From the NCBI GenBank assembly GCA_003193925.1, contig PSPG01000001.1:128001-192000 (forward strand): 64,000 nucleotides of DNA. The letters run 5' to 3'. Source of the stretch: Candidatus Thalassarchaeum betae (lineage in GTDB: Archaea > Thermoplasmatota > Poseidoniia > Poseidoniales > Thalassarchaeaceae). The notes under the pieces were generated by a model that saw only the letters and a program-made list of their open reading frames with translations, ran no database searches and was not told where the DNA came from. This document shows positions 1 through 64,000 of the stretch, in pieces. The translations under genes and the position numbers were made by a program. Numbering within the stretch: the first letter of the stretch is position 1; each line of letters starts with the position of its first letter.

Positions 1-1
1 G

Positions 2-1162
2 GCAGAGCAGGACGTCGCGATCTGGTCGGCCAGCAGGCTCCACGAGTGGCTGCAATGCCCTAGGAGGGGATGGCTGTCAAGGGGGCTCAAGGCGGAGCAG
101 GAGGAACTGCAGGCCGAGGACCTTGATCCTCGTACCCACGGAGAGCTCCTGCATCTCGTCCATCACGACATGCTGTGCGAGATCCTCGACCTCGATATCG
201 GGGACGAGCGCGAGTTCGGGGGAAACGGATCAATCAGGAGTATCGCTCAGTCGGGAACCGATGAGAACGAGTTGATGCGAATAGCCCTCGAGTCACTCGA
301 TTCCAGAGCGCCATGGCTCGACAGGACCGACGCGGTGTCCACCCACAGGCTGAGGCTCCTCACCGGGATGGACCGCGGAGCCTGGAACAGTTGGCTGGCC
401 GACCCCAGGCCAATTCCACCGGCCGGAAGGGTCGGCACCATCGTGAGGGCCGAGAGCAGGCTCGGCGATGCTGCTCCGGTCTGCCTCGAGTGGAGCATGA
501 CGAGCCACGACGAGGCGGGCATCGAGGTCTCTCTTCCCGCTGAGCTGACCTGTGGGGGGGAAGAACTCCCCACCATCCGGGTGCGGGGCTACGTCGATAG
601 AGTGGACATTCTGCCTATGGACGAGGAGGGACTCGTATGGATGGATGCTGACGGGAACGAAAGCGTTGCCCCGATCAGAGTCCACGAATCAGGCTGGAAG
701 CCCCGCCGACTGGTCGCAATCAGGGATCTCAAGACGTCTGAGTCCAAGTCGGCAAAGGACCGCCACTCTGGCGGTCTGCTGGATGAGTTGCAACTAGCCC
801 TCTACGCAAGAGCATGGGAGATCGCCCACCCTGGTGACTTGGTAGTGGCAGCCGGTATCTCTCTCTTCAGTCACAACACCGAGCACATGCTCGAGATGTC
901 CACATGGTACTCCGCTTCTCACGCAGAGTTGCAAGTGGGTACCCGCACCGATGTCACTGCGAGTCTGCACAGGTTCGCTGACGAGGGGCCCTCGCCGGGC
1001 AGTGACCACTTCAGGGCATGGCTGGCACAGCGTCTGTCCGTTGCTCTGGGGGTTGCTGCCGGGGCGGCTTCAGGCAGCGTGCACCCGACCCCGTCGAAGG
1101 GGGTATGCAGGTACTGCCCTGTCAGCAACACCTGCGAAGTCAGAATGGAGGATGATTACTGA
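2..1162 (+). CDS. AddB/RecB-like PD-(D/E)XK nuclease subunit with 4-Cys Fe-S staple (5' partial)
   Basis: Frame is open from base 2 (WSASRLHEWLQCP...HGELLH). Contains RGYVDRVD, DLKTS, QLALY and C-terminal CRYCPVSNTC. Stop overlaps the next ATG (TGATG). Confidence 0.85.
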   Translation, partial: AEQDVAIWSASRLHEWLQCPRRGWLSRGLKAEQEELQAEDLDPRTHGELLHLVHHDMLCEILDLDIGDEREFGGNGSIRSIAQSGTDENELMRIALESLDSRAPWLDRTDAVSTHRLRLLTGMDRGAWNSWLADPRPIPPAGRVGTIVRAESRLGDAAPVCLEWSMTSHDEAGIEVSLPAELTCGGEELPTIRVRGYVDRVDILPMDEEGLVWMDADGNESVAPIRVHESGWKPRRLVAIRDLKTSESKSAKDRHSGGLLDELQLALYARAWEIAHPGDLVVAAGISLFSHNTEHMLEMSTWYSASHAELQVGTRTDVTASLHRFADEGPSPGSDHFRAWLAQRLSVALGVAAGAASGSVHPTPSKGVCRYCPVSNTCEVRMEDDY

Positions 1163-4100
1163 TGCGTCTGAACACGGCTCAGCGACTCGCACTGAATCTG
1201 GATGCTCACATCGTCATCGACGCGGGGGCTGGCACAGGCAAGACCAGCACCATCGTCGACCGGGTCATCGAGCATTATCTCACCGAAGACCAGCGAGCGA
1301 CCCGCCTCCTGCCCAAGCCGGAGAGGCCGTCGAGGCTCCAGGGGGGGATGATCACGCCTCCCTCCTCCGAGCGCATGGACCTGCGCGAGTGGGGCGGGCT
1401 GCTTCCCGGAGAGGTCGTTCTGCTGACCTTCACCAACCGGGCGGCCGACGAGATGAGGGACCGCCTGCGTCGAAGCATCGCCCGCCTGCGGCCCGGTCCC
1501 GTGGGCGACGACGGAACTCACAGGAGCGACCCGCGAATCAGGCACGAGGGCTTCGGCGAGCAGTTACTGACCCTGCTCGAAGACGCCCCGATAGGAACCA
1601 TCGACTCGTTCCTCAATCAGCTTGTGGCACCCTATCGCGGCCTACTGGGCGACGCGCTCAGCCGCGAGAACATCTCGGACGCGGGCAGGATACTACTGGT
1701 CGATTCCGCACTCAACACCCTGTGGAGGCTGCCCAGTTCCCTATCGCACATCGGCGAGGCCGTGGATGCGGGGATACCCGCCCACATCGCCTCGGAGGTG
1801 CTTGCCGCGCGCGACAGAATCGCCCGCCATTACTCGGGGCGCAGGTCAGCCGCTGGCGTCCTGCGCAGCCTCGTAGGGCGCTCCGTGTTCATCGAGGAGG
1901 CTGCGCGCAGGATCATGGACGAACAAGGCAGGATCACCCCTGAGCTGCTGCGCCAGCAGATCATGGCGACTATCGATCCCGGTGACATCGCCGAGCACAC
2001 GCATGAGGTTCATGGGATCATCGCGGAGTTCTGCGAGCTGGTCAGGGAGAACATCGCGGTACTCGCGGCAGGGGGATGGCCGGCCGAGTCCCGAATGGCC
2101 TGCCTGGACTCCCTAGCGAGTGACGGCCCACCAGACGATGCATGGGGACAGTTGACATGGCTTAGCCACGTTCTCATTTGCACGGTCAGCGCCGCCAGCC
2201 TGATGGGAAGGAATCTGACGTTCTTCCCCAACACACAGTTCCCAGATGACTCTTGGGTGCCTGGAATCGGGAAGTTCTCCGGAATCCGCGACAAGAGCAC
2301 GAAAGAGCATGTCCGAGACAGCATGAAGCGCAGCATATCGACTCTGAAGGAGGCGTGGTCGACTGACCGGGGCAAGCTCCTGCTGCACTTCTCACGCATC
2401 GCCCTGCTGCTGGACGACTCCTCCCCCCCGGCAACCCCCGCCGATTGGGAGCCCCCCCTCACCCCACTGCCCGACCCCGTGCCAGAGCGACTCCAGAGGA
2501 CCAGAGCTGACCAGCACTACTTCACGTTCGAGGCAGAGGTGCGCAACCTGCAGGACCTGTACATCATCCATCAGGGATTCCAGGGCGTCATCCAGAAACT
2601 CAAGGAGCATGACGAGGTACATGACTTCGATGACATACAGAGACTCGCGGGCGACCTCCTCCTCGCCAACTGCCCGGCAACCTGCAGGGCCTTCTACCAT
2701 CCCTCCATCCAGAGCGCCTTGGACTCCATGGCTGACAGCCCGTGGCGCGACGACCACGTAACCGCAGCCTTCGCAGCTCTCGCCGCACTGGAGGCCGAGC
2801 CGAGCAGAGCGGGAGACTCCGCTGGCCATTTAGGCGCAATACGCGCCGACCTGGAGAGCAGGTGCGACCTGCTGAGAAGGATCAGGAGGAGGTACCGTGC
2901 CTTCGTCATCGACGAGGCCCAGGACAACTCCCCCCTGCAGTGGAGACTCCTGTCGAGGCTTTGGGGCGAGCGTCAGACCGAGGACGGCGACCCACAGACC
3001 CCCGACACGCCTTGGCAGCCTACCGTCTGCTACGTCGGCGACGTCAAGCAGAGCATCTACGCCTTCAGGCAGGCCGAGGTCACGGGTTTCCTAGAGTACG
3101 CAAGGTACCTCAGGACGGTCAACATCCACGAGTTTTCTAGCGTCGCCGAACTCACTCGCAAGCCCGCACTCAGAAGCGAGTCCCACAGCCGCGACCCGCG
3201 CAACGCCCACGCGGTCACCATCGCGACTGCCACCGAGCACATGGAGAAGGGAGGGCGCGATCTGATTGCTTGGATCCCCTTCGACGCGTCCGATAGGAAT
3301 CTCCCCTCGCCTGACGGTGCGGAGGTAGACGCACGCAGGGAGGGACTGATTTCGCTTCAGGTCAACTACCGCACCGAGGGCGGGTTGCTGAGAGCGATGA
3401 ACGAGTGGTGGAACGACGTCTTCTCGCCGAGGCACCGCCATTTCCCCAACGGAGACTTCTACGCAACTCCCCAGACCCTGTTCGGCAGCCCCGAGAAGCA
3501 CGACAACTCCGGCTCGATCGAGTGGCTCTGCCCATTGAGCACCGGCGGCGACAGCGATCCCACTACCGACCTGTCCATCCCGCTGGACCCCTTCGGCCCG
3601 GGCAAACCCGACTCCCTGGAGAGACAGGGGATGCTCATCGCCTTGCGCGTGCGCAGCCTGATCGAAGGCTCTCCGGTCAGGGTCCGCTCGGCGGACGGGC
3701 GCTGGCATCGAGTCGACGCCGAGGAAATGGTCTCGCCCAGTGACATCATGATCCTGCTGTCGAGCAGGAGTAAGATCAGGGACATCATCATCCGACATCT
3801 CCATGATCTGGGGATACCAGCCCAAGCGGACCGCGAGGGAGGCCTGCTCGACAGACCGGCCGCTCATGCTCTGGAAGGACTCCTGCAATTCATCGCCAGA
3901 CCGCGCTCCCGTCATCACGCCGCGTGGGTCGCGCGCTCCGTCCTCATCGGTCTGGATGACGCGCAGTTGCAGGATTTCATCGGTGGCTCGGAGCGCGGCG
4001 AGGACCTATTGACCAGGCTGTTGGAGCATACTGTCAACGAGCGGCAGCGAGCACTGGTGGCGAGATGGAGCGAGCTTTCCAGCGCTGGCCGTCTCATCGA

Positions 4101-6093
4101 CCTGCTGGAGGAGACCATCGACAGGTCGGACATCCTCACCGCGTACCCCGACCTAGTCTCACGTCAGGACGTCGAGCAGATAGTCGAGGTCATCCGCGCC
4201 CTGTCCATCGAGGTAGGGGGCGACCCGATGGTCCTAGCAGACAGGGTTCGCGACCTGCGCGAGCGCAGCTCGGACGCCTTGGAGGCAGTCACCGTGCCCC
4301 CCAGCGACGCTGTGAGGGTGATGACCATCCACGGCGCGAAGGGTCTCGAGGCGAAGGTGGTGATACTGGCCGACGTGTTCTCGAACAGACTGACCAACCT
4401 GAACATCGAGGACCGCAATCGCCTCATCGTCAGTCCAGAGCTCTTCGCCGGCAACCCGAAGCCCTGGTCCAACGAGAAGTCCCCGAAGTCCGCCCTCTGG
4501 TCGCACGTCAGGATGATCCACCGGGCTCGCAAGAGTGCCGAGGCCCGCAGACTGCTCTACGTCGGTGCTACGAGGGCCGAGGAGCGCCTGATTATCGTAG
4601 GCTCGACGAGAGGGACAGACTGGTCGGACGGCGAGGGTCTGAGGGTGCCATGGACATACGACCGGGCTATGCCGCAAATCGGCCAGATGTGGATTGAGTC
4701 ACTGCGTCAGGGCTCATGGCGTCGTGGTGAGACCGATTCGCCATGGCTCGATACGGACGACGGCGAGGAGCAGCCCGGGATCAAGACTCGGGGGCATCGG
4801 GTCATCGATCCTGCGAGGATGCTCTCAGGAGGCTCGCTGGGAGAGGACTCCGCCCTTTCCAGAATGCTCGTCATTCACCATCCGGACTGCTTCGACGCCG
4901 AAGACGGCGATCCTACCGGCGTCCTGACCCCACTCCAGCGCATCGAGAGGCTCGATGATGCCACTCGCACCTCCGTTGAGGAGGCTGCACCGGGGTTCCC
5001 GAAGCCTCGGCAAGAGCCAGCCCCCCGAATCCGAATCACGCCCAACAGGCTCCCGGCCTTCCAGGAGTGCGGCCGCCGCCACTGGTTCGAGACCAGGGGC
5101 GGCTTGGAACCTGATCCCATCATTCCCCGGGGCGAATCAGTAGCCGACGATGGGATGCCCGAGGGCGTCGACCCCGCCACCTTCGGCACCATCGTCCACA
5201 GAGTCATGGAAATCGGAATCGGCAACCCCGGTTCCAGTGAGGACGGACTCAGCAGCCCCCTCCTCAGATCATGGACCTCCCTCATTGAGGACCGAATGGC
5301 CGACCCGGATATCCACCGCACCGTTTTCTTGGAACTCCTGCCTACGGGAGCGGACGAGGAGCACACTGCCCGACTCGTGGAGACCATGGTCGAACATCTG
5401 CAAGCCGGCCCTCTGGGCGCCTTGGTTTCAGGAGACGCTGTGGATGGCCACAAGCTCGAGGGTCTGCGAACCGAGATGCCCTTCCACATCGCACTGACTG
5501 TGCCTCTTGGGGGGATGGTTCGACACAGATGGACTCCGGATGGGCCAGAGCCCCTCACGAGACTGGATGAAGCTACGGTCGAGATGAGCGGCATAATCGA
5601 CCTCGTCCTGTGCACCAGGACATCAGAATCCTCGACGATCCGGCCGGTCGACCTCAAGACCGAAGGAGCCGGGAGGATGTCCGAGGGAGGCTCGAACGAG
5701 CTTCTCGCTGCATTGGGTTCCGAAAAGACCGGGCCAGCCTGCGAGGCTGAGGAGGCGACTCTGAGGCAGCACAGGATGCAACTGGCTCTGTACTACCGCG
5801 CCCTGAGCAGCATCGAGCACGCTAGGCAGGAAGCAGGTCTGCCCCACAGGGAGGTGCTGCGACCGGCCATCCTCATCGGTGTCACGGGCAGGATGGTCGA
5901 GTATCCCGAGGACATGCTGAAGGAGTCATTGGATGAGCTCGATGAGTTACTGGCCAGCACGGCTCGCATGGCCCTCTCCTCCGATATGCCGATCTCGCAC
6001 TTCGCCAGATTGTCAGGAGAAGCCGCTTCGGCCTGCGAGAAGTGCCCCTTCCATCGAGGCTCTCTGCCGATATGCGGGCCAGCCGAGCAGTGA
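1162..6093 (+). CDS. AddA-like UvrD/SF1A helicase-nuclease
   Basis: Helicase motifs AGAGTGKT, LTFTNRAA, TIDSF, DEAQD, VGDVKQSIYAFR, NYR, MTIHGAKGLE, YVGATRA. C-terminal nuclease GIIDLV..DLKT..QLALY with Cys cluster. Confidence 0.9.
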   Translation: MRLNTAQRLALNLDAHIVIDAGAGTGKTSTIVDRVIEHYLTEDQRATRLLPKPERPSRLQGGMITPPSSERMDLREWGGLLPGEVVLLTFTNRAADEMRDRLRRSIARLRPGPVGDDGTHRSDPRIRHEGFGEQLLTLLEDAPIGTIDSFLNQLVAPYRGLLGDALSRENISDAGRILLVDSALNTLWRLPSSLSHIGEAVDAGIPAHIASEVLAARDRIARHYSGRRSAAGVLRSLVGRSVFIEEAARRIMDEQGRITPELLRQQIMATIDPGDIAEHTHEVHGIIAEFCELVRENIAVLAAGGWPAESRMACLDSLASDGPPDDAWGQLTWLSHVLICTVSAASLMGRNLTFFPNTQFPDDSWVPGIGKFSGIRDKSTKEHVRDSMKRSISTLKEAWSTDRGKLLLHFSRIALLLDDSSPPATPADWEPPLTPLPDPVPERLQRTRADQHYFTFEAEVRNLQDLYIIHQGFQGVIQKLKEHDEVHDFDDIQRLAGDLLLANCPATCRAFYHPSIQSALDSMADSPWRDDHVTAAFAALAALEAEPSRAGDSAGHLGAIRADLESRCDLLRRIRRRYRAFVIDEAQDNSPLQWRLLSRLWGERQTEDGDPQTPDTPWQPTVCYVGDVKQSIYAFRQAEVTGFLEYARYLRTVNIHEFSSVAELTRKPALRSESHSRDPRNAHAVTIATATEHMEKGGRDLIAWIPFDASDRNLPSPDGAEVDARREGLISLQVNYRTEGGLLRAMNEWWNDVFSPRHRHFPNGDFYATPQTLFGSPEKHDNSGSIEWLCPLSTGGDSDPTTDLSIPLDPFGPGKPDSLERQGMLIALRVRSLIEGSPVRVRSADGRWHRVDAEEMVSPSDIMILLSSRSKIRDIIIRHLHDLGIPAQADREGGLLDRPAAHALEGLLQFIARPRSRHHAAWVARSVLIGLDDAQLQDFIGGSERGEDLLTRLLEHTVNERQRALVARWSELSSAGRLIDLLEETIDRSDILTAYPDLVSRQDVEQIVEVIRALSIEVGGDPMVLADRVRDLRERSSDALEAVTVPPSDAVRVMTIHGAKGLEAKVVILADVFSNRLTNLNIEDRNRLIVSPELFAGNPKPWSNEKSPKSALWSHVRMIHRARKSAEARRLLYVGATRAEERLIIVGSTRGTDWSDGEGLRVPWTYDRAMPQIGQMWIESLRQGSWRRGETDSPWLDTDDGEEQPGIKTRGHRVIDPARMLSGGSLGEDSALSRMLVIHHPDCFDAEDGDPTGVLTPLQRIERLDDATRTSVEEAAPGFPKPRQEPAPRIRITPNRLPAFQECGRRHWFETRGGLEPDPIIPRGESVADDGMPEGVDPATFGTIVHRVMEIGIGNPGSSEDGLSSPLLRSWTSLIEDRMADPDIHRTVFLELLPTGADEEHTARLVETMVEHLQAGPLGALVSGDAVDGHKLEGLRTEMPFHIALTVPLGGMVRHRWTPDGPEPLTRLDEATVEMSGIIDLVLCTRTSESSTIRPVDLKTEGAGRMSEGGSNELLAALGSEKTGPACEAEEATLRQHRMQLALYYRALSSIEHARQEAGLPHREVLRPAILIGVTGRMVEYPEDMLKESLDELDELLASTARMALSSDMPISHFARLSGEAASACEKCPFHRGSLPICGPAEQ

Positions 6094-6137
6094 GGGGCCG
6101 TCGAAGAGTCCTTGTGCTCAAGGTCGCACACAAGGCC

Positions 6138-7550
6138 ATGGAGCCAGACCTCGACGCGCTGCTCCAGCGCAGCGATGAACTCTGGGAGGAATCCATCCTG
6201 CCCAGCTTGTCAGGGTTCATTGAGATACAGGCGCTATCGCCGCTCTTCGAGCCGAACTGGGCCGAGATGGGCGAGCTGGATGCCGCCATCAACTTGTTCT
6301 GCGGCTGGCTCGACGAGCAGACCATATCGGGCATGAGTTATGACGTTCACCGCATCGACGACAAATCTCCCGTCCTTCTCGTTACGATAGAGGGCACAGG
6401 TCCGGGTGAGGCCATCTTCTACTCACACCTCGACAAGCAACCCTCCAAACCTGAGCTTTGGTCCGAAGGCCTCCACCCATTGAAGGCAGTTCGCAGGGAT
6501 CCTTGGCTATACGGCAGGGGTTCAGTCGACGACGGCTATGGGGGATATCTCTGTGTGACATCAATTCGCCTGCTCCAGGAGGCAGGTATTCCGCACCCAC
6601 GGTGCGTTTTCCTCATTGAGACTTGCGAGGAATCTGGCTCATTCGACCTCCCCCCGTACTTGGATGCATTGAGCGAGCAACTCGGTAATCCCGACATGAT
6701 CGTTGTGTTGGACAGTGGCGGCCCTGACTACGACCACGTTTGGATGACAGAAGCTCTCAGAGGGCTGGTCTCGGGGACGCTATCCGTGCGGGTATCACAC
6801 GAGGGCATTCACTCAGGGACCTCAGGCGGCTCGATAGCCTCCTCCTTCAGGATTCAGAGGGTGCTGCTGGACAGGGTCGAGGATTCCACTACTGGAGAGG
6901 TATTAATTCCAGAGATGCACGTCGAGATTGACGCCGGTATTCGTGACAAGGCAGGAGCTCTTGCCGAGGTGGTCGGAAACAGCGTGTGGGATCAACTTCC
7001 CACTGTCGATACTCTAGTACGAGTCGCTGATTCAACCGAGGACATGATCCTCGCGATGAACTGGCAGCCCACCTTGTCCATCATCGGCGCTGACGGCATG
7101 CCACCCGTCCAAATCGCGGGCAACGTCCTGCGAACGAACACTGACCTAAAGCTAAGCTTCAGGATTCCCCCTGGAGTTGATTCCGAGTCGGTTCTTGCAA
7201 AGGCCAAGCAGATCCTTGAGGCGAATCCACCCTACGGGGCCGAGGTCACATTCACCGCGGACTCTTGCGCCGACGGCTTCCACGCTCCGCCCCTAGCGGG
7301 TAATGTCAGCAATGCAATCCACGACGCCTCAATGGCACTCACCGGCTTGCCGCCGCTGGCATCTTGGACAGGTGGTACAATTCCATTCATGGCAATGATG
7401 CAGGGCAAGTATCCGGAAGCCATGTTCCTCTGCACTGGCTCCTCCGGCCCCGGCAACAATGCCCACGGGCCCGACGAGAAACTGCATATCCCATCCTCAA
7501 AGAGGCTCACTGCGGTGCTGTCGGCAACCATAGCCGCGGTTTCAAGATGA
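6138..7550 (+). CDS. M20/M25/M40 family metallopeptidase
   Basis: SHLDKQP, GRGSVDD, CEESGS, NAHGPDE motifs; ATG at 6138 preferred. Confidence 0.88.
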   Translation: MEPDLDALLQRSDELWEESILPSLSGFIEIQALSPLFEPNWAEMGELDAAINLFCGWLDEQTISGMSYDVHRIDDKSPVLLVTIEGTGPGEAIFYSHLDKQPSKPELWSEGLHPLKAVRRDPWLYGRGSVDDGYGGYLCVTSIRLLQEAGIPHPRCVFLIETCEESGSFDLPPYLDALSEQLGNPDMIVVLDSGGPDYDHVWMTEALRGLVSGTLSVRVSHEGIHSGTSGGSIASSFRIQRVLLDRVEDSTTGEVLIPEMHVEIDAGIRDKAGALAEVVGNSVWDQLPTVDTLVRVADSTEDMILAMNWQPTLSIIGADGMPPVQIAGNVLRTNTDLKLSFRIPPGVDSESVLAKAKQILEANPPYGAEVTFTADSCADGFHAPPLAGNVSNAIHDASMALTGLPPLASWTGGTIPFMAMMQGKYPEAMFLCTGSSGPGNNAHGPDEKLHIPSSKRLTAVLSATIAAVSR

Positions 7551-7632
7551 CGCCGGCTAACCCCGCGCTGGCATGAGAAAGACTCCGCCGAGGTTAAAGC
7601 AGATGCACCGGTCGAGCCCCTTGAGGGCTCGT

Positions 7633-8271
7633 ATGAGTGAAGATGAGGAAGGCACCATCACGCCTGAGCTCCGTATCAGCCAACTCGAGGAGAGGCTGAC
7701 CGAGGAGACCGACCGCCTGGAGAAGCTGTACGTCGCTTACAAGAAGGCCGAGCAGGAGCTCGAGGAGAGGAACGCGATTATCGAAGTCCTCGAGAAGGAG
7801 GCCATAGACAAGGAGATCGACAAGGAGGGACTGGAGTCCCTGCTCTCGAACAAGGAAGCGATAATCCACGACATCGAGATTGAGGGCGCCAAGACGGCCA
7901 AGCGTGTCGAGCACCTAGAGCCCGAACTCGAGAAGATGGAGGAGATGTACACTCGCGAATCAGCCCGCCTCGGACGCGTCTTCGAGGTCGCCGAGGAGCT
8001 GGACGAGGCCAATCGCGTCGCCAACGCCGAATTGGGCGCCCGCGACGACTGGTACGTCCAGCACATGCAAGTCTTCGAGCAACTCAACGAAGCGATCCAG
8101 ACCCGCTACTCTATGATTGACCGAGCAGTCGAAGCCGCAAAGGAACTGCTCGCCAAGCAGGACACCTTCAAGGAGCGCATGGAAGAGGCGCTCGAGTCGG
8201 TCAAGGAAACGGCCGAGGACCTCATCGATGGCGATGACGACGAGGAAGAGAGCGACCAGGACGAGTCCTGA
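7633..8271 (+). CDS. Acidic coiled-coil hypothetical protein
   Basis: E/K/L-rich heptad pattern over almost the whole length; start could be 7573-7633. Confidence 0.7.
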   Translation: MSEDEEGTITPELRISQLEERLTEETDRLEKLYVAYKKAEQELEERNAIIEVLEKEAIDKEIDKEGLESLLSNKEAIIHDIEIEGAKTAKRVEHLEPELEKMEEMYTRESARLGRVFEVAEELDEANRVANAELGARDDWYVQHMQVFEQLNEAIQTRYSMIDRAVEAAKELLAKQDTFKERMEEALESVKETAEDLIDGDDDEEESDQDES

Positions 8272-8991
8272 TTACTCCGGTTTGGTCCCATCAGCCAATC
8301 TGATGCACCTCGCGGGTACCCCACCCCATACTTCACCCACTGGGATGTTGGTCCACTTCGGGACGACCGCCCTCGAGGCCACAACCGCGCCCTCGCCGAT
8401 CACGCAACCGGGCTGCACGATGCTTCCTGTGCCGAGCAGGGCGTTGTCCCCCACTCGAACCGGCGAGAGCACCAACTCGCCTTTCTCCGTGAGGTGGGCA
8501 TTGATGGTCGCATGTCCTCCCATCACTACCCCAGCTCCTAGTGTCACCATCCCTGCATCGTTGATGTTGTCCGTGTTGAGTTGCGCTCCCTTGCCGATCT
8601 TGGCTCCCATCAGCCGGTAGTAGGTGTTGCCGAGGAACGAGGGCACTATGACCCACAGGAAAAGCAGGGCCGACCTGTGGAATATCATCGACCAGGCCCA
8701 CCGGATGGTGGTGAAGGACTCGATAGGTACCCTGCCCTCCTCGAGCCTAGGTCTCGACAGACCTCCTAGGAAGCCGCAGAGAAGGACCATGCAGATTCCC
8801 CAACAGAGGTAGCCCAAACCGAGTCCGACACCCGTCCCGACTGCTTCCAGCAGCAGGCCCTCACCGACGACACGACTCCTGATTTCCATCACGATGAGGT
8901 AGCCGGGAGCAGCCGATATCCCCCATATGACGGCGATGAACAGCATCACTACGACTGACAGGACGTTCTGAATCAGGTGGAAACCCCTCAT
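8272..8991 (-). CDS. Membrane protein with left-handed beta-helix (hexapeptide) acyltransferase domain
   Basis: N-terminal TM helices, then LMGAKIGKGAQL, VRVGDNALLG, IGEGAVVA, GEVWGGVPA. Confidence 0.8.
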   Translation of the reverse strand: MRGFHLIQNVLSVVVMLFIAVIWGISAAPGYLIVMEIRSRVVGEGLLLEAVGTGVGLGLGYLCWGICMVLLCGFLGGLSRPRLEEGRVPIESFTTIRWAWSMIFHRSALLFLWVIVPSFLGNTYYRLMGAKIGKGAQLNTDNINDAGMVTLGAGVVMGGHATINAHLTEKGELVLSPVRVGDNALLGTGSIVQPGCVIGEGAVVASRAVVPKWTNIPVGEVWGGVPARCIRLADGTKPE

Positions 8992-9079
8992 GTCACCGCT
9001 GCCTGCGCCTCAGACACCTGACTTCCCCCTAAAGCATCGTCTACGGCATCCTCAAGGCGTCGCCAGCAGCGGCACGCTC

Positions 9080-10213
9080 ATGGCACAGGCCTCGGGCATG
9101 CTGGGCGACGGCTCGAAGTCCGTCAAGGTCCACCACCTGGTCAAGGCCCCGGAGAACACCGCCGACTCGGTTCGGAAACGCGAGTCATGGGACGCGACCG
9201 AGCCCGCGACTGTCTACAAGACTCCCGAGGTGCTGCCTGACGGGACGCCGTGCACCGCGGCCACGGTGATCTTCCGAACCCGCGGTTGCGTATGGTGGTG
9301 GAAGTCCGGATGCACCTTCTGCGGATACTTCAACGACGTGCGTGACGATGTGACCGCCGACGACCTGTTCGCCCAATGGGAGGAGGCGAAGCGGAGACTC
9401 GATGACTTCGAGGGCTGCAGCATGGTCAAGGTGTACACCTCCGGTACCTTCTTCGAGGACCGGGAGAATCCACCTGAGTGGCAGGAAGCCATCCTCAGGG
9501 AGACCCACGAGCGTGGACTTCACCTGGTAATCGAGGCGCAGGCGCAGTTGTGCACTCCAGAGAAGCTGGCTTGGGTGGCCGAGCGCCATCCGGGCTGCAC
9601 GGTGGCGGTAGGCTTGGAGGCCTATGACGACGCAGTGCTTCGATTCCACGTCAACAAGGGCTTCTCCACGAAGCAGTGGCACCGCTCCGTCGACATGCTG
9701 AGGGATAACGGGCTGCGAGTCAAGACCTACCTCCTGTTCAAGCCCCCCTTCATGTCCGAGGGCGACGCACTCGAACTCACCAGCAGGTGGATCAGTCAGG
9801 TCGCACCCCTCTCGGACGATGTCTCGGTCAATCCGATGAACATCCAGAAGCGGACCATCGTCGAGCGCCTATTCCGCAACCGCGAGTACCGCCCGCCTTG
9901 GCTGTGGTCGCTGGTCGAGATGATGGAGCGGGTCCACGACGACATTTCGGAGGCGCAGACCCGTATCATAGTTCACCCAACTGCGGCGGGCCGGATCAGG
10001 GGAGCTCACAACTGCGGAGCCTGCGACGCAGAAGTGGTCGCAGCCATCGAGCGATACTCAGTGTCAGGCGACACCCGCGAATTCGCAGACTTGGACTGCG
10101 ATTGCAAGAGGGTCTGGAGGGCCGAGGTAGACAACGACCTGAGCCTGCCGGCGCCTCTGGGCACTGGGGTCGACAGACGAGGCGCCCCCGTCGACCTCGC
10201 CCGCGCACCTTAG
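9080..10213 (+). CDS. Archaeosine biosynthesis radical SAM protein RaSEA (TIGR01210-like)
   Basis: RTRGCxWxxxSGCTFCG, KVYTSGTF, VGLEA, KTYLLFKPPF, YRPPWLWS, GAHNCGAC. Confidence 0.85.
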   Translation: MAQASGMLGDGSKSVKVHHLVKAPENTADSVRKRESWDATEPATVYKTPEVLPDGTPCTAATVIFRTRGCVWWWKSGCTFCGYFNDVRDDVTADDLFAQWEEAKRRLDDFEGCSMVKVYTSGTFFEDRENPPEWQEAILRETHERGLHLVIEAQAQLCTPEKLAWVAERHPGCTVAVGLEAYDDAVLRFHVNKGFSTKQWHRSVDMLRDNGLRVKTYLLFKPPFMSEGDALELTSRWISQVAPLSDDVSVNPMNIQKRTIVERLFRNREYRPPWLWSLVEMMERVHDDISEAQTRIIVHPTAAGRIRGAHNCGACDAEVVAAIERYSVSGDTREFADLDCDCKRVWRAEVDNDLSLPAPLGTGVDRRGAPVDLARAP

Positions 10214-10301
10214 CGCGAGGGACTGCGTCCCTCGCCCAATGCTTAAGGGGCAATCTCCGGTGGTAGCGCCATTCCCATTGGGTCACGGGCGAGGGACGAA
10301 G

Positions 10302-10580
10302 ATGTCTGATGACGGCTCCGAAGCGATAGGCGAGTTCCTGCAGGGGGAGCATGAGCCTGCGTCATCCTGGATCGTTCTGGCTTTCGGGCTGGTCACAGCA
10401 CTGGTATTGCTGGTTCTCCACAGCATCCTCTACCCGGGACGGGAGTTGCCGGTGATAGCCGAGATCCTCCCTGTATTCGAGGGCGTATTCGACTCCGGAA
10501 TCTGGTTCTTCATCCTAGGAGTCATGCTGGGGGGGTTCGCGATAATCGCCACCATGCTGACGGAGGCCACCAGCGAGTGA
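10302..10580 (+). CDS. Small two-TM membrane protein
   Basis: Two hydrophobic segments; ends 9 nt before the HCO-like gene. Confidence 0.7.
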   Translation: MSDDGSEAIGEFLQGEHEPASSWIVLAFGLVTALVLLVLHSILYPGRELPVIAEILPVFEGVFDSGIWFFILGVMLGGFAIIATMLTEATSE

Positions 10581-10589
10581 GGGATTCCC

Positions 10590-12254
10590 ATGGATGAGGT
10601 TCTCACAACCATGGCCGTCTTCTGGGCCCTCATGCTCCTGACTTACTTCCTGATGCAGAACGGCCTGTCGATATTCAATGACGTCGCCAAGAGCATGGGG
10701 ATGTTCATGCTCGAGAAGGCGCTGGGGCCGGCAATCGACCTCGTCGAGGGAAGGCCCGGCTCCGCCTCGAAGGCCTGGTTCATGCAGGGCCTGCTTTGGC
10801 TGTTGGCGGCATCCACGTTGACCTTTGAGGGACTCTGGTTGATGCATGAACCGGCGGCCCTGCACAGTCTGTCCGCCTGGGGCTACAACCCCACTTCCGA
10901 CTCCCTCCTGTACGCCGGCAACTACGCCGTTCTCTATGGCGGCATCGGGATGCTCCTGATAGGCGCCGGTCTGCATATACTACCGCGACTAGCCCGAACC
11001 GAGCTTGCCAGCGAGAAGAACGCGGTACTGGTCTCCTTCCTTTGGACCCTCTCCGTGATGGTCTTGGTGATTGGTGCACACGACTCCGTGATACTCGGTG
11101 TGAACATCATATTCCTAGGCACGGCGATGCACGTACTCGCATTCTCCGCCGTGGTCATCAACCAGCTTCTGACTGTCTCCAAGCGCCAAGGCGCACTCGC
11201 GATTCCGGGATGGCTGATCATCTTCGGACTGCTGGCAGATCCAGTCGCGACGGCTGCGACGTTCATCTCGGGCTCTATCGAGACCGGTGTGGGCCAGTGG
11301 CTGCTCGGCCACATGGTCGGCGGCACCTTCTTCTTCGCCTCGGCTGCGGGAGTAGCACTCTACGCCGCGTCCAGCGCAACCGGCAACCCGCTGTGGTCCA
11401 AATCGCTCGCAGCAGCGGTCCTGGTCGGGTCAATGGCCACCATCAATCCGATGGGGGAGATCGACGGCAGGATGGCCGCGGACATGCTCGGGCTGAGTCT
11501 CGGGGACTTTCAGTTCACCACTGAGGACAATCTGGTCGCCGCCTTCCTGATGGCTCTGGCGACCATACCAATCATGGCCTTGGCGGCCAATGTCCTCATC
11601 ACGTTGAGAGGCGGCGATGCCTTCGTCGAGAATCCTGACTCCGCAGGCACTGCGGAACTGAATCTGGGAGCCTCCATGCTGCTGCCTCTCGCCATAGGCT
11701 CCATGTTCATCCAGTCGGATGCGTTCGCGGCGTCCCCAGAACTCTCCGGACTCGCTCCCTCTCTGATGCTGATAGGGATCTGGTTGGTCTTCGTGCCGAT
11801 CTCGCTCGGCGCTGCTCTGCACCTGTTCCCCGCCGTCACCGGCCGGCATCTGCTATCTCGCAATCGCGCCCGATGGGCCTTCTGGATGATGGGAGGCGGG
11901 GCTTTCCTCGGCCTGACGGTGACGATGATGGCCGATATGATTGACATGGCGCTGATAGAGGCGACTGTCGGGGATCCGAGTTCTCTGGCCGGTGAGCTCC
12001 GAGTGGTCGGCGCGGTACTCTTCTACGGCACCGTCGTCGGCGCAGTGCTGCATACTCTCAACGCCGTCAGCGGTCTGTTCCGTGGAACCAGGGTGGACTC
12101 TGAGAGGGAGACCTCCAGCAGCCTCTCGCCGGAGTCGTACTCGCTCGCCTCCCCTACTTCTGTGCGCAGGATTCTAGCCAGCGGAGCGAACCTGGAAACA
12201 ACAGTGGTACCCGTCGGGGAGAGCGATGATGCCGGTAGCGCCACAGAACTATGA
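10590..12254 (+). CDS. cbb3-type oxidase subunit I (CcoN)-like polytopic membrane protein, most His ligands missing
   Basis: About 12-13 TM helices. Segments resemble CcoN (ILPRLARTELAS; QWLLGH...ATGNPLWS; LHLFPAVTGRHLLS). Confidence 0.6.
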   Translation: MDEVLTTMAVFWALMLLTYFLMQNGLSIFNDVAKSMGMFMLEKALGPAIDLVEGRPGSASKAWFMQGLLWLLAASTLTFEGLWLMHEPAALHSLSAWGYNPTSDSLLYAGNYAVLYGGIGMLLIGAGLHILPRLARTELASEKNAVLVSFLWTLSVMVLVIGAHDSVILGVNIIFLGTAMHVLAFSAVVINQLLTVSKRQGALAIPGWLIIFGLLADPVATAATFISGSIETGVGQWLLGHMVGGTFFFASAAGVALYAASSATGNPLWSKSLAAAVLVGSMATINPMGEIDGRMAADMLGLSLGDFQFTTEDNLVAAFLMALATIPIMALAANVLITLRGGDAFVENPDSAGTAELNLGASMLLPLAIGSMFIQSDAFAASPELSGLAPSLMLIGIWLVFVPISLGAALHLFPAVTGRHLLSRNRARWAFWMMGGGAFLGLTVTMMADMIDMALIEATVGDPSSLAGELRVVGAVLFYGTVVGAVLHTLNAVSGLFRGTRVDSERETSSSLSPESYSLASPTSVRRILASGANLETTVVPVGESDDAGSATEL

Positions 12255-12314
12255 GCAGCCGTAGCCGACCGTCACCTTGAGAGCGAGTGCCCCGGTTCAC
12301 TCAGGGGGGATGCC

Positions 12315-13601
12315 ATGCGAATAGGGCTGGTCGGCAAGCCGAACGTGGGCAAGTCTACCACGTTCTCCGCGCTGACGGAGACACCGGTCGATATCGCCAA
12401 CTACCCGTTCACGACCATCGAGCCAAACGTCGGGGTGGCTTGGCTGCCTCTCCCCTCGCCCTGCGCCTGCGCCGAGTTGCGCAGACGCAAGGAGGCGGCC
12501 GGACGACTGGAGCCATATTCGGACGACGACCCTCGAAGGGGCAGCATCTGCATTCCCAACTCGGGCTCCTGCACCGCTCACCGGCGGCTCGTCCCGGTGA
12601 CTATCGTCGATGTCGCGGGGTTGGTCCCGGGTGCGCACGAGGGTAGAGGCAGGGGGAATCAGTTCCTCACGGACCTGGCCCGCTGCGACGCCCTGATCCA
12701 GGTCGTGGACATCTCGGGGTCGACCGATATAGACGGCAATCCCGTCGGTAGCGGCGGCTCGGACCCGATCGAGGAGCACAAGTTCCTCGTCGAGGAGCTG
12801 GAGGCTTGGATCGTCGGCATCCTGAGCGTAGGCTGGAAGCGCGGGGCGAGACGGGTGCAGGCCGAAGGCGACCGGGCTCTGATGGAATACGTCGTCGACC
12901 AGCTCACTGGCATAGGGGCCACCGAGCAGCATGTCTCGGCCGGCTTCAACGCGGTTCGCTCAAAGCACCCTGATTCCGGGGTCCCGTGGAGTTGGGGCGA
13001 TGCGGAACTCACTGCAATGGCATCGGCTATCCGATTCGAGTTGTTCCCTATCTCCATCGCTGCGAACAAGGCCGACAGAGCCCACTCTGGCTCATGGGCG
13101 CCCCTGTCGGAGATGATCACCAGAGAGGGAGGCATCCTCCTGCCTACCAGTGCCGAGGCCGAACTGGCTCTGAGCAGGGCCTCACAAGCCGGACTGATCG
13201 AGCACAGTCCCGGCGAGCCTACATTCGAAATCACGCCGGAGGGTGAGGAGAAGCTCTCGCAAGCACAGAGGAGAGCGCTCTCCTCGATAGCGGAGTCACT
13301 CGGCTCGTGGGAGGGCGGCGGCCTTTTTGGCCTGCTCTCTCAAGTTGTATTCGGGACACTGAGCCGCAGAGTAGCCTATCCGGTTCAGGACGAGACACAT
13401 TGGGTGGACGGCGAGGGCAACATGCTCCCAGACGCGCTCCTCGTGCCACAGGGAACAACTGCGAAGGGACTGGCCTACGCTGTCCACACCGACCTCGGTG
13501 ACGGCTTCATCCGCGCGGTCGACGCCCGTAGTTCGAGAGTCATCGGAGCAGAACACGAAATCCAGAACGGCGATGTCATCAGCATCTACGCCAAGACGTG
13601 A
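12315..13601 (+). CDS. ychF: YchF/Obg-family ATPase (archaeal type)
   Basis: GKPNVGKST, NYPFTTIEPN, DVAGLVPGA, NKAD, C-terminal TGS (VHTDLGDGF). Confidence 0.9.
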   Translation: MRIGLVGKPNVGKSTTFSALTETPVDIANYPFTTIEPNVGVAWLPLPSPCACAELRRRKEAAGRLEPYSDDDPRRGSICIPNSGSCTAHRRLVPVTIVDVAGLVPGAHEGRGRGNQFLTDLARCDALIQVVDISGSTDIDGNPVGSGGSDPIEEHKFLVEELEAWIVGILSVGWKRGARRVQAEGDRALMEYVVDQLTGIGATEQHVSAGFNAVRSKHPDSGVPWSWGDAELTAMASAIRFELFPISIAANKADRAHSGSWAPLSEMITREGGILLPTSAEAELALSRASQAGLIEHSPGEPTFEITPEGEEKLSQAQRRALSSIAESLGSWEGGGLFGLLSQVVFGTLSRRVAYPVQDETHWVDGEGNMLPDALLVPQGTTAKGLAYAVHTDLGDGFIRAVDARSSRVIGAEHEIQNGDVISIYAKT

Positions 13602-14279
13602 TCAGGTCTCGACCTCGACGACCGGCTCCAGCACGAGCTCGTAAGTCATCGCCGTCCAAGTGATGTCGTACTCCTCGTCGGAATCGACGATGGAGCCCAC
13701 AGGACCGGGCAGCGCGTTGATGTCAGCAGTGATGGTTGCAGCCCATGTCCCCTCTCCGAACCCACCGTCGTTCCACAGCGAACGGAGCTCCCCCTCGCTC
13801 ATGTTCTCGACAGTTATGTTCTGGCCTGTGTAGTTGTGAGTCACGTCCCACCTCATCGTGAAGCCGGAGTCGCCCCCCGAGCACGGACCGCTCGCCTCTT
13901 GGTCCTCGAACTCCCCCTCCGCCCCACTGACATCGCTGCTCCCATCGGCGCTGTCGGTGAACCCGGGTCCGGGGTCGTCGTTGTCGTTGCAGTCGACATC
14001 CAGCTCGATGTAGCCGATGTCGAGCTCGGTCGTCACGTCGAAGTAGGTGTCATGTGTGTCACCGTCACCGAGCACCTGGTGCTCCTCCATGATGATAGGA
14101 GTCTCGGAGAAGCTGACCGTCCACTTGCCAGACGGACCTGAGGAGCCGCCGCTCATCAGGTCGTCGTCGATCAATGACGGCATAATCTGGAAATAGACCG
14201 GGAAAGCAATCAGGAAAGCAACGCTGATGCTCAGAATGCGTATCTTGCGAGGGGTGTTGACAAGGTCCTCGAAGTCCAT
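13602..14279 (-). CDS. Membrane-anchored acidic hypothetical protein
   Basis: One N-terminal TM followed by a D/E-rich, beta-like domain. Confidence 0.7.
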   Translation of the reverse strand: MDFEDLVNTPRKIRILSISVAFLIAFPVYFQIMPSLIDDDLMSGGSSGPSGKWTVSFSETPIIMEEHQVLGDGDTHDTYFDVTTELDIGYIELDVDCNDNDDPGPGFTDSADGSSDVSGAEGEFEDQEASGPCSGGDSGFTMRWDVTHNYTGQNITVENMSEGELRSLWNDGGFGEGTWAATITADINALPGPVGSIVDSDEEYDITWTAMTYELVLEPVVEVET

Positions 14280-14391
14280 TGCTGTCCCGTTTCGCGGTCA
14301 TCACCCTCCCTATCAAACACTCTCATTCTGCGATTGCGACAGATTCGTTCACGAACCCCCGGTACAACAGTCGGCTGTAAGCGGCTTCGAC

Positions 14392-15519
14392 CTAGGAGTT
14401 GTCCCCACTATCGTCATGGCCACCACCAAGCCCCCCCGCCTCTTCCCAGCACGAGTCTTCGAGGTTGCTCTCCGCCCCATCCTGCTTCAGGCACGGGTGG
14501 TGGTTGGTGAAGACGTCGAATTGGGTGAGCCACGGCTCGATGATCCATGCGTGAGTCATCCAGTAGTCGTCTAGGTGCACGTTGGTCCCATCCATGGAAT
14601 GGCACTGCTCGTCGCTGATGTCCTGGCCGACCACTTGGAAACTGGAGTTCGTGAAGCAGAGCACCTCGTGGACATGCCACCAGTCGTTGCCACCAGGGAA
14701 CCCGGCCGGTGGATTCTCTGAATCAGTCCTCACGTACCATGCGAACCCAACTAGCACTGCATCCTGTGCGCTGCTGGCGTACATCAGGAACTCAGGTCGT
14801 TCGAAATCGAAATCCTCGTCCATCCTAGTGCCGGGGAACTCTGGGTTGAGGGGGTCGAAGCCGTCGGGCTCCATCGAGAAGCCCTCGAGCCTGATGTGAT
14901 GCGTGCCCATGCCCTTGACGTAGTCCACAGCCATGTGGAAACCGTCCGCTTCGGCATCGGCGACTGTGGGCCACTGCATCGCCCACTCGATAGCAGCCTC
15001 GAACTGCTCTGAAAGGTCGAGACAGTCCTGCCATGACAGCATCCCCTTCGTCATACCGTGATAGGCAGGGGCGAGGTGGTCGCCGTGCTCTTGACCATCG
15101 CCGTGACCGGTGCCCATCGAGTGGCACCACCATGGGCGCATCGACATGTCGACCTCGACATCCGCGCAGCCGTCACTGGCCGCTGTCTCGTTAGCAGGAG
15201 TCGATGGGCAGGAGTCGTCCGCGTCGACGAGACCGTCACCGTCACTGTCCCTCTCAGTAGCGCCACAGCCAGATCCGTCCACAACTTCACTGACCGGGGT
15301 CGTGGCGCATTCATCGATGGCGTCTGAGACGCTGTCACCATCCCCATCTAGCTGAGTTGCCGAGCAACCGTCCTCGTCGACCAGTTCCTCAATTGGGGTC
15401 AGAGAGCACAGGTCGAGCTCGTCGGTGACGCCGTCATCGTCCTTGTCGGGAGGTCCGACGCAGCCGGCTAGCGAGCCGCACAGCAGTAGCAGGGCCATCA
15501 GCGCGGCTCGGAGACTCAT
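14392..15519 (-). CDS. Lipoprotein with thrombospondin type 3 Ca-binding repeats and His-rich C-terminal domain
   Basis: Lipobox LAGC; three DxDxDGVxDxxDxC repeats; GMGTHH, WHVH, HAW motifs. Confidence 0.78.
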   Translation of the reverse strand: MSLRAALMALLLLCGSLAGCVGPPDKDDDGVTDELDLCSLTPIEELVDEDGCSATQLDGDGDSVSDAIDECATTPVSEVVDGSGCGATERDSDGDGLVDADDSCPSTPANETAASDGCADVEVDMSMRPWWCHSMGTGHGDGQEHGDHLAPAYHGMTKGMLSWQDCLDLSEQFEAAIEWAMQWPTVADAEADGFHMAVDYVKGMGTHHIRLEGFSMEPDGFDPLNPEFPGTRMDEDFDFERPEFLMYASSAQDAVLVGFAWYVRTDSENPPAGFPGGNDWWHVHEVLCFTNSSFQVVGQDISDEQCHSMDGTNVHLDDYWMTHAWIIEPWLTQFDVFTNHHPCLKQDGAESNLEDSCWEEAGGLGGGHDDSGDNS

Positions 15520-15552
15520 GCTGGGAAGAAGACTCGATGGGTGATAAATCCA

Positions 15553-16056
15553 TCATGCGCGCGACCCGCCGCCCTGCCAATTGTCGATATCGATTCTCTC
15601 GCCCCGGAAAAGCACTCTGGAGCGACGGAACTCAGGCAGGAAATAACCGATCATCGAACGCTCACCGAAGCTCCACTTCCAAGGACAGCGAGGCAGCGAA
15701 TCGCTCCACTCCCTCAACAGAGAAGTCCAGCTCTCGCCCTCTAGTTGACGGGGGACCTCGAAGGAGACCGTCGAGAGCCTGCCGGCTGAGCCAGGAATGT
15801 AGGACCAGGAGCGTATCGAGAGCCCAACGGCCTCACCGTCGTCCACAACTAAGCCGAGCACCCTTGCCTGCCTCGATAGGGGGACCACGATCGCCCATCT
15901 GTGAACCATCCTTGACTCTTCGATTCGGTGCATGCTCCAGCCGCGCGACTCACCGATCAGCCGCAGAGCGCGGATGGCATCGGTAGGGGCGATGCTGACA
16001 GGAATCTCAAGCAGGCGGCTCGGCGCCATCGAGATACCCTCTAGGCTCTCGCCCAT
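15553..16056 (-). CDS. Hypothetical protein
   Basis: Co-oriented ORF following the P1 gene; Trp-rich; no recognised family. Confidence 0.6.
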   Translation of the reverse strand: MGESLEGISMAPSRLLEIPVSIAPTDAIRALRLIGESRGWSMHRIEESRMVHRWAIVVPLSRQARVLGLVVDDGEAVGLSIRSWSYIPGSAGRLSTVSFEVPRQLEGESWTSLLREWSDSLPRCPWKWSFGERSMIGYFLPEFRRSRVLFRGERIDIDNWQGGGSRA

Positions 16057-16088
16057 AGCGGCTTCGCGTAAGTCGTGTCTGTGCGGGT

Positions 16089-16406
16089 TCAGCCGAAGAG
16101 CGAGCCGAGGCCCTCGAAGCCCCCGCCCTCTTCCTCAGGCTCTTCCTCTGCAGCCGCTTCCTCAACCGGAGCCGCCTCAGCAGCCCCACCGCCACCAGCG
16201 GCGGCAGGTGCGGCTGAAGCCACCGGGGCTGCCACGGCGGTAGCCATGGCCTCACCAATGTCGACAGAGCCCAAGGATGCGATCAGAGCCTTTACACGGG
16301 CTCCGTCAGCATCCACCCCAGCGGCGGTCAAGACCGCGCTGACAGCGTCTTCGTCGATGTTCTTCTCAGCAGAGTGCAGTAGCATTGCAGCATATACATA
16401 TTTCAT
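16089..16406 (-). CDS. rpl12: 50S ribosomal protein P1 (aL12)
   Basis: YVYAAMLLHSA, Ala-rich hinge, C-terminal GLGSLFG. Confidence 0.96.
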   Translation of the reverse strand: MKYVYAAMLLHSAEKNIDEDAVSAVLTAAGVDADGARVKALIASLGSVDIGEAMATAVAAPVASAAPAAAGGGGAAEAAPVEEAAAEEEPEEEGGGFEGLGSLFG

Positions 16407-16459
16407 TTTTTTTCACCTTTCCTTCAACCGAAGAGATCGCCCAGTCCGTAGAACCCGGC

Positions 16460-17407
16460 TCACTCCTCTTCCTCCTCTTCCTCCTCGGGAGGCGCCTCAG
16501 CACCAGCATCCAAGTCAGCCGCATCGGAGGCGGCGGCGTCAGCGCCCTCGAGCGCTGAGGAATCTAATTGGCCAGCGATGGCCAGAGCACGGGCGCTCGC
16601 CCGCGCGACGAGCATGGAAGCGGTTTCGTCGTTGACGACTCCGGCTTCGATGGCCACTGCCATGGCCTCGCTGCTGGCCTTGGACAGCAGGGCGGGCACG
16701 GTGGCAGTGGAGAACCAGCGAGTGTTGCACGCTAGGTTGAAGGCACCCGAGGTCGCTGTCATGACATCGTTTCGGAAGCCTTCGAAATCGAGTTTGAGCG
16801 AGGAGGCTGGGAACACGAAGCCGCCCTCGATGGCCCCGGTCAGGATGAGCCCGATCTCGATTGGTGTGATTCCCAGCTTGGCCAGCATGATACCCAGGTC
16901 ACCAGTGATTGCCTCGCCCTCGTTGACGACCGTCACGGTCCTCTGGATGGCGACCTTGCCCCTGTCTATCTTGGCTGGGATCCCGACGGCGTTGAACTCC
17001 CCGACGATGGGGCCGGGACCGAACTCGGTCGGCCCCTTCTCGACGACGATGTCTACAGGGGCCAACTCACCTTCCTTGGCAACTCGCCCCTGACGGGTCT
17101 TCTCCAGCTCGGCGAACAGCTCGAAGGCGTTCAGGGATTCCGAGTGAACTACACAAGGCTGGGCGGCGCCCTCGAACAGTTGCTCCAATTCCACCTCGGA
17201 GCGACCAGCCTGCTCCCAAGCGAGCTTGATCAGCGTCTTCTTCGCCACGGTCATCGTCATCTGGTCGCGCAGCGAGCTGCGCATGTCGAGCATATTGCCC
17301 GCAGGGACCCCGCTGATGTCCACGATGCCGACTATGCCATCGCCGCTGAGTATCTCGGCGAGCTCAGAGACGCGGTCTTTCTTCCAAGGGGCTGCCTTGG
17401 CTATCAC
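16460..17407 (-). CDS. rplP0: 50S ribosomal protein uL10/P0 (conserved tail continues in frame to 16424 after a TGA)
   Basis: APWKKDRV, KKTLI, GPTEFGPGP; GTG start overlaps the L1 stop. Confidence 0.93.
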   Translation of the reverse strand: MIAKAAPWKKDRVSELAEILSGDGIVGIVDISGVPAGNMLDMRSSLRDQMTMTVAKKTLIKLAWEQAGRSEVELEQLFEGAAQPCVVHSESLNAFELFAELEKTRQGRVAKEGELAPVDIVVEKGPTEFGPGPIVGEFNAVGIPAKIDRGKVAIQRTVTVVNEGEAITGDLGIMLAKLGITPIEIGLILTGAIEGGFVFPASSLKLDFEGFRNDVMTATSGAFNLACNTRWFSTATVPALLSKASSEAMAVAIEAGVVNDETASMLVARASARALAIAGQLDSSALEGADAAASDAADLDAGAEAPPEEEEEEEE

Positions 17408-18048
17408 TCGACCACCTCCACCTTGACAGAGGGCCCCATCGAGGTCTTGACGTAGCAGGAGCGAATGTTGCCCGCACCGCGCTCCAACTTGCCTGTGACC
17501 CTGTTCCATACGGCCATTGCGTTAGCAGTCAGTTCGTCGAGACCCTGCTCGCGCGAGCCCACCGCGGTGTGGAAGGTGATTCTGTCACGCGACCTGATGA
17601 CCGCGGTGTCCTTGAGCCCCGCAGCGATCCTAGCGGGATCGAGGTTGGGAGGGACCGGGCGCGGCATCTTGCCACGCGGTCCCAGAACCACTCCGAGGAA
17701 CCGCCCGACGGTTCCCATGTGAGGGATCTCGGAGAGGAAGAAGTCGCTTTTGTTCGCGATCTTCCTAGCCATCTGGCGGTTGCCGCCGAGGTCCTCGATG
17801 GTCGCGGGGTCGATCACATCGATTCCTGCGGCCTTGGCTTTGGTGGCCATCTCGCCGCCGGCGAACATCGTGATGCGAATCGGCTTGCCCCTCCCGGAGG
17901 GCAGCCTGACTTCCTCTTGGATTCTGTTTGCGGGGTTCTTCAGGTCGACGTCCTTCAGGGTGAACGCGATTTCGATGGATTCGACGAACTTGCGCTCAGG
18001 AGATTCATCGAGCGCCCGTTGAATCGCTGTCTGGATGTTTTCCTGCAT
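17404..18048 (-). CDS. rpl1: 50S ribosomal protein uL1
   Basis: RKFVESIEI, LGPRGKMP, YVKTSMGP. Confidence 0.96.
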   Translation of the reverse strand: MQENIQTAIQRALDESPERKFVESIEIAFTLKDVDLKNPANRIQEEVRLPSGRGKPIRITMFAGGEMATKAKAAGIDVIDPATIEDLGGNRQMARKIANKSDFFLSEIPHMGTVGRFLGVVLGPRGKMPRPVPPNLDPARIAAGLKDTAVIRSRDRITFHTAVGSREQGLDELTANAMAVWNRVTGKLERGAGNIRSCYVKTSMGPSVKVEVVE

Positions 18049-18061
18049 TTTTCCTCACCTC

Positions 18062-18090
18062 TGCGGTCAACGAGGAAACCCTCTCCCGCA
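18062..18090 (-). promoter_or_regulatory. Putative L1-binding autoregulatory RNA hairpin next to the rpl1 SD
   Basis: Minus strand reads TGCGG-GA-GAGG-GTTT-CCTC-GTTGA-CCGCA, two helices with an asymmetric loop, immediately before SD GAGGTGA. Confidence 0.65.
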
Positions 18091-18100
18091 ACTCGTGTCC

Positions 18101-18379
18101 TCAACTGAAATGTTCGCTAAACTCTCCCTCACTCATCGCTTGCAGGGCATCCTTCGGAGTCATGCCCTCCACGTGCACTCGCATCGAGACGCAGGTGCCC
18201 ATCACCTCGCGGCACCGAGCGTACAGGTCAGCACCGGTCAGACGGTCCTTCTGATCCTCTGCGATTTCCTTGACTTGATCCATGGTCAGATTCTCCGAAG
18301 CCTCCTCCCAGGAGCCGTTGCAAGTCTTCTGCCCCAGCATCTGAATCACCTTGTGCGGTGTTTCGTTACGTGCAGACAT
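18101..18379 (-). CDS. rpl11: 50S ribosomal protein uL11, C-terminal domain only (92 aa)
   Basis: NLTMDQVKEIA...EVMGTCVSMRVHVEG; SD GGAGG; canonical position between spt5 and rpl1. Confidence 0.82.
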   Translation of the reverse strand: MSARNETPHKVIQMLGQKTCNGSWEEASENLTMDQVKEIAEDQKDRLTGADLYARCREVMGTCVSMRVHVEGMTPKDALQAMSEGEFSEHFS

Positions 18380-18465
18380 TCGTGATAGCCTCCTGTAAGT
18401 GCGCCCCGCCGACCTGCTTTCCATATTTGAGAGTGATGCAACGCCCGCAGGGCGTGCTTCTAGGG

Positions 18466-19332
18466 CTACTCCACGCGCTGAGTCACTCGAACCTGATCGG
18501 CGCGCACGGTCAGAGCCACAGGAACAGCGGCCTCAAAGAGCTCGACCGTGACTTCCTCCTTGGATTCGGTGACCCGTGTCACGCGAGCAGCCTGGCCGCG
18601 GAAAGCACCACCGTGGATCTCCACGATGCAGCCTTCCTCGATGCCGGCGGTGGCCGCCTTCGGCTCGAGGTACGGCAGGACGTCACCTAGAGGCGACTCG
18701 CCATCGAGCACCTTGCGGCAGTTCTTCATCGGCGTAGTGGACACTCCTACGCGCCCGATGAGCTTCTCGACATGGTGCAAAGCGGAGGCCTCGACGAAGA
18801 TGTAGCCGCGCATGAAGTGCGGGCTCAGGACTCCGAAGATCTGGTCTTGGATCTCCTTGAGCGAGCCGGTCCCAGAGAGTCTTGCGCGGATCTCCTTGGC
18901 GACGTTCTGCTCCTGGCCGATCGAGGTCTTGAGGATGTAGAGGAACGAGGCGACATCGCCATACATCTCACGGAGCTGCGGGGTAGCGTACTTCTTGTCT
19001 TGAATGCTGCCGGGGTCGACCCACTCGAATGCCGTGTACAGGCCTCGCGGATCGACTTCCTCGGCAGAGCTGGCGAATAGCACCGGGGTGACCTCGTTGA
19101 GGCGGTTGCCGAAGGCGAGGCCGCGAGCCTCGCCCGAGCGGACGAACTCCAGATTCTCGGCATCTATTCCGGTGACTTCGGTGATTCTGGCGGTGACGGC
19201 GTCCGCATCTTCCGGGTCGCCGACGCCGTAGATGCCATCCCAAGCCCCGGGGAAGTCTGCAACCCCGTCTGCTCGCTGCATCAGCAGGACCCTCTCCCCG
19301 TTGCGGATGAAGACAGTGAACGCGTCCGACAT
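18466..19332 (-). CDS. spt5: Transcription elongation factor Spt5/NusG with N-terminal Nudix-like domain
   Basis: NGN (KTSIGQE, RGYIFVEA) and KOW (VEIHGGAFRGQAARV) in the C-terminal ~160 aa; between secE and rpl11. Confidence 0.9.
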   Translation of the reverse strand: MSDAFTVFIRNGERVLLMQRADGVADFPGAWDGIYGVGDPEDADAVTARITEVTGIDAENLEFVRSGEARGLAFGNRLNEVTPVLFASSAEEVDPRGLYTAFEWVDPGSIQDKKYATPQLREMYGDVASFLYILKTSIGQEQNVAKEIRARLSGTGSLKEIQDQIFGVLSPHFMRGYIFVEASALHHVEKLIGRVGVSTTPMKNCRKVLDGESPLGDVLPYLEPKAATAGIEEGCIVEIHGGAFRGQAARVTRVTESKEEVTVELFEAAVPVALTVRADQVRVTQRVE

Positions 19333-19341
19333 GTACCCACC

Positions 19342-19608
19342 TCATGTGCCGGTGAGCCAACCGAAGAAGGACGGGAAGGCGCTGTCCATCAGCCACAGTA
19401 TCACAAATCCAATGGCGCCGAGGATGAACATCCCGATACCGCAGACTATCACGGTCTGGCGGAACTCCTGCTTCGTTGGCTTCCTAGCCATCTTGAGGAT
19501 TCGGGCGTAGGATCCGGTCTGGAGGCTTCGAACGCGTCCCTCGATCTCGTCCTGCCAGCCCTGCACGGTCTCTTCGATCGGACCGACATTGGAACTCTCG
19601 ATAGCCAT
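19342..19608 (-). CDS. secE: Protein translocase SecE/Sec61 gamma
   Basis: RILKMARKPTKQEF followed by a TM helix with GAIGF. Confidence 0.9.
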   Translation of the reverse strand: MAIESSNVGPIEETVQGWQDEIEGRVRSLQTGSYARILKMARKPTKQEFRQTVIVCGIGMFILGAIGFVILWLMDSAFPSFFGWLTGT

Positions 19609-19700
19609 GACTAACCCTCGAAGCGACCCGGCGACCGACAGACCCCATTTAAGCACGCCGGGCGAGCCCTAAGGGGCTCGAAATCCATTGTCGACCTCAT

Positions 19701-20819
19701 TCAGTTCACGAACTCGACGGTGCGGTCCCTAAGGTTGCGCATCTGGGTGTGCAGCGCCGCACCGTGAATTTGCTCGCTCTTCACGCCGGTCAGCACGAGC
19801 AGGACCCTGATTTCGTCTCCCATCGAATCATCGGTGGTAGCACCCCAGATTATCCGAGCGTAGGGATTGATCTTGTCGCGAATCAGCTTGGCGCACTGCT
19901 CGGCGTCCCCGAGTGACAGGGTAGGCCCGCCGACGACGTTTACCAGAGCGCCGCGGGCATCGGAGATGTCGATGTCCAGAAGCGGTGATCGCAGAGCCTC
20001 CTCCGTGGCCTTCTCGGCGCTGCCTTCTCCTCTCGCCTCGCCGAGCCCGATCATCGCCACGCCGCCTCCGTTCTCCATGACGGAGCGGAGGTCCTCGAAA
20101 TCAAGGTTGACCACGCCCTCTTTGGCAATCATCTCGGAGACTCCGGCGATGCTCCTCATCAGCAGCTCATCGGCGACGCGGAATGCAGCGTCGAGGGGCA
20201 GGTCCCGTACCCCGTCGACTTCAAGCAGGCGCTCGTTGGGAAGCACGACTACCGTGTCGCACACCTCCCGCAACCTCTCCAAACCCCATTCCGCATTCTG
20301 CTTTCGCATGGCCCCCTCCGAGAGGAAGGGATAGCTCACCACAGCGATGGTCAGTGCTCCGGCTGTACGAGCCAGCCGGGCAACTACGTGGGCACTCCCT
20401 GTCCCAGTGCCACCTCCCAATCCCGCTGTGATGAATGCCAGGTCGCACCCGTCGACCTCTGTCTTGAGCGCCCGCTCCGACTCGTATGCGGCCTGCTCCC
20501 CCTTCTCAGGGTTACCGCCTGCGCCTCTGCCTCTAGCGGAGCGCCCAATCAGCACCTTGTTCTCGACGCTGACCGTCAGCAGGTGCTGGGCGTCGGTGTT
20601 GACGGCCAGACCCTTGACGTAGGTCCCGTCAAACAGCCCCTCGAGCTCGAGCCTCGCTACGGTGTTAGAGCCGCAGCCTCCGCAGCCGAACACTCGTATC
20701 TTAGGTTGCAGCGACCTGAGGAGACTCTTCAGCTCCGAATCGCTCTCCGTGCCGACCGGGGCCTTTGGTATCCCCTCGTCATCATGGAGTTCCAGAACTC
20801 TATCGATGAGGTGCTTCAC
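19701..20819 (-). CDS. ftsZ: Cell division protein FtsZ (FtsZ1-type context)
   Basis: GCGGCGSN, NTDAQHL, GLGGGTGTG, NLDFED; adjacent to secE-spt5. Confidence 0.95.
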   Translation of the reverse strand: MKHLIDRVLELHDDEGIPKAPVGTESDSELKSLLRSLQPKIRVFGCGGCGSNTVARLELEGLFDGTYVKGLAVNTDAQHLLTVSVENKVLIGRSARGRGAGGNPEKGEQAAYESERALKTEVDGCDLAFITAGLGGGTGTGSAHVVARLARTAGALTIAVVSYPFLSEGAMRKQNAEWGLERLREVCDTVVVLPNERLLEVDGVRDLPLDAAFRVADELLMRSIAGVSEMIAKEGVVNLDFEDLRSVMENGGGVAMIGLGEARGEGSAEKATEEALRSPLLDIDISDARGALVNVVGGPTLSLGDAEQCAKLIRDKINPYARIIWGATTDDSMGDEIRVLLVLTGVKSEQIHGAALHTQMRNLRDRTVEFVN

Positions 20820-20906
20820 GAGGTCGAGGCGAGTCGTAGAGAGGATAACCGTTACCCCCCGCCTCCGGCGGGACAGGCGTGTTTCAGCGGGTGCTCCACG
20901 AGCCCA

Positions 20907-21587
20907 CTAGCCGAGCAGTTGACTGCGAGTCTTGACGAAGCGGGAGAGGAAGGTGTAGACTCCGCCCCAGGCAGAAATCGCCAAGGCGGCGGTCATGCCG
21001 TTCAAATTGGAGTTGCCCAGCATCAGCCAGTCGGCGTAGTCGATGCCGCTGACGTCGATGCCGGCTCCGCCGGAGTATGCTTGCCAAGCGGCCGCAATCA
21101 GACAGGCGAGAGTGAGGACCAGACGGTCCGCCCGGGAGAAGCCGCCGTAGATCCGGTCGAGTCCGACAGACTGGGATTGTGTTCCCATGTAGGAGCCGAT
21201 CAGAGTCAAGACGGCGGCGACCAAGCCGGAACTCAACTCGTCGACGAAGGCGGCATTCATTCCGATGGCGATCAGGAGGCCGACGTCGACGACCCTGTCT
21301 ATCGTGTGGTCGAGGAAGTCGCCGTACGGCCCATCGACGCCCTGGTGTCGAGCCAGAGCCCCATCTAGGGCGTCGAGCACCCCGGCGAGCATGATGAGCA
21401 GAACGGCTCCGCCAATCATCGTCGCGCCATTGCCGTCGAGCCCAGCTCCGGCGAGCAGCCAGAAGGCCAAGAGTGCGACGACCAGGCTACCCCAAGTCAG
21501 AACATTGGGGTCGAGATTGCCCAGCCTCAGCACGAGGGGCTCGATTGCCTTGCTCCAAGTGCCCCTCATCTTCTCGAACATACTCAC
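20907..21587 (-). CDS. CDP-alcohol phosphatidyltransferase
   Basis: PNVLT, DALDGALAR...GDFLDHTIDR signature. Confidence 0.9.
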   Translation of the reverse strand: MSMFEKMRGTWSKAIEPLVLRLGNLDPNVLTWGSLVVALLAFWLLAGAGLDGNGATMIGGAVLLIMLAGVLDALDGALARHQGVDGPYGDFLDHTIDRVVDVGLLIAIGMNAAFVDELSSGLVAAVLTLIGSYMGTQSQSVGLDRIYGGFSRADRLVLTLACLIAAAWQAYSGGAGIDVSGIDYADWLMLGNSNLNGMTAALAISAWGGVYTFLSRFVKTRSQLLG

Positions 21588-22126
21588 TCCTCCATCAGGG
21601 CAACCCAGTCAATCACCGAGCCCGGGCTTGCTGGCTTGAAGCCATCTGCTATCCAATGCGACAGAGCAGCAACGATGGAGCCGGCATCGCTGTCCGTGCT
21701 GTCGAACTCGATCCACGGGGCATCTCCTTCGCGCTCGTTCCACGCCCCACCGAGCAACTCCCATTCCCAGTTGGCCTGCGTCTTCTCGGCCGAGTACCCC
21801 CTGCTCGCGAGCCTCTGCTCGAGGACGTCGGGCGAGCAGCGCAGCACAGCCACGGCATCGCTGGGAAGGTGGTGAGACAGGTGCCCGTCGACGATGAGTG
21901 GTTCTGCGGGTGGCGAGGACCACTCTGGGGCCAGCGAGTCGTACAATCTGTCGAGGTCGACCGGCCTGGCCCCGTCGGCTGGGTCGAGCTCGCCCAGACA
22001 GCCATGCTCCTGCGCGAGGGACTCGACTGAAACCATCGTGTATCCTCTCACCTTGAGCATCTCCGCTATGGTGCTCTTCCCAGTACCCGGGGTACCGGTG
22101 AGGGCGAGGCGAAAGCCACCTGTCAC
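21584..22126 (-). CDS. Adenylate kinase, AK6/Fap7 type
   Basis: TGTPGTGKST, DGHLSH, LRCSP..L..RL..RGY; start uncertain (22126 or 22153). Confidence 0.85.
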   Translation of the reverse strand: MTGGFRLALTGTPGTGKSTIAEMLKVRGYTMVSVESLAQEHGCLGELDPADGARPVDLDRLYDSLAPEWSSPPAEPLIVDGHLSHHLPSDAVAVLRCSPDVLEQRLASRGYSAEKTQANWEWELLGGAWNEREGDAPWIEFDSTDSDAGSIVAALSHWIADGFKPASPGSVIDWVALMEE

Positions 22127-22219
22127 ATAACCCCCGGCTGGTAAGGAAGCCATGAACGCTACGCGTCGCCGGCGCAACATTGACCTTCTCCTCCGGGCCC
22201 GCACGGGGTCGAGAGAGCC

Positions 22220-23350
22220 ATGGGAGAGGGCGAAGTCAATTGGATGAGAGCGATGGACCCGCGTCAGTCCAAGCTCAATCTCATGCTTCTGGCGATTCCA
22301 GCAACCTTCTACTTCGCGTACGTGTCAGGAGACCAGACAGCTGCCTTCTTCGCCTCGATGGTGGCGATAATGCCGCTCGCCTTCCTGATGGGCTTCGCAA
22401 CCGAGGAGATCGCCCTGCGGACCTCGGATTCGATTGGCGGTCTGCTCAACGCCACCTTCGGCAATGCGGCCGAGTTGATCATCGCGACATTCGCAATATG
22501 GGCGGCCTACCAAGCTGGTGCCGGCTCTGAGACTGCAGACGTCATGGTGCACATCGTCCAAGCCAGTCTGATAGGAAGCATCCTCGGCAACCTCCTGCTG
22601 GTGATGGGATTGGCATTCGTCTGGGGTGGAATCCATCACAAGGTTCAGACCTTCAATGAGACCCAATTCGTCGCCAACAGCTCGCTGCTGCTGCTCGCGG
22701 TGATTACCCTGGTCGTCCCCACCGTGTACCACCTCACCGTGGGAGGGGAGGAAGGCAACGCAGGGGTGGTTAATCTCTCGAGGGCGGCCGCGCTGGTCCT
22801 GCTCGGGATGTACGTTCTGTTCCTGCTGTTCCAACTGCGCACGCACTCCGACCTTTTCGCCACCGACGGCATTAATGACGAGGAGCCCCAGATGAGCAAG
22901 CGCGACGCGGTCGTGCTTCTCCTAGTCGCCACGGTGTTCGTCTCTTGGATGGCTGAGATTCTCGTACACTCACTGGAGACCGCGGCCAATGAGGTCGGCC
23001 TGTCGTACCTCTTCATCGGAGTAATCCTGGTCCCGCTTTTCGGCAACGCGGCCGAGCACTTCACCGCGGTGACCGTCGCAGGCAAGGACAAGATGGACCT
23101 CTCGTTCGCCATCGCTATCGGCTCGAGCACCCAGATCGCGGTGTTCGTAGCCCCCTTGATGGTGGTCTTCGCCTGGATGCTCGGCGTCGGGCTGACCTTT
23201 GAGTTCGGGATCTTGGAAACGGTCGCCGCCTTCCTCGCCGTGATGATCGTCAACGCCATCGCAGCGGACGGCAAGAGCAACTGGCTTGAGGGCGCGATGC
23301 TTCTGGGAGCCTACACCGTCTTGGCTCTGGCCTTCTGGTTCCATCCCTGA
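22220..23350 (+). CDS. cax: Calcium/proton exchanger (CAX)
   Basis: LLNATFGNAAE and GNAAEH alpha repeats, GSSTQIA, SNWLEG. Confidence 0.92.
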   Translation: MGEGEVNWMRAMDPRQSKLNLMLLAIPATFYFAYVSGDQTAAFFASMVAIMPLAFLMGFATEEIALRTSDSIGGLLNATFGNAAELIIATFAIWAAYQAGAGSETADVMVHIVQASLIGSILGNLLLVMGLAFVWGGIHHKVQTFNETQFVANSSLLLLAVITLVVPTVYHLTVGGEEGNAGVVNLSRAAALVLLGMYVLFLLFQLRTHSDLFATDGINDEEPQMSKRDAVVLLLVATVFVSWMAEILVHSLETAANEVGLSYLFIGVILVPLFGNAAEHFTAVTVAGKDKMDLSFAIAIGSSTQIAVFVAPLMVVFAWMLGVGLTFEFGILETVAAFLAVMIVNAIAADGKSNWLEGAMLLGAYTVLALAFWFHP

Positions 23351-23443
23351 ACAGAGGAACGCGTCTAGTTCGTCCCATATAGATCAAACAAATATTAGCA
23401 GTTGAAGATAGATATTTTATGGAAAAAACGGTTGCCTGAAATC

Positions 23444-23677
23444 ATGATGTTCGAATGCAATATAGACGCGAGAGGTAAGGCGTATCGCCTCAAGCTCGGA
23501 ATCATGGGGGTCGTAGTTGGGTTGGTATTGGCGGCAGTCTTCTACTTTGCAGGAATCGATTGGGGTGTTCTACGGTTAATTCCTATGGCAATCATAGGCG
23601 GAGGAGTATTTTCTATTTTCGAAGGCCTGGCTGGGTGGTGCGTTGTACGAGCATTGGGATTCCGAACTCCTCTGTGA
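23444..23677 (+). CDS. Small two-TM protein (YgaP/DUF2892-like)
   Basis: CNID..R..TM-TM..GWCVVRALGFRTPL; AT-rich. Confidence 0.7.
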   Translation: MMFECNIDARGKAYRLKLGIMGVVVGLVLAAVFYFAGIDWGVLRLIPMAIIGGGVFSIFEGLAGWCVVRALGFRTPL

Positions 23678-23683
23678 GAGAAA

Positions 23684-23806
23684 TCAGATACTCCTCCGCA
23701 TGCCCAGAGGGTCCCTCAGTGCGGACTCAAGATCTTCGTGCACAAAGTCGTAACTCTCCTTCTGCATTGACTGTGGTTGTGTGTTAATATTTGTAAAATT
23801 AATCAC
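23684..23806 (-). pseudogene. Remnant resembling the C-terminus of a TIGR01777/DUF1731 epimerase
   Basis: Manual translation gives ...TQPQSMQKESYDFVHEDLESALRDPLGMRRSI*. Confidence 0.4.
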
Positions 23807-23834
23807 CTCAGTTTCTACTTGGGTACCCTCTGAT

Positions 23835-25085
23835 TCAGATTTTCGAGTAGTATTCTGAGACTGCGTCTTCTAAATCGGAGCCCGCACGGCTCTCGTCGAT
23901 GCTCACAGTCACACCGTCACGACGGATTGCTTGACCTCCGACCAGTACGTCGAGACACCTCGTTCCGCTGTAGATCAGGTTGGCCAGCAGCCTCCTGCCG
24001 TCACGGCCCCACGGCCGCATCCTGATGTCGTCGAGATCCCAGGTGACCCAGTCGATGGAACCCTTGGTGGCCAGTTGCCAGGTTTCCACGGGGTTGAGGA
24101 TCCTCGCATCCCAGTGGTCGTGCCTCTGGATCAGACTCGCCACCTTAGCCTCGGCACGCATGTCGAGGCTGTTGTTGCTGGCGGCGCCGTCGGTCCCTAG
24201 ACGGATGTCGACGCCGGCCTCGCGCATAGCCGGGTAGGACATGGTGCCGCCGCAGGCGAGCTTCTGGTTGCTGTTCGGACAGTGGACGGCGTGAGCCTCG
24301 TGACCTGCGAGTATGCGCATCTCCTTCTTGGTGACCCAGCCGCAGTGGGCGCACACCGTGCCCTCCTGGAAGTAGCCGATGGAGTCGAGGTACTCGACGG
24401 GGTACATGCCGTGCTCGGCGTGGCAGTCGGCGACCTCCTTGCGGGTCTCGCTGGTGTGTATGTGGAGTCTGCAGCCGAGCTCAGAGGCCATCTCGGCAGC
24501 CTTCAGCAGCGTCTCCTCGCTGCAGGTGTAGACCGCGTGGGTGCCGATCCCGTACTCGACTCGGTCGGACGGTACTCCTCCTCTCAGCAGACCACCCATC
24601 TTCTGCAGGGCCTCGGCCCCGCCAGAGGGGTAGGAGGGAGTCGGGAAGTCGGTGATCGGCCCGCAGGCGACGCCTCGCATGCCAGCCTCGACTAGGACGC
24701 CGGCCACCACGTCCGGGTGGTAGTACATGTCACAGGCGAAGGTCGTGCCAGTGGCAATCATCTCAGCCGCAGCTGCTCTGGTGCCCGCTTCGACGAACTC
24801 AGCAGTTAGGCCCTTCTCCACAGGGAAGACCGAGGTCTCGAGCCACTCCATCAGCGGCAGACCCTCGCCCATCGAGCGATTGAGGATCATCGCGAGGTGG
24901 GTGTGCCAGTTCTGCAGGGAGCGCGTCACCAGGCGCATCGTACCGTCAATCGTCTCGGCCACGTCCTCGTCGCCATTGCTCGCACAGTACGAGCCGTCTG
25001 GGTGGAGTAGGAAATCGCCGTGCTGGACTGCACCATCATGGTCAACCAGGCGCGTTCCTGTGACCCGTCGCACACCCCCGTCCAT
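23835..25085 (-). CDS. Amidohydrolase, MTA/SAH deaminase-like
   Basis: NWHTH, DMYY, HAVYTCS, HIHTSET, AHC, HCPNSN, LGTDGAASNN. Confidence 0.87.
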   Translation of the reverse strand: MDGGVRRVTGTRLVDHDGAVQHGDFLLHPDGSYCASNGDEDVAETIDGTMRLVTRSLQNWHTHLAMILNRSMGEGLPLMEWLETSVFPVEKGLTAEFVEAGTRAAAAEMIATGTTFACDMYYHPDVVAGVLVEAGMRGVACGPITDFPTPSYPSGGAEALQKMGGLLRGGVPSDRVEYGIGTHAVYTCSEETLLKAAEMASELGCRLHIHTSETRKEVADCHAEHGMYPVEYLDSIGYFQEGTVCAHCGWVTKKEMRILAGHEAHAVHCPNSNQKLACGGTMSYPAMREAGVDIRLGTDGAASNNSLDMRAEAKVASLIQRHDHWDARILNPVETWQLATKGSIDWVTWDLDDIRMRPWGRDGRRLLANLIYSGTRCLDVLVGGQAIRRDGVTVSIDESRAGSDLEDAVSEYYSKI

Positions 25086-25123
25086 GGACGAGCGAGCGGC
25101 CCGCCCGACTCAAGTGTTCTCCA

Positions 25124-26152
25124 TCAGTAGTCGTAGACCATCTCTGAGAAATGCAGCAGGTTCCCCTCCCTCGCGTTCTCCGACATGTACTGGATGAAGT
25201 AACGCGCTCGCGCGCCCTGATCGAAGGTTATCTCGCTACGCTCACCATAGCGGCTCATCAGATTGGTCACCGAGGGATTGTGCTGGTCGACGGTGCACTG
25301 AGCGACCTCGCTGGGCTCTTGGCCGGGCTTGTAGCCCTCGTAGAGGTCGCTCGCGTTGCAGCCGATATCATCCTCACACCAGGTATAGCAGTCGTAGGGG
25401 GTCGAGCAGATGAAGTCGCCAGTGCGGTAGCATTGGTCGGTGGGAGTGACCCAGTCCTGCGTCCAGATGAATGCCCGCGAGAGGTCCGAGTCCGAGTTCG
25501 GATCGTCGTGGAACTGGTGGGTGTGGTAGAGGCCGAGGAAGTGCCCGAGTTCGTGGCTCGGAACGGGGCTTGTCGCGAATGTCGAAGCGCGCACCGTGCT
25601 GAAGTAGTATTCTCGCGAATACCACGGATACATGCTGTAAGATCCCCAGCCGTTGCTCTGCATGACGATGTTGACATTGGCTGGGTTGTAGCCTTCAACG
25701 AAGGCGTCGCCGAGTTGGGATATCGAAATCTGGTCACCGAAATCACCACCGTCTTCGCTCGAGTTGTTGAGTGTGCCCGGCTTCTCACCCTCCTCCCCTT
25801 CCTCCTCGTCTTGGACGTCGGGGAAGGCGTCGTCGACCCAGATTATCTCGTCGAGGACGAAGTCGATTCCAGAGGGGTTGTAGACCGAGTTAATCATTTC
25901 GATTCCGGTGGCGATGGAGGTCTCGTTGATGAGCCATTCGACACCGTCGTTGTCTCGATAGACGAAGATGGTGATGGAGAGTTGTCTCACTGGCCCTGCC
26001 TCGCAATCTAGTCCCGGGTAGGGCGAGTCCTCGGTGATTTCTACCCAGTATCCCTGCTCATCGCAGCCTTCCGGCTCCGCCTCGCCACCGAGGCAGCCCG
26101 AGAGAACGGGTGCGACGAGAATCAGCACGAGCAAGGCGGCAGCTCTTCGCAT
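25124..26152 (-). CDS. M43 (pappalysin-like) zinc metalloprotease lipoprotein
   Basis: Lipobox LSGC; HELGHFLGLYHT; Met-turn NLMS. Confidence 0.82.
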   Translation of the reverse strand: MRRAAALLVLILVAPVLSGCLGGEAEPEGCDEQGYWVEITEDSPYPGLDCEAGPVRQLSITIFVYRDNDGVEWLINETSIATGIEMINSVYNPSGIDFVLDEIIWVDDAFPDVQDEEEGEEGEKPGTLNNSSEDGGDFGDQISISQLGDAFVEGYNPANVNIVMQSNGWGSYSMYPWYSREYYFSTVRASTFATSPVPSHELGHFLGLYHTHQFHDDPNSDSDLSRAFIWTQDWVTPTDQCYRTGDFICSTPYDCYTWCEDDIGCNASDLYEGYKPGQEPSEVAQCTVDQHNPSVTNLMSRYGERSEITFDQGARARYFIQYMSENAREGNLLHFSEMVYDY

Positions 26153-26197
26153 GAGCCTGACTCGAGGTGGTAGGGCTAAACCCTTGCTGGCCCGGCT

Positions 26198-26893
26198 TCA
26201 GTTGCTGGACTTCGGCATGAACGGTATCAGCTTGCCCGCCAGCGCTTCGATGTTCCGAGTTTGGATCCAAACCTTGCCCGCTCCTGTTAACCGCAGTACA
26301 AAACCTTCGCCTCCGAACATGGTAGTCTTGAGTCCTCCCGACGGAGCCACACCGTAGGACACCCCCTCAGTGAAGGCTACGAGGTGTCCGTTGTCCACAA
26401 TTATCGGGGCATCTGGTGTTACTTCGAGCTCCTTGACAGCCCCGTAGGAACTGTAGAAAACCTGACCGGGACCACCTTGTGAGAATGCCCTCAGGAAGAA
26501 GCCTCCTTCTCTGGACAGGAGCGCCTTGGCACCTTGGAATTTGGTATCGTACTCCACGTTCGGCGAGCAGGCCATGAAGGCCCCCCCTTGCATGTACAGT
26601 CCTTCACCCGGGACCAAGTCAAATGTTGAGACATCTCCCGGAGCTGAAGGAGCCATCGATATCCATCCACCAGAAGGTCCTGCGGTGTATGTGTTGACGA
26701 AGAACGACTCCCCGCCCACTACGGCCTTGAAGAGACCCCTCATCAGTCCCCCCTTACTTGCTCTGCCTGTGCTGACACTCACATCAGATGACTGGGCCAC
26801 CATGGCACCGGGTTCGACCTTGATTGACTCTCCAGGTCCGAGGTTGGCGGTCATCAGTGTGAAGGCTGGTTGGAACTCGCATTCTGCGTCCAT
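26198..26893 (-). CDS. TIGR00266/AIM24 family protein
   Basis: VEPGAMV, GGESFF, SYGA, VDNGHLVAF, GEG, QTRN. Confidence 0.87.
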   Translation of the reverse strand: MDAECEFQPAFTLMTANLGPGESIKVEPGAMVAQSSDVSVSTGRASKGGLMRGLFKAVVGGESFFVNTYTAGPSGGWISMAPSAPGDVSTFDLVPGEGLYMQGGAFMACSPNVEYDTKFQGAKALLSREGGFFLRAFSQGGPGQVFYSSYGAVKELEVTPDAPIIVDNGHLVAFTEGVSYGVAPSGGLKTTMFGGEGFVLRLTGAGKVWIQTRNIEALAGKLIPFMPKSSN

Positions 26894-26937
26894 GACAACT
26901 CTCTGGAAGCACGGCTTTTTAATTGAATGGGGATGGA

Positions 26938-27558
26938 TTAGACAACGCATTTCGCATTGAGGAGGCTGACCGTCTCACCTTCGGAGTTCTTCATCCATGC
27001 CTCCACTACATCCCCCTCATGCATCGGTCCGACGCCTTTCGGGGTGCCAGTCCAGACAAGGTCGCCCGGTGAGAGATCGTACCAGCCCTTGAGGTGGCTG
27101 AGAATTGACTCGACAGAGTGCACCATCAGCTCGGTCGAGGCCTGCTGCCTCACCTCGCCATTGACCGACATCCCGATCTCGACCGGTCGAGGATCCCAAG
27201 CCGTCCAGGTCCCGAGCACTCCCGAGCCTGCGAAGCCCTTGCCCTCGAGCCAGGGCCAGCCATTGTGCTTGGCATGTGTCTGACGAGTCCTGTTGGTGGT
27301 GTCGTTGCCTACGCACATCTCGACCGGCTCCAACTCATCACCGAGTCGGATGACCAACTCGACCTCGTGGTCGATGTGCTCCTCAGCCACCCCGAGTGCG
27401 ATCACGTTGTTGCCGTTCTCGTCGGCCTCGATGAGAGCGGTCGGTGGCATCAGGAAGAAGCGGGGGTAGTCGGTGATGTCCCCGTGAATCTCCTTGGCGT
27501 GCCCCACGTAGTTGCGGAAAACAGCCCAGCCGACGCCCACGGCGCCGCCAGCGAACAC
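26938..27558 (-). CDS. Fumarylacetoacetate hydrolase family protein
   Basis: RNYxxHAKE, DHEVELV, NDTT, PGDLVWTGTP; GTG start assumed. Confidence 0.85.
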   Translation of the reverse strand: MFAGGAVGVGWAVFRNYVGHAKEIHGDITDYPRFFLMPPTALIEADENGNNVIALGVAEEHIDHEVELVIRLGDELEPVEMCVGNDTTNRTRQTHAKHNGWPWLEGKGFAGSGVLGTWTAWDPRPVEIGMSVNGEVRQQASTELMVHSVESILSHLKGWYDLSPGDLVWTGTPKGVGPMHEGDVVEAWMKNSEGETVSLLNAKCVV

Positions 27559-27628
27559 AGCACCATTAGCACATCGGTGCCAATCACCCTCCGAGGGTTG
27601 AAGGCTCTCCCTCCGACCAAAGCGCTCG

Positions 27629-28615
27629 ATGGCCGAGGACCCGTACCGCGTTCTAGGCGTTTCTCCCGACGCGACAGACGCGGAAATCAAGCGGGCCTAC
27701 CGCAAACTCGCCCGGCAGTACCACCCCGACCGCAACCCGGGTGACGCAGCGGCCGAGGAGCGGTTCAAGGCGATTCAGGCTGCCTACGAGGCCGTAGGAA
27801 CGGCCGAGGCGCGCAAGGAGAACGACCAGCGCCGCCGGATGGAGGAGATGTTCGGAGGCGGAGGCTCCCAGGGCAACCCGTTCGGAGGGGGCTCCGGAGG
27901 AGTCGACCTAGGCGACATCATCTCGCAGTTCATGGGTGGACGGGGGACATCGACTCCTGGCTTCGATTTCAGGTTCTCTCAGGGCTTCGGAGGCAGGCAG
28001 ACCCAGCAGCCCAGGAGCGAGCCCACCGAGCCATCTAGGGGAGCGGTCATCGAGGCTGGACTCGATGTCTCGCTCGAGCAGGCCTCGAGCGGTACCGAGG
28101 TCAAGTTCGCCCACCGCAGACTGAAGCGCTGCGACAAGTGCAAAGGCTCGAGTTTCGGCACCTCGAAGCGCTGCGCTCCGTGCAACGGCACAGGGGTCCA
28201 GACCAAGGGAAGCACACTCGCGGTGAAGGTGCCCCCGAACGCTAGCCACGGGCAACTGCTCCGACTGAAGGGAATGGGCCACGAGCACCCGCAGGGCGAG
28301 CCGGGGGACCTGCTTATCACCCTGAGGCTCGACGCCGAGGAGGGCCGCCGCTGGGAGGACGGCAGGCTGGTCCAAGAGGTCCCCATTCCCATCACCACAC
28401 TGTTGCTCGGCGGCAAGGTTAGAATCAGCACTCCTGTCGGCAAACGGGTGCAGATCGATGTGCCAGAGGGGACCCGGGTAGGCGACCGCCGGCGACTGCA
28501 GGGCCACGGCCACTCAGGGGGCCCTCTGGACATCGAATTCACGCTCGCTGAGCCAGACAAACTGACCAAGTCCCAGCGCGACGCCTTAGAGAGCCTGCGG
28601 GACAGCGGCCTGTGA
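27629..28615 (+). CDS. DnaJ-like chaperone (J domain, reduced zinc finger, C-terminal domain)
   Basis: YRKLARQYHPD, G/F region, two CxxCxG motifs, PGDL. Confidence 0.88.
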   Translation: MAEDPYRVLGVSPDATDAEIKRAYRKLARQYHPDRNPGDAAAEERFKAIQAAYEAVGTAEARKENDQRRRMEEMFGGGGSQGNPFGGGSGGVDLGDIISQFMGGRGTSTPGFDFRFSQGFGGRQTQQPRSEPTEPSRGAVIEAGLDVSLEQASSGTEVKFAHRRLKRCDKCKGSSFGTSKRCAPCNGTGVQTKGSTLAVKVPPNASHGQLLRLKGMGHEHPQGEPGDLLITLRLDAEEGRRWEDGRLVQEVPIPITTLLLGGKVRISTPVGKRVQIDVPEGTRVGDRRRLQGHGHSGGPLDIEFTLAEPDKLTKSQRDALESLRDSGL

Positions 28616-28666
28616 CCGCGGAGCCATCCACGGAAGGATTGAAGCCAGCGATTCAGAGGCTCGCGC

Positions 28667-31600
28667 GTGGAGCAGGTGCGCGACTTCAGCAAGCTCGCCG
28701 GGCTTCTGCTCGAGCGGCGCCCACAGGTGCACATCACCATCCTGCTGGTCTCGCTACTGATGATTCCCGGAATGCTCGCCAGCCTGACTCCGATAGACAT
28801 CGAGTCCTACGACATGGAATCCCCCGAACTTACTGCTTACAAGGTGCTCAACGAGGAATTCGCCTCCGCTGAAGTGATGTACGGGATGATGGTGTCGATT
28901 CGCGACCCAACGCATTATTCGAGCGGTCCCGAAGCCCCTCACCGCGACGCTGATGGGAACGTTCTGACGGAACAGCTCCCCCAGATTGAGGAGAGGATTG
29001 CCTATCCCGGGGACAATGCCGGACTGGTCGGTGAGGGAGTTCCCATCGGTGGTATACTGAACCTCACGGTTCTGCGTGAGATTGACGGGAAGGCCGCTGA
29101 GATACGCGCCGACCCCATCTCAGAGTTCTCCCGCCCCATGGTCAGCGAACTGACGGGAGAGGGGAGCGATGGGGTGCTGGCTCTGCCGGACCAGTTCCGC
29201 TCGTTCATGTCCAATCGCTCTATGCTGACTCGCGACACGGTGAACGAGTTCGGGCAATTCGTGCCTGCCCGCACCAATTGGACCGACTGCTGGCCGCTGG
29301 AGTGTCTCGAGTTCGATGACCCGGGAATCACCCAGTCCCACATCGACCTCGCAGCCCATCGCATGATTGCCTCGAGCGAAGGCGTCTTCATGCGCTGGAT
29401 GTCCACTGACCGAGGATTCACCTCCGATCCCAGCAGCCCGGTCATTGGCCCGATCGGTGGTAGGATTACCGAGGACGGCACCTTCGAGGGTGCGGAATGG
29501 GGACCGGGTCGTTGGTCGGCCTCTACGACTTGGATGCTCCTGCAAGTCAGCCGCGACGCGATGGAGGAAAGCGGTTTCACCCATTCCTGGAGCAACGCCA
29601 GATCGGAGCCGGATGGCTGGTCATATCATGGCCTGCAGCTTCTCACGACGCCCCCTCACCGAACCACAGAGGAGTGCAGGGCGCTAGTGGAGGGAGGAGG
29701 AGCCCCCTGTGCGGCCGAGTGGGCCATAGTCGCGCTCGAGGAGAATATCCGAACCACCGACCAGTTGACCGTTTCGATGATAATCGGCGAGGGGATCAAC
29801 GTCGAAGTCAACCGAGAGCTCCAGGAATCCGCGATTCTGCTTGCCGGGATGGCCATAGCGATACTCGTGCTGCTTTGGTTCAGCCTCCGACGCCTCTCCG
29901 ACGTGGCAATCGTCGGCGCCACCTTGGTATTCAGCCTCCTGTGGATGCAGGGCCTTATTGGCTGGGGCATAATCGTCGGAAGCGAATTCGACCTCAAGAT
30001 CATCAGCCGCAGCCAGTTCTCCATTCTGCTACCGATACTGATATTGGCTCTCGGTATCGATGATAGCCTCCACGCGCTTCACCGATACAAGGAGGAGAGA
30101 CGGAACGGCAAGCCTCCCGAGGACGCCGCCCGCGTCTCGCTCACGCGCGTCGGCCGCGCGATAATGCTCACCTCGTTCACCACCATGGCGGCCTTCGCCG
30201 CCAACTTCACGTCGGAAATACCGGCCCTGCGCTCGTTCGGCTTGGAAGCGGCGTTCGGCGTAGGCTCCGCATTCATTCTCACAGGGCTCTGGGCTCCGAT
30301 TATCAGGTTGGACTGGGATTTATGGATCTTGAAGCGCGGTGAACTTGGAGAGGAGGACGGGACCACTTTGCACATGATTCGGGAGGAATGGCTCGCAGAG
30401 GTCGCGGGAACCTCCTCGAAGAAGTCCTCGCTCATCTTGGCTGCTGTATTGGTCCTCTCAGCGCTGGCCGTGCCGATGATGCTCGGTCTCGAGGGCGATT
30501 TCAAAGTCGAGGACTTCTTGGACGGTGAGAGCGATTTCGCCCAAGGCGTCGAGATAGTCAACACGCGGTTCACGGACGAAGGGGAGCCTGCTGCCATCGT
30601 CATCGAGGGCGACATGCTCGACCCAAGGGTGTACGCGGCGATCGGCGCCACCAGGGAGAACATGCTAGATGCCTCTGAGGACGACCCCCAGAGATTCACT
30701 CGCACTCCTCTGGGGGTGCCGGAGTTGCACGGCGTGGACGAGCTCGCTCTGTTCGCGATGGCCAGCATGGGGGCGAATGCCACGCCCTTCATCGAAGCGG
30801 GTTGGGCTTCTGAATCGAACAGCGGTTGCGCTATCACCTCCAACGGCCTGCCTGAGACTACAGACCGAGACTGCCTGAGGTTCCTGTACGGCTTCCTGTT
30901 CACACACGGCATCCCTGAGGGAGGGCTCATCCCGCACATTCCAGCCAGCATAATCGCGTTGTACATCCTGCCCTCATGCGAGTTGGACCCACAGGCAGTC
31001 CACCTCTGTTCTGACGGCAGCGGTCCGAGTTACGAGCGGATGACCCTGCGCTGGGGTGTCAGCGACGCCGAGAAGTTCAACTTGGTCGAATTGACTCTGG
31101 CGGAGCTCGAGAGGGACATGGCTCCGTTCCAGGAGTTGGCCGGTCAGGACATCTCGCTCCGTGTGCCCGTCAGTGAGGCCAGTGAGGAGTTTCCAGTCAC
31201 GTGGGCGATACCGACGGGTGATCCTGTGACCCGGTACGTCGCCGCCTCGAGCATGCAGAACGAGCTGCAAGGGACCCTGATGCTCGGAGTCGTGTTCTGC
31301 CTGATTACGCTGTGGTGGGGATTCAGGAGGGTTGGCGCCAGTTTGAACTCGTACTCAAAGCGCGAACTCGTTCTCTCTCTGCCGGTCATCGCAGGCATTG
31401 CCTACTTTGTTCTCTGGTCGACCGGCTCCGCGACCATCTGTGCCGTGATCACTGTCTGGCTACTGCTCAATGCCGGGCTCTGGGGGACTCGTGCGCTCAG
31501 TATGGCGATGGTCACCACCACCCCCATCATCGTAGTGGTCATCTGGCTCTACGCGATCATCTACCTAGCCGGATACGGGCTCAACATGGTCACCGTCGCC

Positions 31601-31918
31601 ATCGCGGCGATGTCTCTCGGGGTCGGTATCGATTACGTCATACACGTCGTCGAGCGCTACCGTGAGGAACACTCGCGCGGTGCGAGCTCAGAGATGGCGG
31701 TTCGCGCCGTTGGCGGAGCCGCGGGGCTGGCGCTGTTCGGCTCCGCCGTATCCGACGTGACTGGATTCCTCATCATAGCCCAGTCGCCGATGGGCTTCTT
31801 CTCATCTTTCGGCCTGTTCTGCGCCGCGATGATCGGCCTCTCTCTACTCGCGGGCCTAGTGCTCACGCCGGCGTTGCTGAGCACCATCAACAGACATCCG
31901 TCCAACAACTCAGTCTGA
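28667..31918 (+). CDS. MMPL/RND superfamily transporter
   Basis: Two TM bundles with ALGIDDSLH and GVGIDYVIH; large extracellular loops. Confidence 0.88.
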   Translation: MEQVRDFSKLAGLLLERRPQVHITILLVSLLMIPGMLASLTPIDIESYDMESPELTAYKVLNEEFASAEVMYGMMVSIRDPTHYSSGPEAPHRDADGNVLTEQLPQIEERIAYPGDNAGLVGEGVPIGGILNLTVLREIDGKAAEIRADPISEFSRPMVSELTGEGSDGVLALPDQFRSFMSNRSMLTRDTVNEFGQFVPARTNWTDCWPLECLEFDDPGITQSHIDLAAHRMIASSEGVFMRWMSTDRGFTSDPSSPVIGPIGGRITEDGTFEGAEWGPGRWSASTTWMLLQVSRDAMEESGFTHSWSNARSEPDGWSYHGLQLLTTPPHRTTEECRALVEGGGAPCAAEWAIVALEENIRTTDQLTVSMIIGEGINVEVNRELQESAILLAGMAIAILVLLWFSLRRLSDVAIVGATLVFSLLWMQGLIGWGIIVGSEFDLKIISRSQFSILLPILILALGIDDSLHALHRYKEERRNGKPPEDAARVSLTRVGRAIMLTSFTTMAAFAANFTSEIPALRSFGLEAAFGVGSAFILTGLWAPIIRLDWDLWILKRGELGEEDGTTLHMIREEWLAEVAGTSSKKSSLILAAVLVLSALAVPMMLGLEGDFKVEDFLDGESDFAQGVEIVNTRFTDEGEPAAIVIEGDMLDPRVYAAIGATRENMLDASEDDPQRFTRTPLGVPELHGVDELALFAMASMGANATPFIEAGWASESNSGCAITSNGLPETTDRDCLRFLYGFLFTHGIPEGGLIPHIPASIIALYILPSCELDPQAVHLCSDGSGPSYERMTLRWGVSDAEKFNLVELTLAELERDMAPFQELAGQDISLRVPVSEASEEFPVTWAIPTGDPVTRYVAASSMQNELQGTLMLGVVFCLITLWWGFRRVGASLNSYSKRELVLSLPVIAGIAYFVLWSTGSATICAVITVWLLLNAGLWGTRALSMAMVTTTPIIVVVIWLYAIIYLAGYGLNMVTVAIAAMSLGVGIDYVIHVVERYREEHSRGASSEMAVRAVGGAAGLALFGSAVSDVTGFLIIAQSPMGFFSSFGLFCAAMIGLSLLAGLVLTPALLSTINRHPSNNSV

Positions 31919-32073
31919 GTTGTCGAGCACCGAGAACTTGGAAAACTCCCTTCCCACCCATTGCGAGTGCGCGTCAGTCATCATACCCCCCCCCAGGCTA
32001 AGAACGGATCAGACACCTGATTGACGAGGCACTGAAACCACAGTTAAAACCACCCGAGGCACAAGCCCTTCTC

Positions 32074-32397
32074 ATGGAGGGACGCGAGTCGCTGACCGAC
32101 CTCGAACGCGGCGATGAGGACTGCGTACTCCGATTCGCTGACGGCGCGGCCTTCACAGTCAGTTACCTTGCTATTCGATGTCGCTGCCAGTGCGCCAAGT
32201 GCAAGCCCCGTCAGGAGAACGAGCAGAGGCTGCTCGAGTTCGAGGAGGAGGTCGCGAGGCTTCGGGTGGAGAAGCCCAAGGCCGAGCCGGTTGGTCACTA
32301 TGGAATCATCTTCGATTGGCGGACTGGATGCTCCAGTGGAATACACTCCTTCAGCCATCTGAGAAGAGTTGCGGAAGAACTGGGTATCTCGCTCTGA
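32074..32397 (+). CDS. DUF971 / GBBH-like N-terminal domain protein
   Basis: CRCQCAKC, PVGHYGI..W..GCSSGI. Confidence 0.8.
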   Translation: MEGRESLTDLERGDEDCVLRFADGAAFTVSYLAIRCRCQCAKCKPRQENEQRLLEFEEEVARLRVEKPKAEPVGHYGIIFDWRTGCSSGIHSFSHLRRVAEELGISL

Positions 32398-32492
32398 ACC
32401 ACATATTCCCAGCCCGAAGAGGTCAAAGGTGAGCCTTCGGTCGCGTATTCATCGAATACACGGGTTCCCCCCGTGGCTTCGGTGGTGATCCG

Positions 32493-33920
32493 ATGAATTG
32501 GGATGGTCCTGATACAGGCGAGCCGAAGCTCGACGAGGAGGATGAGTGGCAACTCTACGCCAGCGCCGGGTACGCCTCTGCAGAAGTCGTCACCGAGACT
32601 GAGGGGATCGAAGAGGAGGAGCATGAGGAGGTCTGGTTCGACGGCGACGACCTAGAGCTCACCGGCGCCCCGATAGACTGGGACGCACCTCCTTGCCCCG
32701 CCCCGCTCGGGATTGCCCACATCATCAGGATAGGAGCATGCGACCACTGCCTGCACAGGTTGGCCGGCCGCAGGACCGAGCTCCCTGGAGCGCCGGGGGG
32801 CGAGGAGATTCGCATTGAGGCTCTCGCCAGAGATGCAGAGCTGGCTAAGTTCGAGACCCCTGACCTGTGCCCCTTGTGCGAGGACCTGTTCGACGACGTC
32901 GGCAACATCGTCAGCAGAGTCGTCGAGTCCACCGAGGGAATCGAGCATTCCACCATCCAGTTCGGGATCCACCTGCCCAAGGACCTGATACAGGAGGAGG
33001 ACCGCATCCGCAGCAGGCACGGAGCGCCGGCTTCGAGGCCTCTCAAGGCGGCCTTCGTCGACGCCATTCAGAACGAGTTATCCGGGCACATGCCCAATGT
33101 CAAGTTCATCAAGGAGAGGCCTGACCTTATGATACTGGTCGACGGCCTGACCTTGCGTATCGACGTCGATGTAAGACCGGTCTTTCTCTATAGCAGGTAC
33201 CGCAAGCTCAGTCGGGAGATTCCGCAGACCCGCTGGCCGTGCAGAGCATGCAGGGGCAGGGAAGACGGTTGCGAATCCTGCGAGGGGACTGGACTCCAGT
33301 ACCTCCACTCCGTGCAGGACCTCATCGGCGAGCCCCTTCGCATCGCTCTCAACGCCGAGGACACTTCCTTCCATGGCATGGGCAGGGAAGACATCGACGT
33401 CAGGTGCCTCGGCTCGGGCCGTCCCTTCGTCTTGGAGATCAAGAATCCGAAGATTCGCGAGACCGACTTAGACAAACTCGTCTCGACGGTCAATGAGAGC
33501 GCCGAGGGCAAGGTCGAGATCGACTCGCTGAGGTGGTCCAAGCGGGGTGAGGTGAGAAAGGTCAAGGAGACCCGCTCCGAGAAGACCTACACCATCCGAT
33601 TGAAGGTCGACGACATCCCCGATGAGAACACCGTCGTCAAGTCCATCTCGAGCCTCTCTGGGGTCGTGTTGGAGCAGGAGACCCCCAAGAGGGTCTCTCA
33701 CCGCAGGGCGGCAAAGACCCGCAAGAGGAAGATAGTCTCCATCAGCGATGTTTTCGTCGAGGGCGACGAGGTCCAGATGACGCTGCGCTGCGAGGCGGGG
33801 ACCTACATCAAGGAACTCGTACACTCGGACGAGGGCAGGACCGTCCCATCGGTGAGCGGCGCGCTTGAGAGGGAATGCGAGGTCCTGTGGCTCGATGTCG
33901 AGGAGATTCACGCTGACTGA
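32493..33920 (+). CDS. pus10: tRNA pseudouridine(54/55) synthase Pus10
   Basis: RYRKLSREIPQTRW, HGMGREDIDVR, QETPKRV, AGTYIKELVH. Confidence 0.93.
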   Translation: MNWDGPDTGEPKLDEEDEWQLYASAGYASAEVVTETEGIEEEEHEEVWFDGDDLELTGAPIDWDAPPCPAPLGIAHIIRIGACDHCLHRLAGRRTELPGAPGGEEIRIEALARDAELAKFETPDLCPLCEDLFDDVGNIVSRVVESTEGIEHSTIQFGIHLPKDLIQEEDRIRSRHGAPASRPLKAAFVDAIQNELSGHMPNVKFIKERPDLMILVDGLTLRIDVDVRPVFLYSRYRKLSREIPQTRWPCRACRGREDGCESCEGTGLQYLHSVQDLIGEPLRIALNAEDTSFHGMGREDIDVRCLGSGRPFVLEIKNPKIRETDLDKLVSTVNESAEGKVEIDSLRWSKRGEVRKVKETRSEKTYTIRLKVDDIPDENTVVKSISSLSGVVLEQETPKRVSHRRAAKTRKRKIVSISDVFVEGDEVQMTLRCEAGTYIKELVHSDEGRTVPSVSGALERECEVLWLDVEEIHAD

Positions 33921-33995
33921 GCCCTGAACCTCATCCGAGCCCTTAAGAGGAATCGGCAGGTCGAACGCTTCCGCGACCTACGGTCGAAAGGTGAT

Positions 33996-34292
33996 TTGTT
34001 GGCTAAGAGAGCACATGGCACACGCCAAGGCACTCGCAGCATTCTCAAGAAGAAGAAGGCCGAGCGCAGCCGCGTTTTCATCAACCGAGTGATGCACCCC
34101 TACGCCGATGGCGACAGCGTCGCGATCGTGCTTGATGGAGCCCAACAGAAGGGAATGCCCCACCGACGCTTCCAAGGCAAGACAGGAGTCATCTCCGGGA
34201 CCCAGGGACGAGCATACATCATCACCATCTCCGACGGAAACATGCAGAAGACGATAGTGGCCCGCCCCGAGCACCTCAGACCGATCGAGTGA
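33996..34292 (+). CDS. rpl21e: 50S ribosomal protein eL21
   Basis: GMPHRRFQGKTG, RPEHL. Confidence 0.95.
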   Translation: MLAKRAHGTRQGTRSILKKKKAERSRVFINRVMHPYADGDSVAIVLDGAQQKGMPHRRFQGKTGVISGTQGRAYIITISDGNMQKTIVARPEHLRPIE

Positions 34293-34301
34293 GTGATTCA
34301 G

Positions 34302-34655
34302 ATGGTAGAACGCGAGTACGTCGATTTCGCCACCGTCCGCGACTTGCTGCTGGACGCCAACGAGCGCCGAGGCGACCTGTCATACGAGCAGAAGATGGCC
34401 CTTGGTCACGCCGAGTGGGCAGCCAGTGAGAGCCGTGGGGGGATCAAGACCGATAAGGAGGTCTTCCGCGGGCTGCGCGACGCCCTCATGGAAAACGAAA
34501 AACTCTCCCCGCATCCCGAGATATGTGCCAAGTTGGCAGAACTCCACCCCATCGTCGTAGCGGATGTGAGAGTGGTCGTCGCAAGCAAGAGAATCGCGAT
34601 GGACACACCTGAAATCGAGGAGATCATCACTATCATCCGGCGGCACGTGCTCTGA
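34302..34655 (+). CDS. rpo4: RNA polymerase subunit Rpo4 (F)
   Basis: LSYEQKMAL..AKLAELHP; conserved position after rpl21e. Confidence 0.8.
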   Translation: MVEREYVDFATVRDLLLDANERRGDLSYEQKMALGHAEWAASESRGGIKTDKEVFRGLRDALMENEKLSPHPEICAKLAELHPIVVADVRVVVASKRIAMDTPEIEEIITIIRRHVL

Positions 34656-34725
34656 ACCGTCATTCTGACGTTTTTCCGCAACAATTCCATTCAAGGGGGG
34701 GGACCGCTCTGAATAAACGAGGGAT

Positions 34726-35298
34726 ATGCAACCTGGAGGCCAGAGCGAGCCAGACGAGGACGGCCCCGGGCTGTTCGACTCCGAGATTCACGTCAGGATC
34801 CTAGACCTGCAGGAGAGGCGGCCATTCGGACATGAGGTTCACGGTCTGAGCGAGCCCTCCTTGCATCTGGTTCGAGCGAGGGTCAACGACCTCGGGGGAC
34901 TTACGAGCGGCTCCAAAGTCAAAGTCGACTCTGACAGCCTCGGGCCGTTGTCTGAGATCAGGCATCGTGACCTCTCTGCGGCTGCCAACGGTGAGTTGAC
35001 CGAGGCAATCATGGATGTGATTTCGGAGGATTCCGAGAGGCATCTGGGCTTCTACAACCGCGCCAACAACCTCTCACTCAAGATGCACGCCTTCCAATTG
35101 CTGGCGGGCATCGGCAAGGCGAAGGCGCTGCAGATGGTCCAGCTTCGTGGAATGGTCGGTTGGAGCAACTTCGAGAAGGTCGACGAGGCTTGCGGCATCG
35201 ACTCAGCCAGACTGCTCGCAGAGCGTTATGTCAAGGAGATGGAAGACGCAGCCCAATCGCCCCGTCTGCTCGACCTGCTGGTTCGCTCCGAGATGTGA
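34726..35298 (+). CDS. DUF655 putative RNA-binding protein
   Basis: FYNRA..SLKMHAFQLLAGIGK; conserved operon position. Confidence 0.82.
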   Translation: MQPGGQSEPDEDGPGLFDSEIHVRILDLQERRPFGHEVHGLSEPSLHLVRARVNDLGGLTSGSKVKVDSDSLGPLSEIRHRDLSAAANGELTEAIMDVISEDSERHLGFYNRANNLSLKMHAFQLLAGIGKAKALQMVQLRGMVGWSNFEKVDEACGIDSARLLAERYVKEMEDAAQSPRLLDLLVRSEM

Positions 35299-35312
35299 TT
35301 CGGGGTCGGGCC

Positions 35313-36203
35313 ATGGATGACTTGGACACGCGTCTCCTAGTCGACCTCCTGCGAGACAGGGTTCGCCCGAACAGGTCCCTCGGACAGCATTTCCTGGTCG
35401 ATGACGCAGTTATCTCCCGCTCGGTGGTCCTGGCTTCCTGCGCGAACCCCCTCGATTCGGACTCGCATGTGCTTGAGATAGGGCCGGGACCCGGCTCTCT
35501 CACACTGGCGCTTCTGAGGACCGGGGCTAGGGTGACCGCGTTCGAGGTGGACGGCGAGGCCGTCTCCCACTTGCAGCGCGTCTTCGGAGACGCTGACGGC
35601 CACCTCGACCTCCGTCAGGCCGACGCGTTGGAGGGCGACTGGCCTGCTGACGTAACTCACATGGTGGCCAATCTCCCCTATCAGATATCCAGCCCCGTCT
35701 TGGAGAGGATACAAAGGCATCACGCCGAGCATCCAATGGCGGCGGTCGTACTGCTCCTGCAGGCGGAGTTCGCAGAGCGGATGGCCATCAGCAGGAACCA
35801 GGCAGCTCTGAGTCCACTCGGCCTCTCTCTCTGGCTGGATTTCGACGTAGAGTTGGATGCCAAGGTGCCCCCGCACTCGTTCAGCCCCTCCCCCAGCGTG
35901 AGCTCCCGTCTGGCCTTGCTGCGCCCGGTGGACAGGGAGCCCGGGATCGACCGCAGGATGTTCAGGGCCATTACCCAGCACTGCTTCGCCAACAGGCGGC
36001 GGAAGTTGCGGACCCTGCTGTCCAAGCCGCCAAACCGCCTGAGCCGGATCAAGGGCTGGCACAGGCAGCGCTGGGCCGAAGCTGTCGACACTGTCATCCA
36101 GGCTGCTCCAGAGGGTCTCCCGGAAGGCTGGCTGGATCTGCGACCAGAGAATCTGGAGACATCCAACTGGGTCTCTCTCACGAACGCAATTTCGTTGAAT
36201 TGA
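35313..36203 (+). CDS. rsmA: 16S rRNA adenine dimethyltransferase KsgA/RsmA
   Basis: LGQHFL, LEIGPGPGSLT, ANLPYQISS, QAEFAER, RRKLR. Confidence 0.92.
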   Translation: MDDLDTRLLVDLLRDRVRPNRSLGQHFLVDDAVISRSVVLASCANPLDSDSHVLEIGPGPGSLTLALLRTGARVTAFEVDGEAVSHLQRVFGDADGHLDLRQADALEGDWPADVTHMVANLPYQISSPVLERIQRHHAEHPMAAVVLLLQAEFAERMAISRNQAALSPLGLSLWLDFDVELDAKVPPHSFSPSPSVSSRLALLRPVDREPGIDRRMFRAITQHCFANRRRKLRTLLSKPPNRLSRIKGWHRQRWAEAVDTVIQAAPEGLPEGWLDLRPENLETSNWVSLTNAISLN

Positions 36204-36303
36204 ACCGATTTGCTGGGGTTTTGACCACGCCTTGATAGAGCACCCTCGGCTCGGCGGGTCAGGGTGGCGAGCACGCGACGGGCCCGAGCTAGGATGAGTA
36301 CTC

Positions 36304-37395
36304 ATGGCGAAGAAGGACACCTATCTCGCGCTGCTTCGACGCGGCATCGACGAGAACACGGCTCACATCCTTTCCGACAGCGGCGTCAAGGTCGGCGATC
36401 TGAAGAAACTGGACCCCGAGACGCTCATCAACAACTACGGCCTGAAGAGGGGGATAGCGAAGTCTGTCTTGGACGCAGTACGCTCAGGCCCGCGTGACTC
36501 GAGCCAGCAGAGATTCCTCGCCGACGTCCTCTCCGGCCGCGGCAAGAAGAAGGTCGACAAGATCGAGGAGCAGCGCTTCAAGCGGGAGCAGAAGGACCTG
36601 CACGCCGAACTACTCGAGAAGAAGGAGCAACTCAGGATAGCCAGAGTCGAGTCATTCCGCAACAAGAAACTGGTCATGAACCGCCTAGGCAAGACCATCG
36701 AGCTCATCGTCAAGCTGGAGAACACCTTCGATGACGAATCCAAGGACGAACAGCGCTCCAAACTGCGAGACCAACTCGAGACCAGAGGGCTCGAGGCCGC
36801 CAGAGACCACGAGATGCTCGAACTGGTCGGGACACCGCAGGACATCGTCGACTTCCGTCGGAAGATAGCACCGACGCTCTGCCTCCATGCATGCCCCTCG
36901 TGCGGAGAGGAAATGGACCCACGGGGCGGCAATGTCGTGGAGGACATGAGCGATTTCATGCTGGTTTGCTGGGAGTGCGAGGAGGAATTCAGAGCGCCAA
37001 TGGCCCAAATCGTCGAAGATTGGTTGGAAAACGGCTCCAGAATCAAGATCGACCCGAAAAAGAAGCCCCGCCTGCCGGTCGCAAGGCTTCCGAAGAAAAA
37101 GGACACGCCTTCGGTGACCGACTTGATGATCCGCGACCTCGAGTCGACCGGAGCCACGGCAGAGGAGCTCGAGGCAGCCGTGCAGTCGAGCAAGCTCTCT
37201 GGCGTGCTGATGAGCATAGACGACTGGATCGACCAGACGATAGCCGCCAAGGGCTACATCCAGGCGCAGGAGCACCGCGAGGAGTTCATCATCGCCACAG
37301 GCGCGGGGGCTACGAAGTTCAACAAGTGGATGAAGAAGGCTGGACTGGTCTTCAACAAGCAGACTGGCAGATGGACACGTTGGGAAGACCGCTGA
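36304..37395 (+). CDS. Hypothetical protein with HhH-like N-terminus, coiled coil and zinc ribbon
   Basis: Long ORF with strong GC3 codon bias; CPSC...CWEC; basic C-terminus. Confidence 0.75.
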   Translation: MAKKDTYLALLRRGIDENTAHILSDSGVKVGDLKKLDPETLINNYGLKRGIAKSVLDAVRSGPRDSSQQRFLADVLSGRGKKKVDKIEEQRFKREQKDLHAELLEKKEQLRIARVESFRNKKLVMNRLGKTIELIVKLENTFDDESKDEQRSKLRDQLETRGLEAARDHEMLELVGTPQDIVDFRRKIAPTLCLHACPSCGEEMDPRGGNVVEDMSDFMLVCWECEEEFRAPMAQIVEDWLENGSRIKIDPKKKPRLPVARLPKKKDTPSVTDLMIRDLESTGATAEELEAAVQSSKLSGVLMSIDDWIDQTIAAKGYIQAQEHREEFIIATGAGATKFNKWMKKAGLVFNKQTGRWTRWEDR

Positions 37396-37404
37396 GGCAG
37401 GTCC

Positions 37405-37704
37405 ATGGCGGACGAGACCCCCGTCATCCGGTTCTTCCGAGGCTCGAGGCCGCTGGGAACGGCCCGAATCGTGCCTGACACGCCGATTGTGGAGATAGCG
37501 GAACTCGCAGGCGTCGAGATTCCGACTAACTGCACCGCGGGGAACTGTGGGACCTGTCTCGTCAGGCTGGTTAGAGGCCGAGTCGACCTTCCCGAAGAGC
37601 TCCCGCCGGGACTGGACGATGATGTCGTGGCTGAAGGCGGCATCCTGACATGCTGCCTGTACCCTACAGGATCATGCGACATCGACGTGATTCCCCCGTT
37701 GTAG
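37405..37704 (+). CDS. [2Fe-2S] ferredoxin
   Basis: CTAGNCGTC...LTCC. Confidence 0.88.
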   Translation: MADETPVIRFFRGSRPLGTARIVPDTPIVEIAELAGVEIPTNCTAGNCGTCLVRLVRGRVDLPEELPPGLDDDVVAEGGILTCCLYPTGSCDIDVIPPL

Positions 37705-37712
37705 GTGAGTGA

Positions 37713-37880
37713 ATGGTGGATTGGAGCGATCCCGAGTTTCAGAAGAGCCTGATTATCTCGATAATCGGCTTGAGCGCGGGCATCTGGTGGATATCTGGCA
37801 GGATTCGGGCCAAGTTGGCTGAAGTCGAGGAGAGAAGGGCTAGGAGATGGCATGAAACCGATGAAATCTCGGACGAATGA
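37713..37880 (+). CDS. Small single-TM protein, 55 aa (not in ORF track)
   Basis: SD AGGTGA; MVDWSDPEFQKSLIISIIGLSAGIWWISGRIRAKLAEVEERRARRWHETDEISDE*. Confidence 0.6.
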   Translation: MVDWSDPEFQKSLIISIIGLSAGIWWISGRIRAKLAEVEERRARRWHETDEISDE

Positions 37881-37889
37881 CGGGTTTTG

Positions 37890-37903
37890 TTAATAATTAT
37901 TAA
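37890..37903. terminator. AT-only palindrome between convergent genes, possible bidirectional terminator
   Basis: TTAATAATTATTAA perfect 14-bp palindrome preceded by a T-run. Confidence 0.35.
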
Positions 37904-37917
37904 ATAATGCCAGTCAA

Positions 37918-38211
37918 TCACTCGTTCACAGCCGCAGTCCATCGTTCTGCCTGTGGCACTCCAACCACCTCAATATGGCATCCCAGAATGCCTTTCTGCG
38001 AAGTCACCTCGTTTCTCAGTCTAATCAGGTCATCGAGGCAGCACGGGCAGTGGGGATGAGGTGGTTTGACCCACAATTCCACTATTCCGGCCTCGTCGAC
38101 CTCGACCCCCTTCAGAACCGACTCGTCGGTGATTGGCTTGCCGTGCGGCTCGTTGCGACCCCTCAGCACTCTCGCGAGCCTCATCTGAGCCGTTTGCTTC
38201 GCCTTGGTCAC
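37918..38211 (-). CDS. DUF59/MIP18-like Fe-S assembly-type small protein
   Basis: VLRG..EP....I......V....PPHPHCPCC; GTG overlaps the upstream TGA; SD GGAGG. Confidence 0.6.
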   Translation of the reverse strand: MTKAKQTAQMRLARVLRGRNEPHGKPITDESVLKGVEVDEAGIVELWVKPPHPHCPCCLDDLIRLRNEVTSQKGILGCHIEVVGVPQAERWTAAVNE

Positions 38212-38729
38212 AGTCCCAGCACCTCCGAAAGCCACGCCTTAGCGGCATCAACATCGGGCAAATCAGCGACCTCAGCACCCTCTCTGCGGTGATCCAGCCT
38301 CCTTCCAGCGAGCTCGGAGGCCCAGCCTCCGGTGCTCGACATCGTGGCTACCGGCTTTTCGATCTGCCACGCGAAGGCGATTTCAGAGAGTGTGCCAGAG
38401 CCCCCTCTGACCGCGATGCAGGCATCGCCTGCGCGAGCCACCAGCATGTTCCTGAACAGCCCGAGACCGGTAGGGATGACCACGTCGATGTGCGGATTGG
38501 CTGAATCAGGGTCCTCCATCGGCAGGATCCCGATGGTGTCTCCACTCTGGTATGACTGGCTGCTCTGTGCGCCCCTGCAGACCGCCGTCATCGAACCGCC
38601 GAGCCCTCCGCAGGCCACTCTGCAGCCCAAATCGACGATGGCTCTGCCCAGATCCTCGCACAGAGCCTCGACCTCGGGGACCTCGGAGAGGTCGTTCGAG
38701 CCGAATACGGAGACTATCGGCTTCCTCAT
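38208..38729 (-). CDS. LOG family (TIGR00725-like) protein
   Basis: CGGLGGSM, TIGILP, RN, GGSGTLSEI. Confidence 0.87.
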   Translation of the reverse strand: MRKPIVSVFGSNDLSEVPEVEALCEDLGRAIVDLGCRVACGGLGGSMTAVCRGAQSSQSYQSGDTIGILPMEDPDSANPHIDVVIPTGLGLFRNMLVARAGDACIAVRGGSGTLSEIAFAWQIEKPVATMSSTGGWASELAGRRLDHRREGAEVADLPDVDAAKAWLSEVLGL

Positions 38730-38730
38730 G

Positions 38731-39984
38731 CTACCACTCCGTGAGTATCGGGAACGACTTCCCCATCGTCAGGCACTCCATGCCATCGCTCGTTCGAACC
38801 CAGCTGTCTTCTGTCCCGATGGCACCCTCAGGGTAAATCACCTTAGGCTCGATCGCCATTGTGCCGCCTACCTGCAGAGGCCGATCGAAACCTCGAGCCA
38901 CCACCGGGGTCTCGTCGAGCTCGAGCCCGATCGAGTGGCCTAGGAACTTGGCTTGGTCGGGTGGCATGCCCATCAGGTGCTCGCCGCGCCCCATCTCGGC
39001 AACCAGCGAACTGCCAGCATCCCAAACAGCCGAGCAATCATCGCCTTTTCCGAGGCTGTCGACGACTAGGTCGCGTACCTGCGCCATGTCATCGAGCCTT
39101 TGCGTCCACTCGTCAGACAGCCGCCCGGCGCTGAACATGCGTGTGCAGTCTGAGACGTATCCCCGGTGTAAGTGAACGATGTCGACCAGCACCGGCTCAC
39201 CCTCGGCAACCCTAGCGAAGCCCGCGCCGAGTGAGGAGATAGGACTCGCTCCCAGACCAGCCACTGCAGAGTCGAAGTACGAGGGCACAGCGCCCGAGCG
39301 ACCTGCGGCGATGACGACCCTGTCGCAATCCATCGGCCACGTGCGCATCCTGATGCGGCCGCCGAAGCCTGCCGCCCTGCTGACCTCATCGGCGGCGCCG
39401 GCCATCTCAATCTCAGTGAGTCCAAGCCCCCCTCGGTCGCGGATAGCCTCGAACATCATCCGGTTGATCTCACCACTCCCGCGGTGCATCTCGAGCTCCC
39501 AGGCTGACTTGGTCTCCCTGAGGGTGAACAGCAGTCCTGTACAATCGGAGCTCTGCCCTTCGAGCCCACTCATCTTGGATGTGAGGAAGGACCAACGCTT
39601 CTGTGGGACCTTGCCTGCGAGCAATCCGGGTGCTTGAGTGCAACCAGCAGCCCGCAACGAGTCCTCGAAGTCCCCCATACTCGGGTGTCCCTCGATGGCA
39701 TGGGGCGAATCTCCTCCCCCTGCCTCGAAGCGAGCCCGCTTCAATGAACGCCTCACCCATTGCGTACTCCCGATGCCAGAGTCATCTGCACCGACTAGGA
39801 ACAGAGAGTTCTGACGCCCGCCGGTGAGCCAGTAGAGCTCTACCGGATCATCGACTAGGACGGATTCGTGGCCGGCTTCGGCGAGTGCCGCAGACAGCCT
39901 GCCCTGCCTGTCCTCCAATTCCGAGACTGGCACCCGCCAGTCCTCTCCGTCGGGGCCAGTCAGGCGCTCGGCATCCCAACTCAT
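38731..39984 (-). CDS. Xaa-Pro aminopeptidase (M24)
   Basis: VD..GYVSDCTR, GHSIGLELDE, IEP, GTED. Confidence 0.88.
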   Translation of the reverse strand: MSWDAERLTGPDGEDWRVPVSELEDRQGRLSAALAEAGHESVLVDDPVELYWLTGGRQNSLFLVGADDSGIGSTQWVRRSLKRARFEAGGGDSPHAIEGHPSMGDFEDSLRAAGCTQAPGLLAGKVPQKRWSFLTSKMSGLEGQSSDCTGLLFTLRETKSAWELEMHRGSGEINRMMFEAIRDRGGLGLTEIEMAGAADEVSRAAGFGGRIRMRTWPMDCDRVVIAAGRSGAVPSYFDSAVAGLGASPISSLGAGFARVAEGEPVLVDIVHLHRGYVSDCTRMFSAGRLSDEWTQRLDDMAQVRDLVVDSLGKGDDCSAVWDAGSSLVAEMGRGEHLMGMPPDQAKFLGHSIGLELDETPVVARGFDRPLQVGGTMAIEPKVIYPEGAIGTEDSWVRTSDGMECLTMGKSFPILTEW

Positions 39985-40072
39985 GCGGCTGCTTCGAGCG
40001 CCACCCGTGAAAGGCATTGTGGGGCCACGCGGAGCGTGTTCGCCACCCACAACGGCCATAGAGGGACCGCTA

Positions 40073-41356
40073 GTGCCGCCAATCGTGACAACCGTCCTGT
40101 CGCTGGACGACGTCCGCCTCGCGGGACGGACTGTGCTCTATCGAGTAGACGTAAATTCGCCCCTCGAACCGTCCACTGGGGCCTTCCTCGATGACAGCAG
40201 ACTGCGCTCTATCCTCGAGACTCTGAGGAGCCTCTCAGACGCCAAGGTAGTGATCATGGGGCACCAGTCGAGACCAGGCAAGGACGACTTTACTGGCATG
40301 GAGGGTCACTGCGACCGACTCTCGCGCCTCCTCGGGCAGCAGATACGCTTCGTTGCCGATGTCTGTGGCGACGATGCCATCGATGCCATCGAGGAGATGC
40401 AGTCCGGCGAGAAGATATTCCTCGACAATGTCCGCCTCCATTCCGAGGAGTACGGCCCAGAGAAGGTTAGCTTCGAGGCGGAACCATCCTCCGAGATTGT
40501 TACCCGCCTGTCAGCCGTCGCCGACGTGTACGTCTCTGACGCCTTCGGCGCAGCCCATCGAAACTCGCCTTCCCTCACCGGCTTCGCCGAGGAGATGCCC
40601 TGTATCGCAGGCCGCCTGATGAACAGGGAGATCAGGGCCCTTGGCTTGGCCGTGGACGACCCTCCTCGACCCTACGTGGCGATTCTGGGAGGGGCGAAGT
40701 GCGACGACTCGCTGAGGGTCGCACTCAACCTCATCGAGCGCGGCGTCGTAGACTGCATCCCGATGGTGGGAGTGGTCGGCAACCTGATGCTGTGGGCTAG
40801 CGGGCACGACATAGGCGAGAGGAACAAGGAGTTCATCAGAAGCACGATGGGCGAGGCCTTCGACGAGACTTGGCAGATGGCCCAGCGCCTAGCGAGCGAC
40901 CATTCCAAGATGCTCTTCCTCCCCAGTGACCTAGCGGTGGAAATCGATGGGAAGCGGCATCCCATAGGAGTCGACGAACTTCCCACTGAGCATTCGATAT
41001 ACGACATAGGCTTCCAGACCCTGATGGAACTACGACCACTGATGTTAGACGCCAAATGCATCCTGTGGAACGGGCCGGCCTCATTCTTCGAGTACCCTGA
41101 GTTCGCCATCGGAACCATCGAGATTCTCAACATGTGCGCCGAGGCCACCGGTGTGACCATCGTCGGAGGGGGCCACACCAGCGCTCTGGTCAACCAGCGT
41201 GGCCTGTCCGGGGAAATCAGCCACAACAGCACCGGGGGGGGTTCGGTGCTGGGCATGCTCTCGGGCGAGCCGATGCCGGTGATCGACGCGCTCGCGCGCT
41301 CGAACGACAAGTACAGGCCCCTTCTCGGTGCACTAGAGCTGGAACCGATTGATTGA
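40073..41356 (+). CDS. pgk: Phosphoglycerate kinase
   Basis: RVDVNSP, GHQSRP, DAFGAAHR, GGAK, WNGP, GGGHT, STGGG. Confidence 0.95.
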   Translation: MPPIVTTVLSLDDVRLAGRTVLYRVDVNSPLEPSTGAFLDDSRLRSILETLRSLSDAKVVIMGHQSRPGKDDFTGMEGHCDRLSRLLGQQIRFVADVCGDDAIDAIEEMQSGEKIFLDNVRLHSEEYGPEKVSFEAEPSSEIVTRLSAVADVYVSDAFGAAHRNSPSLTGFAEEMPCIAGRLMNREIRALGLAVDDPPRPYVAILGGAKCDDSLRVALNLIERGVVDCIPMVGVVGNLMLWASGHDIGERNKEFIRSTMGEAFDETWQMAQRLASDHSKMLFLPSDLAVEIDGKRHPIGVDELPTEHSIYDIGFQTLMELRPLMLDAKCILWNGPASFFEYPEFAIGTIEILNMCAEATGVTIVGGGHTSALVNQRGLSGEISHNSTGGGSVLGMLSGEPMPVIDALARSNDKYRPLLGALELEPID

Positions 41357-41357
41357 G

Positions 41358-41430
41358 AGCCACTGGGGAGACTCGAACTCCCGACCTCTTGATTACGAAT
41401 CAAGTGCTCTACCAGCTAAGCTACAGTGGC
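41358..41430 (-). tRNA. tRNA-Thr(CGT)
   Basis: Full cloverleaf GCCACTG...CAGTGGC-T; anticodon arm CTTGA-TTCGTAA-TCAAG; T-loop TTCGAGT; CCA not encoded. Confidence 0.96.
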
Positions 41431-41512
41431 GTCAGCGCAACCAACTGAACCATTCGCATAAGAGAATCGGTGCGGCAGACAATGCTAAGTCAGCAAGCAT
41501 ACACCGGACTCT

Positions 41513-42043
41513 ATGGAGGAGACCGAGGGGGGTGCAGCCCCGGAAGAAACGACATTCTCGGGAACACCGAACGCAGAGCCAATGCAGACCCAGGAAGTCT
41601 TCGAAGAGCCCGAAGTGCAGTACGTCAAGAGGTCTGCTGTCCCCGTCGTCATCGGGGCCATCTACTCCCTCTTCCAGGTACTCGGAGTGCTGGTTTCTTT
41701 GGCCATACTCCTCGGAGGTGCTCTGCTTGCAGGATTTGCACCAGAAATCGGAGAGGGCGCAGCCGAGGCTAGCATCTTGGTAACCGTGCTCGGCGTCGTT
41801 ATGCTTGCATTATCCAGCCTGGGCGTCTATGCCGGCATACTCATGATCCGGTACCAGAAGAGGGGCATTCACATCGCATTGGGTCTGCTTGCTCTAGGCG
41901 TGGTCATGGGAGTAATCACGAACGTCGCCTTTGAGATGTCCGCCACCGATGGTTTGGTAGGCACAGTCGCTACCAACGGTATTTGCGCGGTGCTTGTCGC
42001 AATACCCTTGCTAGTATCTGGCATATCCGAACAGATGGAATAG
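41513..42043 (+). CDS. Four-TM hypothetical membrane protein
   Basis: Acidic N-terminus and four hydrophobic helices. Confidence 0.72.
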   Translation: MEETEGGAAPEETTFSGTPNAEPMQTQEVFEEPEVQYVKRSAVPVVIGAIYSLFQVLGVLVSLAILLGGALLAGFAPEIGEGAAEASILVTVLGVVMLALSSLGVYAGILMIRYQKRGIHIALGLLALGVVMGVITNVAFEMSATDGLVGTVATNGICAVLVAIPLLVSGISEQME

Positions 42044-43429
42044 TCAGCGCAGCGCGCTGAGATCCGCGATGTGCCCGATGCGGGCGTTCACATCCGCGAG
42101 GATTCCCTCCAGCGCAACCTCGCTCCGACCCTCTGCTCGCATCACCAAGATGTCCTCAGTGTTGCTGGCCCGACACAGGTACCAGCCGTCCTCATAGCTC
42201 ACCCTGATGCCATCCACCGTCGAGCACTCCATGTCCGCGAAGGCCGCCTCTACAGCCGCCATGACCTCCTCACGCTCTCCGGGCAGGGGGATCTTGGCCT
42301 CCCCTGTTGAGGGGTAGTCGGGCAGGAACGAGAAGCGCTCGGAGAAGGACGGCCCGCCGTCGGCCGGAGCGGGGTCGCGCCCAATGATCTCGAGCAGGCG
42401 GGCGCTGTTGTACAGCGAGTCGTCGAAACCGGGCCAGCGGTCGTGCAGGAAGAAGTGGCCCGACATCTCACCAGCCATCGGGGCCTGCGGATTGTCCCAC
42501 AGCTCGCGCTTCATGAACGAGTGACCGGTCCTCACCATCCTCGGCACCCCGCCGGCAGCTGCAATCGCTTCCTCGAGCGCCATGCTGCACTTGACGTCGA
42601 AGTAGACAGTCCGTTCGTCCTCCGACGCGTCACTATCGAGATTCGAGAGCACGTCCTTCGCGAAGATCGCCATCAAGCGGTCAGGGTGGATGAAGCGACC
42701 GGTCTCATCTACCACTCCCATTCGATCGCCGTCACCGTCCATCCCGATGCCGAACTCAGCGCCGCTCTCGACCACCGCTGCGGCGAGGTCGGTCATGTTC
42801 TCAGGGCGAGTTGGGTCAGGAGGGTGGTTGGGGAACGAGTTGTCCCAGTCGCAGTGCAGAGGCACGGCATCGACGCCCAGACCCTCCATCAACCGCATCG
42901 CGAGCGGGCCGGGCACGGCGTTGCCGCAGTCGAGCACGATGCGAATCGGCCTTGCTGGTTTTCCCGCATTCTCTACGACGATGTCGATGTACTGGTCCTC
43001 AAAGTTCTCCACCGTGAAGTGAGAGCCTGCACCCTCACGGAACTCGCCACTCTCGAAGGCCTCGCGCAGCATCTGCAGGTCGTCTCCGGCCACGGGCAGC
43101 TTCCCGTGGCAGATCTTGAAGCCGTTGTACTCTGGCGGGTTGTGGCTGGCTGTGATGGCAACCGCAGCCTGGACTGGCAGGTCGACGGTGGCGCGGTACA
43201 GCACTCCAGTGGTAGTCACGCCTAGGTCAAGGACGTCTGCGCCAGTGCTGACTATCCCTTCGACGAACGCCGCATGGAGCTCCGCCCCCGAATCCCTGAT
43301 GTCGCGTGCGACGGCGACGGCGCCAACGTCCAGATGGGTTGCTACCGCCTTGCCGAGCGTGTTCGCGAACTCAACCGTCAGCTCGCTTCCCGCGATGCCG
43401 CGGATGTCGTACGCCTTGAACACGCTCAC
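42044..43429 (-). CDS. Phosphomannomutase/phosphoglucomutase
   Basis: FKAYDIRG, TASHNP, DGDGDR, GEMSGH, RASNTE. Confidence 0.93.
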   Translation of the reverse strand: MSVFKAYDIRGIAGSELTVEFANTLGKAVATHLDVGAVAVARDIRDSGAELHAAFVEGIVSTGADVLDLGVTTTGVLYRATVDLPVQAAVAITASHNPPEYNGFKICHGKLPVAGDDLQMLREAFESGEFREGAGSHFTVENFEDQYIDIVVENAGKPARPIRIVLDCGNAVPGPLAMRLMEGLGVDAVPLHCDWDNSFPNHPPDPTRPENMTDLAAAVVESGAEFGIGMDGDGDRMGVVDETGRFIHPDRLMAIFAKDVLSNLDSDASEDERTVYFDVKCSMALEEAIAAAGGVPRMVRTGHSFMKRELWDNPQAPMAGEMSGHFFLHDRWPGFDDSLYNSARLLEIIGRDPAPADGGPSFSERFSFLPDYPSTGEAKIPLPGEREEVMAAVEAAFADMECSTVDGIRVSYEDGWYLCRASNTEDILVMRAEGRSEVALEGILADVNARIGHIADLSALR

Positions 43430-43473
43430 GACCTTGCGAGCGATGCGGCATTCATCATCTCTGTGGGTCGATG

Positions 43474-43848
43474 TCAGGCGCCAGAGCCCCGAAACGCCTC
43501 GCACACTATCTCGACTAGAGCCCCAGCCGGAAGATTCGGCACCTCGTACGCAGCACGCGCGGGCGGGGTGGTGCCATCGAGCCATTCGGAGTAAATCTCG
43601 TTGATGGTGCCGTAGAAGCCGATATCGGTCATCAGCACTGTCACCTTGACTAGGTCGGCTTTCGAGCTGTTCGCTGTTTCCAGAAGCCCCTCGATCTTCG
43701 CTAGGGTGCCTCTAGTCTGCGACTCGATGTCATCCCCAGCGTCGGTGGCTATCTGTCCGGAAAGCCAGATATGGTCCCTCACGGTTATCCCCGGGCTGTA
43801 GGGCCCCAGAGTACCGCCTCCGGTGTCGATCCTCAGTTTGCGAGTCAT
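43474..43848 (-). CDS. RidA/YjgF family protein
   Basis: GPYS, LSGQI, PARA, LVEI. Confidence 0.88.
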   Translation of the reverse strand: MTRKLRIDTGGGTLGPYSPGITVRDHIWLSGQIATDAGDDIESQTRGTLAKIEGLLETANSSKADLVKVTVLMTDIGFYGTINEIYSEWLDGTTPPARAAYEVPNLPAGALVEIVCEAFRGSGA

Positions 43849-43878
43849 GCACGTCGCAAAGGCCAGCGGGTGATAGGC

Positions 43879-44331
43879 TTACTCACGCAGTATATCGACG
43901 ATTCTGATGTGGTCTCCGGCCATCTGGTCGGCGGTCAGCCCGTCTATCGGCACCCAAGCGGCATCAACAGCGTCGTCTCCGCCCCTCGGCCCTGCTTCCG
44001 GGTCGACATCCACGAGGTAGAACAGCGCCACGATGTGCTTCCTGGGGTCCCTGTCGGGGTCACCGTGTATGGCGAGCGCGACCGGGTCGAAGCCATCGAC
44101 CCCAGTCTCCTCCCTGAGCTCGCGCAGCACAGCGTCCTCTGGATCCTCCCCGATGTCGACGAAGCCACCTGGGAAGGCCCAGCGGCCCTCCCATATCTCA
44201 GGCTCCCTGCCCCTCCTGATGAGCAGGACCTCGGTTCCCGACTCGCCTTCCCTAAGTGCGACGGCGTCGACGGCGACGGCGGGGTTGCGGTGGCCGTCGC
44301 GGCCGCACTCGTCGCAGACGTCATCCGCCAT
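43879..44331 (-). CDS. Nudix hydrolase
   Basis: Intact Nudix box GFVDIGEDPEDAVLRELREETGV; RDPR; GGDDA. Confidence 0.9.
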   Translation of the reverse strand: MADDVCDECGRDGHRNPAVAVDAVALREGESGTEVLLIRRGREPEIWEGRWAFPGGFVDIGEDPEDAVLRELREETGVDGFDPVALAIHGDPDRDPRKHIVALFYLVDVDPEAGPRGGDDAVDAAWVPIDGLTADQMAGDHIRIVDILRE

Positions 44332-45202
44332 AGCGCCGCCTCCTGCTCTGATACGACTCGATGGCCTCGTACAGGTCGACCTTCGAGAACGACGGCCAGA
44401 AGACGTCGGTGAAGTGCAGTTCGGAGTACGCTATCTGCCACAGCAGGAAGTTCGAGATTCGCTCCTCGCCGCTGGTGCGGATCACCAGATCCGGGTCGGG
44501 CAGGTCGGAGGTGTACATCCTGCTGGAGATTTGCATCGTGTCTATCGATTCTAGGGGCAAGTCACCCTTGGCGTGATCCGCCGCGACCTCGCGCACCGCG
44601 TCGACGATCTCCTCCCTGCCGCCATAAGCCAGGCACACGGTGAACAGGAAGTCGGTGTAAGACTCGGTTCGTGACTGGGCGTTGCTGATGGCCTCGCGCA
44701 CCCGCTCGGGCAGCATCTCCAGACGACCCATCGCCTGCACCCTGACGCCGCGCTCGTGTATTTGCGGGTCATCGGCGATCTCGTTTAGCCCAGCGACATA
44801 GAGGTCGTAGAGGGAATCGAGCTCGCCAGGGGAGCGCTCATTGATGTTCTCCGTCGAGAGGGCGTAGACGGTGAGATAGGGTATTTCGAGGTCGAGAATC
44901 CAGTCCATGACCTCCTTGAGTTTCTCCTTGCCTCGTCGGTGTCCGAGGTCACGTTCGATGTTACTGTTCCAAGCGAAGCGACGGTTGCCGTCCATGATAA
45001 TCGAGATGTGCTGAGGCAGCTCGCCTTCCTTGAGGCGGTCTCGTAGCCTGTTTGCGCGTATTCTGTCTGTGCGCGAGATGAAGCTCCATGCGTAGCTGGA
45101 GTTGGCGACAGCCCTCGCTGGTATCGAAACCAGTCTGAATCTCAGGAGCCACTTAGCGAGGTAGTCGATTCGACGCCCGAGCGACTTGCGTATGCGGCCC
45201 AT
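44321..45202 (-). CDS. uppS: cis-prenyltransferase (polyprenyl diphosphate synthase)
   Basis: IMDGNRR, ALSTEN, YGGREEI, RTSGEERISNFLLWQ, RRYGG. Confidence 0.95.
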   Translation of the reverse strand: MGRIRKSLGRRIDYLAKWLLRFRLVSIPARAVANSSYAWSFISRTDRIRANRLRDRLKEGELPQHISIIMDGNRRFAWNSNIERDLGHRRGKEKLKEVMDWILDLEIPYLTVYALSTENINERSPGELDSLYDLYVAGLNEIADDPQIHERGVRVQAMGRLEMLPERVREAISNAQSRTESYTDFLFTVCLAYGGREEIVDAVREVAADHAKGDLPLESIDTMQISSRMYTSDLPDPDLVIRTSGEERISNFLLWQIAYSELHFTDVFWPSFSKVDLYEAIESYQSRRRRYGG

Positions 45203-45251
45203 GCACTCACCAAATGCTGACTGCGCTAAAGGGCGTCGCCTCTCCTCGCAC

Positions 45252-45797
45252 CTATTCGAAGACGATGTCAGCCGACTCTCCTAGTTTGTCCAGAACTCCT
45301 TTACCGGGGTTCACGACCACTATCTGTCCGGCTCGCTCCCAAACAGCCAGGTCATGGCGGCTGTTGCCGGCGTAGCCGAACCCCTTCTCGCCGTAGCGTG
45401 CCACCAGCGCCTCGGCCTTGCGTCGGTCGCGCAGGTTGTAGTTCACGTCCGAGGCCATCACGTCTGAGAACAGGCCGACGTGCGCCGCGACTCTCTCGGC
45501 AACGATGCGGTCCGATGCGGTGGCCAGCACCAGCGTGCGACCCCTCGCATGCTCGCCGGTGATCCAGTCGAGAAAAGCCTCGTGGTAGACCAGTTCCGCT
45601 GGGTCGAAGACCAGCCTCTCGGCCAAGTCTCGCTTCCACTGCGCCCTCTTTCCTGCCAGTTCCTTCAGTAGCATGCCCGGAAGCACCCACGGGCGTCTCG
45701 CGATGACTCGCGAGAAGCTGATTCTGCTCATGTCTGAGAGAATCAGAGTGCCGTCCAGGTCGACAGCCAGAGGTATGTCAGACACAGTATCTCCCAC
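45252..45797 (-). CDS. HAD-family hydrolase like the N-terminal domain of HAD-UbiA fusions
   Basis: PLAVDLDGTL, LATAS, YAGNSRHDL. Confidence 0.8.
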   Translation of the reverse strand: MGDTVSDIPLAVDLDGTLILSDMSRISFSRVIARRPWVLPGMLLKELAGKRAQWKRDLAERLVFDPAELVYHEAFLDWITGEHARGRTLVLATASDRIVAERVAAHVGLFSDVMASDVNYNLRDRRKAEALVARYGEKGFGYAGNSRHDLAVWERAGQIVVVNPGKGVLDKLGESADIVFE

Positions 45798-45920
45798 GCA
45801 CCTCGCTGAGGGGTGTGTGATTCAAGGCTTCGCAGACCGATTCAATGAAGCCGTCGACCACGTCGTGACCTCGGGGCAGCGACCGTGGCTGGGGGGGAGA
45901 GAGCTTGGAGACCGGCCGCT

Positions 45921-47132
45921 ATGGCCGAGATTGAGAGCGATTCCGAGGCTCCAGCCGGCTTCCGTGCAGTCAGGTTCGCAGGAATAGGGTTGGTGGCCAG
46001 CATGATAGAGCCGACTTCCGTCTCCAATTTGGATGACTGGAAAACGCTCGTTTCCGAGTTAGAGGCTTGGGGAGAGGTGCCGAATCCGGATTCCATCACT
46101 CGAATCTCCTCCGAATCTTCCGACCGTGGCATGATTGCCGCTCTGAGTGCTGGCAGCGCTTGGACCGCAGAGTTCCTCCCGTGGGGCTCGGACGGTCGCC
46201 TCAGGGCTAGAGCCAAAGCGGCACCTGACGGCTCACACGTCCCCTCAGGCGGGTATACTTGGGCGGATAGGGACATGATTCTGCTCAGGAGGACCTCGGA
46301 TGCGGGTTCTGATACAGCCTCGGAGTTGAAGGAGGCCCTGCGTGTGGATGACTTGTCCGATGCACAGGAGGCTCTCCGCATAGCCGGAGAGGTGCTGGGC
46401 CGGTACCACTCCGCGGTGGAGACAGTCAGAACGACTCCGCCCGATCCCTCTCGCTGGAACGCTAGGACGCAGTGGCTGGAGGAGAAGCTCCGGGCGACCC
46501 TCATCTGGCGCGCCAAGTACTCAAAGAACCAGCCCTGCACCCTCAGCCTGGGCGAAGTCAGGCTGTCGGACGTCTCCGGGGACTCGCTCAGGATAGGCAG
46601 GCCGAGGCTGGCAGACGGTCTTCGCGCCCACACCTGCGAGTTCCCAGCGATGCGCGACCTCGCATCGCTGGTCCACGATCTGTCCCGTATCCACCACTCC
46701 TCTTCCACCAGTCTGGAGCTGACTCCACTACGCTTGGCGCTGATCGAGGGATGGAAGTCAACAGCGCCGGCGGATTGGACCTCCGACGACGCCTTCTACT
46801 CACATCGGGGAGGCTTGGCGATATGGGAGTACGAGCAGTGCCTGCTCGACGTGCTCGAGGCCACCTCGCACCAATCAGGTCCGCCTGAGCCAGCAGTGAC
46901 GACGTTGGCCTACGTCAAGGCGTACCAGAAGCGAATGTTCAGCAACCGCACCTACGGAGCGCTTTCGATGATGGCCGCGTTCTTCGGGATCGCCTCCCTG
47001 GTCAACACCTTCCCCCCTGCCTTGGGGGAGATTCCGATCCCAATCGCCTGCCTCGTTGTGAGTTACTGGCTGTATGGGGTCTACAAGCGTTTGTCCCCGC
47101 CACCGGAGCGGCCTTTCACTCATCTCGGGTGA
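45921..47132 (+). CDS. Kinase-like (maltokinase/APH fold) protein with degenerate active site and two C-terminal TMs
   Basis: LGRYH; LGEVRLSDV in place of HGDxHLGxV; PAMRDLASL. Confidence 0.55.
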   Translation: MAEIESDSEAPAGFRAVRFAGIGLVASMIEPTSVSNLDDWKTLVSELEAWGEVPNPDSITRISSESSDRGMIAALSAGSAWTAEFLPWGSDGRLRARAKAAPDGSHVPSGGYTWADRDMILLRRTSDAGSDTASELKEALRVDDLSDAQEALRIAGEVLGRYHSAVETVRTTPPDPSRWNARTQWLEEKLRATLIWRAKYSKNQPCTLSLGEVRLSDVSGDSLRIGRPRLADGLRAHTCEFPAMRDLASLVHDLSRIHHSSSTSLELTPLRLALIEGWKSTAPADWTSDDAFYSHRGGLAIWEYEQCLLDVLEATSHQSGPPEPAVTTLAYVKAYQKRMFSNRTYGALSMMAAFFGIASLVNTFPPALGEIPIPIACLVVSYWLYGVYKRLSPPPERPFTHLG

Positions 47133-47715
47133 TGACTCCCTTATCGTAGGTGTAGTGAATCGGCTCCCCGGTCGGTATCTCGAGGGACACGATGTCCTCG
47201 GACGATATGTCCTCGATGTGCATGACAATCGAGCGCAGCGAGTTGCCGTGGGCCGAGACCAGCACGTTGTGGCCCTGCTCGAGGTCGGGTACAATCTCGT
47301 CGACGAAGTACGGGATGGTGCGCTGGGCAGTCGTCTCGAGGCTCTCCCCCTCGGGAGGGGCCACATCGTAGGAGCGACGCCAGATGTGCACTTGCTCGGC
47401 GCCGTGCTTCTCTGCGGTCTCGGCCTTGTTCAGTCCCTGCAGGGCGCCGTAGTGACGCTCGTTCAGCCTCCAGTCGCATCTGGTCGGCACACTCTCTGAA
47501 GCCCGATTGTGCCGCATGATGATCTCAGCCGTCCTCTGGGCGCGAATCAGGTCGCTTGTGTGCACAACGTCAATTCTGACGTCAGCTAGTTGCCGACCGG
47601 CCCCGTCTGCCTCCGCGACCCCCTGGTCAGAGAGCTCGACGTCGGTCCAGCCGGTGAAGCGGTTGGCGGCGTTCCAGACCGATTGGCCGTGACGGACCAG
47701 AATCAGCCTGGTCAT
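47116..47715 (-). CDS. gpmA: 2,3-bisphosphoglycerate-dependent phosphoglycerate mutase
   Basis: RHGQSVWN, FTGW.D, LNERHYGALQG, WRRSY, AHGNSLR. Confidence 0.93.
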   Translation of the reverse strand: MTRLILVRHGQSVWNAANRFTGWTDVELSDQGVAEADGAGRQLADVRIDVVHTSDLIRAQRTAEIIMRHNRASESVPTRCDWRLNERHYGALQGLNKAETAEKHGAEQVHIWRRSYDVAPPEGESLETTAQRTIPYFVDEIVPDLEQGHNVLVSAHGNSLRSIVMHIEDISSEDIVSLEIPTGEPIHYTYDKGVITRDE

Positions 47716-47726
47716 CGTTCCACCGT

Positions 47727-48800
47727 TCACATCTGCGTTCTGCGCCGCGGCTCGTGGAACTTCAGACCGCTCTCGATGCCGCCAGCGCGGGCCATCAGCA
47801 GGATGTCCTCGGTGAACTCCCTCTGGGTCTTGGCCGAGGACAAGCAGTAGAAGTTGCTCGAGACCGTGATCTTAGACGGAAGACTCTCGGTGACTCGGAC
47901 CCACGAGTCATCGGACTTTGTGGCCCTCGGGTCTGCCAGCACCTGCTCGTACACCGACTCGCAGAACTCGCGCAAGGAACTCCCGTCGCTGTCCCCCTCG
48001 AACTCGAAGCTCGGGCGGATCCTGCGGAACCTCCGTTGGCTGAAGTTCTCGACCGGTGAGTTGGTGATGTTTGAGTTAGGAATGGTCACCATAGTGTCCG
48101 CCCCGGTCCTCAGCATGGTCGTGCGCAGGCCGATGGTGATGACCTCCCCCTCGACTCCGTCTACGATGATCCAGTCGCCGACGTGGAACGGCTGGTCCAC
48201 GATGATCGAGATGGCGCCGAAGACGTTGGCGACCGAGTCTCGGGCTGCCAGCGCGAGCGCCAGACCGGTGATACCGAGACCGGCGATGAGCCCGTTCAGG
48301 TTGACGCCGAAGAGTCCTGCGACGACGAAGAATCCGACTACTACCACGGCGAGCCTGCCAATCGACTCAGCAACGCTCGCGAGAGAGCGGCGAGCCGCCA
48401 TGTTGTCTCCCTCGACTACGATGAAGGCGTCGAGGTAGTCGACCAGCCTGTAGGCTGTCAGAAGCATGAGAATTACGAAGCCAGCCCAGGCAGCGGTCGC
48501 GACATCCTCCATCAGCGCGGCGTCCCATACAGGCTCGGTGTTGGTTGCGAGCCAGTCCAGAGAGTACCACATCATCAAGAAGACAACCATCCACCTGAGT
48601 GACTTGGGGGCGAACAGGTTCCCGGCATCTATCCTCTCAATCTTGGAGAAGATGTCCATCAGTCGGGGGAAGATCATCCTCCTGGACATGACTCCAGTTG
48701 CTACACTGAGCACCGCGCAGGCGATTACAACAATCAGAGTGCCGGTCGAGAACCCGCCAATCACGGCCTCGCCCTCCATGAATTCATCGAGCATTTCCAT
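47727..48800 (-). CDS. Small-conductance mechanosensitive channel (MscS family)
   Basis: GLGITGLALALAARD, PFHVGDWI, IGLRTT, IPNS. Confidence 0.88.
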   Translation of the reverse strand: MEMLDEFMEGEAVIGGFSTGTLIVVIACAVLSVATGVMSRRMIFPRLMDIFSKIERIDAGNLFAPKSLRWMVVFLMMWYSLDWLATNTEPVWDAALMEDVATAAWAGFVILMLLTAYRLVDYLDAFIVVEGDNMAARRSLASVAESIGRLAVVVVGFFVVAGLFGVNLNGLIAGLGITGLALALAARDSVANVFGAISIIVDQPFHVGDWIIVDGVEGEVITIGLRTTMLRTGADTMVTIPNSNITNSPVENFSQRRFRRIRPSFEFEGDSDGSSLREFCESVYEQVLADPRATKSDDSWVRVTESLPSKITVSSNFYCLSSAKTQREFTEDILLMARAGGIESGLKFHEPRRRTQM

Positions 48801-48899
48801 GCTCCGGCCGAGGACCCCTCCCTCAAAAAGGCAACCCCGGTCCTGTGGACCGCTCTGCGAGGGATTGAATACCGTCCCTATGGTCGCAGAGACGTTCCC

Positions 48900-51080
48900 A
48901 TGTCGTCTAATGCGACCCCGCGAGCCGGGGATGATGAAGCACGACTCCGGCGAGTTCCGGTGACTGCGATGCTGCTTCCGTTGCTGCTTTCGGTTATCGC
49001 CCCGGCGTCCTTGCTGGCACCCGTCGGTGCTCAGGACGACCCCCCCGGCTACGCTCCGGAGGACATCTGGTCGGACGAGTACGTATCCCAGATATTCCCT
49101 TGGGGCAACCCCCAAGACGAGCGAGTCCAGTTCAGGATGTATCACGACTACTTCACGATGAAGGACAGGATGCAGTTCCTCGCCGATCGCAACCCCGACA
49201 TCATATCATTCCATGAAGGACTCATCGGCGGCATCAACTCCCGTGGCAACGAGATGGGCTCCGATGACTATGAGGGCTGGTACTACAACCACGCCAGTCC
49301 TTGGGTGAAGATCACAGCGGACGTAACCGGAGGAGATTGCAACGACTTCGTCGGAGACTGCGGCAACTACGCTGACCGTCCCGATGTCATGTTCGTAGGT
49401 AACCACCACGCAAGGGAGTGGATGTCCTACACCGTACCGATGTTGTTCATTGAGACCTTGGTGTACTACTACGGTCAGGCCGGGGTGGACAACGACGGCG
49501 ACGGCCTGATTGACGAGGATGGCTGGGACGGCATCGACAACGATGGGGATTGTTTGAGGCTCGATGCTAGCATTCAGGACTACAATGGCGACGGCGTTGC
49601 ATGCGGTCCCGGGGACTTGGGAGTGGACGAGGACTTCTCGGAGCAGTTCATCACCGACCTCGTCAATTCGAGGGAGATCTATGTGATTCCCATGCTCAAC
49701 GTCGACGGCAATCGCTACGATCGTGAGGAGTACTGCGGCGAGACCGCATGGGAGAACTGCAGGACCAGCGGTTGGAGGAAGAACCTGCGAGACAACACCG
49801 TGACAGGAGTGACACCTTTGCCGGACATCGATGAGGAGGTCGACGAGGGCTGCGACGGGGTCGACCTGAATCGCAACTACCAGTTCGAGTGGGGCGCGCC
49901 TCTCGGCGCGACCGGACCGCTCTTTCCGGGGATGTGCTACGCCGACGGGCCGAACAACGATGTCTACAACGGACCGGTCGACACCGTCGACAACGATGAG
50001 GACGGCAAACTCAACGAGGATCACGTCGACGGCAAGGACGACGACGCGGACGGTCTGGTAGACGAGGACTGGATGGGCGGGCACAGCGAGCCTGAGACCA
50101 AGTTCATCCAGGATTTGACCGAGATGAATGACGACGACGGCGACGGGTCTTCCGAATTCAAGACCACGATCACATGGCACTCGTACTCAGAGCTGGTCCT
50201 ATGGCCATGGGGGCACTGCACCGACTGCATCACCCCCGATGACGTGTATCTCATCTATCATGGGAACATCATGGCTCAGATGACAGATTACGCCCCGATG
50301 CAGTCATCAGACCTGTACCCGACCACCGGAGACTTCTGCGACTGGCATTACGGGGTCCACGATTCTTACTGCTATACCATAGAGATCGGCAACGCCTTCC
50401 ACGAGCTTCCCGAGGACATCGCCCATACCGCAGTTCGAAATCTGGGGATTTCATTCTACATGTCGGAGATTGCCGATGACCCCCGATACAGGGCGATCGT
50501 GGGGATCGAGAACACCACCACCCGTCAGTGGCTGGCAGACCCCGCCAATGTCACTGTCCCGGAGAACGGCGACATACCCATCGAGTTGTGCCTCGATGTC
50601 GCATTCCCCTACACCACTCAGATCGAGCGCACACATCTCATGTGGCGCTTCGTCGAGCCAACTAGGCAGCAGAACGACTTCGGCCCGACAGAATGGGTCG
50701 AAGTCCCATGGAAGATGTCCGCGTTCGCAGAGACTGAGGACCCCTGCGTGCTTCTAGACGGTGCCAACGGCACCCTACTCTCCGCGGACATCCCACTTCC
50801 AGATACCTCGGTCGGCAAGATCCAGTACAAGGCGATGCTAGGCACTACCAACGGGGCCTTCCCGTTCACCTACCCATCCGTGGAGGAGGGATGGAACTAC
50901 TACGAGTTGACGATTCCATACCGGGCCTCCTTCGGCTCTTCGATTCTGGCTGTCCTGATGTTCCTGGTGATAGCCAGCTTCGTCTGGGGCGGCCTCGGCT
51001 ACACCCTGCGGGCGATGTTCGACGATGAGCGTGGCGTGATCGGGCTGCCCGATGAAATTGGCTCGGGTGACGGAGGATGA
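48900..51080 (+). CDS. Secreted, membrane-anchored M14 zinc carboxypeptidase with Ca-binding repeats
   Basis: HHARE, NVDG, WRKN, DLNRNY, HSYSE, TIEIG; signal peptide and C-terminal TM; start may be about 48960. Confidence 0.88.
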   Translation: MSSNATPRAGDDEARLRRVPVTAMLLPLLLSVIAPASLLAPVGAQDDPPGYAPEDIWSDEYVSQIFPWGNPQDERVQFRMYHDYFTMKDRMQFLADRNPDIISFHEGLIGGINSRGNEMGSDDYEGWYYNHASPWVKITADVTGGDCNDFVGDCGNYADRPDVMFVGNHHAREWMSYTVPMLFIETLVYYYGQAGVDNDGDGLIDEDGWDGIDNDGDCLRLDASIQDYNGDGVACGPGDLGVDEDFSEQFITDLVNSREIYVIPMLNVDGNRYDREEYCGETAWENCRTSGWRKNLRDNTVTGVTPLPDIDEEVDEGCDGVDLNRNYQFEWGAPLGATGPLFPGMCYADGPNNDVYNGPVDTVDNDEDGKLNEDHVDGKDDDADGLVDEDWMGGHSEPETKFIQDLTEMNDDDGDGSSEFKTTITWHSYSELVLWPWGHCTDCITPDDVYLIYHGNIMAQMTDYAPMQSSDLYPTTGDFCDWHYGVHDSYCYTIEIGNAFHELPEDIAHTAVRNLGISFYMSEIADDPRYRAIVGIENTTTRQWLADPANVTVPENGDIPIELCLDVAFPYTTQIERTHLMWRFVEPTRQQNDFGPTEWVEVPWKMSAFAETEDPCVLLDGANGTLLSADIPLPDTSVGKIQYKAMLGTTNGAFPFTYPSVEEGWNYYELTIPYRASFGSSILAVLMFLVIASFVWGGLGYTLRAMFDDERGVIGLPDEIGSGDGG

Positions 51081-52891
51081 ACCCGCAGTCCGAGCCCTCC
51101 TCGGACCAGTTCAGTGGCCGTCTCGGACTCATCTTCGCCACCATCGGTGCCGCCATCGGCACTGGCAACATCTGGCGCTTCCCGAGGATGGTAGGCGCCA
51201 ACGGCGGCGGCTCCTTCCTCGTGCCGTGGCTCCTCTTCCTATTCCTCTGGTCGATTCCGCTCATCATCGCCGAGTTCGCGCTGGGCAAGCGCAGCAGGAC
51301 CGGGACCGTCGGCACCTTCCGCATCTTCGCCGGCCGCAACTTCGCTTGGTTGGGGCTGTGGACGGCGTGGATTTCGACTGCAATCGGCTTCTACTACGCA
51401 GTAGTAACAGGATGGTGCCTCAACTACTTCCAAGCCGCCATGCGGGGCGGACTGGCCGAGGGTGTCGACACCATTGAGGTCTGGAACAACTTCCTCCAGG
51501 CACCCGGCCAGGTCATCATCTTCCAAGCGGTCGCGATACTGATCACGATGGCCGCCATCTGGCGCGGGGCGAGGGCCATCGAGAAGGCCAACGTCTGGCT
51601 GATGACATCCCTCTTCGTTCTCCTGTTCGTCGCCCTCTTCCTCGCTTTCGTGATGGACTTCGAGGACGGCACCCTCGACGGCTTCGTCTTCATGTTCACC
51701 ATCCAGCCCGAGTATCTGATGCAGCCTGAGACCTGGATCAACGGCCTCTCGCAGTCAGCATGGTCCTGCTCTGCCGGGATGGGCATGGCCATCACCTACT
51801 CGGTGTACATGCGCAAGGACGAGGACACCACCCTCAACGCCGCCACTATGTGCCTAGCCAACAACAGCGTCTCGATCATCGCAGGACTCACCGTGATGAT
51901 GGCTGTGTTCGCAGTGGTCGACGACCCGCTCAGCGCGGTCGGCGGCGGCAGTTCGGCAATCACCTTCCTCGTACTGCCGGAGGTCTTCGCGCAGGCCCCA
52001 GGCGGCCCCGCGACCCAGCTTCTGATGGTCGCAGTCTTCTTCCTCGCCCTCTCGTTCGCAGCGCTGACCTCGATGATCTCGACAGTCGAGCTGTGCGTGC
52101 GCAACTTCGTCGACCACGGCGTCGACCGCTCGCAGGCGGTCGGCTTCACCGGCGCGGCCATCTTCCTCTTCGGCCTGCCGAGCGCGGGTCTGTGGATCCT
52201 CGTGGACGACTCGACAGGCGTGGCCTTCCCGCAGTTCCTCGAGGTGCAGGACCACATCTGGGGCTACGGCCTGCTGTTCAGCGGGTTGTTCATCGCCTAC
52301 AGCATCTGGAAGTACGGCTGGAGCCGTTACAAGTCGTGGCAGGAGGAGAACGAGGTCGAGGACTTCGACATGGGAGACTACGTGGAGAACGGCGTCTCGG
52401 CGTTCCGCGACGACTTCATCAACACCGGCGACAACGACTGGTGGATCGGGCGCTGGTGGGACGTCATCATGTACATCGGGTTCCCGGCGATGTTCTCCAT
52501 CCTGATACTCTCCTACTTCGCCGACCTGCTGACCACCGTGCACGACCCGTGGAACCCCTCGAACCCGGACGGCATCTCAATCATCCTGCTGTTCTGGGGG
52601 GTCACGGCATCCATCTTCTTCTCGCTGAACAAGTATGTCCTCGTCAACCGGATGGTCCCGACGACCGACTCCCGGTGGCCTCTCTATATCTTCTCAAGAG
52701 ACTTCGAGCTTGAGCCGCGCCCGCTGTTCCGCAACGTCCCCGAGGGCGCGGACGCGTCGATTGACATGCTGCCGGGAGGCGACGACCCGTTCGTCGTACA
52801 GTCCGGGGCAGAATTACCGGATTCATTCGTCGACGAACACGGCGAGATCCGCAGCCACTCTATGGCAACAGTTGAAGCGGAATTCGCGTGA
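51077..52891 (+). CDS. Sodium-dependent transporter (NSS/SNF family)
   Basis: GAAIGTGNIWRFP, NGGGSFL, TYSVY, ALTSMIS. Confidence 0.92.
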   Translation: MNPQSEPSSDQFSGRLGLIFATIGAAIGTGNIWRFPRMVGANGGGSFLVPWLLFLFLWSIPLIIAEFALGKRSRTGTVGTFRIFAGRNFAWLGLWTAWISTAIGFYYAVVTGWCLNYFQAAMRGGLAEGVDTIEVWNNFLQAPGQVIIFQAVAILITMAAIWRGARAIEKANVWLMTSLFVLLFVALFLAFVMDFEDGTLDGFVFMFTIQPEYLMQPETWINGLSQSAWSCSAGMGMAITYSVYMRKDEDTTLNAATMCLANNSVSIIAGLTVMMAVFAVVDDPLSAVGGGSSAITFLVLPEVFAQAPGGPATQLLMVAVFFLALSFAALTSMISTVELCVRNFVDHGVDRSQAVGFTGAAIFLFGLPSAGLWILVDDSTGVAFPQFLEVQDHIWGYGLLFSGLFIAYSIWKYGWSRYKSWQEENEVEDFDMGDYVENGVSAFRDDFINTGDNDWWIGRWWDVIMYIGFPAMFSILILSYFADLLTTVHDPWNPSNPDGISIILLFWGVTASIFFSLNKYVLVNRMVPTTDSRWPLYIFSRDFELEPRPLFRNVPEGADASIDMLPGGDDPFVVQSGAELPDSFVDEHGEIRSHSMATVEAEFA

Positions 52892-54339
52892 GTCCGACCA
52901 TGTCCGAGCCGGCACGCTGGGAGCTCCGCTGGTCCGAGGTCGCAGTTCTTGATGGCAACGCTGCGGCGTTGGGCATCGATGAATCCTCTCTGATGGATGC
53001 CGCCGGCATGGCGCTGGCCGAGGCGGCAGCAGAGATGGCCGACGGAGCGGTGCTGGTGCTGTGCGGGCCGGGCAACAACGGCGGCGATGGCTTCGTCGCC
53101 GCGCGTTACCTGCGTGAGTGGGGCACCGAGGTGTCCGTGTTGGCCAGTCATGCCATCTCGCGCGGCGAGACCGCGCGCGAGGCCCGGAGATCGACAGGAG
53201 CGGAGGTCCGCGTCTGGCCGGAGCAGCCGTCCGGGGAGAGGACCCTCGTGGTCGACTGCTTGCTCGGTGCTGGGGCTGCGGGCCCCGGGTACAGCCTCAG
53301 GGGACCAATCAAGGAGATTGCGGCGTGGGCTGGGGGGCTCGGACTACCGGTCCTGGCATGTGACATCCCAACAGGCTTGGGAGGGCCCGACGCTCTGCAA
53401 GCGGATGCCACAATTACATTCCATAGTATGAAGGAGGGATTGGCCTCAACCGGCTCGGGGGTTGTAACAGTGGCGCCGCTTCCCTGGCCGGCCGATGTGG
53501 AGAATTGCGGCTCTGGCGATGCGGCCCGCTATCCGCCACTGGATGCCTCGGCTCGCAAGGGCGACCGCGGCAGGTTGTGGGTCATCGGCGGCGGGCCGTA
53601 CCACGGCGCTCCCCTACTCGCAGGCATGGCCGCCGCTCGCAGCGGTTGCGACCTCGTCCACGTGGCGATGCCGAGCGCTGCCGCGGCAAGGGCCGAGTGG
53701 CCGCCGACTCTGATTCCCGAGGTCCTGCCTGACGAGGACAAGCTGACCGAGGCCTCACTCGCACACGTAGCCAGCGCGTTCGGAGCCCGTGGAGCACAGG
53801 CGTTGGTGATCGGGCCGGGACTGGGCAGGGACGAGGCCACCATGCACGCGGTAGGCGCACTCCTCAAGCAGGCTTCGCAGAAGGGCATCCCAGTGGTGGT
53901 CGACGCTGACGCAATCAACGCCCTACCCAAGGGGGCATGGCCAGTCGGCCTGCAAGGTGTTGCGACCCCCCACCCCAAGGAGGCCGAGCGCTGGCTCGAA
54001 GGAGCATCACCAGTGGAGGCCTTGGCCGACTGCTCGGGTGAGTCGGTGACCATCGTGGTCACCGGACCCGAGGACTCCCTCACCGGCCCGGAGGGCCGGG
54101 TCTGCCGCGCCACCGGCGGTCACTCTCGCATGGCTGTGGGCGGCACTGGCGACCTTCTTGCTGGGACGATAGGCGGGCTGCTTGCCCAAGGCATGGCAGC
54201 TTGGCCGGCAGCGAGACTCGGCTGCGCGCTGCTGCGCGAGGCCGGTGCGCGCGCAGCCCAGGGCACGGGCCCCGGGCTGCTCGCGGAGGACGTTCCCGTG
54301 GAGCTAGCCAGAGTCCTGTCGGAGTGGACCGAGGGCTAG
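52888..54339 (+). CDS. nnr: Bifunctional NAD(P)H-hydrate epimerase/dehydratase
   Basis: CGPGNNGGDG, DIPTG, IGPGLGR, DADA, TPH..E, GGTGDLLAG. Confidence 0.92.
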   Translation: MSPTMSEPARWELRWSEVAVLDGNAAALGIDESSLMDAAGMALAEAAAEMADGAVLVLCGPGNNGGDGFVAARYLREWGTEVSVLASHAISRGETAREARRSTGAEVRVWPEQPSGERTLVVDCLLGAGAAGPGYSLRGPIKEIAAWAGGLGLPVLACDIPTGLGGPDALQADATITFHSMKEGLASTGSGVVTVAPLPWPADVENCGSGDAARYPPLDASARKGDRGRLWVIGGGPYHGAPLLAGMAAARSGCDLVHVAMPSAAAARAEWPPTLIPEVLPDEDKLTEASLAHVASAFGARGAQALVIGPGLGRDEATMHAVGALLKQASQKGIPVVVDADAINALPKGAWPVGLQGVATPHPKEAERWLEGASPVEALADCSGESVTIVVTGPEDSLTGPEGRVCRATGGHSRMAVGGTGDLLAGTIGGLLAQGMAAWPAARLGCALLREAGARAAQGTGPGLLAEDVPVELARVLSEWTEG

Positions 54340-54340
54340 C

Positions 54341-54814
54341 ATGCTGGTGAGCGAGGAGTACCCGTGGCGCAAGCTGCTGCGCGAGTACGCGACCTACTGC
54401 GCTGTGGGCTGCATCAACGTCGTGGTCTTCTTCGTGCTCTACGATTGGCTGTACGGAATGGGTCTGTCCGAGCGGTTCCCGGCCGCCAGCGCATGGGCGA
54501 TCGCCTACTTCGTCAGTTCTTGGCAGGCGCACTTCCTGCACCGTTGGCTCACCTTCGAGTCACCGACCGGATACACCCGGAGCCTCACCGTGATGATGGT
54601 GATCTACACCATTCTGTGGGCTATCTCGACCGTCTCGATAGCCTACTTCAGCGACACCCTCGGATACAATCACCTCTATTCGTGGGCCGCCAACACAGCA
54701 GCCTTCGGGTTCCTCACCTTCCTCGCACTGCGAATCTTCGCGTTCCCGCTCTCGGACGGCCGCATCACGCGCAAAGAACGCCTCGAGCAGTACAAAGAGC
54801 GGCGTAGGGCTTGA
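54341..54814 (+). CDS. GtrA family membrane protein
   Basis: YCAVGCIN, four TMs, LHRWLTF. Confidence 0.8.
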   Translation: MLVSEEYPWRKLLREYATYCAVGCINVVVFFVLYDWLYGMGLSERFPAASAWAIAYFVSSWQAHFLHRWLTFESPTGYTRSLTVMMVIYTILWAISTVSIAYFSDTLGYNHLYSWAANTAAFGFLTFLALRIFAFPLSDGRITRKERLEQYKERRRA

Positions 54815-54838
54815 AGTGGGCTTGTTCGTGGCGCGGCC

Positions 54839-56095
54839 GTGACCCAGGGGGTACGAGGCACCCGGGACTTCTATCCCGGGGACATGCGGGTACGCAACTG
54901 GCTGTTCGACAACTTCCGCAGCGCTGCGCGCAGCCACGGCTTTGAGGAGTACGACTCCCCGGTGCTCGAGTACGAGGAGCTCTACACCCGCAAGCAGGGC
55001 GAGGAGATAACCCAGCAGTTGTACAACTTCGAGGACAAGGGCGAGCGCAGGGTCGCTCTGCGCCCTGAGATGACGCCGTCCCTCGCTCGCATGGTGATGG
55101 CCAGAGCCAGTGCTCTGCCCACGCCGATCAAGTGGTTCTCGATTCCGCAGTGCTGGCGCTACGAACGCACCCAACGCGGACGCGGGCGCGAACACTACCA
55201 GTGGAACGTAGACGTCTGGGGCACGGAGGCGCTGGAGGCTGACGTCGAACTGCTTTCGGTGCTCGTGACCTTCTTCGAGGGGGTCGGCCTGAGCGCCGAC
55301 GACCTCGTCATCAGTATCAGCAGCCGCAAGGTGCTCGAGGAGGTGCTCGGCTCGCTCGGGATCTCAGGGGATGCCTTCGCGGCGACCTGCATCGTCGTCG
55401 ACAAGATGGGCAAACTCCCGGACGATGTCGTCGCAGAGCAACTCGCAGAGCAGGGACTTGGCGCGGATGCGGTAGCCACCATCCAGTCGACTCTGGCACT
55501 CAGGGATCTGGATTCGCTCGCAGGAGCGCTGGGTGGGGGCAGCGCAGCCGTGGCAGAGCTGGTGGCATTGTTCGATTTGGTCGATGCCTATGGCATCGCA
55601 GACTGGGTCGCCTTCGACGCCTCGGTGGTACGGGGGCTGGCCTACTACACCGGACCCGTCTTCGAGGCGCACGACCGCGCCGGAAATCTTCGCGCCATCT
55701 GTGGCGGCGGGCGCTACGACAGGCTGCTGTCGAGCCTCGGCGGCAACGACATGCCGGCCACCGGCTTCGGCTTCGGTGACATGGTCATCATGGAGCTGCT
55801 GATGGAAGAGGGACTCGTGCCAGACTTGCCTTCGGGCAACGAGGACATCGTAATCGCCCTGAGCGAGGATCTCCGACCTGCCGCTATGTCGGTCGCCGCC
55901 AGGCTGAGGGCCAGCGGGCGCTCGGTCGACCTAGTGCTCGAGGACAAGCGCATGAAGTGGGCCTTCCGGCACGCCGAGCGCAGCGGCGCTCAGAGGCTGG
56001 TGATGGTCATGCCCGAGGAGTGGGCCGCCGGCAATGTCAGGATCAAGCAGCTCGAAAGCGGCGAGGAGTCAGACGTCGCCTTGGGCGATCTGTGA
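54839..56095 (+). CDS. hisS: Histidine--tRNA ligase
   Basis: RGTRDF, LRPEMT, RYER.QRGR.RE, VRGLAYYTG, GGGRYD. Confidence 0.96.
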   Translation: MTQGVRGTRDFYPGDMRVRNWLFDNFRSAARSHGFEEYDSPVLEYEELYTRKQGEEITQQLYNFEDKGERRVALRPEMTPSLARMVMARASALPTPIKWFSIPQCWRYERTQRGRGREHYQWNVDVWGTEALEADVELLSVLVTFFEGVGLSADDLVISISSRKVLEEVLGSLGISGDAFAATCIVVDKMGKLPDDVVAEQLAEQGLGADAVATIQSTLALRDLDSLAGALGGGSAAVAELVALFDLVDAYGIADWVAFDASVVRGLAYYTGPVFEAHDRAGNLRAICGGGRYDRLLSSLGGNDMPATGFGFGDMVIMELLMEEGLVPDLPSGNEDIVIALSEDLRPAAMSVAARLRASGRSVDLVLEDKRMKWAFRHAERSGAQRLVMVMPEEWAAGNVRIKQLESGEESDVALGDL

Positions 56096-56914
56096 TCACT
56101 CTTCGCGAGAGAGTCTGCTAGCACCGACCGCGGCCAGTGCCAGAGCACCGATGCCGGCTACGAGTCCGAATCCCGGTAGAGCATCTGATACCGCGTCTCC
56201 GATTCCACCGTCACCACCGCCTTCTCCAGGGATGGTCTGGTTAACTACAGGGAACCCGACTTCAGCACTGTCATTGCCAGGTGTATGGTAATACATCCTA
56301 AATGAACCGCCACAATAGAAGAAGATACAAGTGAAGGGACTGTCATAACCAGGATACGAATACTCAACCCTAAGTTGAGGTTCCTGAGTGCGATTAAATC
56401 TGGTCATATTTTTATCAATGTTGATATCCCAAGTCACAGTGTCATCCTGACCGGATCTATCAACCGAAGGAAACTCCTGCCTCGCTATTTGAAAAGTCCC
56501 TTTGTACAATGTTAGATTCAGATTCTCGCACTTCCGATCACCTGTACACTCACCGTCAGCATCAATATTGAAATTCAGTAAAATCTGAATAGTTCCATTC
56601 GGGTTAAGATACATGTCTTGCTTGAATGACTCCTCCATCTTGCAGGTGTAGTCCATCTCAATTTGCTGTCCATTCTGATTTGGCCACACTTCTTCCCCGT
56701 ATCCTTGTTCGGCTGAACCAGTAGTATCGTTTCCATCAAAATGAGCAAAACAATTGCTTAGGTCATCATTTCCATAGATGTGCATGTGGGGATTGTCGAC
56801 AGAGGGCTGCTTGGGGTCCTGAACCACATCCTGCGCGCTCGCGGGCGCGGCCACGGCCGACAGGGCTAGCAGCAGGGCCAGTCCCAAGGCGTGTGCAGCA
56901 TGGTGCGTCTGCAT
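56096..56914 (-). CDS. Surface protein with PGF-CTERM sorting signal
   Basis: Signal peptide; C-terminal LPGFG + TM + basic residues; several NxS/T sequons. Confidence 0.82.
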   Translation of the reverse strand: MQTHHAAHALGLALLLALSAVAAPASAQDVVQDPKQPSVDNPHMHIYGNDDLSNCFAHFDGNDTTGSAEQGYGEEVWPNQNGQQIEMDYTCKMEESFKQDMYLNPNGTIQILLNFNIDADGECTGDRKCENLNLTLYKGTFQIARQEFPSVDRSGQDDTVTWDINIDKNMTRFNRTQEPQLRVEYSYPGYDSPFTCIFFYCGGSFRMYYHTPGNDSAEVGFPVVNQTIPGEGGGDGGIGDAVSDALPGFGLVAGIGALALAAVGASRLSREE

Positions 56915-56967
56915 GTTTCCGACTCCAAATGCTCCCTGTTTGAGACTTACCCCGTTCTGGGCCCCCT

Positions 56968-58083
56968 TCAATCGAACCTGTGGAATCCGCCTTCCGCGGT
57001 ACTGCGCCCCTTCCGGGCGATGTTCAGGGCCTCTCCGAGCATATCTGCGCTCATCATCTCCTGGTCGATGCGCGAGTTGGCCACTCCGGTGATGATCGAC
57101 ATGACCTTGATGGTGTCTCCGAAGGCGGGGTCCTGGCGGGCCCCGAAGATGACGTTGGCCTCCGAGGACAGCCTCGACGTCATCAGGTCACAGACCTGGT
57201 TGGCCTGCTCGAGGGTCATGTACGGGCCTCCTGTGACGTGGATGAGCGCACCCGTGGCACCGTCGATGTCGATGTCGAGCAGCGGGTGGTTGAGTGATTC
57301 GTGCACCACCTCCTCCGGCCCCTGGTCGCTCTCGCCGTAGAGCATCATCGTCACGCCACCCCCCTTCATGATGCTCCGGACGTCGGCGAAGTCGAGGTTG
57401 ATCAGGCTCGGCAGGGTGATGGTCTCGACCACTCCCTTGACTATCTCGGCGATGAGCTGGTCCATGATGCTGAAGGCCTCGTCAAGAGGCAGGTTAGGCA
57501 CGAAGTGCAGGAGCCTGTTGTTGTCGAGGACGAGCACCGCGTCGGCCGCCTTCCGGAGCAACTCCAACCCCTCGAGCGCCCGCTGCATTCTCTGCCTGCG
57601 CTCGACGGAGAAAGGAGTCGTGACGATGGCGACGACGAGGGCACCGGAGCGCTTGGCCTCCTCTGAGACAATCGGCGCGATGCCGGTGCCAGTGCCACCG
57701 CCTAGGCCTGCGGTGACGAAGACGAGGTCAGCCCCACTGACTATCTTGGCGATGACCTCTCGCCCAGCCTCGGCGCAGCGTCTTCCGGTGACGGGGTCAC
57801 CGCCGGCTCCAAGACCCCTCGTGATGTGCCTACCGATCAGCAGTTTCTGCATCGCCCTGGTGTGGTCGAGATGCTGCTTGTCGGTGTTGATCGCTACAGT
57901 GACAGCGCCTTCGACGCCGATGTGGGTGATTCGATTCATCGTGTTGTTGCCAGAGCCGCCGCAACCGCAGACCAGGATGCGCGGGTCGGGAGGTCCGAAA
58001 GACTCGAGTTCACGGTCAGTAAGAGCGGTCGGGATCCTACCATCTGGAATCTGGTCAATCGCTGACGCCGGCGCCTCCGTCAT
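56968..58083 (-). CDS. ftsZ: Second cell division protein FtsZ (FtsZ2-like)
   Basis: GCGGSGNN, NTDKQHL, GLGGGTGTG, LDNNRL, SLINLDFADV. Confidence 0.95.
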   Translation of the reverse strand: MTEAPASAIDQIPDGRIPTALTDRELESFGPPDPRILVCGCGGSGNNTMNRITHIGVEGAVTVAINTDKQHLDHTRAMQKLLIGRHITRGLGAGGDPVTGRRCAEAGREVIAKIVSGADLVFVTAGLGGGTGTGIAPIVSEEAKRSGALVVAIVTTPFSVERRQRMQRALEGLELLRKAADAVLVLDNNRLLHFVPNLPLDEAFSIMDQLIAEIVKGVVETITLPSLINLDFADVRSIMKGGGVTMMLYGESDQGPEEVVHESLNHPLLDIDIDGATGALIHVTGGPYMTLEQANQVCDLMTSRLSSEANVIFGARQDPAFGDTIKVMSIITGVANSRIDQEMMSADMLGEALNIARKGRSTAEGGFHRFD

Positions 58084-58239
58084 TCGTCTTACCCCAGTGC
58101 ATCCCCGGCATCGCTGCCTACGGTCGCGAAGTGCCTTTCTTGGCCTTCTTAACTTTGAGGGAAGTGAGGGAGTCATCGAGGCGATTATTCAGGGGTCTCC
58201 GGAAAGCGAGATAAGGAGGGGGTCGCTCCATTGGCATGG

Positions 58240-58329
58240 CCGCGCTTAGCTCAGTTGGCTAGAGCACCTGACTGTAGACTGGAAACACTTGGTTGTAGGC
58301 AGCCATCAGGGGGTCCCCGGTTCAAGTCC
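58240..58329 (+). tRNA. tRNA-Tyr(GTA) with 27-nt BHB intron (58278-58304); 3' T-stem and acceptor strand missing
   Basis: CCGCGCT-TA-GCTC..GAGC-A-CCTGA-CTGTAG|intron|A-TCAGG-GGGTC-CCCGG-TTCAAGT-CC, then the sequence diverges. Confidence 0.8.
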
Positions 58330-58409
58330 TCTCTCGACAGGCCCACTCGGACAATGTGGGCAGACTGATAAAGGGGGGTTTGGTCGGCAGGCCGCTACGA
58401 GGTCTGACT

Positions 58410-58997
58410 ATGGGTGTCCAGCAGTATGTCCGCTCACTCTGGAAGACTCCGAAGGCGTCGCTGCCGCCGAGGTACCGACGCGAGCGCATGGTGGGCTGGA
58501 GGCGAGAGCCGGTGTTCCAGCGAATCGAGCGACCGACCCGCATCGACGCGGCCCGCAGAGTCGGCTACAAGGCCAAGCAGGGCGTCGTCGTAGTGAGGAC
58601 TCGCGTACGTCGAGGAGGACTGCGCAAGGGCAAGATCCACATGAAGCGCAAGCCGTCCAAGTCCGGCATCAAGAAGATCACCATGGCTAAGTCAATCCAG
58701 CGTATGGCCGAGGAGCGGGTCAACAGGCGCTACCCGAACCTCGAAGTCCTCAACTCGTACTGGGTCGGAGAGGACGGCAAGAACAAGTTCTACGAGGTCA
58801 TTCTGCTCGACCCCGCACACCCCGCCATCAAGTCCGACAAGCAGCTTGGCTGGGTGTCGAGCGGCAACAGCCACAGGGGTCGCGCGTTCCGCGGCAAGAC
58901 CAGTGCAGGCAAGCGCGGGCGTGGGCTGTACAACAAGGGCAAGGGCGCTGAGAAGCTCCGCCCCAGCCTAAAGGCCAACAAAAACCGCGGCAAGTGA
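58410..58997 (+). CDS. rpl15e: 50S ribosomal protein eL15
   Basis: [33 protein letters not shown]. Confidence 0.96.
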
Positions 58998-59046
58998 GTT
59001 CTCACTCGCCGTCATATTGATGCCTGTCCCGTCTTGGCCAGTGCCG

Positions 59047-59301
59047 ATGGCCGACCTTCAAGTGTCCGAGATTCGCGGGCTCCCGGTGATTATGCCGAGC
59101 GGCAGATTGCTCGGCACCGTCCACGATACAGTCATCGACACCGACGGATGGACCTGCACCCACATCTTCGTCGCCGACCCTCCTGCGGACCTCGTCGAGG
59201 GACGGATCCACGTCGCCATACCGTGGAACTGGGTCCGCTCTATCGGGGACGTCGTCATGCTGCGCTGGTTCCCTCCGACCCCGATTCCCCGCAAGTTGTG
59301 A
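59047..59301 (+). CDS. PRC-barrel domain protein
   Basis: SEIRGLPV...GRLLGTVHD.VID...IPWNWVRSIGDVV. Confidence 0.82.
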   Translation: MADLQVSEIRGLPVIMPSGRLLGTVHDTVIDTDGWTCTHIFVADPPADLVEGRIHVAIPWNWVRSIGDVVMLRWFPPTPIPRKL

Positions 59302-59341
59302 GAGTTCAATACGGGTCGGCTCCCGCATCGGCCTGAGAGAG

Positions 59342-60409
59342 ATGCTCGTACTGCATGTCCTAGGCACATCAGGCTCGCGCCCGACTCGCGGGCGCTCGGT
59401 CCCCGGTAACTATCTCTCGACGCCCTCCGGAGGTATCGTCATCGATTGCGGCGAGGGCTTCCAAGAGAGGCTGCTGAAGCACGATCTCGCTCTGAAGGCG
59501 ACCGGCACCAACAAGCGCGCTCGCGCCTCGAAAATCAGAGTGATTCTGCTCACCCACAGCCATCTCGACCACTGCTGGGGTCTCCTGCCGTTCCTCTACA
59601 CGATGGATCTCGACGGGCGCACCGCCCCACTCACCATCATCGCCCCTACCGCCTCCGAGAGAGCCCCGGCCCGCTCTGACTTCGCCGGCCTCTTCGAATC
59701 CTGGCGGGACCTGCTCGCCGGCGAGCTCTCTAGGGGAGGCCTCGGGTTCCCTGTCGAGTGGGTGCTGATTCCCGTCGACGGCGAAGAGCCGATCGAACCA
59801 CCGGTGCAGCCGCTAGAGGGCGTGCACCTGACAGCCGTGCCCACTAGGCACGGTGTCGTCTCGGTCGCTTGGATGGTCTCCACCCCCCAGCGCTCGGGAC
59901 GCTTCGACCGGGATCGGGCAGCCTCGCTGGGACTTGCCGACCATCAGGTTTCGCTGCTTGCTGCAGGAGAGAGCATCATCCATGACGGCGCGGAGTTGGA
60001 CCCGGCTGACTTCCGCGCCGAGAGGCGACCTCCCTGTCGGCTCCTCGTCAGCGGCGACACCACTCGTGGCGTTGCCTCGTTCAACCAGGAGAGCTTAGGC
60101 GGTCCGGTGGACCTGCTGATCCACGAGGCCACCTACACCAACGAATACCACGACAAGTCCGAGGCATATGGGCACTCGACCGCTGTCGACGCCGCAGCCG
60201 CTGCATCGGTGATGGGCGCCAAGGTTCTGGGAATGGTGCATCTGAGCACGAGAATCAGTGATTGCGCAATACTCGAATCAGAGGCTAGGGAAATCCATCC
60301 GAGCAGCTTCGTCTGCGAGGATGGGGACATAATCGAAATCTCTCTGGATGGGGCCATCGACGTCTCCAGACGCCGTGAAAACGTCTGGATGCCTCTGAGC
60401 ATAGAGTGA
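59342..60409 (+). CDS. rnz: Ribonuclease Z (MBL fold)
   Basis: LGTSG..P, DCGEG, HSHLDH, SGDT, HEAT, HST, HLS. Confidence 0.87.
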   Translation: MLVLHVLGTSGSRPTRGRSVPGNYLSTPSGGIVIDCGEGFQERLLKHDLALKATGTNKRARASKIRVILLTHSHLDHCWGLLPFLYTMDLDGRTAPLTIIAPTASERAPARSDFAGLFESWRDLLAGELSRGGLGFPVEWVLIPVDGEEPIEPPVQPLEGVHLTAVPTRHGVVSVAWMVSTPQRSGRFDRDRAASLGLADHQVSLLAAGESIIHDGAELDPADFRAERRPPCRLLVSGDTTRGVASFNQESLGGPVDLLIHEATYTNEYHDKSEAYGHSTAVDAAAAASVMGAKVLGMVHLSTRISDCAILESEAREIHPSSFVCEDGDIIEISLDGAIDVSRRRENVWMPLSIE

Positions 60410-60454
60410 ACGCGACTGCGATACGATTCAAAAGCAGGGAGCAAACCGTTCTGC

Positions 60455-62851
60455 GTGCGCCGAGCGTCAGCCAGTCTGCTAATCGCCTTGCTGCTGGTCA
60501 GCGCGGCCCCATTGGCCCAGGCTGACTCCAAGGGAGTCATCTCCTGCGTCAACGCAGACCTCACGATGATGCCTGCCAGTTGGGATGTCGAGGACCAATC
60601 CTGCGTTCGCCTGGACCTCGGAGAGCTGGAGCCCGGCGAGACCCTGTCCTTCGACATCACCTCCGACGGGCTCATCGACATCCTGCTCTTCTCGGTCAAT
60701 TCCATCTCCGTCTACCAGAACGAGCAGGCTTACCGGAGCGATTCCATTTGGGAGAGCGACTCGGTCTTCGAGAACTTCAACGGCACAGGCGCATGGCACT
60801 GGACCGTACCCGACGACCGCGAGATGACCCGCTGGTACCTCGTCTTGGACAATCTCGCGCATCCGCAGGACGGAGGCGGAGGGGCTCAGGGCATAGCGAG
60901 CGCCTCAGTCAGTCTGGACTCAGGACCAGTCCTCGCTGCGCCATTCACCCTCGCCGACACCATCGTGCGACTCGATGTCGGCGAGCACTCGATTCTCCAC
61001 GGGCCGTTCGTTGTCGACGCCGGCACTCAGGCCAGAATCGACGCGACGACGATGGAGGGGGCTCCCGATGTCTTCCTGATGACAGAGTCCCAGGTGACCC
61101 TGTACGAGGCAGGTGGCACCGCGGCCTCCCGCGTCGAGGGCACCGACATGCTGCTCATCACCACCGAGCGCCACATGGTCTGGCTCGTGCCCGAGACGTA
61201 CGAGGGCATTGACCTCTATCTGGTGGTCGACAACAGGCCGGGCCCCTCCGGAGGTGGCGCCGGGACTCAGAAGATTGCCACCACAGTTACCCTCTCGCTC
61301 ACCCCCGTGCTGGATCCGACCATCAGCAGCGAGGTCTCTCTGGACACCATCGACGTGGGGACCATCGTCATGCTGGACGCCTCCGAGACCCCGAACCGCT
61401 CCAATCAGATTCCCCCCTCCGGCTTCAGGTGGGACACTAACTCTGACGGCGTCGACGACACCGTCGGCTCAAACGTCAACATCAGCTGGTCCGACCCGAC
61501 GAACATCACCATCAGGCTCACCGTCGTATCCATCGACGGTCGCAGCGCCAGCGTGTACCAGGATATCGAGGTCGCCGACATCTCAGACCCAGAAGTCAGC
61601 ATCGGGGTCACAGCCATCCTCGAGCGTACCTACGGTGACAGCGTGATCCTGAGCGGACAGGTTTCAGACAACTGGGGAATCCAGACTATCGAGTGGTTCG
61701 TCGACGACGAGCTCGCCCGCAGCAACGCCGGAGACGACGAGGGAGCGACCGTGTTCAGCCACACGTTCAACTCCAGTTACTCGGCCGGGACGCACACCGT
61801 CACCCTCCGCGCCACCGACAGGTCCGACAGGGTGGCCGAGGACACAGCAACCATCAGCCTCTACGATTCGACCCCGCCAGTAATCGGGATTTTCCAGAGC
61901 GAGGTATCCCTGCAGATTGGGCAGACCTTCCGCTTTGAGGCCAATGTCACTGATGCCGAGTCGAGCAACCTGCTCTTCACTTGGGACTTCGACGACTCGG
62001 TCGACTTGGACTCTGACGGCGACGCTAGGAACGACGCTGACGCCCACGGCGACTCGGTATTGTGGAGCTACGACCAATCAGGTGCCCAGTGGGTGGTCTG
62101 TCACGTCGAGAACGATGCCGGACTGGTCAGCGAGTTCGAGATTCTCGTCAATGTACTGAGCGGATCCGAGGGCGGCGGCGCCTTCGACCTGATGACCCTG
62201 GGTATGATTGGCCTAGCAGCCGTCGTCGCATTGGCTGTCGTGATGATCTCGTGGAGAGTCGTCTCCAACCGCAGACTGGCCGCTCTCATCGCAGAGCAGG
62301 AGGAACCCGAAGAAGCCCGGGCAGCCGCTCCGTCGGCCGACGAGCAGAAGGCGATGTGGGGCGGAGGCGACATGGCTGCCGCAACTCCTCAGCACTCTCC
62401 TCAGATGTTCAGTGACTTCTCTAGTGGGATGTCAGGGGCCACCGCTGACGTTTCAACCGCGATGGGCGAGCCCGAGGGCGGCGACATAGACCCCGACATC
62501 GCGGCACTGCTGGAGTCGGCCAAGCAGTCACAGTCGACGCCCGCGTCCAGTGTCGCCAGCGACTTGCTGTCCGCCTTCGAGAGCGATGACACTGTCAAGA
62601 GGGAGGATGTCGAGTTCTCGCATGAGGGACGGACCGAGGAAGAGCCCTCGAAATGGGCCCCGGGAGAAACTGGGACCGGGGTCTTCCAGCCAGTGCAGGA
62701 CCCCGAGCCAGAGCCCGAGCGGAACCGGACCGTGCGCCAGAACTGCTCGTCTTGCGAGAAGCTGTTCGAAGTCGACTTGCCCGAGGGCGTCGACGCAGCT
62801 AGGACCGCTTGCCCTCACTGTGGTTCGATAGAATCAATCAGTTTGGGCTGA
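60455..62851 (+). CDS. Large secreted PKD/Ig-domain protein with TM anchor and cytoplasmic zinc ribbon
   Basis: Signal peptide; LDAS..RWD; WDFD..DSDGDG; TM; CSSC...CPHC at the C-terminus. Confidence 0.8.
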   Translation: MRRASASLLIALLLVSAAPLAQADSKGVISCVNADLTMMPASWDVEDQSCVRLDLGELEPGETLSFDITSDGLIDILLFSVNSISVYQNEQAYRSDSIWESDSVFENFNGTGAWHWTVPDDREMTRWYLVLDNLAHPQDGGGGAQGIASASVSLDSGPVLAAPFTLADTIVRLDVGEHSILHGPFVVDAGTQARIDATTMEGAPDVFLMTESQVTLYEAGGTAASRVEGTDMLLITTERHMVWLVPETYEGIDLYLVVDNRPGPSGGGAGTQKIATTVTLSLTPVLDPTISSEVSLDTIDVGTIVMLDASETPNRSNQIPPSGFRWDTNSDGVDDTVGSNVNISWSDPTNITIRLTVVSIDGRSASVYQDIEVADISDPEVSIGVTAILERTYGDSVILSGQVSDNWGIQTIEWFVDDELARSNAGDDEGATVFSHTFNSSYSAGTHTVTLRATDRSDRVAEDTATISLYDSTPPVIGIFQSEVSLQIGQTFRFEANVTDAESSNLLFTWDFDDSVDLDSDGDARNDADAHGDSVLWSYDQSGAQWVVCHVENDAGLVSEFEILVNVLSGSEGGGAFDLMTLGMIGLAAVVALAVVMISWRVVSNRRLAALIAEQEEPEEARAAAPSADEQKAMWGGGDMAAATPQHSPQMFSDFSSGMSGATADVSTAMGEPEGGDIDPDIAALLESAKQSQSTPASSVASDLLSAFESDDTVKREDVEFSHEGRTEEEPSKWAPGETGTGVFQPVQDPEPEPERNRTVRQNCSSCEKLFEVDLPEGVDAARTACPHCGSIESISLG

Positions 62852-62911
62852 CCGCCATGCCGGTCTGGGTTTTTGATGCAGGGGCCGTTCCTGTAGGGCA
62901 ATACCCTATAG

Positions 62912-62930
62912 CGCACCTCTGAGAGGTGCG
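62912..62930. promoter_or_regulatory. Perfect 9-1-9 inverted repeat covering the SD of the next gene
   Basis: CGCACCTCT-G-AGAGGTGCG, 3 nt before ATG 62934. Confidence 0.45.
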
Positions 62931-62933
62931 AGC

Positions 62934-64000
62934 ATGGACAACACCGGTGTCCGGCTCGTGTATCGGGCCCCTGCGGTGTCACATTCGCACACCCTGCTGA
63001 TGATGCTGCTGTTCCTCCTGCCCGTTCTCTCTCCGATTGCCAGCGTCAGCGGCGAGGCTAGGATAGAATCGCAGGACTTCGAGATTCTCAATCAACTCTC
63101 GGACTTATTGGAGGAGCGACAGGAGGTACTGGAAAGCAACTCCGTCGGACAGATGGCCGGCCCGACAATCGAGGGTGTCAGCAACGCAGTCACACCCACA
63201 GGCTCGTCCGATCCCCTCTCGGACGTCGATGGCGCTATCGAAGGGGCGACAATGGCCGTCACGACTCCCCCGGAGCCCACTCATCCCGGCCCCTACCAGC
63301 TTCTGGTCGATTCCGACAGCAGGCCTCCCGGACAAGTGGACAACGTCTGGCAGACTCTGGTGAACCTCACTGACTACGTCATCTGGACCCAGTACACCGA
63401 CCTCGATGGCAACGTCATCGAGAACTTCGAGGTCGTCACATTCACCGCCAACCTACTATCGCTCTTGGATATCAACTCGGACCCGCTTCTGCACGAGGTC
63501 GATATCGACAACGACGGGGACGATGACATCGAGGTCGGACTCAAGATCGCTTGGGAGTTCTCAGGCGGCTGGGGGGTCGATCTCGATAGCGGAATACTGT
63601 GGATCGAGCCAGGGATCTCCTATTCGGTCAAGGTCCTGGCTTCGAGCCAGAACGACCCCGACTGGGACGACTTGGACAAGCTCCAAGTCTCCCTGATCAA
63701 GGCCTTCGCCTATTCTGGACCGGGCTCCATCCTCGCACTGGGGGAGGGCGAGTCCTACATCTGGGTCGTCGACTCCAGATTCACGACCCAGCCGAACGAC
63801 TTCTCACTGAGAGTCGGGATAGAGAGGTTCTACTTCGACATCGCAGGCGCTGGGTCGGACCTCTTCGTCACGTTGATCCAAGCCCTGACGCTCGGCATCA
63901 TCAACTCGGGCGTGGATGAATCAGGGATCACCTTCGCATCGATGTCCGCTCCCTATGCCATAGAGATCAGCAATGACGGGCAGTCGACCTGCCCGGACAG
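62934..64000 (+). CDS. Large acidic secreted protein (3' partial, absent from ORF track)
   Basis: Manual translation MDNTGVRLV...LLMMLLFLLPVLSPIASVSG...DIDNDGDDDI...; frame appears open to the window end. Confidence 0.78.
   Translation, partial: MDNTGVRLVYRAPAVSHSHTLLMMLLFLLPVLSPIASVSGEARIESQDFEILNQLSDLLEERQEVLESNSVGQMAGPTIEGVSNAVTPTGSSDPLSDVDGAIEGATMAVTTPPEPTHPGPYQLLVDSDSRPPGQVDNVWQTLVNLTDYVIWTQYTDLDGNVIENFEVVTFTANLLSLLDINSDPLLHEVDIDNDGDDDIEVGLKIAWEFSGGWGVDLDSGILWIEPGISYSVKVLASSQNDPDWDDLDKLQVSLIKAFAYSGPGSILALGEGESYIWVVDSRFTTQPNDFSLRVGIERFYFDIAGAGSDLFVTLIQALTLGIINSGVDESGITFASMSAPYAIEISNDGQSTCPD

Follow-up and report, generated by a model that had tools for sequence, protein, structure and literature searches.

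A predicted, probably non-catalytic Nudix-fold domain is fused to Spt5 across the archaeal order Poseidoniales

The window analyzed here is a 64,000-nucleotide stretch of a Candidatus Thalassarchaeum betae contig. Its reverse strand carries genes in the order ftsZ, secE, spt5, L11, L1 and L10, and the spt5 gene encodes a protein with a long N-terminal extension. The gene, its two neighbors and the domains of its Spt5 half are as follows.

18466–19332, reverse strand: whole gene, encoding Spt5 with the fused Nudix-like domain; ATG start, 288 aa and a stop codon (ORF list and translation)
19342–19656, reverse strand: secE, the upstream neighbor (PF00584, E 1.8e-6)
18101–18424, reverse strand: uL11 gene, the downstream neighbor, C-terminal domain only (only PF00298 matches)
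18754–18942, reverse strand: NGN domain, residues 131–193 (PF03439, E 2.6e-10, 40.5 bits, cut-off 22.4)
18541–18627, reverse strand: KOW motif, residues 236–264 (PF00467, 19.2 bits, below the cut-off of 22.3)

The Spt5 half is complete, with NGN–KOW spanning residues ~130–288 and ~128 residues lying upstream of it. TIGR00405, the NCBIfam Spt5 equivalog, matched residues 132–286 over profile positions 1–142 of 145 with 108.3 bits, against a cut-off of 69.95, and Foldseek aligned the NGN part with P. furiosus Spt5 (3p8b_B, E 1.8e-13). The KOW region also falls inside the TIGR00405 match and the Foldseek structural matches to Spt5, and Pfam KOW is above cut-off in the relatives P0133 (26.4 bits) and P0049. 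Pfam and TIGR00405 thus bear out the sequence-only reading, which had counted ~125 extra N-terminal residues ahead of a complete NGN–KOW Spt5; its placement of the fusion in a secE–spt5–L11 locus also holds, and what lies there is the housekeeping Spt5. In 20 of 20 additional Poseidoniales loci, secE is found immediately upstream of spt5.

The fused gene is the sole Spt5 match in its own genome, and each of five other Poseidoniales genomes, two of them single-contig, has one Spt5 match above cut-off. With a single Spt5 in each of the six genomes checked, the idea of a specialized paralogue working alongside a normal Spt5 was rejected. Spt4 is encoded in the same genome (PF06093, 45.8 bits), which rules out the N-terminal domain as a substitute for it. 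The fusion has a bearing on annotation too: in the databases the protein is simply 'Spt5' or 'NusG', and NGN is all that its precomputed Pfam annotation lists.

The uL11 gene next to spt5 lacks the entire N-terminal domain throughout the order. When uL11 was aligned with the 156-aa L11 of MGIII, the protein encoded here was seen to begin at the inter-domain linker.

The extension ahead of NGN forms a domain of its own.

18949–19332, reverse strand: N-terminal Nudix-fold pseudo-enzyme domain as predicted, residues 1–128 (AF2, VIA, Foldseek, phmmer)

The AF2 model of the protein had a mean pLDDT of 81.8 overall, with blocks of the N-terminal domain at 86–95. When this model was compared with known structures by VIA, all 50 matches listed were Nudix-fold proteins (Z 13.8–16.0), almost all of them covering model residues 1 to ~130; the best was NudI (6dt3_B, Z 16.0, rmsd 2.3 Å, 127 aligned, model residues 1–131). 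Foldseek divided the protein likewise, the N-terminal part matching Nudix structures (E 5e-8 to 1e-6) and the C-terminal part Spt5. On the strength of these models, residues 1 to ~128 are predicted to be a Nudix fold, as had been read from the letters alone; the AlphaFold–Foldseek check proposed at that time returned this fold, and the alternative that the N terminus is something other than Nudix fails.

Homology searches led to the same family. Run against 1.84 billion sequences, phmmer with the N-terminal domain retrieved 161 proteins at E ≤ 1e-3, and the matches carrying PF00293 ranged from E 1.3e-11 to 1e-3. Among matches that are not Poseidoniales Spt5 or pieces of it, 14 of the 15 scanned carry Pfam NUDIX above cut-off, the exception (P0253) having IF-2B only, and a protein language-model look-up gave NUDIX in 27 of 30 matches. 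Pfam NUDIX itself gave no match at E ≤ 1 on the fused protein, the genome-wide scan also missed the locus, and a sequence search of the N-terminal domain against PDB chains gave no significant match, the best being a flagellin with no relation to it (E 0.16). A metagenomic fragment of the family (P0121) does pass Pfam NUDIX (24.4 versus 21.1 bits), and its box is degenerate too. Membership of the type 1 isopentenyl-diphosphate isomerases was rejected, as NF002995 scored 21.8 bits against a cut-off of 127 and TIGR02150 21.4 against 105.8; these weak matches look like superfamily-level noise. Judged by its phmmer relatives, the N-terminal domain is homologous to genuine Nudix proteins, in keeping with the degenerate Nudix domain first read there.

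To see what has become of the active site, we turned to an alignment of 33 fused Spt5 proteins with 105 genuine Nudix homologs.

19165–19227, reverse strand: Nudix box remnant, residues 36–56 (read from that alignment)

In this protein positions R15, E16, E19 and E20 of the box GX5EX7REUXEEXGU correspond to A48, R49, E52 and V53. Box E16, a Glu in 98 of 105 homologs, is Arg in 32 of 33 fused Spt5; box E20, a Glu in 100 of 105, is Cys, Ala, Ser or Val in all 33 and never acidic; and R15 is variable. These counts extend to the whole set the erosion of the box noticed in the single sequence. Box E19, a Glu in 101 of 105 homologs, is Glu in 26, Asp in 5 and Gln in 2 of the fused proteins. A Glu downstream of the box (100/105 homologs) and a conserved His (85/105) are each found in 0/33 fused Spt5. 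Other residues are fixed anew in the lineage, namely D32, R49 at box E16, R70–G71, Y99 and D106; D32 and D106 are each present in 33/33 fused Spt5, against 4/105 and 19/105 homologs. D106–P107–G108 is an invariant stretch, Y124 and G125 are invariant at the NGN junction, and the invariant R10 and R20 are common to active Nudix homologs too.

In Nudix enzymes the glutamates of the box hold the catalytic metals. Since these metal-binding glutamates are lost, the N-terminal domain is highly unlikely to be a Nudix pyrophosphohydrolase of the classical type. It could still be an enzyme of another kind, in which the non-canonical acidic set D32, D39, E52 and D106 acts on a nucleotide or RNA at the polymerase; it may, for example, remove non-canonical 5' caps or sanitize damaged NTPs locally. 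The invariance of D32 and D106, so rare in homologs, is in line with this, as is an acidic residue 52 in 31 of 33 proteins, and D32, D106 and E52 could form a non-canonical metal site with residual or altered catalysis. The structural neighbors include RNA pyrophosphohydrolases (BdRppH 3ffu_B, Z 14.1 in VIA; RppH in Foldseek) and a Nudix enzyme whose entry title speaks of an 'atypical hydrolysis mechanism' (4nfx_H, Z 14.6 in VIA). Against an enzyme, however, stand the Arg at box E16, the absence of any acidic residue at box E20 and the loss of the downstream Glu in all 33 proteins; moreover, E52 is replaced by Gln in two of the 33 and in the divergent member P0133, and the loop bearing box E7 is shorter throughout one family of the order. 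We regard a surviving enzymatic role as improbable.

The fusion is a property of the order. The N-terminal domain was found in 197 of 201 Poseidoniales genomes, in all 61 of high quality and in 23 of 24 genera (98/99, 2/2 and 96/99 genomes by family), and the frames carrying it are always ~290–320 aa long. In the sister lineage MGIII, Spt5 is a 187-aa protein that carries a short acidic tail but lacks the Nudix part. In 300 other genomes of the phylum, matches to the N-terminal domain from outside the Poseidoniales were stand-alone Nudix proteins or other fusions, and Spt5 was absent from the nine such loci that were read. Because MGIII Spt5 is plain and the matches elsewhere in the phylum are not fused to Spt5, the fusion would have arisen in the common ancestor of the Poseidoniales (Marine Group II) and been retained since. 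A stand-alone Nudix gene beside spt5 in MGIII was considered as the precursor and rejected, as the MGIII gene adjoins L10e and a DEAD-box helicase (two loci). The Spt5 survey that had been called for thus disposes of a private stop-loss in a lineage whose relatives keep two genes.

Between the two main families, mean identity is 43% for the N-terminal domain and 60% for NGN–KOW. The one pair with unsaturated dS gave a dN/dS of 0.17 for the N-terminal domain versus 0.03 for NGN–KOW. Non-synonymous change is about five times faster in the former; dS was saturated or nearly so in 11 of 12 pairs, and the estimate of selection comes from that one pair together with the pattern of conservation. These data indicate that the N-terminal domain is under purifying selection.

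The long frame might instead be an artefact of annotation or assembly, either a Nudix gene and spt5 wrongly joined or a protein that in fact starts internally near residue 123.

19337–19343, reverse strand: Shine–Dalgarno-like GAGGTGG, 4 nt upstream of the ATG and overlapping the secE stop codon (read from the sequence)

A Met at residue 123 does stand just ahead of NGN in 27 of 33 sequences, and in one genome (G095, locus L063) the gene appears to lie in two frames. That split, however, falls where the assembly has two stretches of N, and a single unbroken ORF covers both parts in 52 of 53 Poseidoniales loci, in line with the frame lengths given above. As for an internal start, residue 123 is Leu in the other six sequences, and a Shine–Dalgarno-like motif precedes the first ATG, or its equivalent, by no more than 16 nt at 28 of 33 loci. 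In-frame purifying selection on the N-terminal domain also argues against an artefact. Contigs from RNA libraries cover the gene in parts. One of them, 18775–19010, crosses the domain junction, with possible DNA carry-over; over ~18386–18721, cover was essentially none in the four runs, one of which had thin cover in the first bin (18386–18441), and this gap carries no weight either way. Taken together, these observations largely refute the artefact reading, and we give it almost no weight.

The domain on Spt5 probably binds something on RNA polymerase instead of cutting it, and we favor, with a probability of roughly 0.6, a module that works without catalysis, in binding or as a sensor, and is anchored to the NGN of the only Spt5. 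Non-catalytic Nudix domains have precedents among the structural neighbors, namely NrtR, AraR and the MutY C-terminal domain. In this reading, what was once the domain of a Nudix hydrolase would have been joined in frame to the N terminus of NGN, and its pocket, remodelled as the alignment to the Nudix box and the secondary structure suggest, would hold a phosphate-bearing ligand without hydrolysis. A nucleotide-derived metabolite is one candidate ligand, and a nucleic-acid end or strand another. The genes found around the stand-alone relatives are a mixture (PIN-ATPase-KH, PurQ-like, Tmk, PurP and Nep1) that pointed to no clear ligand.

In the AF2 model two residues connect the last Nudix helix to the first NGN strand, beside the invariant Y124–G125, and for this reason the N-terminal domain would be expected to ride the elongation complex beside NGN, above the cleft. 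There, occupancy by a ligand, or a recruited partner, may modulate elongation. A complex prediction of the N-terminal domain with NGN–KOW and Spt4 was uninformative on docking to NGN or Spt4 (score 0.00; mark 0.32). The part of PMC3094117 that deals with this geometry places NGN over the active-center cleft, near the upstream DNA and the non-template strand, and KOW above the RNA exit tunnel. The sequence-only reading had also proposed the handling of nascent RNA 5' ends; because the N-terminal domain would sit on the N terminus of NGN and the exit tunnel lies under KOW, this arrangement weighs slightly against it, and the parallel with the recruitment of capping enzymes in eukaryotes is an analogy only.

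The domain could also work without any small-molecule ligand, as a protein–protein or structural module that docks a factor, which may belong to transcription, repair or translation, or that stabilizes NGN on the RNA polymerase of this lineage. The strong conservation of the NGN junction with its invariant Y124 and G125 would fit such a role, the newly invariant R70–G71, Y99 and D106–P107–G108 possibly lie outside the old active site, and a neighboring component of the expression machinery, uL11, has been remodelled in the lineage too. The most striking change, R49 for E16, nevertheless falls exactly at the old metal/diphosphate site, and substitutions there would sooner be expected of a ligand pocket that has been remodelled; the gene neighborhood suggests no partner, and Spt4 has been kept and so is not replaced by the domain. 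We consider a purely docking or structural role possible but doubtful, and return to the binding or sensor module as the preferred reading.

A more specific form of that reading, which we put forward as an unlikely one, is that the pseudo-Nudix domain makes Spt5 a metabolite-gated switch. If so, a nucleotide-derived signal such as ADP-ribose, an NAD-related compound, PRPP or a dinucleoside polyphosphate would, by occupying the domain, retune elongation across the genome in those planktonic archaea that are most abundant. A bolder form brings in uL11, which has lost its factor-binding half throughout the order. That loss and the gain of the N-terminal domain fall on one branch and in neighboring genes, and the two would be parts of a single rewiring of transcription–translation coordination.

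Spt5 is a universal elongation factor, and its archaeal form is regarded as a minimal NGN–KOW protein. A whole order whose only Spt5 has a conserved additional domain would therefore have a lineage-wide input into elongation of a kind not known in model archaea. Nudix domains that are catalytically dead are classic scaffolds for ligand sensors, and the fused Spt5 therefore offers a concrete candidate, open to expression, through which a small molecule or nucleic acid may control a general elongation factor. The title of PMC6741140 describes Marine Group II as the planktonic archaeal group that is most common in the surface ocean. In the literature on Spt5/NusG with Nudix, on Marine Group II and on archaeal NGN architectures we found no description of the fusion, which supplements might list; Poseidoniales together with Spt5 returned only a marker-gene list, and Marine Group II together with Nudix an unrelated putative Nudix gene.

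With canonical archaeal Spt5, an NGN and one KOW, the Poseidoniales protein has in common the TIGR00405 match, the locus after secE, the single copy and an encoded Spt4. Its residues ~130–288 match the structures 3p8b_B, M. jannaschii 4zn1/4zn3 and Thermococcus kodakarensis 9bct_G (E 1.8e-13 to 2.8e-11), and it differs in adding ~128 N-terminal residues as a separate Nudix-fold domain. Lineage-specific additions to NGN–KOW are also known, from the section of PMC3094117 on this point, for eukaryotic Spt5 and for bacterial NusG variants such as Thermotoga maritima NusG (2lq8, itself among the Foldseek matches); the eukaryotic addition is N-terminal, acidic and unstructured and the NusG insert is an unrelated domain, so that neither, unlike that of Poseidoniales, is a Nudix fold.

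By sequence, the closest relatives of the N-terminal domain are Nudix proteins, stand-alone or fused, from Thermoplasmatota and from other archaea (E to 1e-11, ~30–37% identity), whose box reads W-x-G-V-S-G ... E-E-T-G. Those closest to it among presumably active proteins are a stand-alone Nudix of ~135 aa and Nudix–IF-2B proteins such as HVO_1934. They share with it the fold-core residues L16, R20, W31, G36, T54–G55, P83, W104 and P107, but have a full Nudix box, pass Pfam NUDIX and are not attached to Spt5; a PIN-ATPase-KH gene neighbors them in 10 of 25 loci, and a PurQ-like amidotransferase in 3 of 4 scanned loci of one family.

Two known Nudix folds have left catalysis behind, as the domain probably has. 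The C-terminal domain of MutY and MUTYH has no hydrolase activity and reads 8-oxoG in DNA; the likeness to it (VIA Z 14.0–14.2) is structural only, and it is attached to a glycosylase, where the Poseidoniales domain is attached to a polymerase factor. The Nudix domain of NrtR is degenerate and non-catalytic and senses ADP-ribose. In the NrtR-type regulators, Shewanella NrtR (3gz8_A, Z 15.3, entry title 'complexed with ADP ribose'; 3gz5, Z 13.8) and Bacteroides AraR (5bs6_D, Z 14.2), a Nudix fold is likewise tied to the control of transcription. A Pfam scan of the fused protein found no DNA-binding domain family, its C-terminal part being NGN–KOW. NrtR joins its Nudix domain to a C-terminal winged-helix DNA-binding domain and is a bacterial, gene-specific repressor, whereas the partner of the Nudix-like domain in Poseidoniales is a general elongation factor.

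The fused Spt5 gene is flanked by secE and by the L11-L1-L10 ribosomal genes, with ftsZ lying farther upstream. The features of the locus and of the fused product are as follows:

18466..19332, (-) strand: fused Spt5, 288 codons, a single open reading frame in the window
19342..19656: secE (PF00584), upstream of the fused Spt5 gene
18101..18424, (-) strand: uL11 gene, C-terminal rRNA-binding domain only, downstream of spt5
Fused Spt5, residues 131-193: Spt5-NGN (Pfam, 40.5 bits, cut-off 22.4)
Fused Spt5, residues 236-264: KOW (Pfam, 19.2 bits, slightly below the cut-off of 22.3)
Fused Spt5, residues 132-286: TIGR00405, the NCBIfam Spt5 equivalog (108.3 bits, cut-off 69.95)

Since NGN, KOW and TIGR00405 together account for the C-terminal part, a complete archaeal Spt5 sits behind about 128 additional N-terminal residues, as the sequence-only reading had proposed for this secE-spt5-L11 locus. 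No Pfam model matches the first ~128 residues at E≤1. The source names of near-identical proteins assign the window to Candidatus Thalassarchaeum / Poseidoniales; these proteins carry the database names plain Spt5 or NusG, and their precomputed domains comprise NGN only, joined by KOW in 1 of the 120 listed. A Shine-Dalgarno-like GAGGTGG lies 4 nt 5' of the first ATG, overlapping the secE stop codon, and a similar motif precedes the equivalent start in 28/33 related loci; this start signal speaks against the very improbable rival reading in which an internal start would yield a short Spt5 only. Contigs from RNA libraries (four runs) cover portions of the gene, one crossing the Nudix/NGN junction (18775-19010) and another the secE/spt5 boundary (19265-19605); as these are contigs with possible DNA carry-over, they only hint that the fused gene is expressed.

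The fused protein is the sole Spt5 of the cell: it is the one Spt5 match in its genome, and in each of another five genomes, of which two are single-contig, a single match exceeds the cut-off. Spt4 is retained as a 72-aa protein (contig C16 of the same genome, locus L077, 1492..1710, (-) strand), right behind an Rpo7-like ORF and ahead of a small ORF with an acidic tail, in what looks like an ordinary arrangement.

To characterize the N-terminal part, an AlphaFold2 model of the fused protein was built from an alignment of 33 fused sequences (mean pLDDT 81.8, pTM 0.60; block means of 86-95 for the first 100 residues and 81-85 for residues 101-130). Foldseek against the PDB matched the C-terminal part to archaeal Spt5 (3p8b_B, E 1.8e-13) and the N-terminal part to the Nudix enzymes 3n77_A (E 5e-8) and 3grn_B (target TM 0.76, rmsd 2.5 Å). 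With VIA, the top match was NudI (6dt3_B, Z 16.0, rmsd 2.3 Å, 127 aligned), and all 50 of the 50 matches listed were Nudix-fold proteins (Z 13.8-16.0), nearly all covering model residues 1 to ~130. A PDB sequence search with the N-domain gave no significant match. When residues 1-130 were used to query 1.84 billion representatives, 161 proteins were found at E≤1e-3; apart from fused Spt5 and fragments, the scanned matches were stand-alone Nudix proteins of ~130-140 aa, multi-Nudix proteins and Nudix proteins with an IF-2B domain, and Pfam NUDIX was found in all of these except P0253, with P0173 under the cut-off at 19.2 bits. In a language-model look-up, 27/30 matches carried PF00293. NCBIfam models of type 1 IPP isomerase, which likewise has a Nudix fold, matched fused Spt5 weakly and far under cut-off. 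Structure and sequence searches thus concur with the earlier suggestion: the N-domain is a Nudix fold, homologous to genuine Nudix proteins.

The fusion is neither private nor an artefact. The N-domain is present in 197/201 sampled Poseidoniales genomes and 23/24 genera, and every one of the three families has it (98/99, 2/2 and 96/99). Of the genomes with a completeness of 90% or more, 61/61 carry it, whereas completeness is only 81-86% in the four that lack a match. Open frames with the N-domain run to about 290-320 aa across the order, and a single ORF spans both parts in 52/53 loci read, the lone exception (genome G095) being interrupted by runs of N precisely where its two matches are separated. 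A stop-loss confined to this genome or an assembly error, which the sequence-only reading had named as ways in which it could fail, is therefore not what we observe. Between the two main families (18 by 12 sequences), mean identity is 43% for the N-domain vs 60% for NGN-KOW, and dN/dS is 0.17 vs 0.03 in the one close pair with unsaturated synonymous sites, dS being near or past saturation in the remaining 11 pairs. From these values, the N-domain evolves faster than the core factor, yet it is clearly constrained.

We compared the Nudix box of the 33 fused proteins with that of 105 Nudix homologs, leaving out 8 of 113 candidates whose match covered fewer than 90 query residues.

Residues at catalytic positions in Nudix homologs and fused Spt5
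Box E16: homologs Glu 98/105; fused Spt5 Arg 32/33
Box E19: homologs Glu 101/105; fused Spt5 Glu 26, Asp 5, Gln 2 (of 33)
Box E20: homologs Glu 100/105; fused Spt5 Cys/Ala/Ser/Val 33/33
Downstream Glu: homologs Glu 100/105; fused Spt5 0/33
His position: homologs His 85/105; fused Spt5 0/33

Box R15 is variable among the fused proteins and the box E7 loop is shortened in one family. These counts bear out the erosion first noticed in the single sequence, and by alignment the catalytic box is lost order-wide. Fused proteins and homologs share the fold-core residues L16, R20, W31, G36, T54-G55, P83, W104 and P107. Other residues are fixed in the fused proteins: D32 (33/33 vs 4/105 homologs), R70 (30/33 vs 3/105), D106 (33/33 vs 19/105) and Y99 (33/33, mostly absent from homologs), and likewise R49 and G71, also mostly absent from homologs. 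Judged from residue conservation, the pattern fits a putative pseudo-enzyme in which a new surface has become conserved, rather than a relic in decay. In one divergent family member, P0133 (385 aa, known as a protein sequence from the representative library), the E19 position of the box remnant is Gln, and ~85 additional residues ahead of the dead Nudix domain carry a C-x2-C-x12-H-x4-H pattern that resembles a C2H2 zinc finger.

We infer that the N-domain no longer hydrolyses and that it binds a ligand or macromolecule. The box E16 site holds metals and diphosphate in Nudix enzymes; with Arg at that site in 32/33 fused proteins, we favour a mechanism in which the N-domain would bind a phosphate-bearing ligand directly and metal-free. 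The conserved residues also bear on two rival readings, one of a non-canonical enzyme that would use D32, E52 and D106, the first and last of which are invariant in the fused proteins, and the other of a purely protein-docking module.

As to where the favoured ligand-binding domain would act, the last Nudix helix of the model (120-127) leads into the first NGN strand (130-136), and Y124 and G125 at this connection are invariant, which suggests that the predicted attachment is rigid rather than floppy. NGN closes the cleft beside upstream DNA and the non-template strand, and KOW is positioned above the RNA exit (PMC3094117). The appended domain would then more probably sit near DNA, over the cleft, than by the RNA exit, which slightly tempers the earlier idea that it handles nascent RNA 5' ends.

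In MGIII, the sister lineage within the class, the ftsZ-secE-spt5-L11 order is identical to that of Poseidoniales, and Spt5 is a 187-aa protein that starts with a short acidic tail and lacks a Nudix part. Among 300 other genomes of the phylum, N-domain matches outside Poseidoniales were weak (best E 9.9e-14) and belonged to stand-alone proteins of ~130-180 aa or to other fusions, such as AcnX-swivel with Nudix; none of nine such loci scanned encodes Spt5. The survey across Poseidoniales and Thermoplasmatota that the sequence-only reading had suggested thus finds the fusion in Poseidoniales. Most Poseidoniales genomes gave one match only, the fused Spt5 itself in the genome studied here, so with this query no free copy of this Nudix family can be detected there. 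In the simplest scenario, spt5 captured a stand-alone Nudix gene on the Poseidoniales stem and catalysis was then lost.

The stand-alone gene closest to the N-domain (~133 aa) lies, in two Thermoplasmatota families (L040, L043, L080-L084, L093-L095), immediately 3' of a ~600-aa PIN-ATPase-KH gene in the same orientation, the two genes overlapping or lying only a few bases apart; this pairing occurs in 10/25 loci of stand-alone relatives (6/6 in one family, 4/4 in the other). In a third family, a PurQ-like amidotransferase adjoins the relative in 3/4 scanned loci and a thymidylate kinase is nearby in 2/4; PurP and Nep1 lie near the stand-alone relative at a single locus, L040. These neighbours hint, loosely, at nucleotide or RNA metabolism without singling out a substrate. 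In proteins of other Thermoplasmatota genomes (L036, L037, L041; 265-328 aa), an aconitase-X swivel (PF01989) is combined with an intact Nudix part of the family closest to the N-domain. Since AcnX-type proteins function in the mevalonate pathway of archaea, the fusion may be metabolic.

The adjacent uL11 gene is also altered. Aligned with the 156-aa MGIII L11, it begins at the inter-domain linker, and its product is likely ~92 aa, from the second Met; the observation also draws on loci L045-L064 and L065/L066. Among Poseidoniales genomes with a completeness of 90% or more, 0/69 gave a match to Pfam L11_N (PF03946); in a phylum sample the matches were 0/39 for Poseidoniales vs 111/112 for other genomes, and 14/14 control genomes were positive. 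The loss of this domain is placed on the same branch as the fusion of Spt5, and a literature search found no description of it. The spt5-L11-L1 order holds in 17/20 further Poseidoniales loci, while three loci of Poseidoniaceae (L045, L048, L051) have no L11 gene within ~2 kb downstream of spt5, where the operon is possibly interrupted.

Literature searches, covering main texts, found no account of a Nudix domain fused to Spt5 or NusG. The fusion is of interest because, in a very abundant marine lineage, a probably dead Nudix domain rides on the only transcription factor that is universally conserved. The protein belongs to the Spt5 family; its fold and descent also place it in the Nudix superfamily. 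It lacks the box that defines active Nudix hydrolases. Non-catalytic Nudix recognition folds are among the VIA structural neighbours of the N-domain, namely the NrtR Nudix domain with ADP-ribose, AraR and the MutY C-terminal domain. By analogy, the fused Spt5 may work in a way similar to NrtR-type regulators, although it is not a member of that group.
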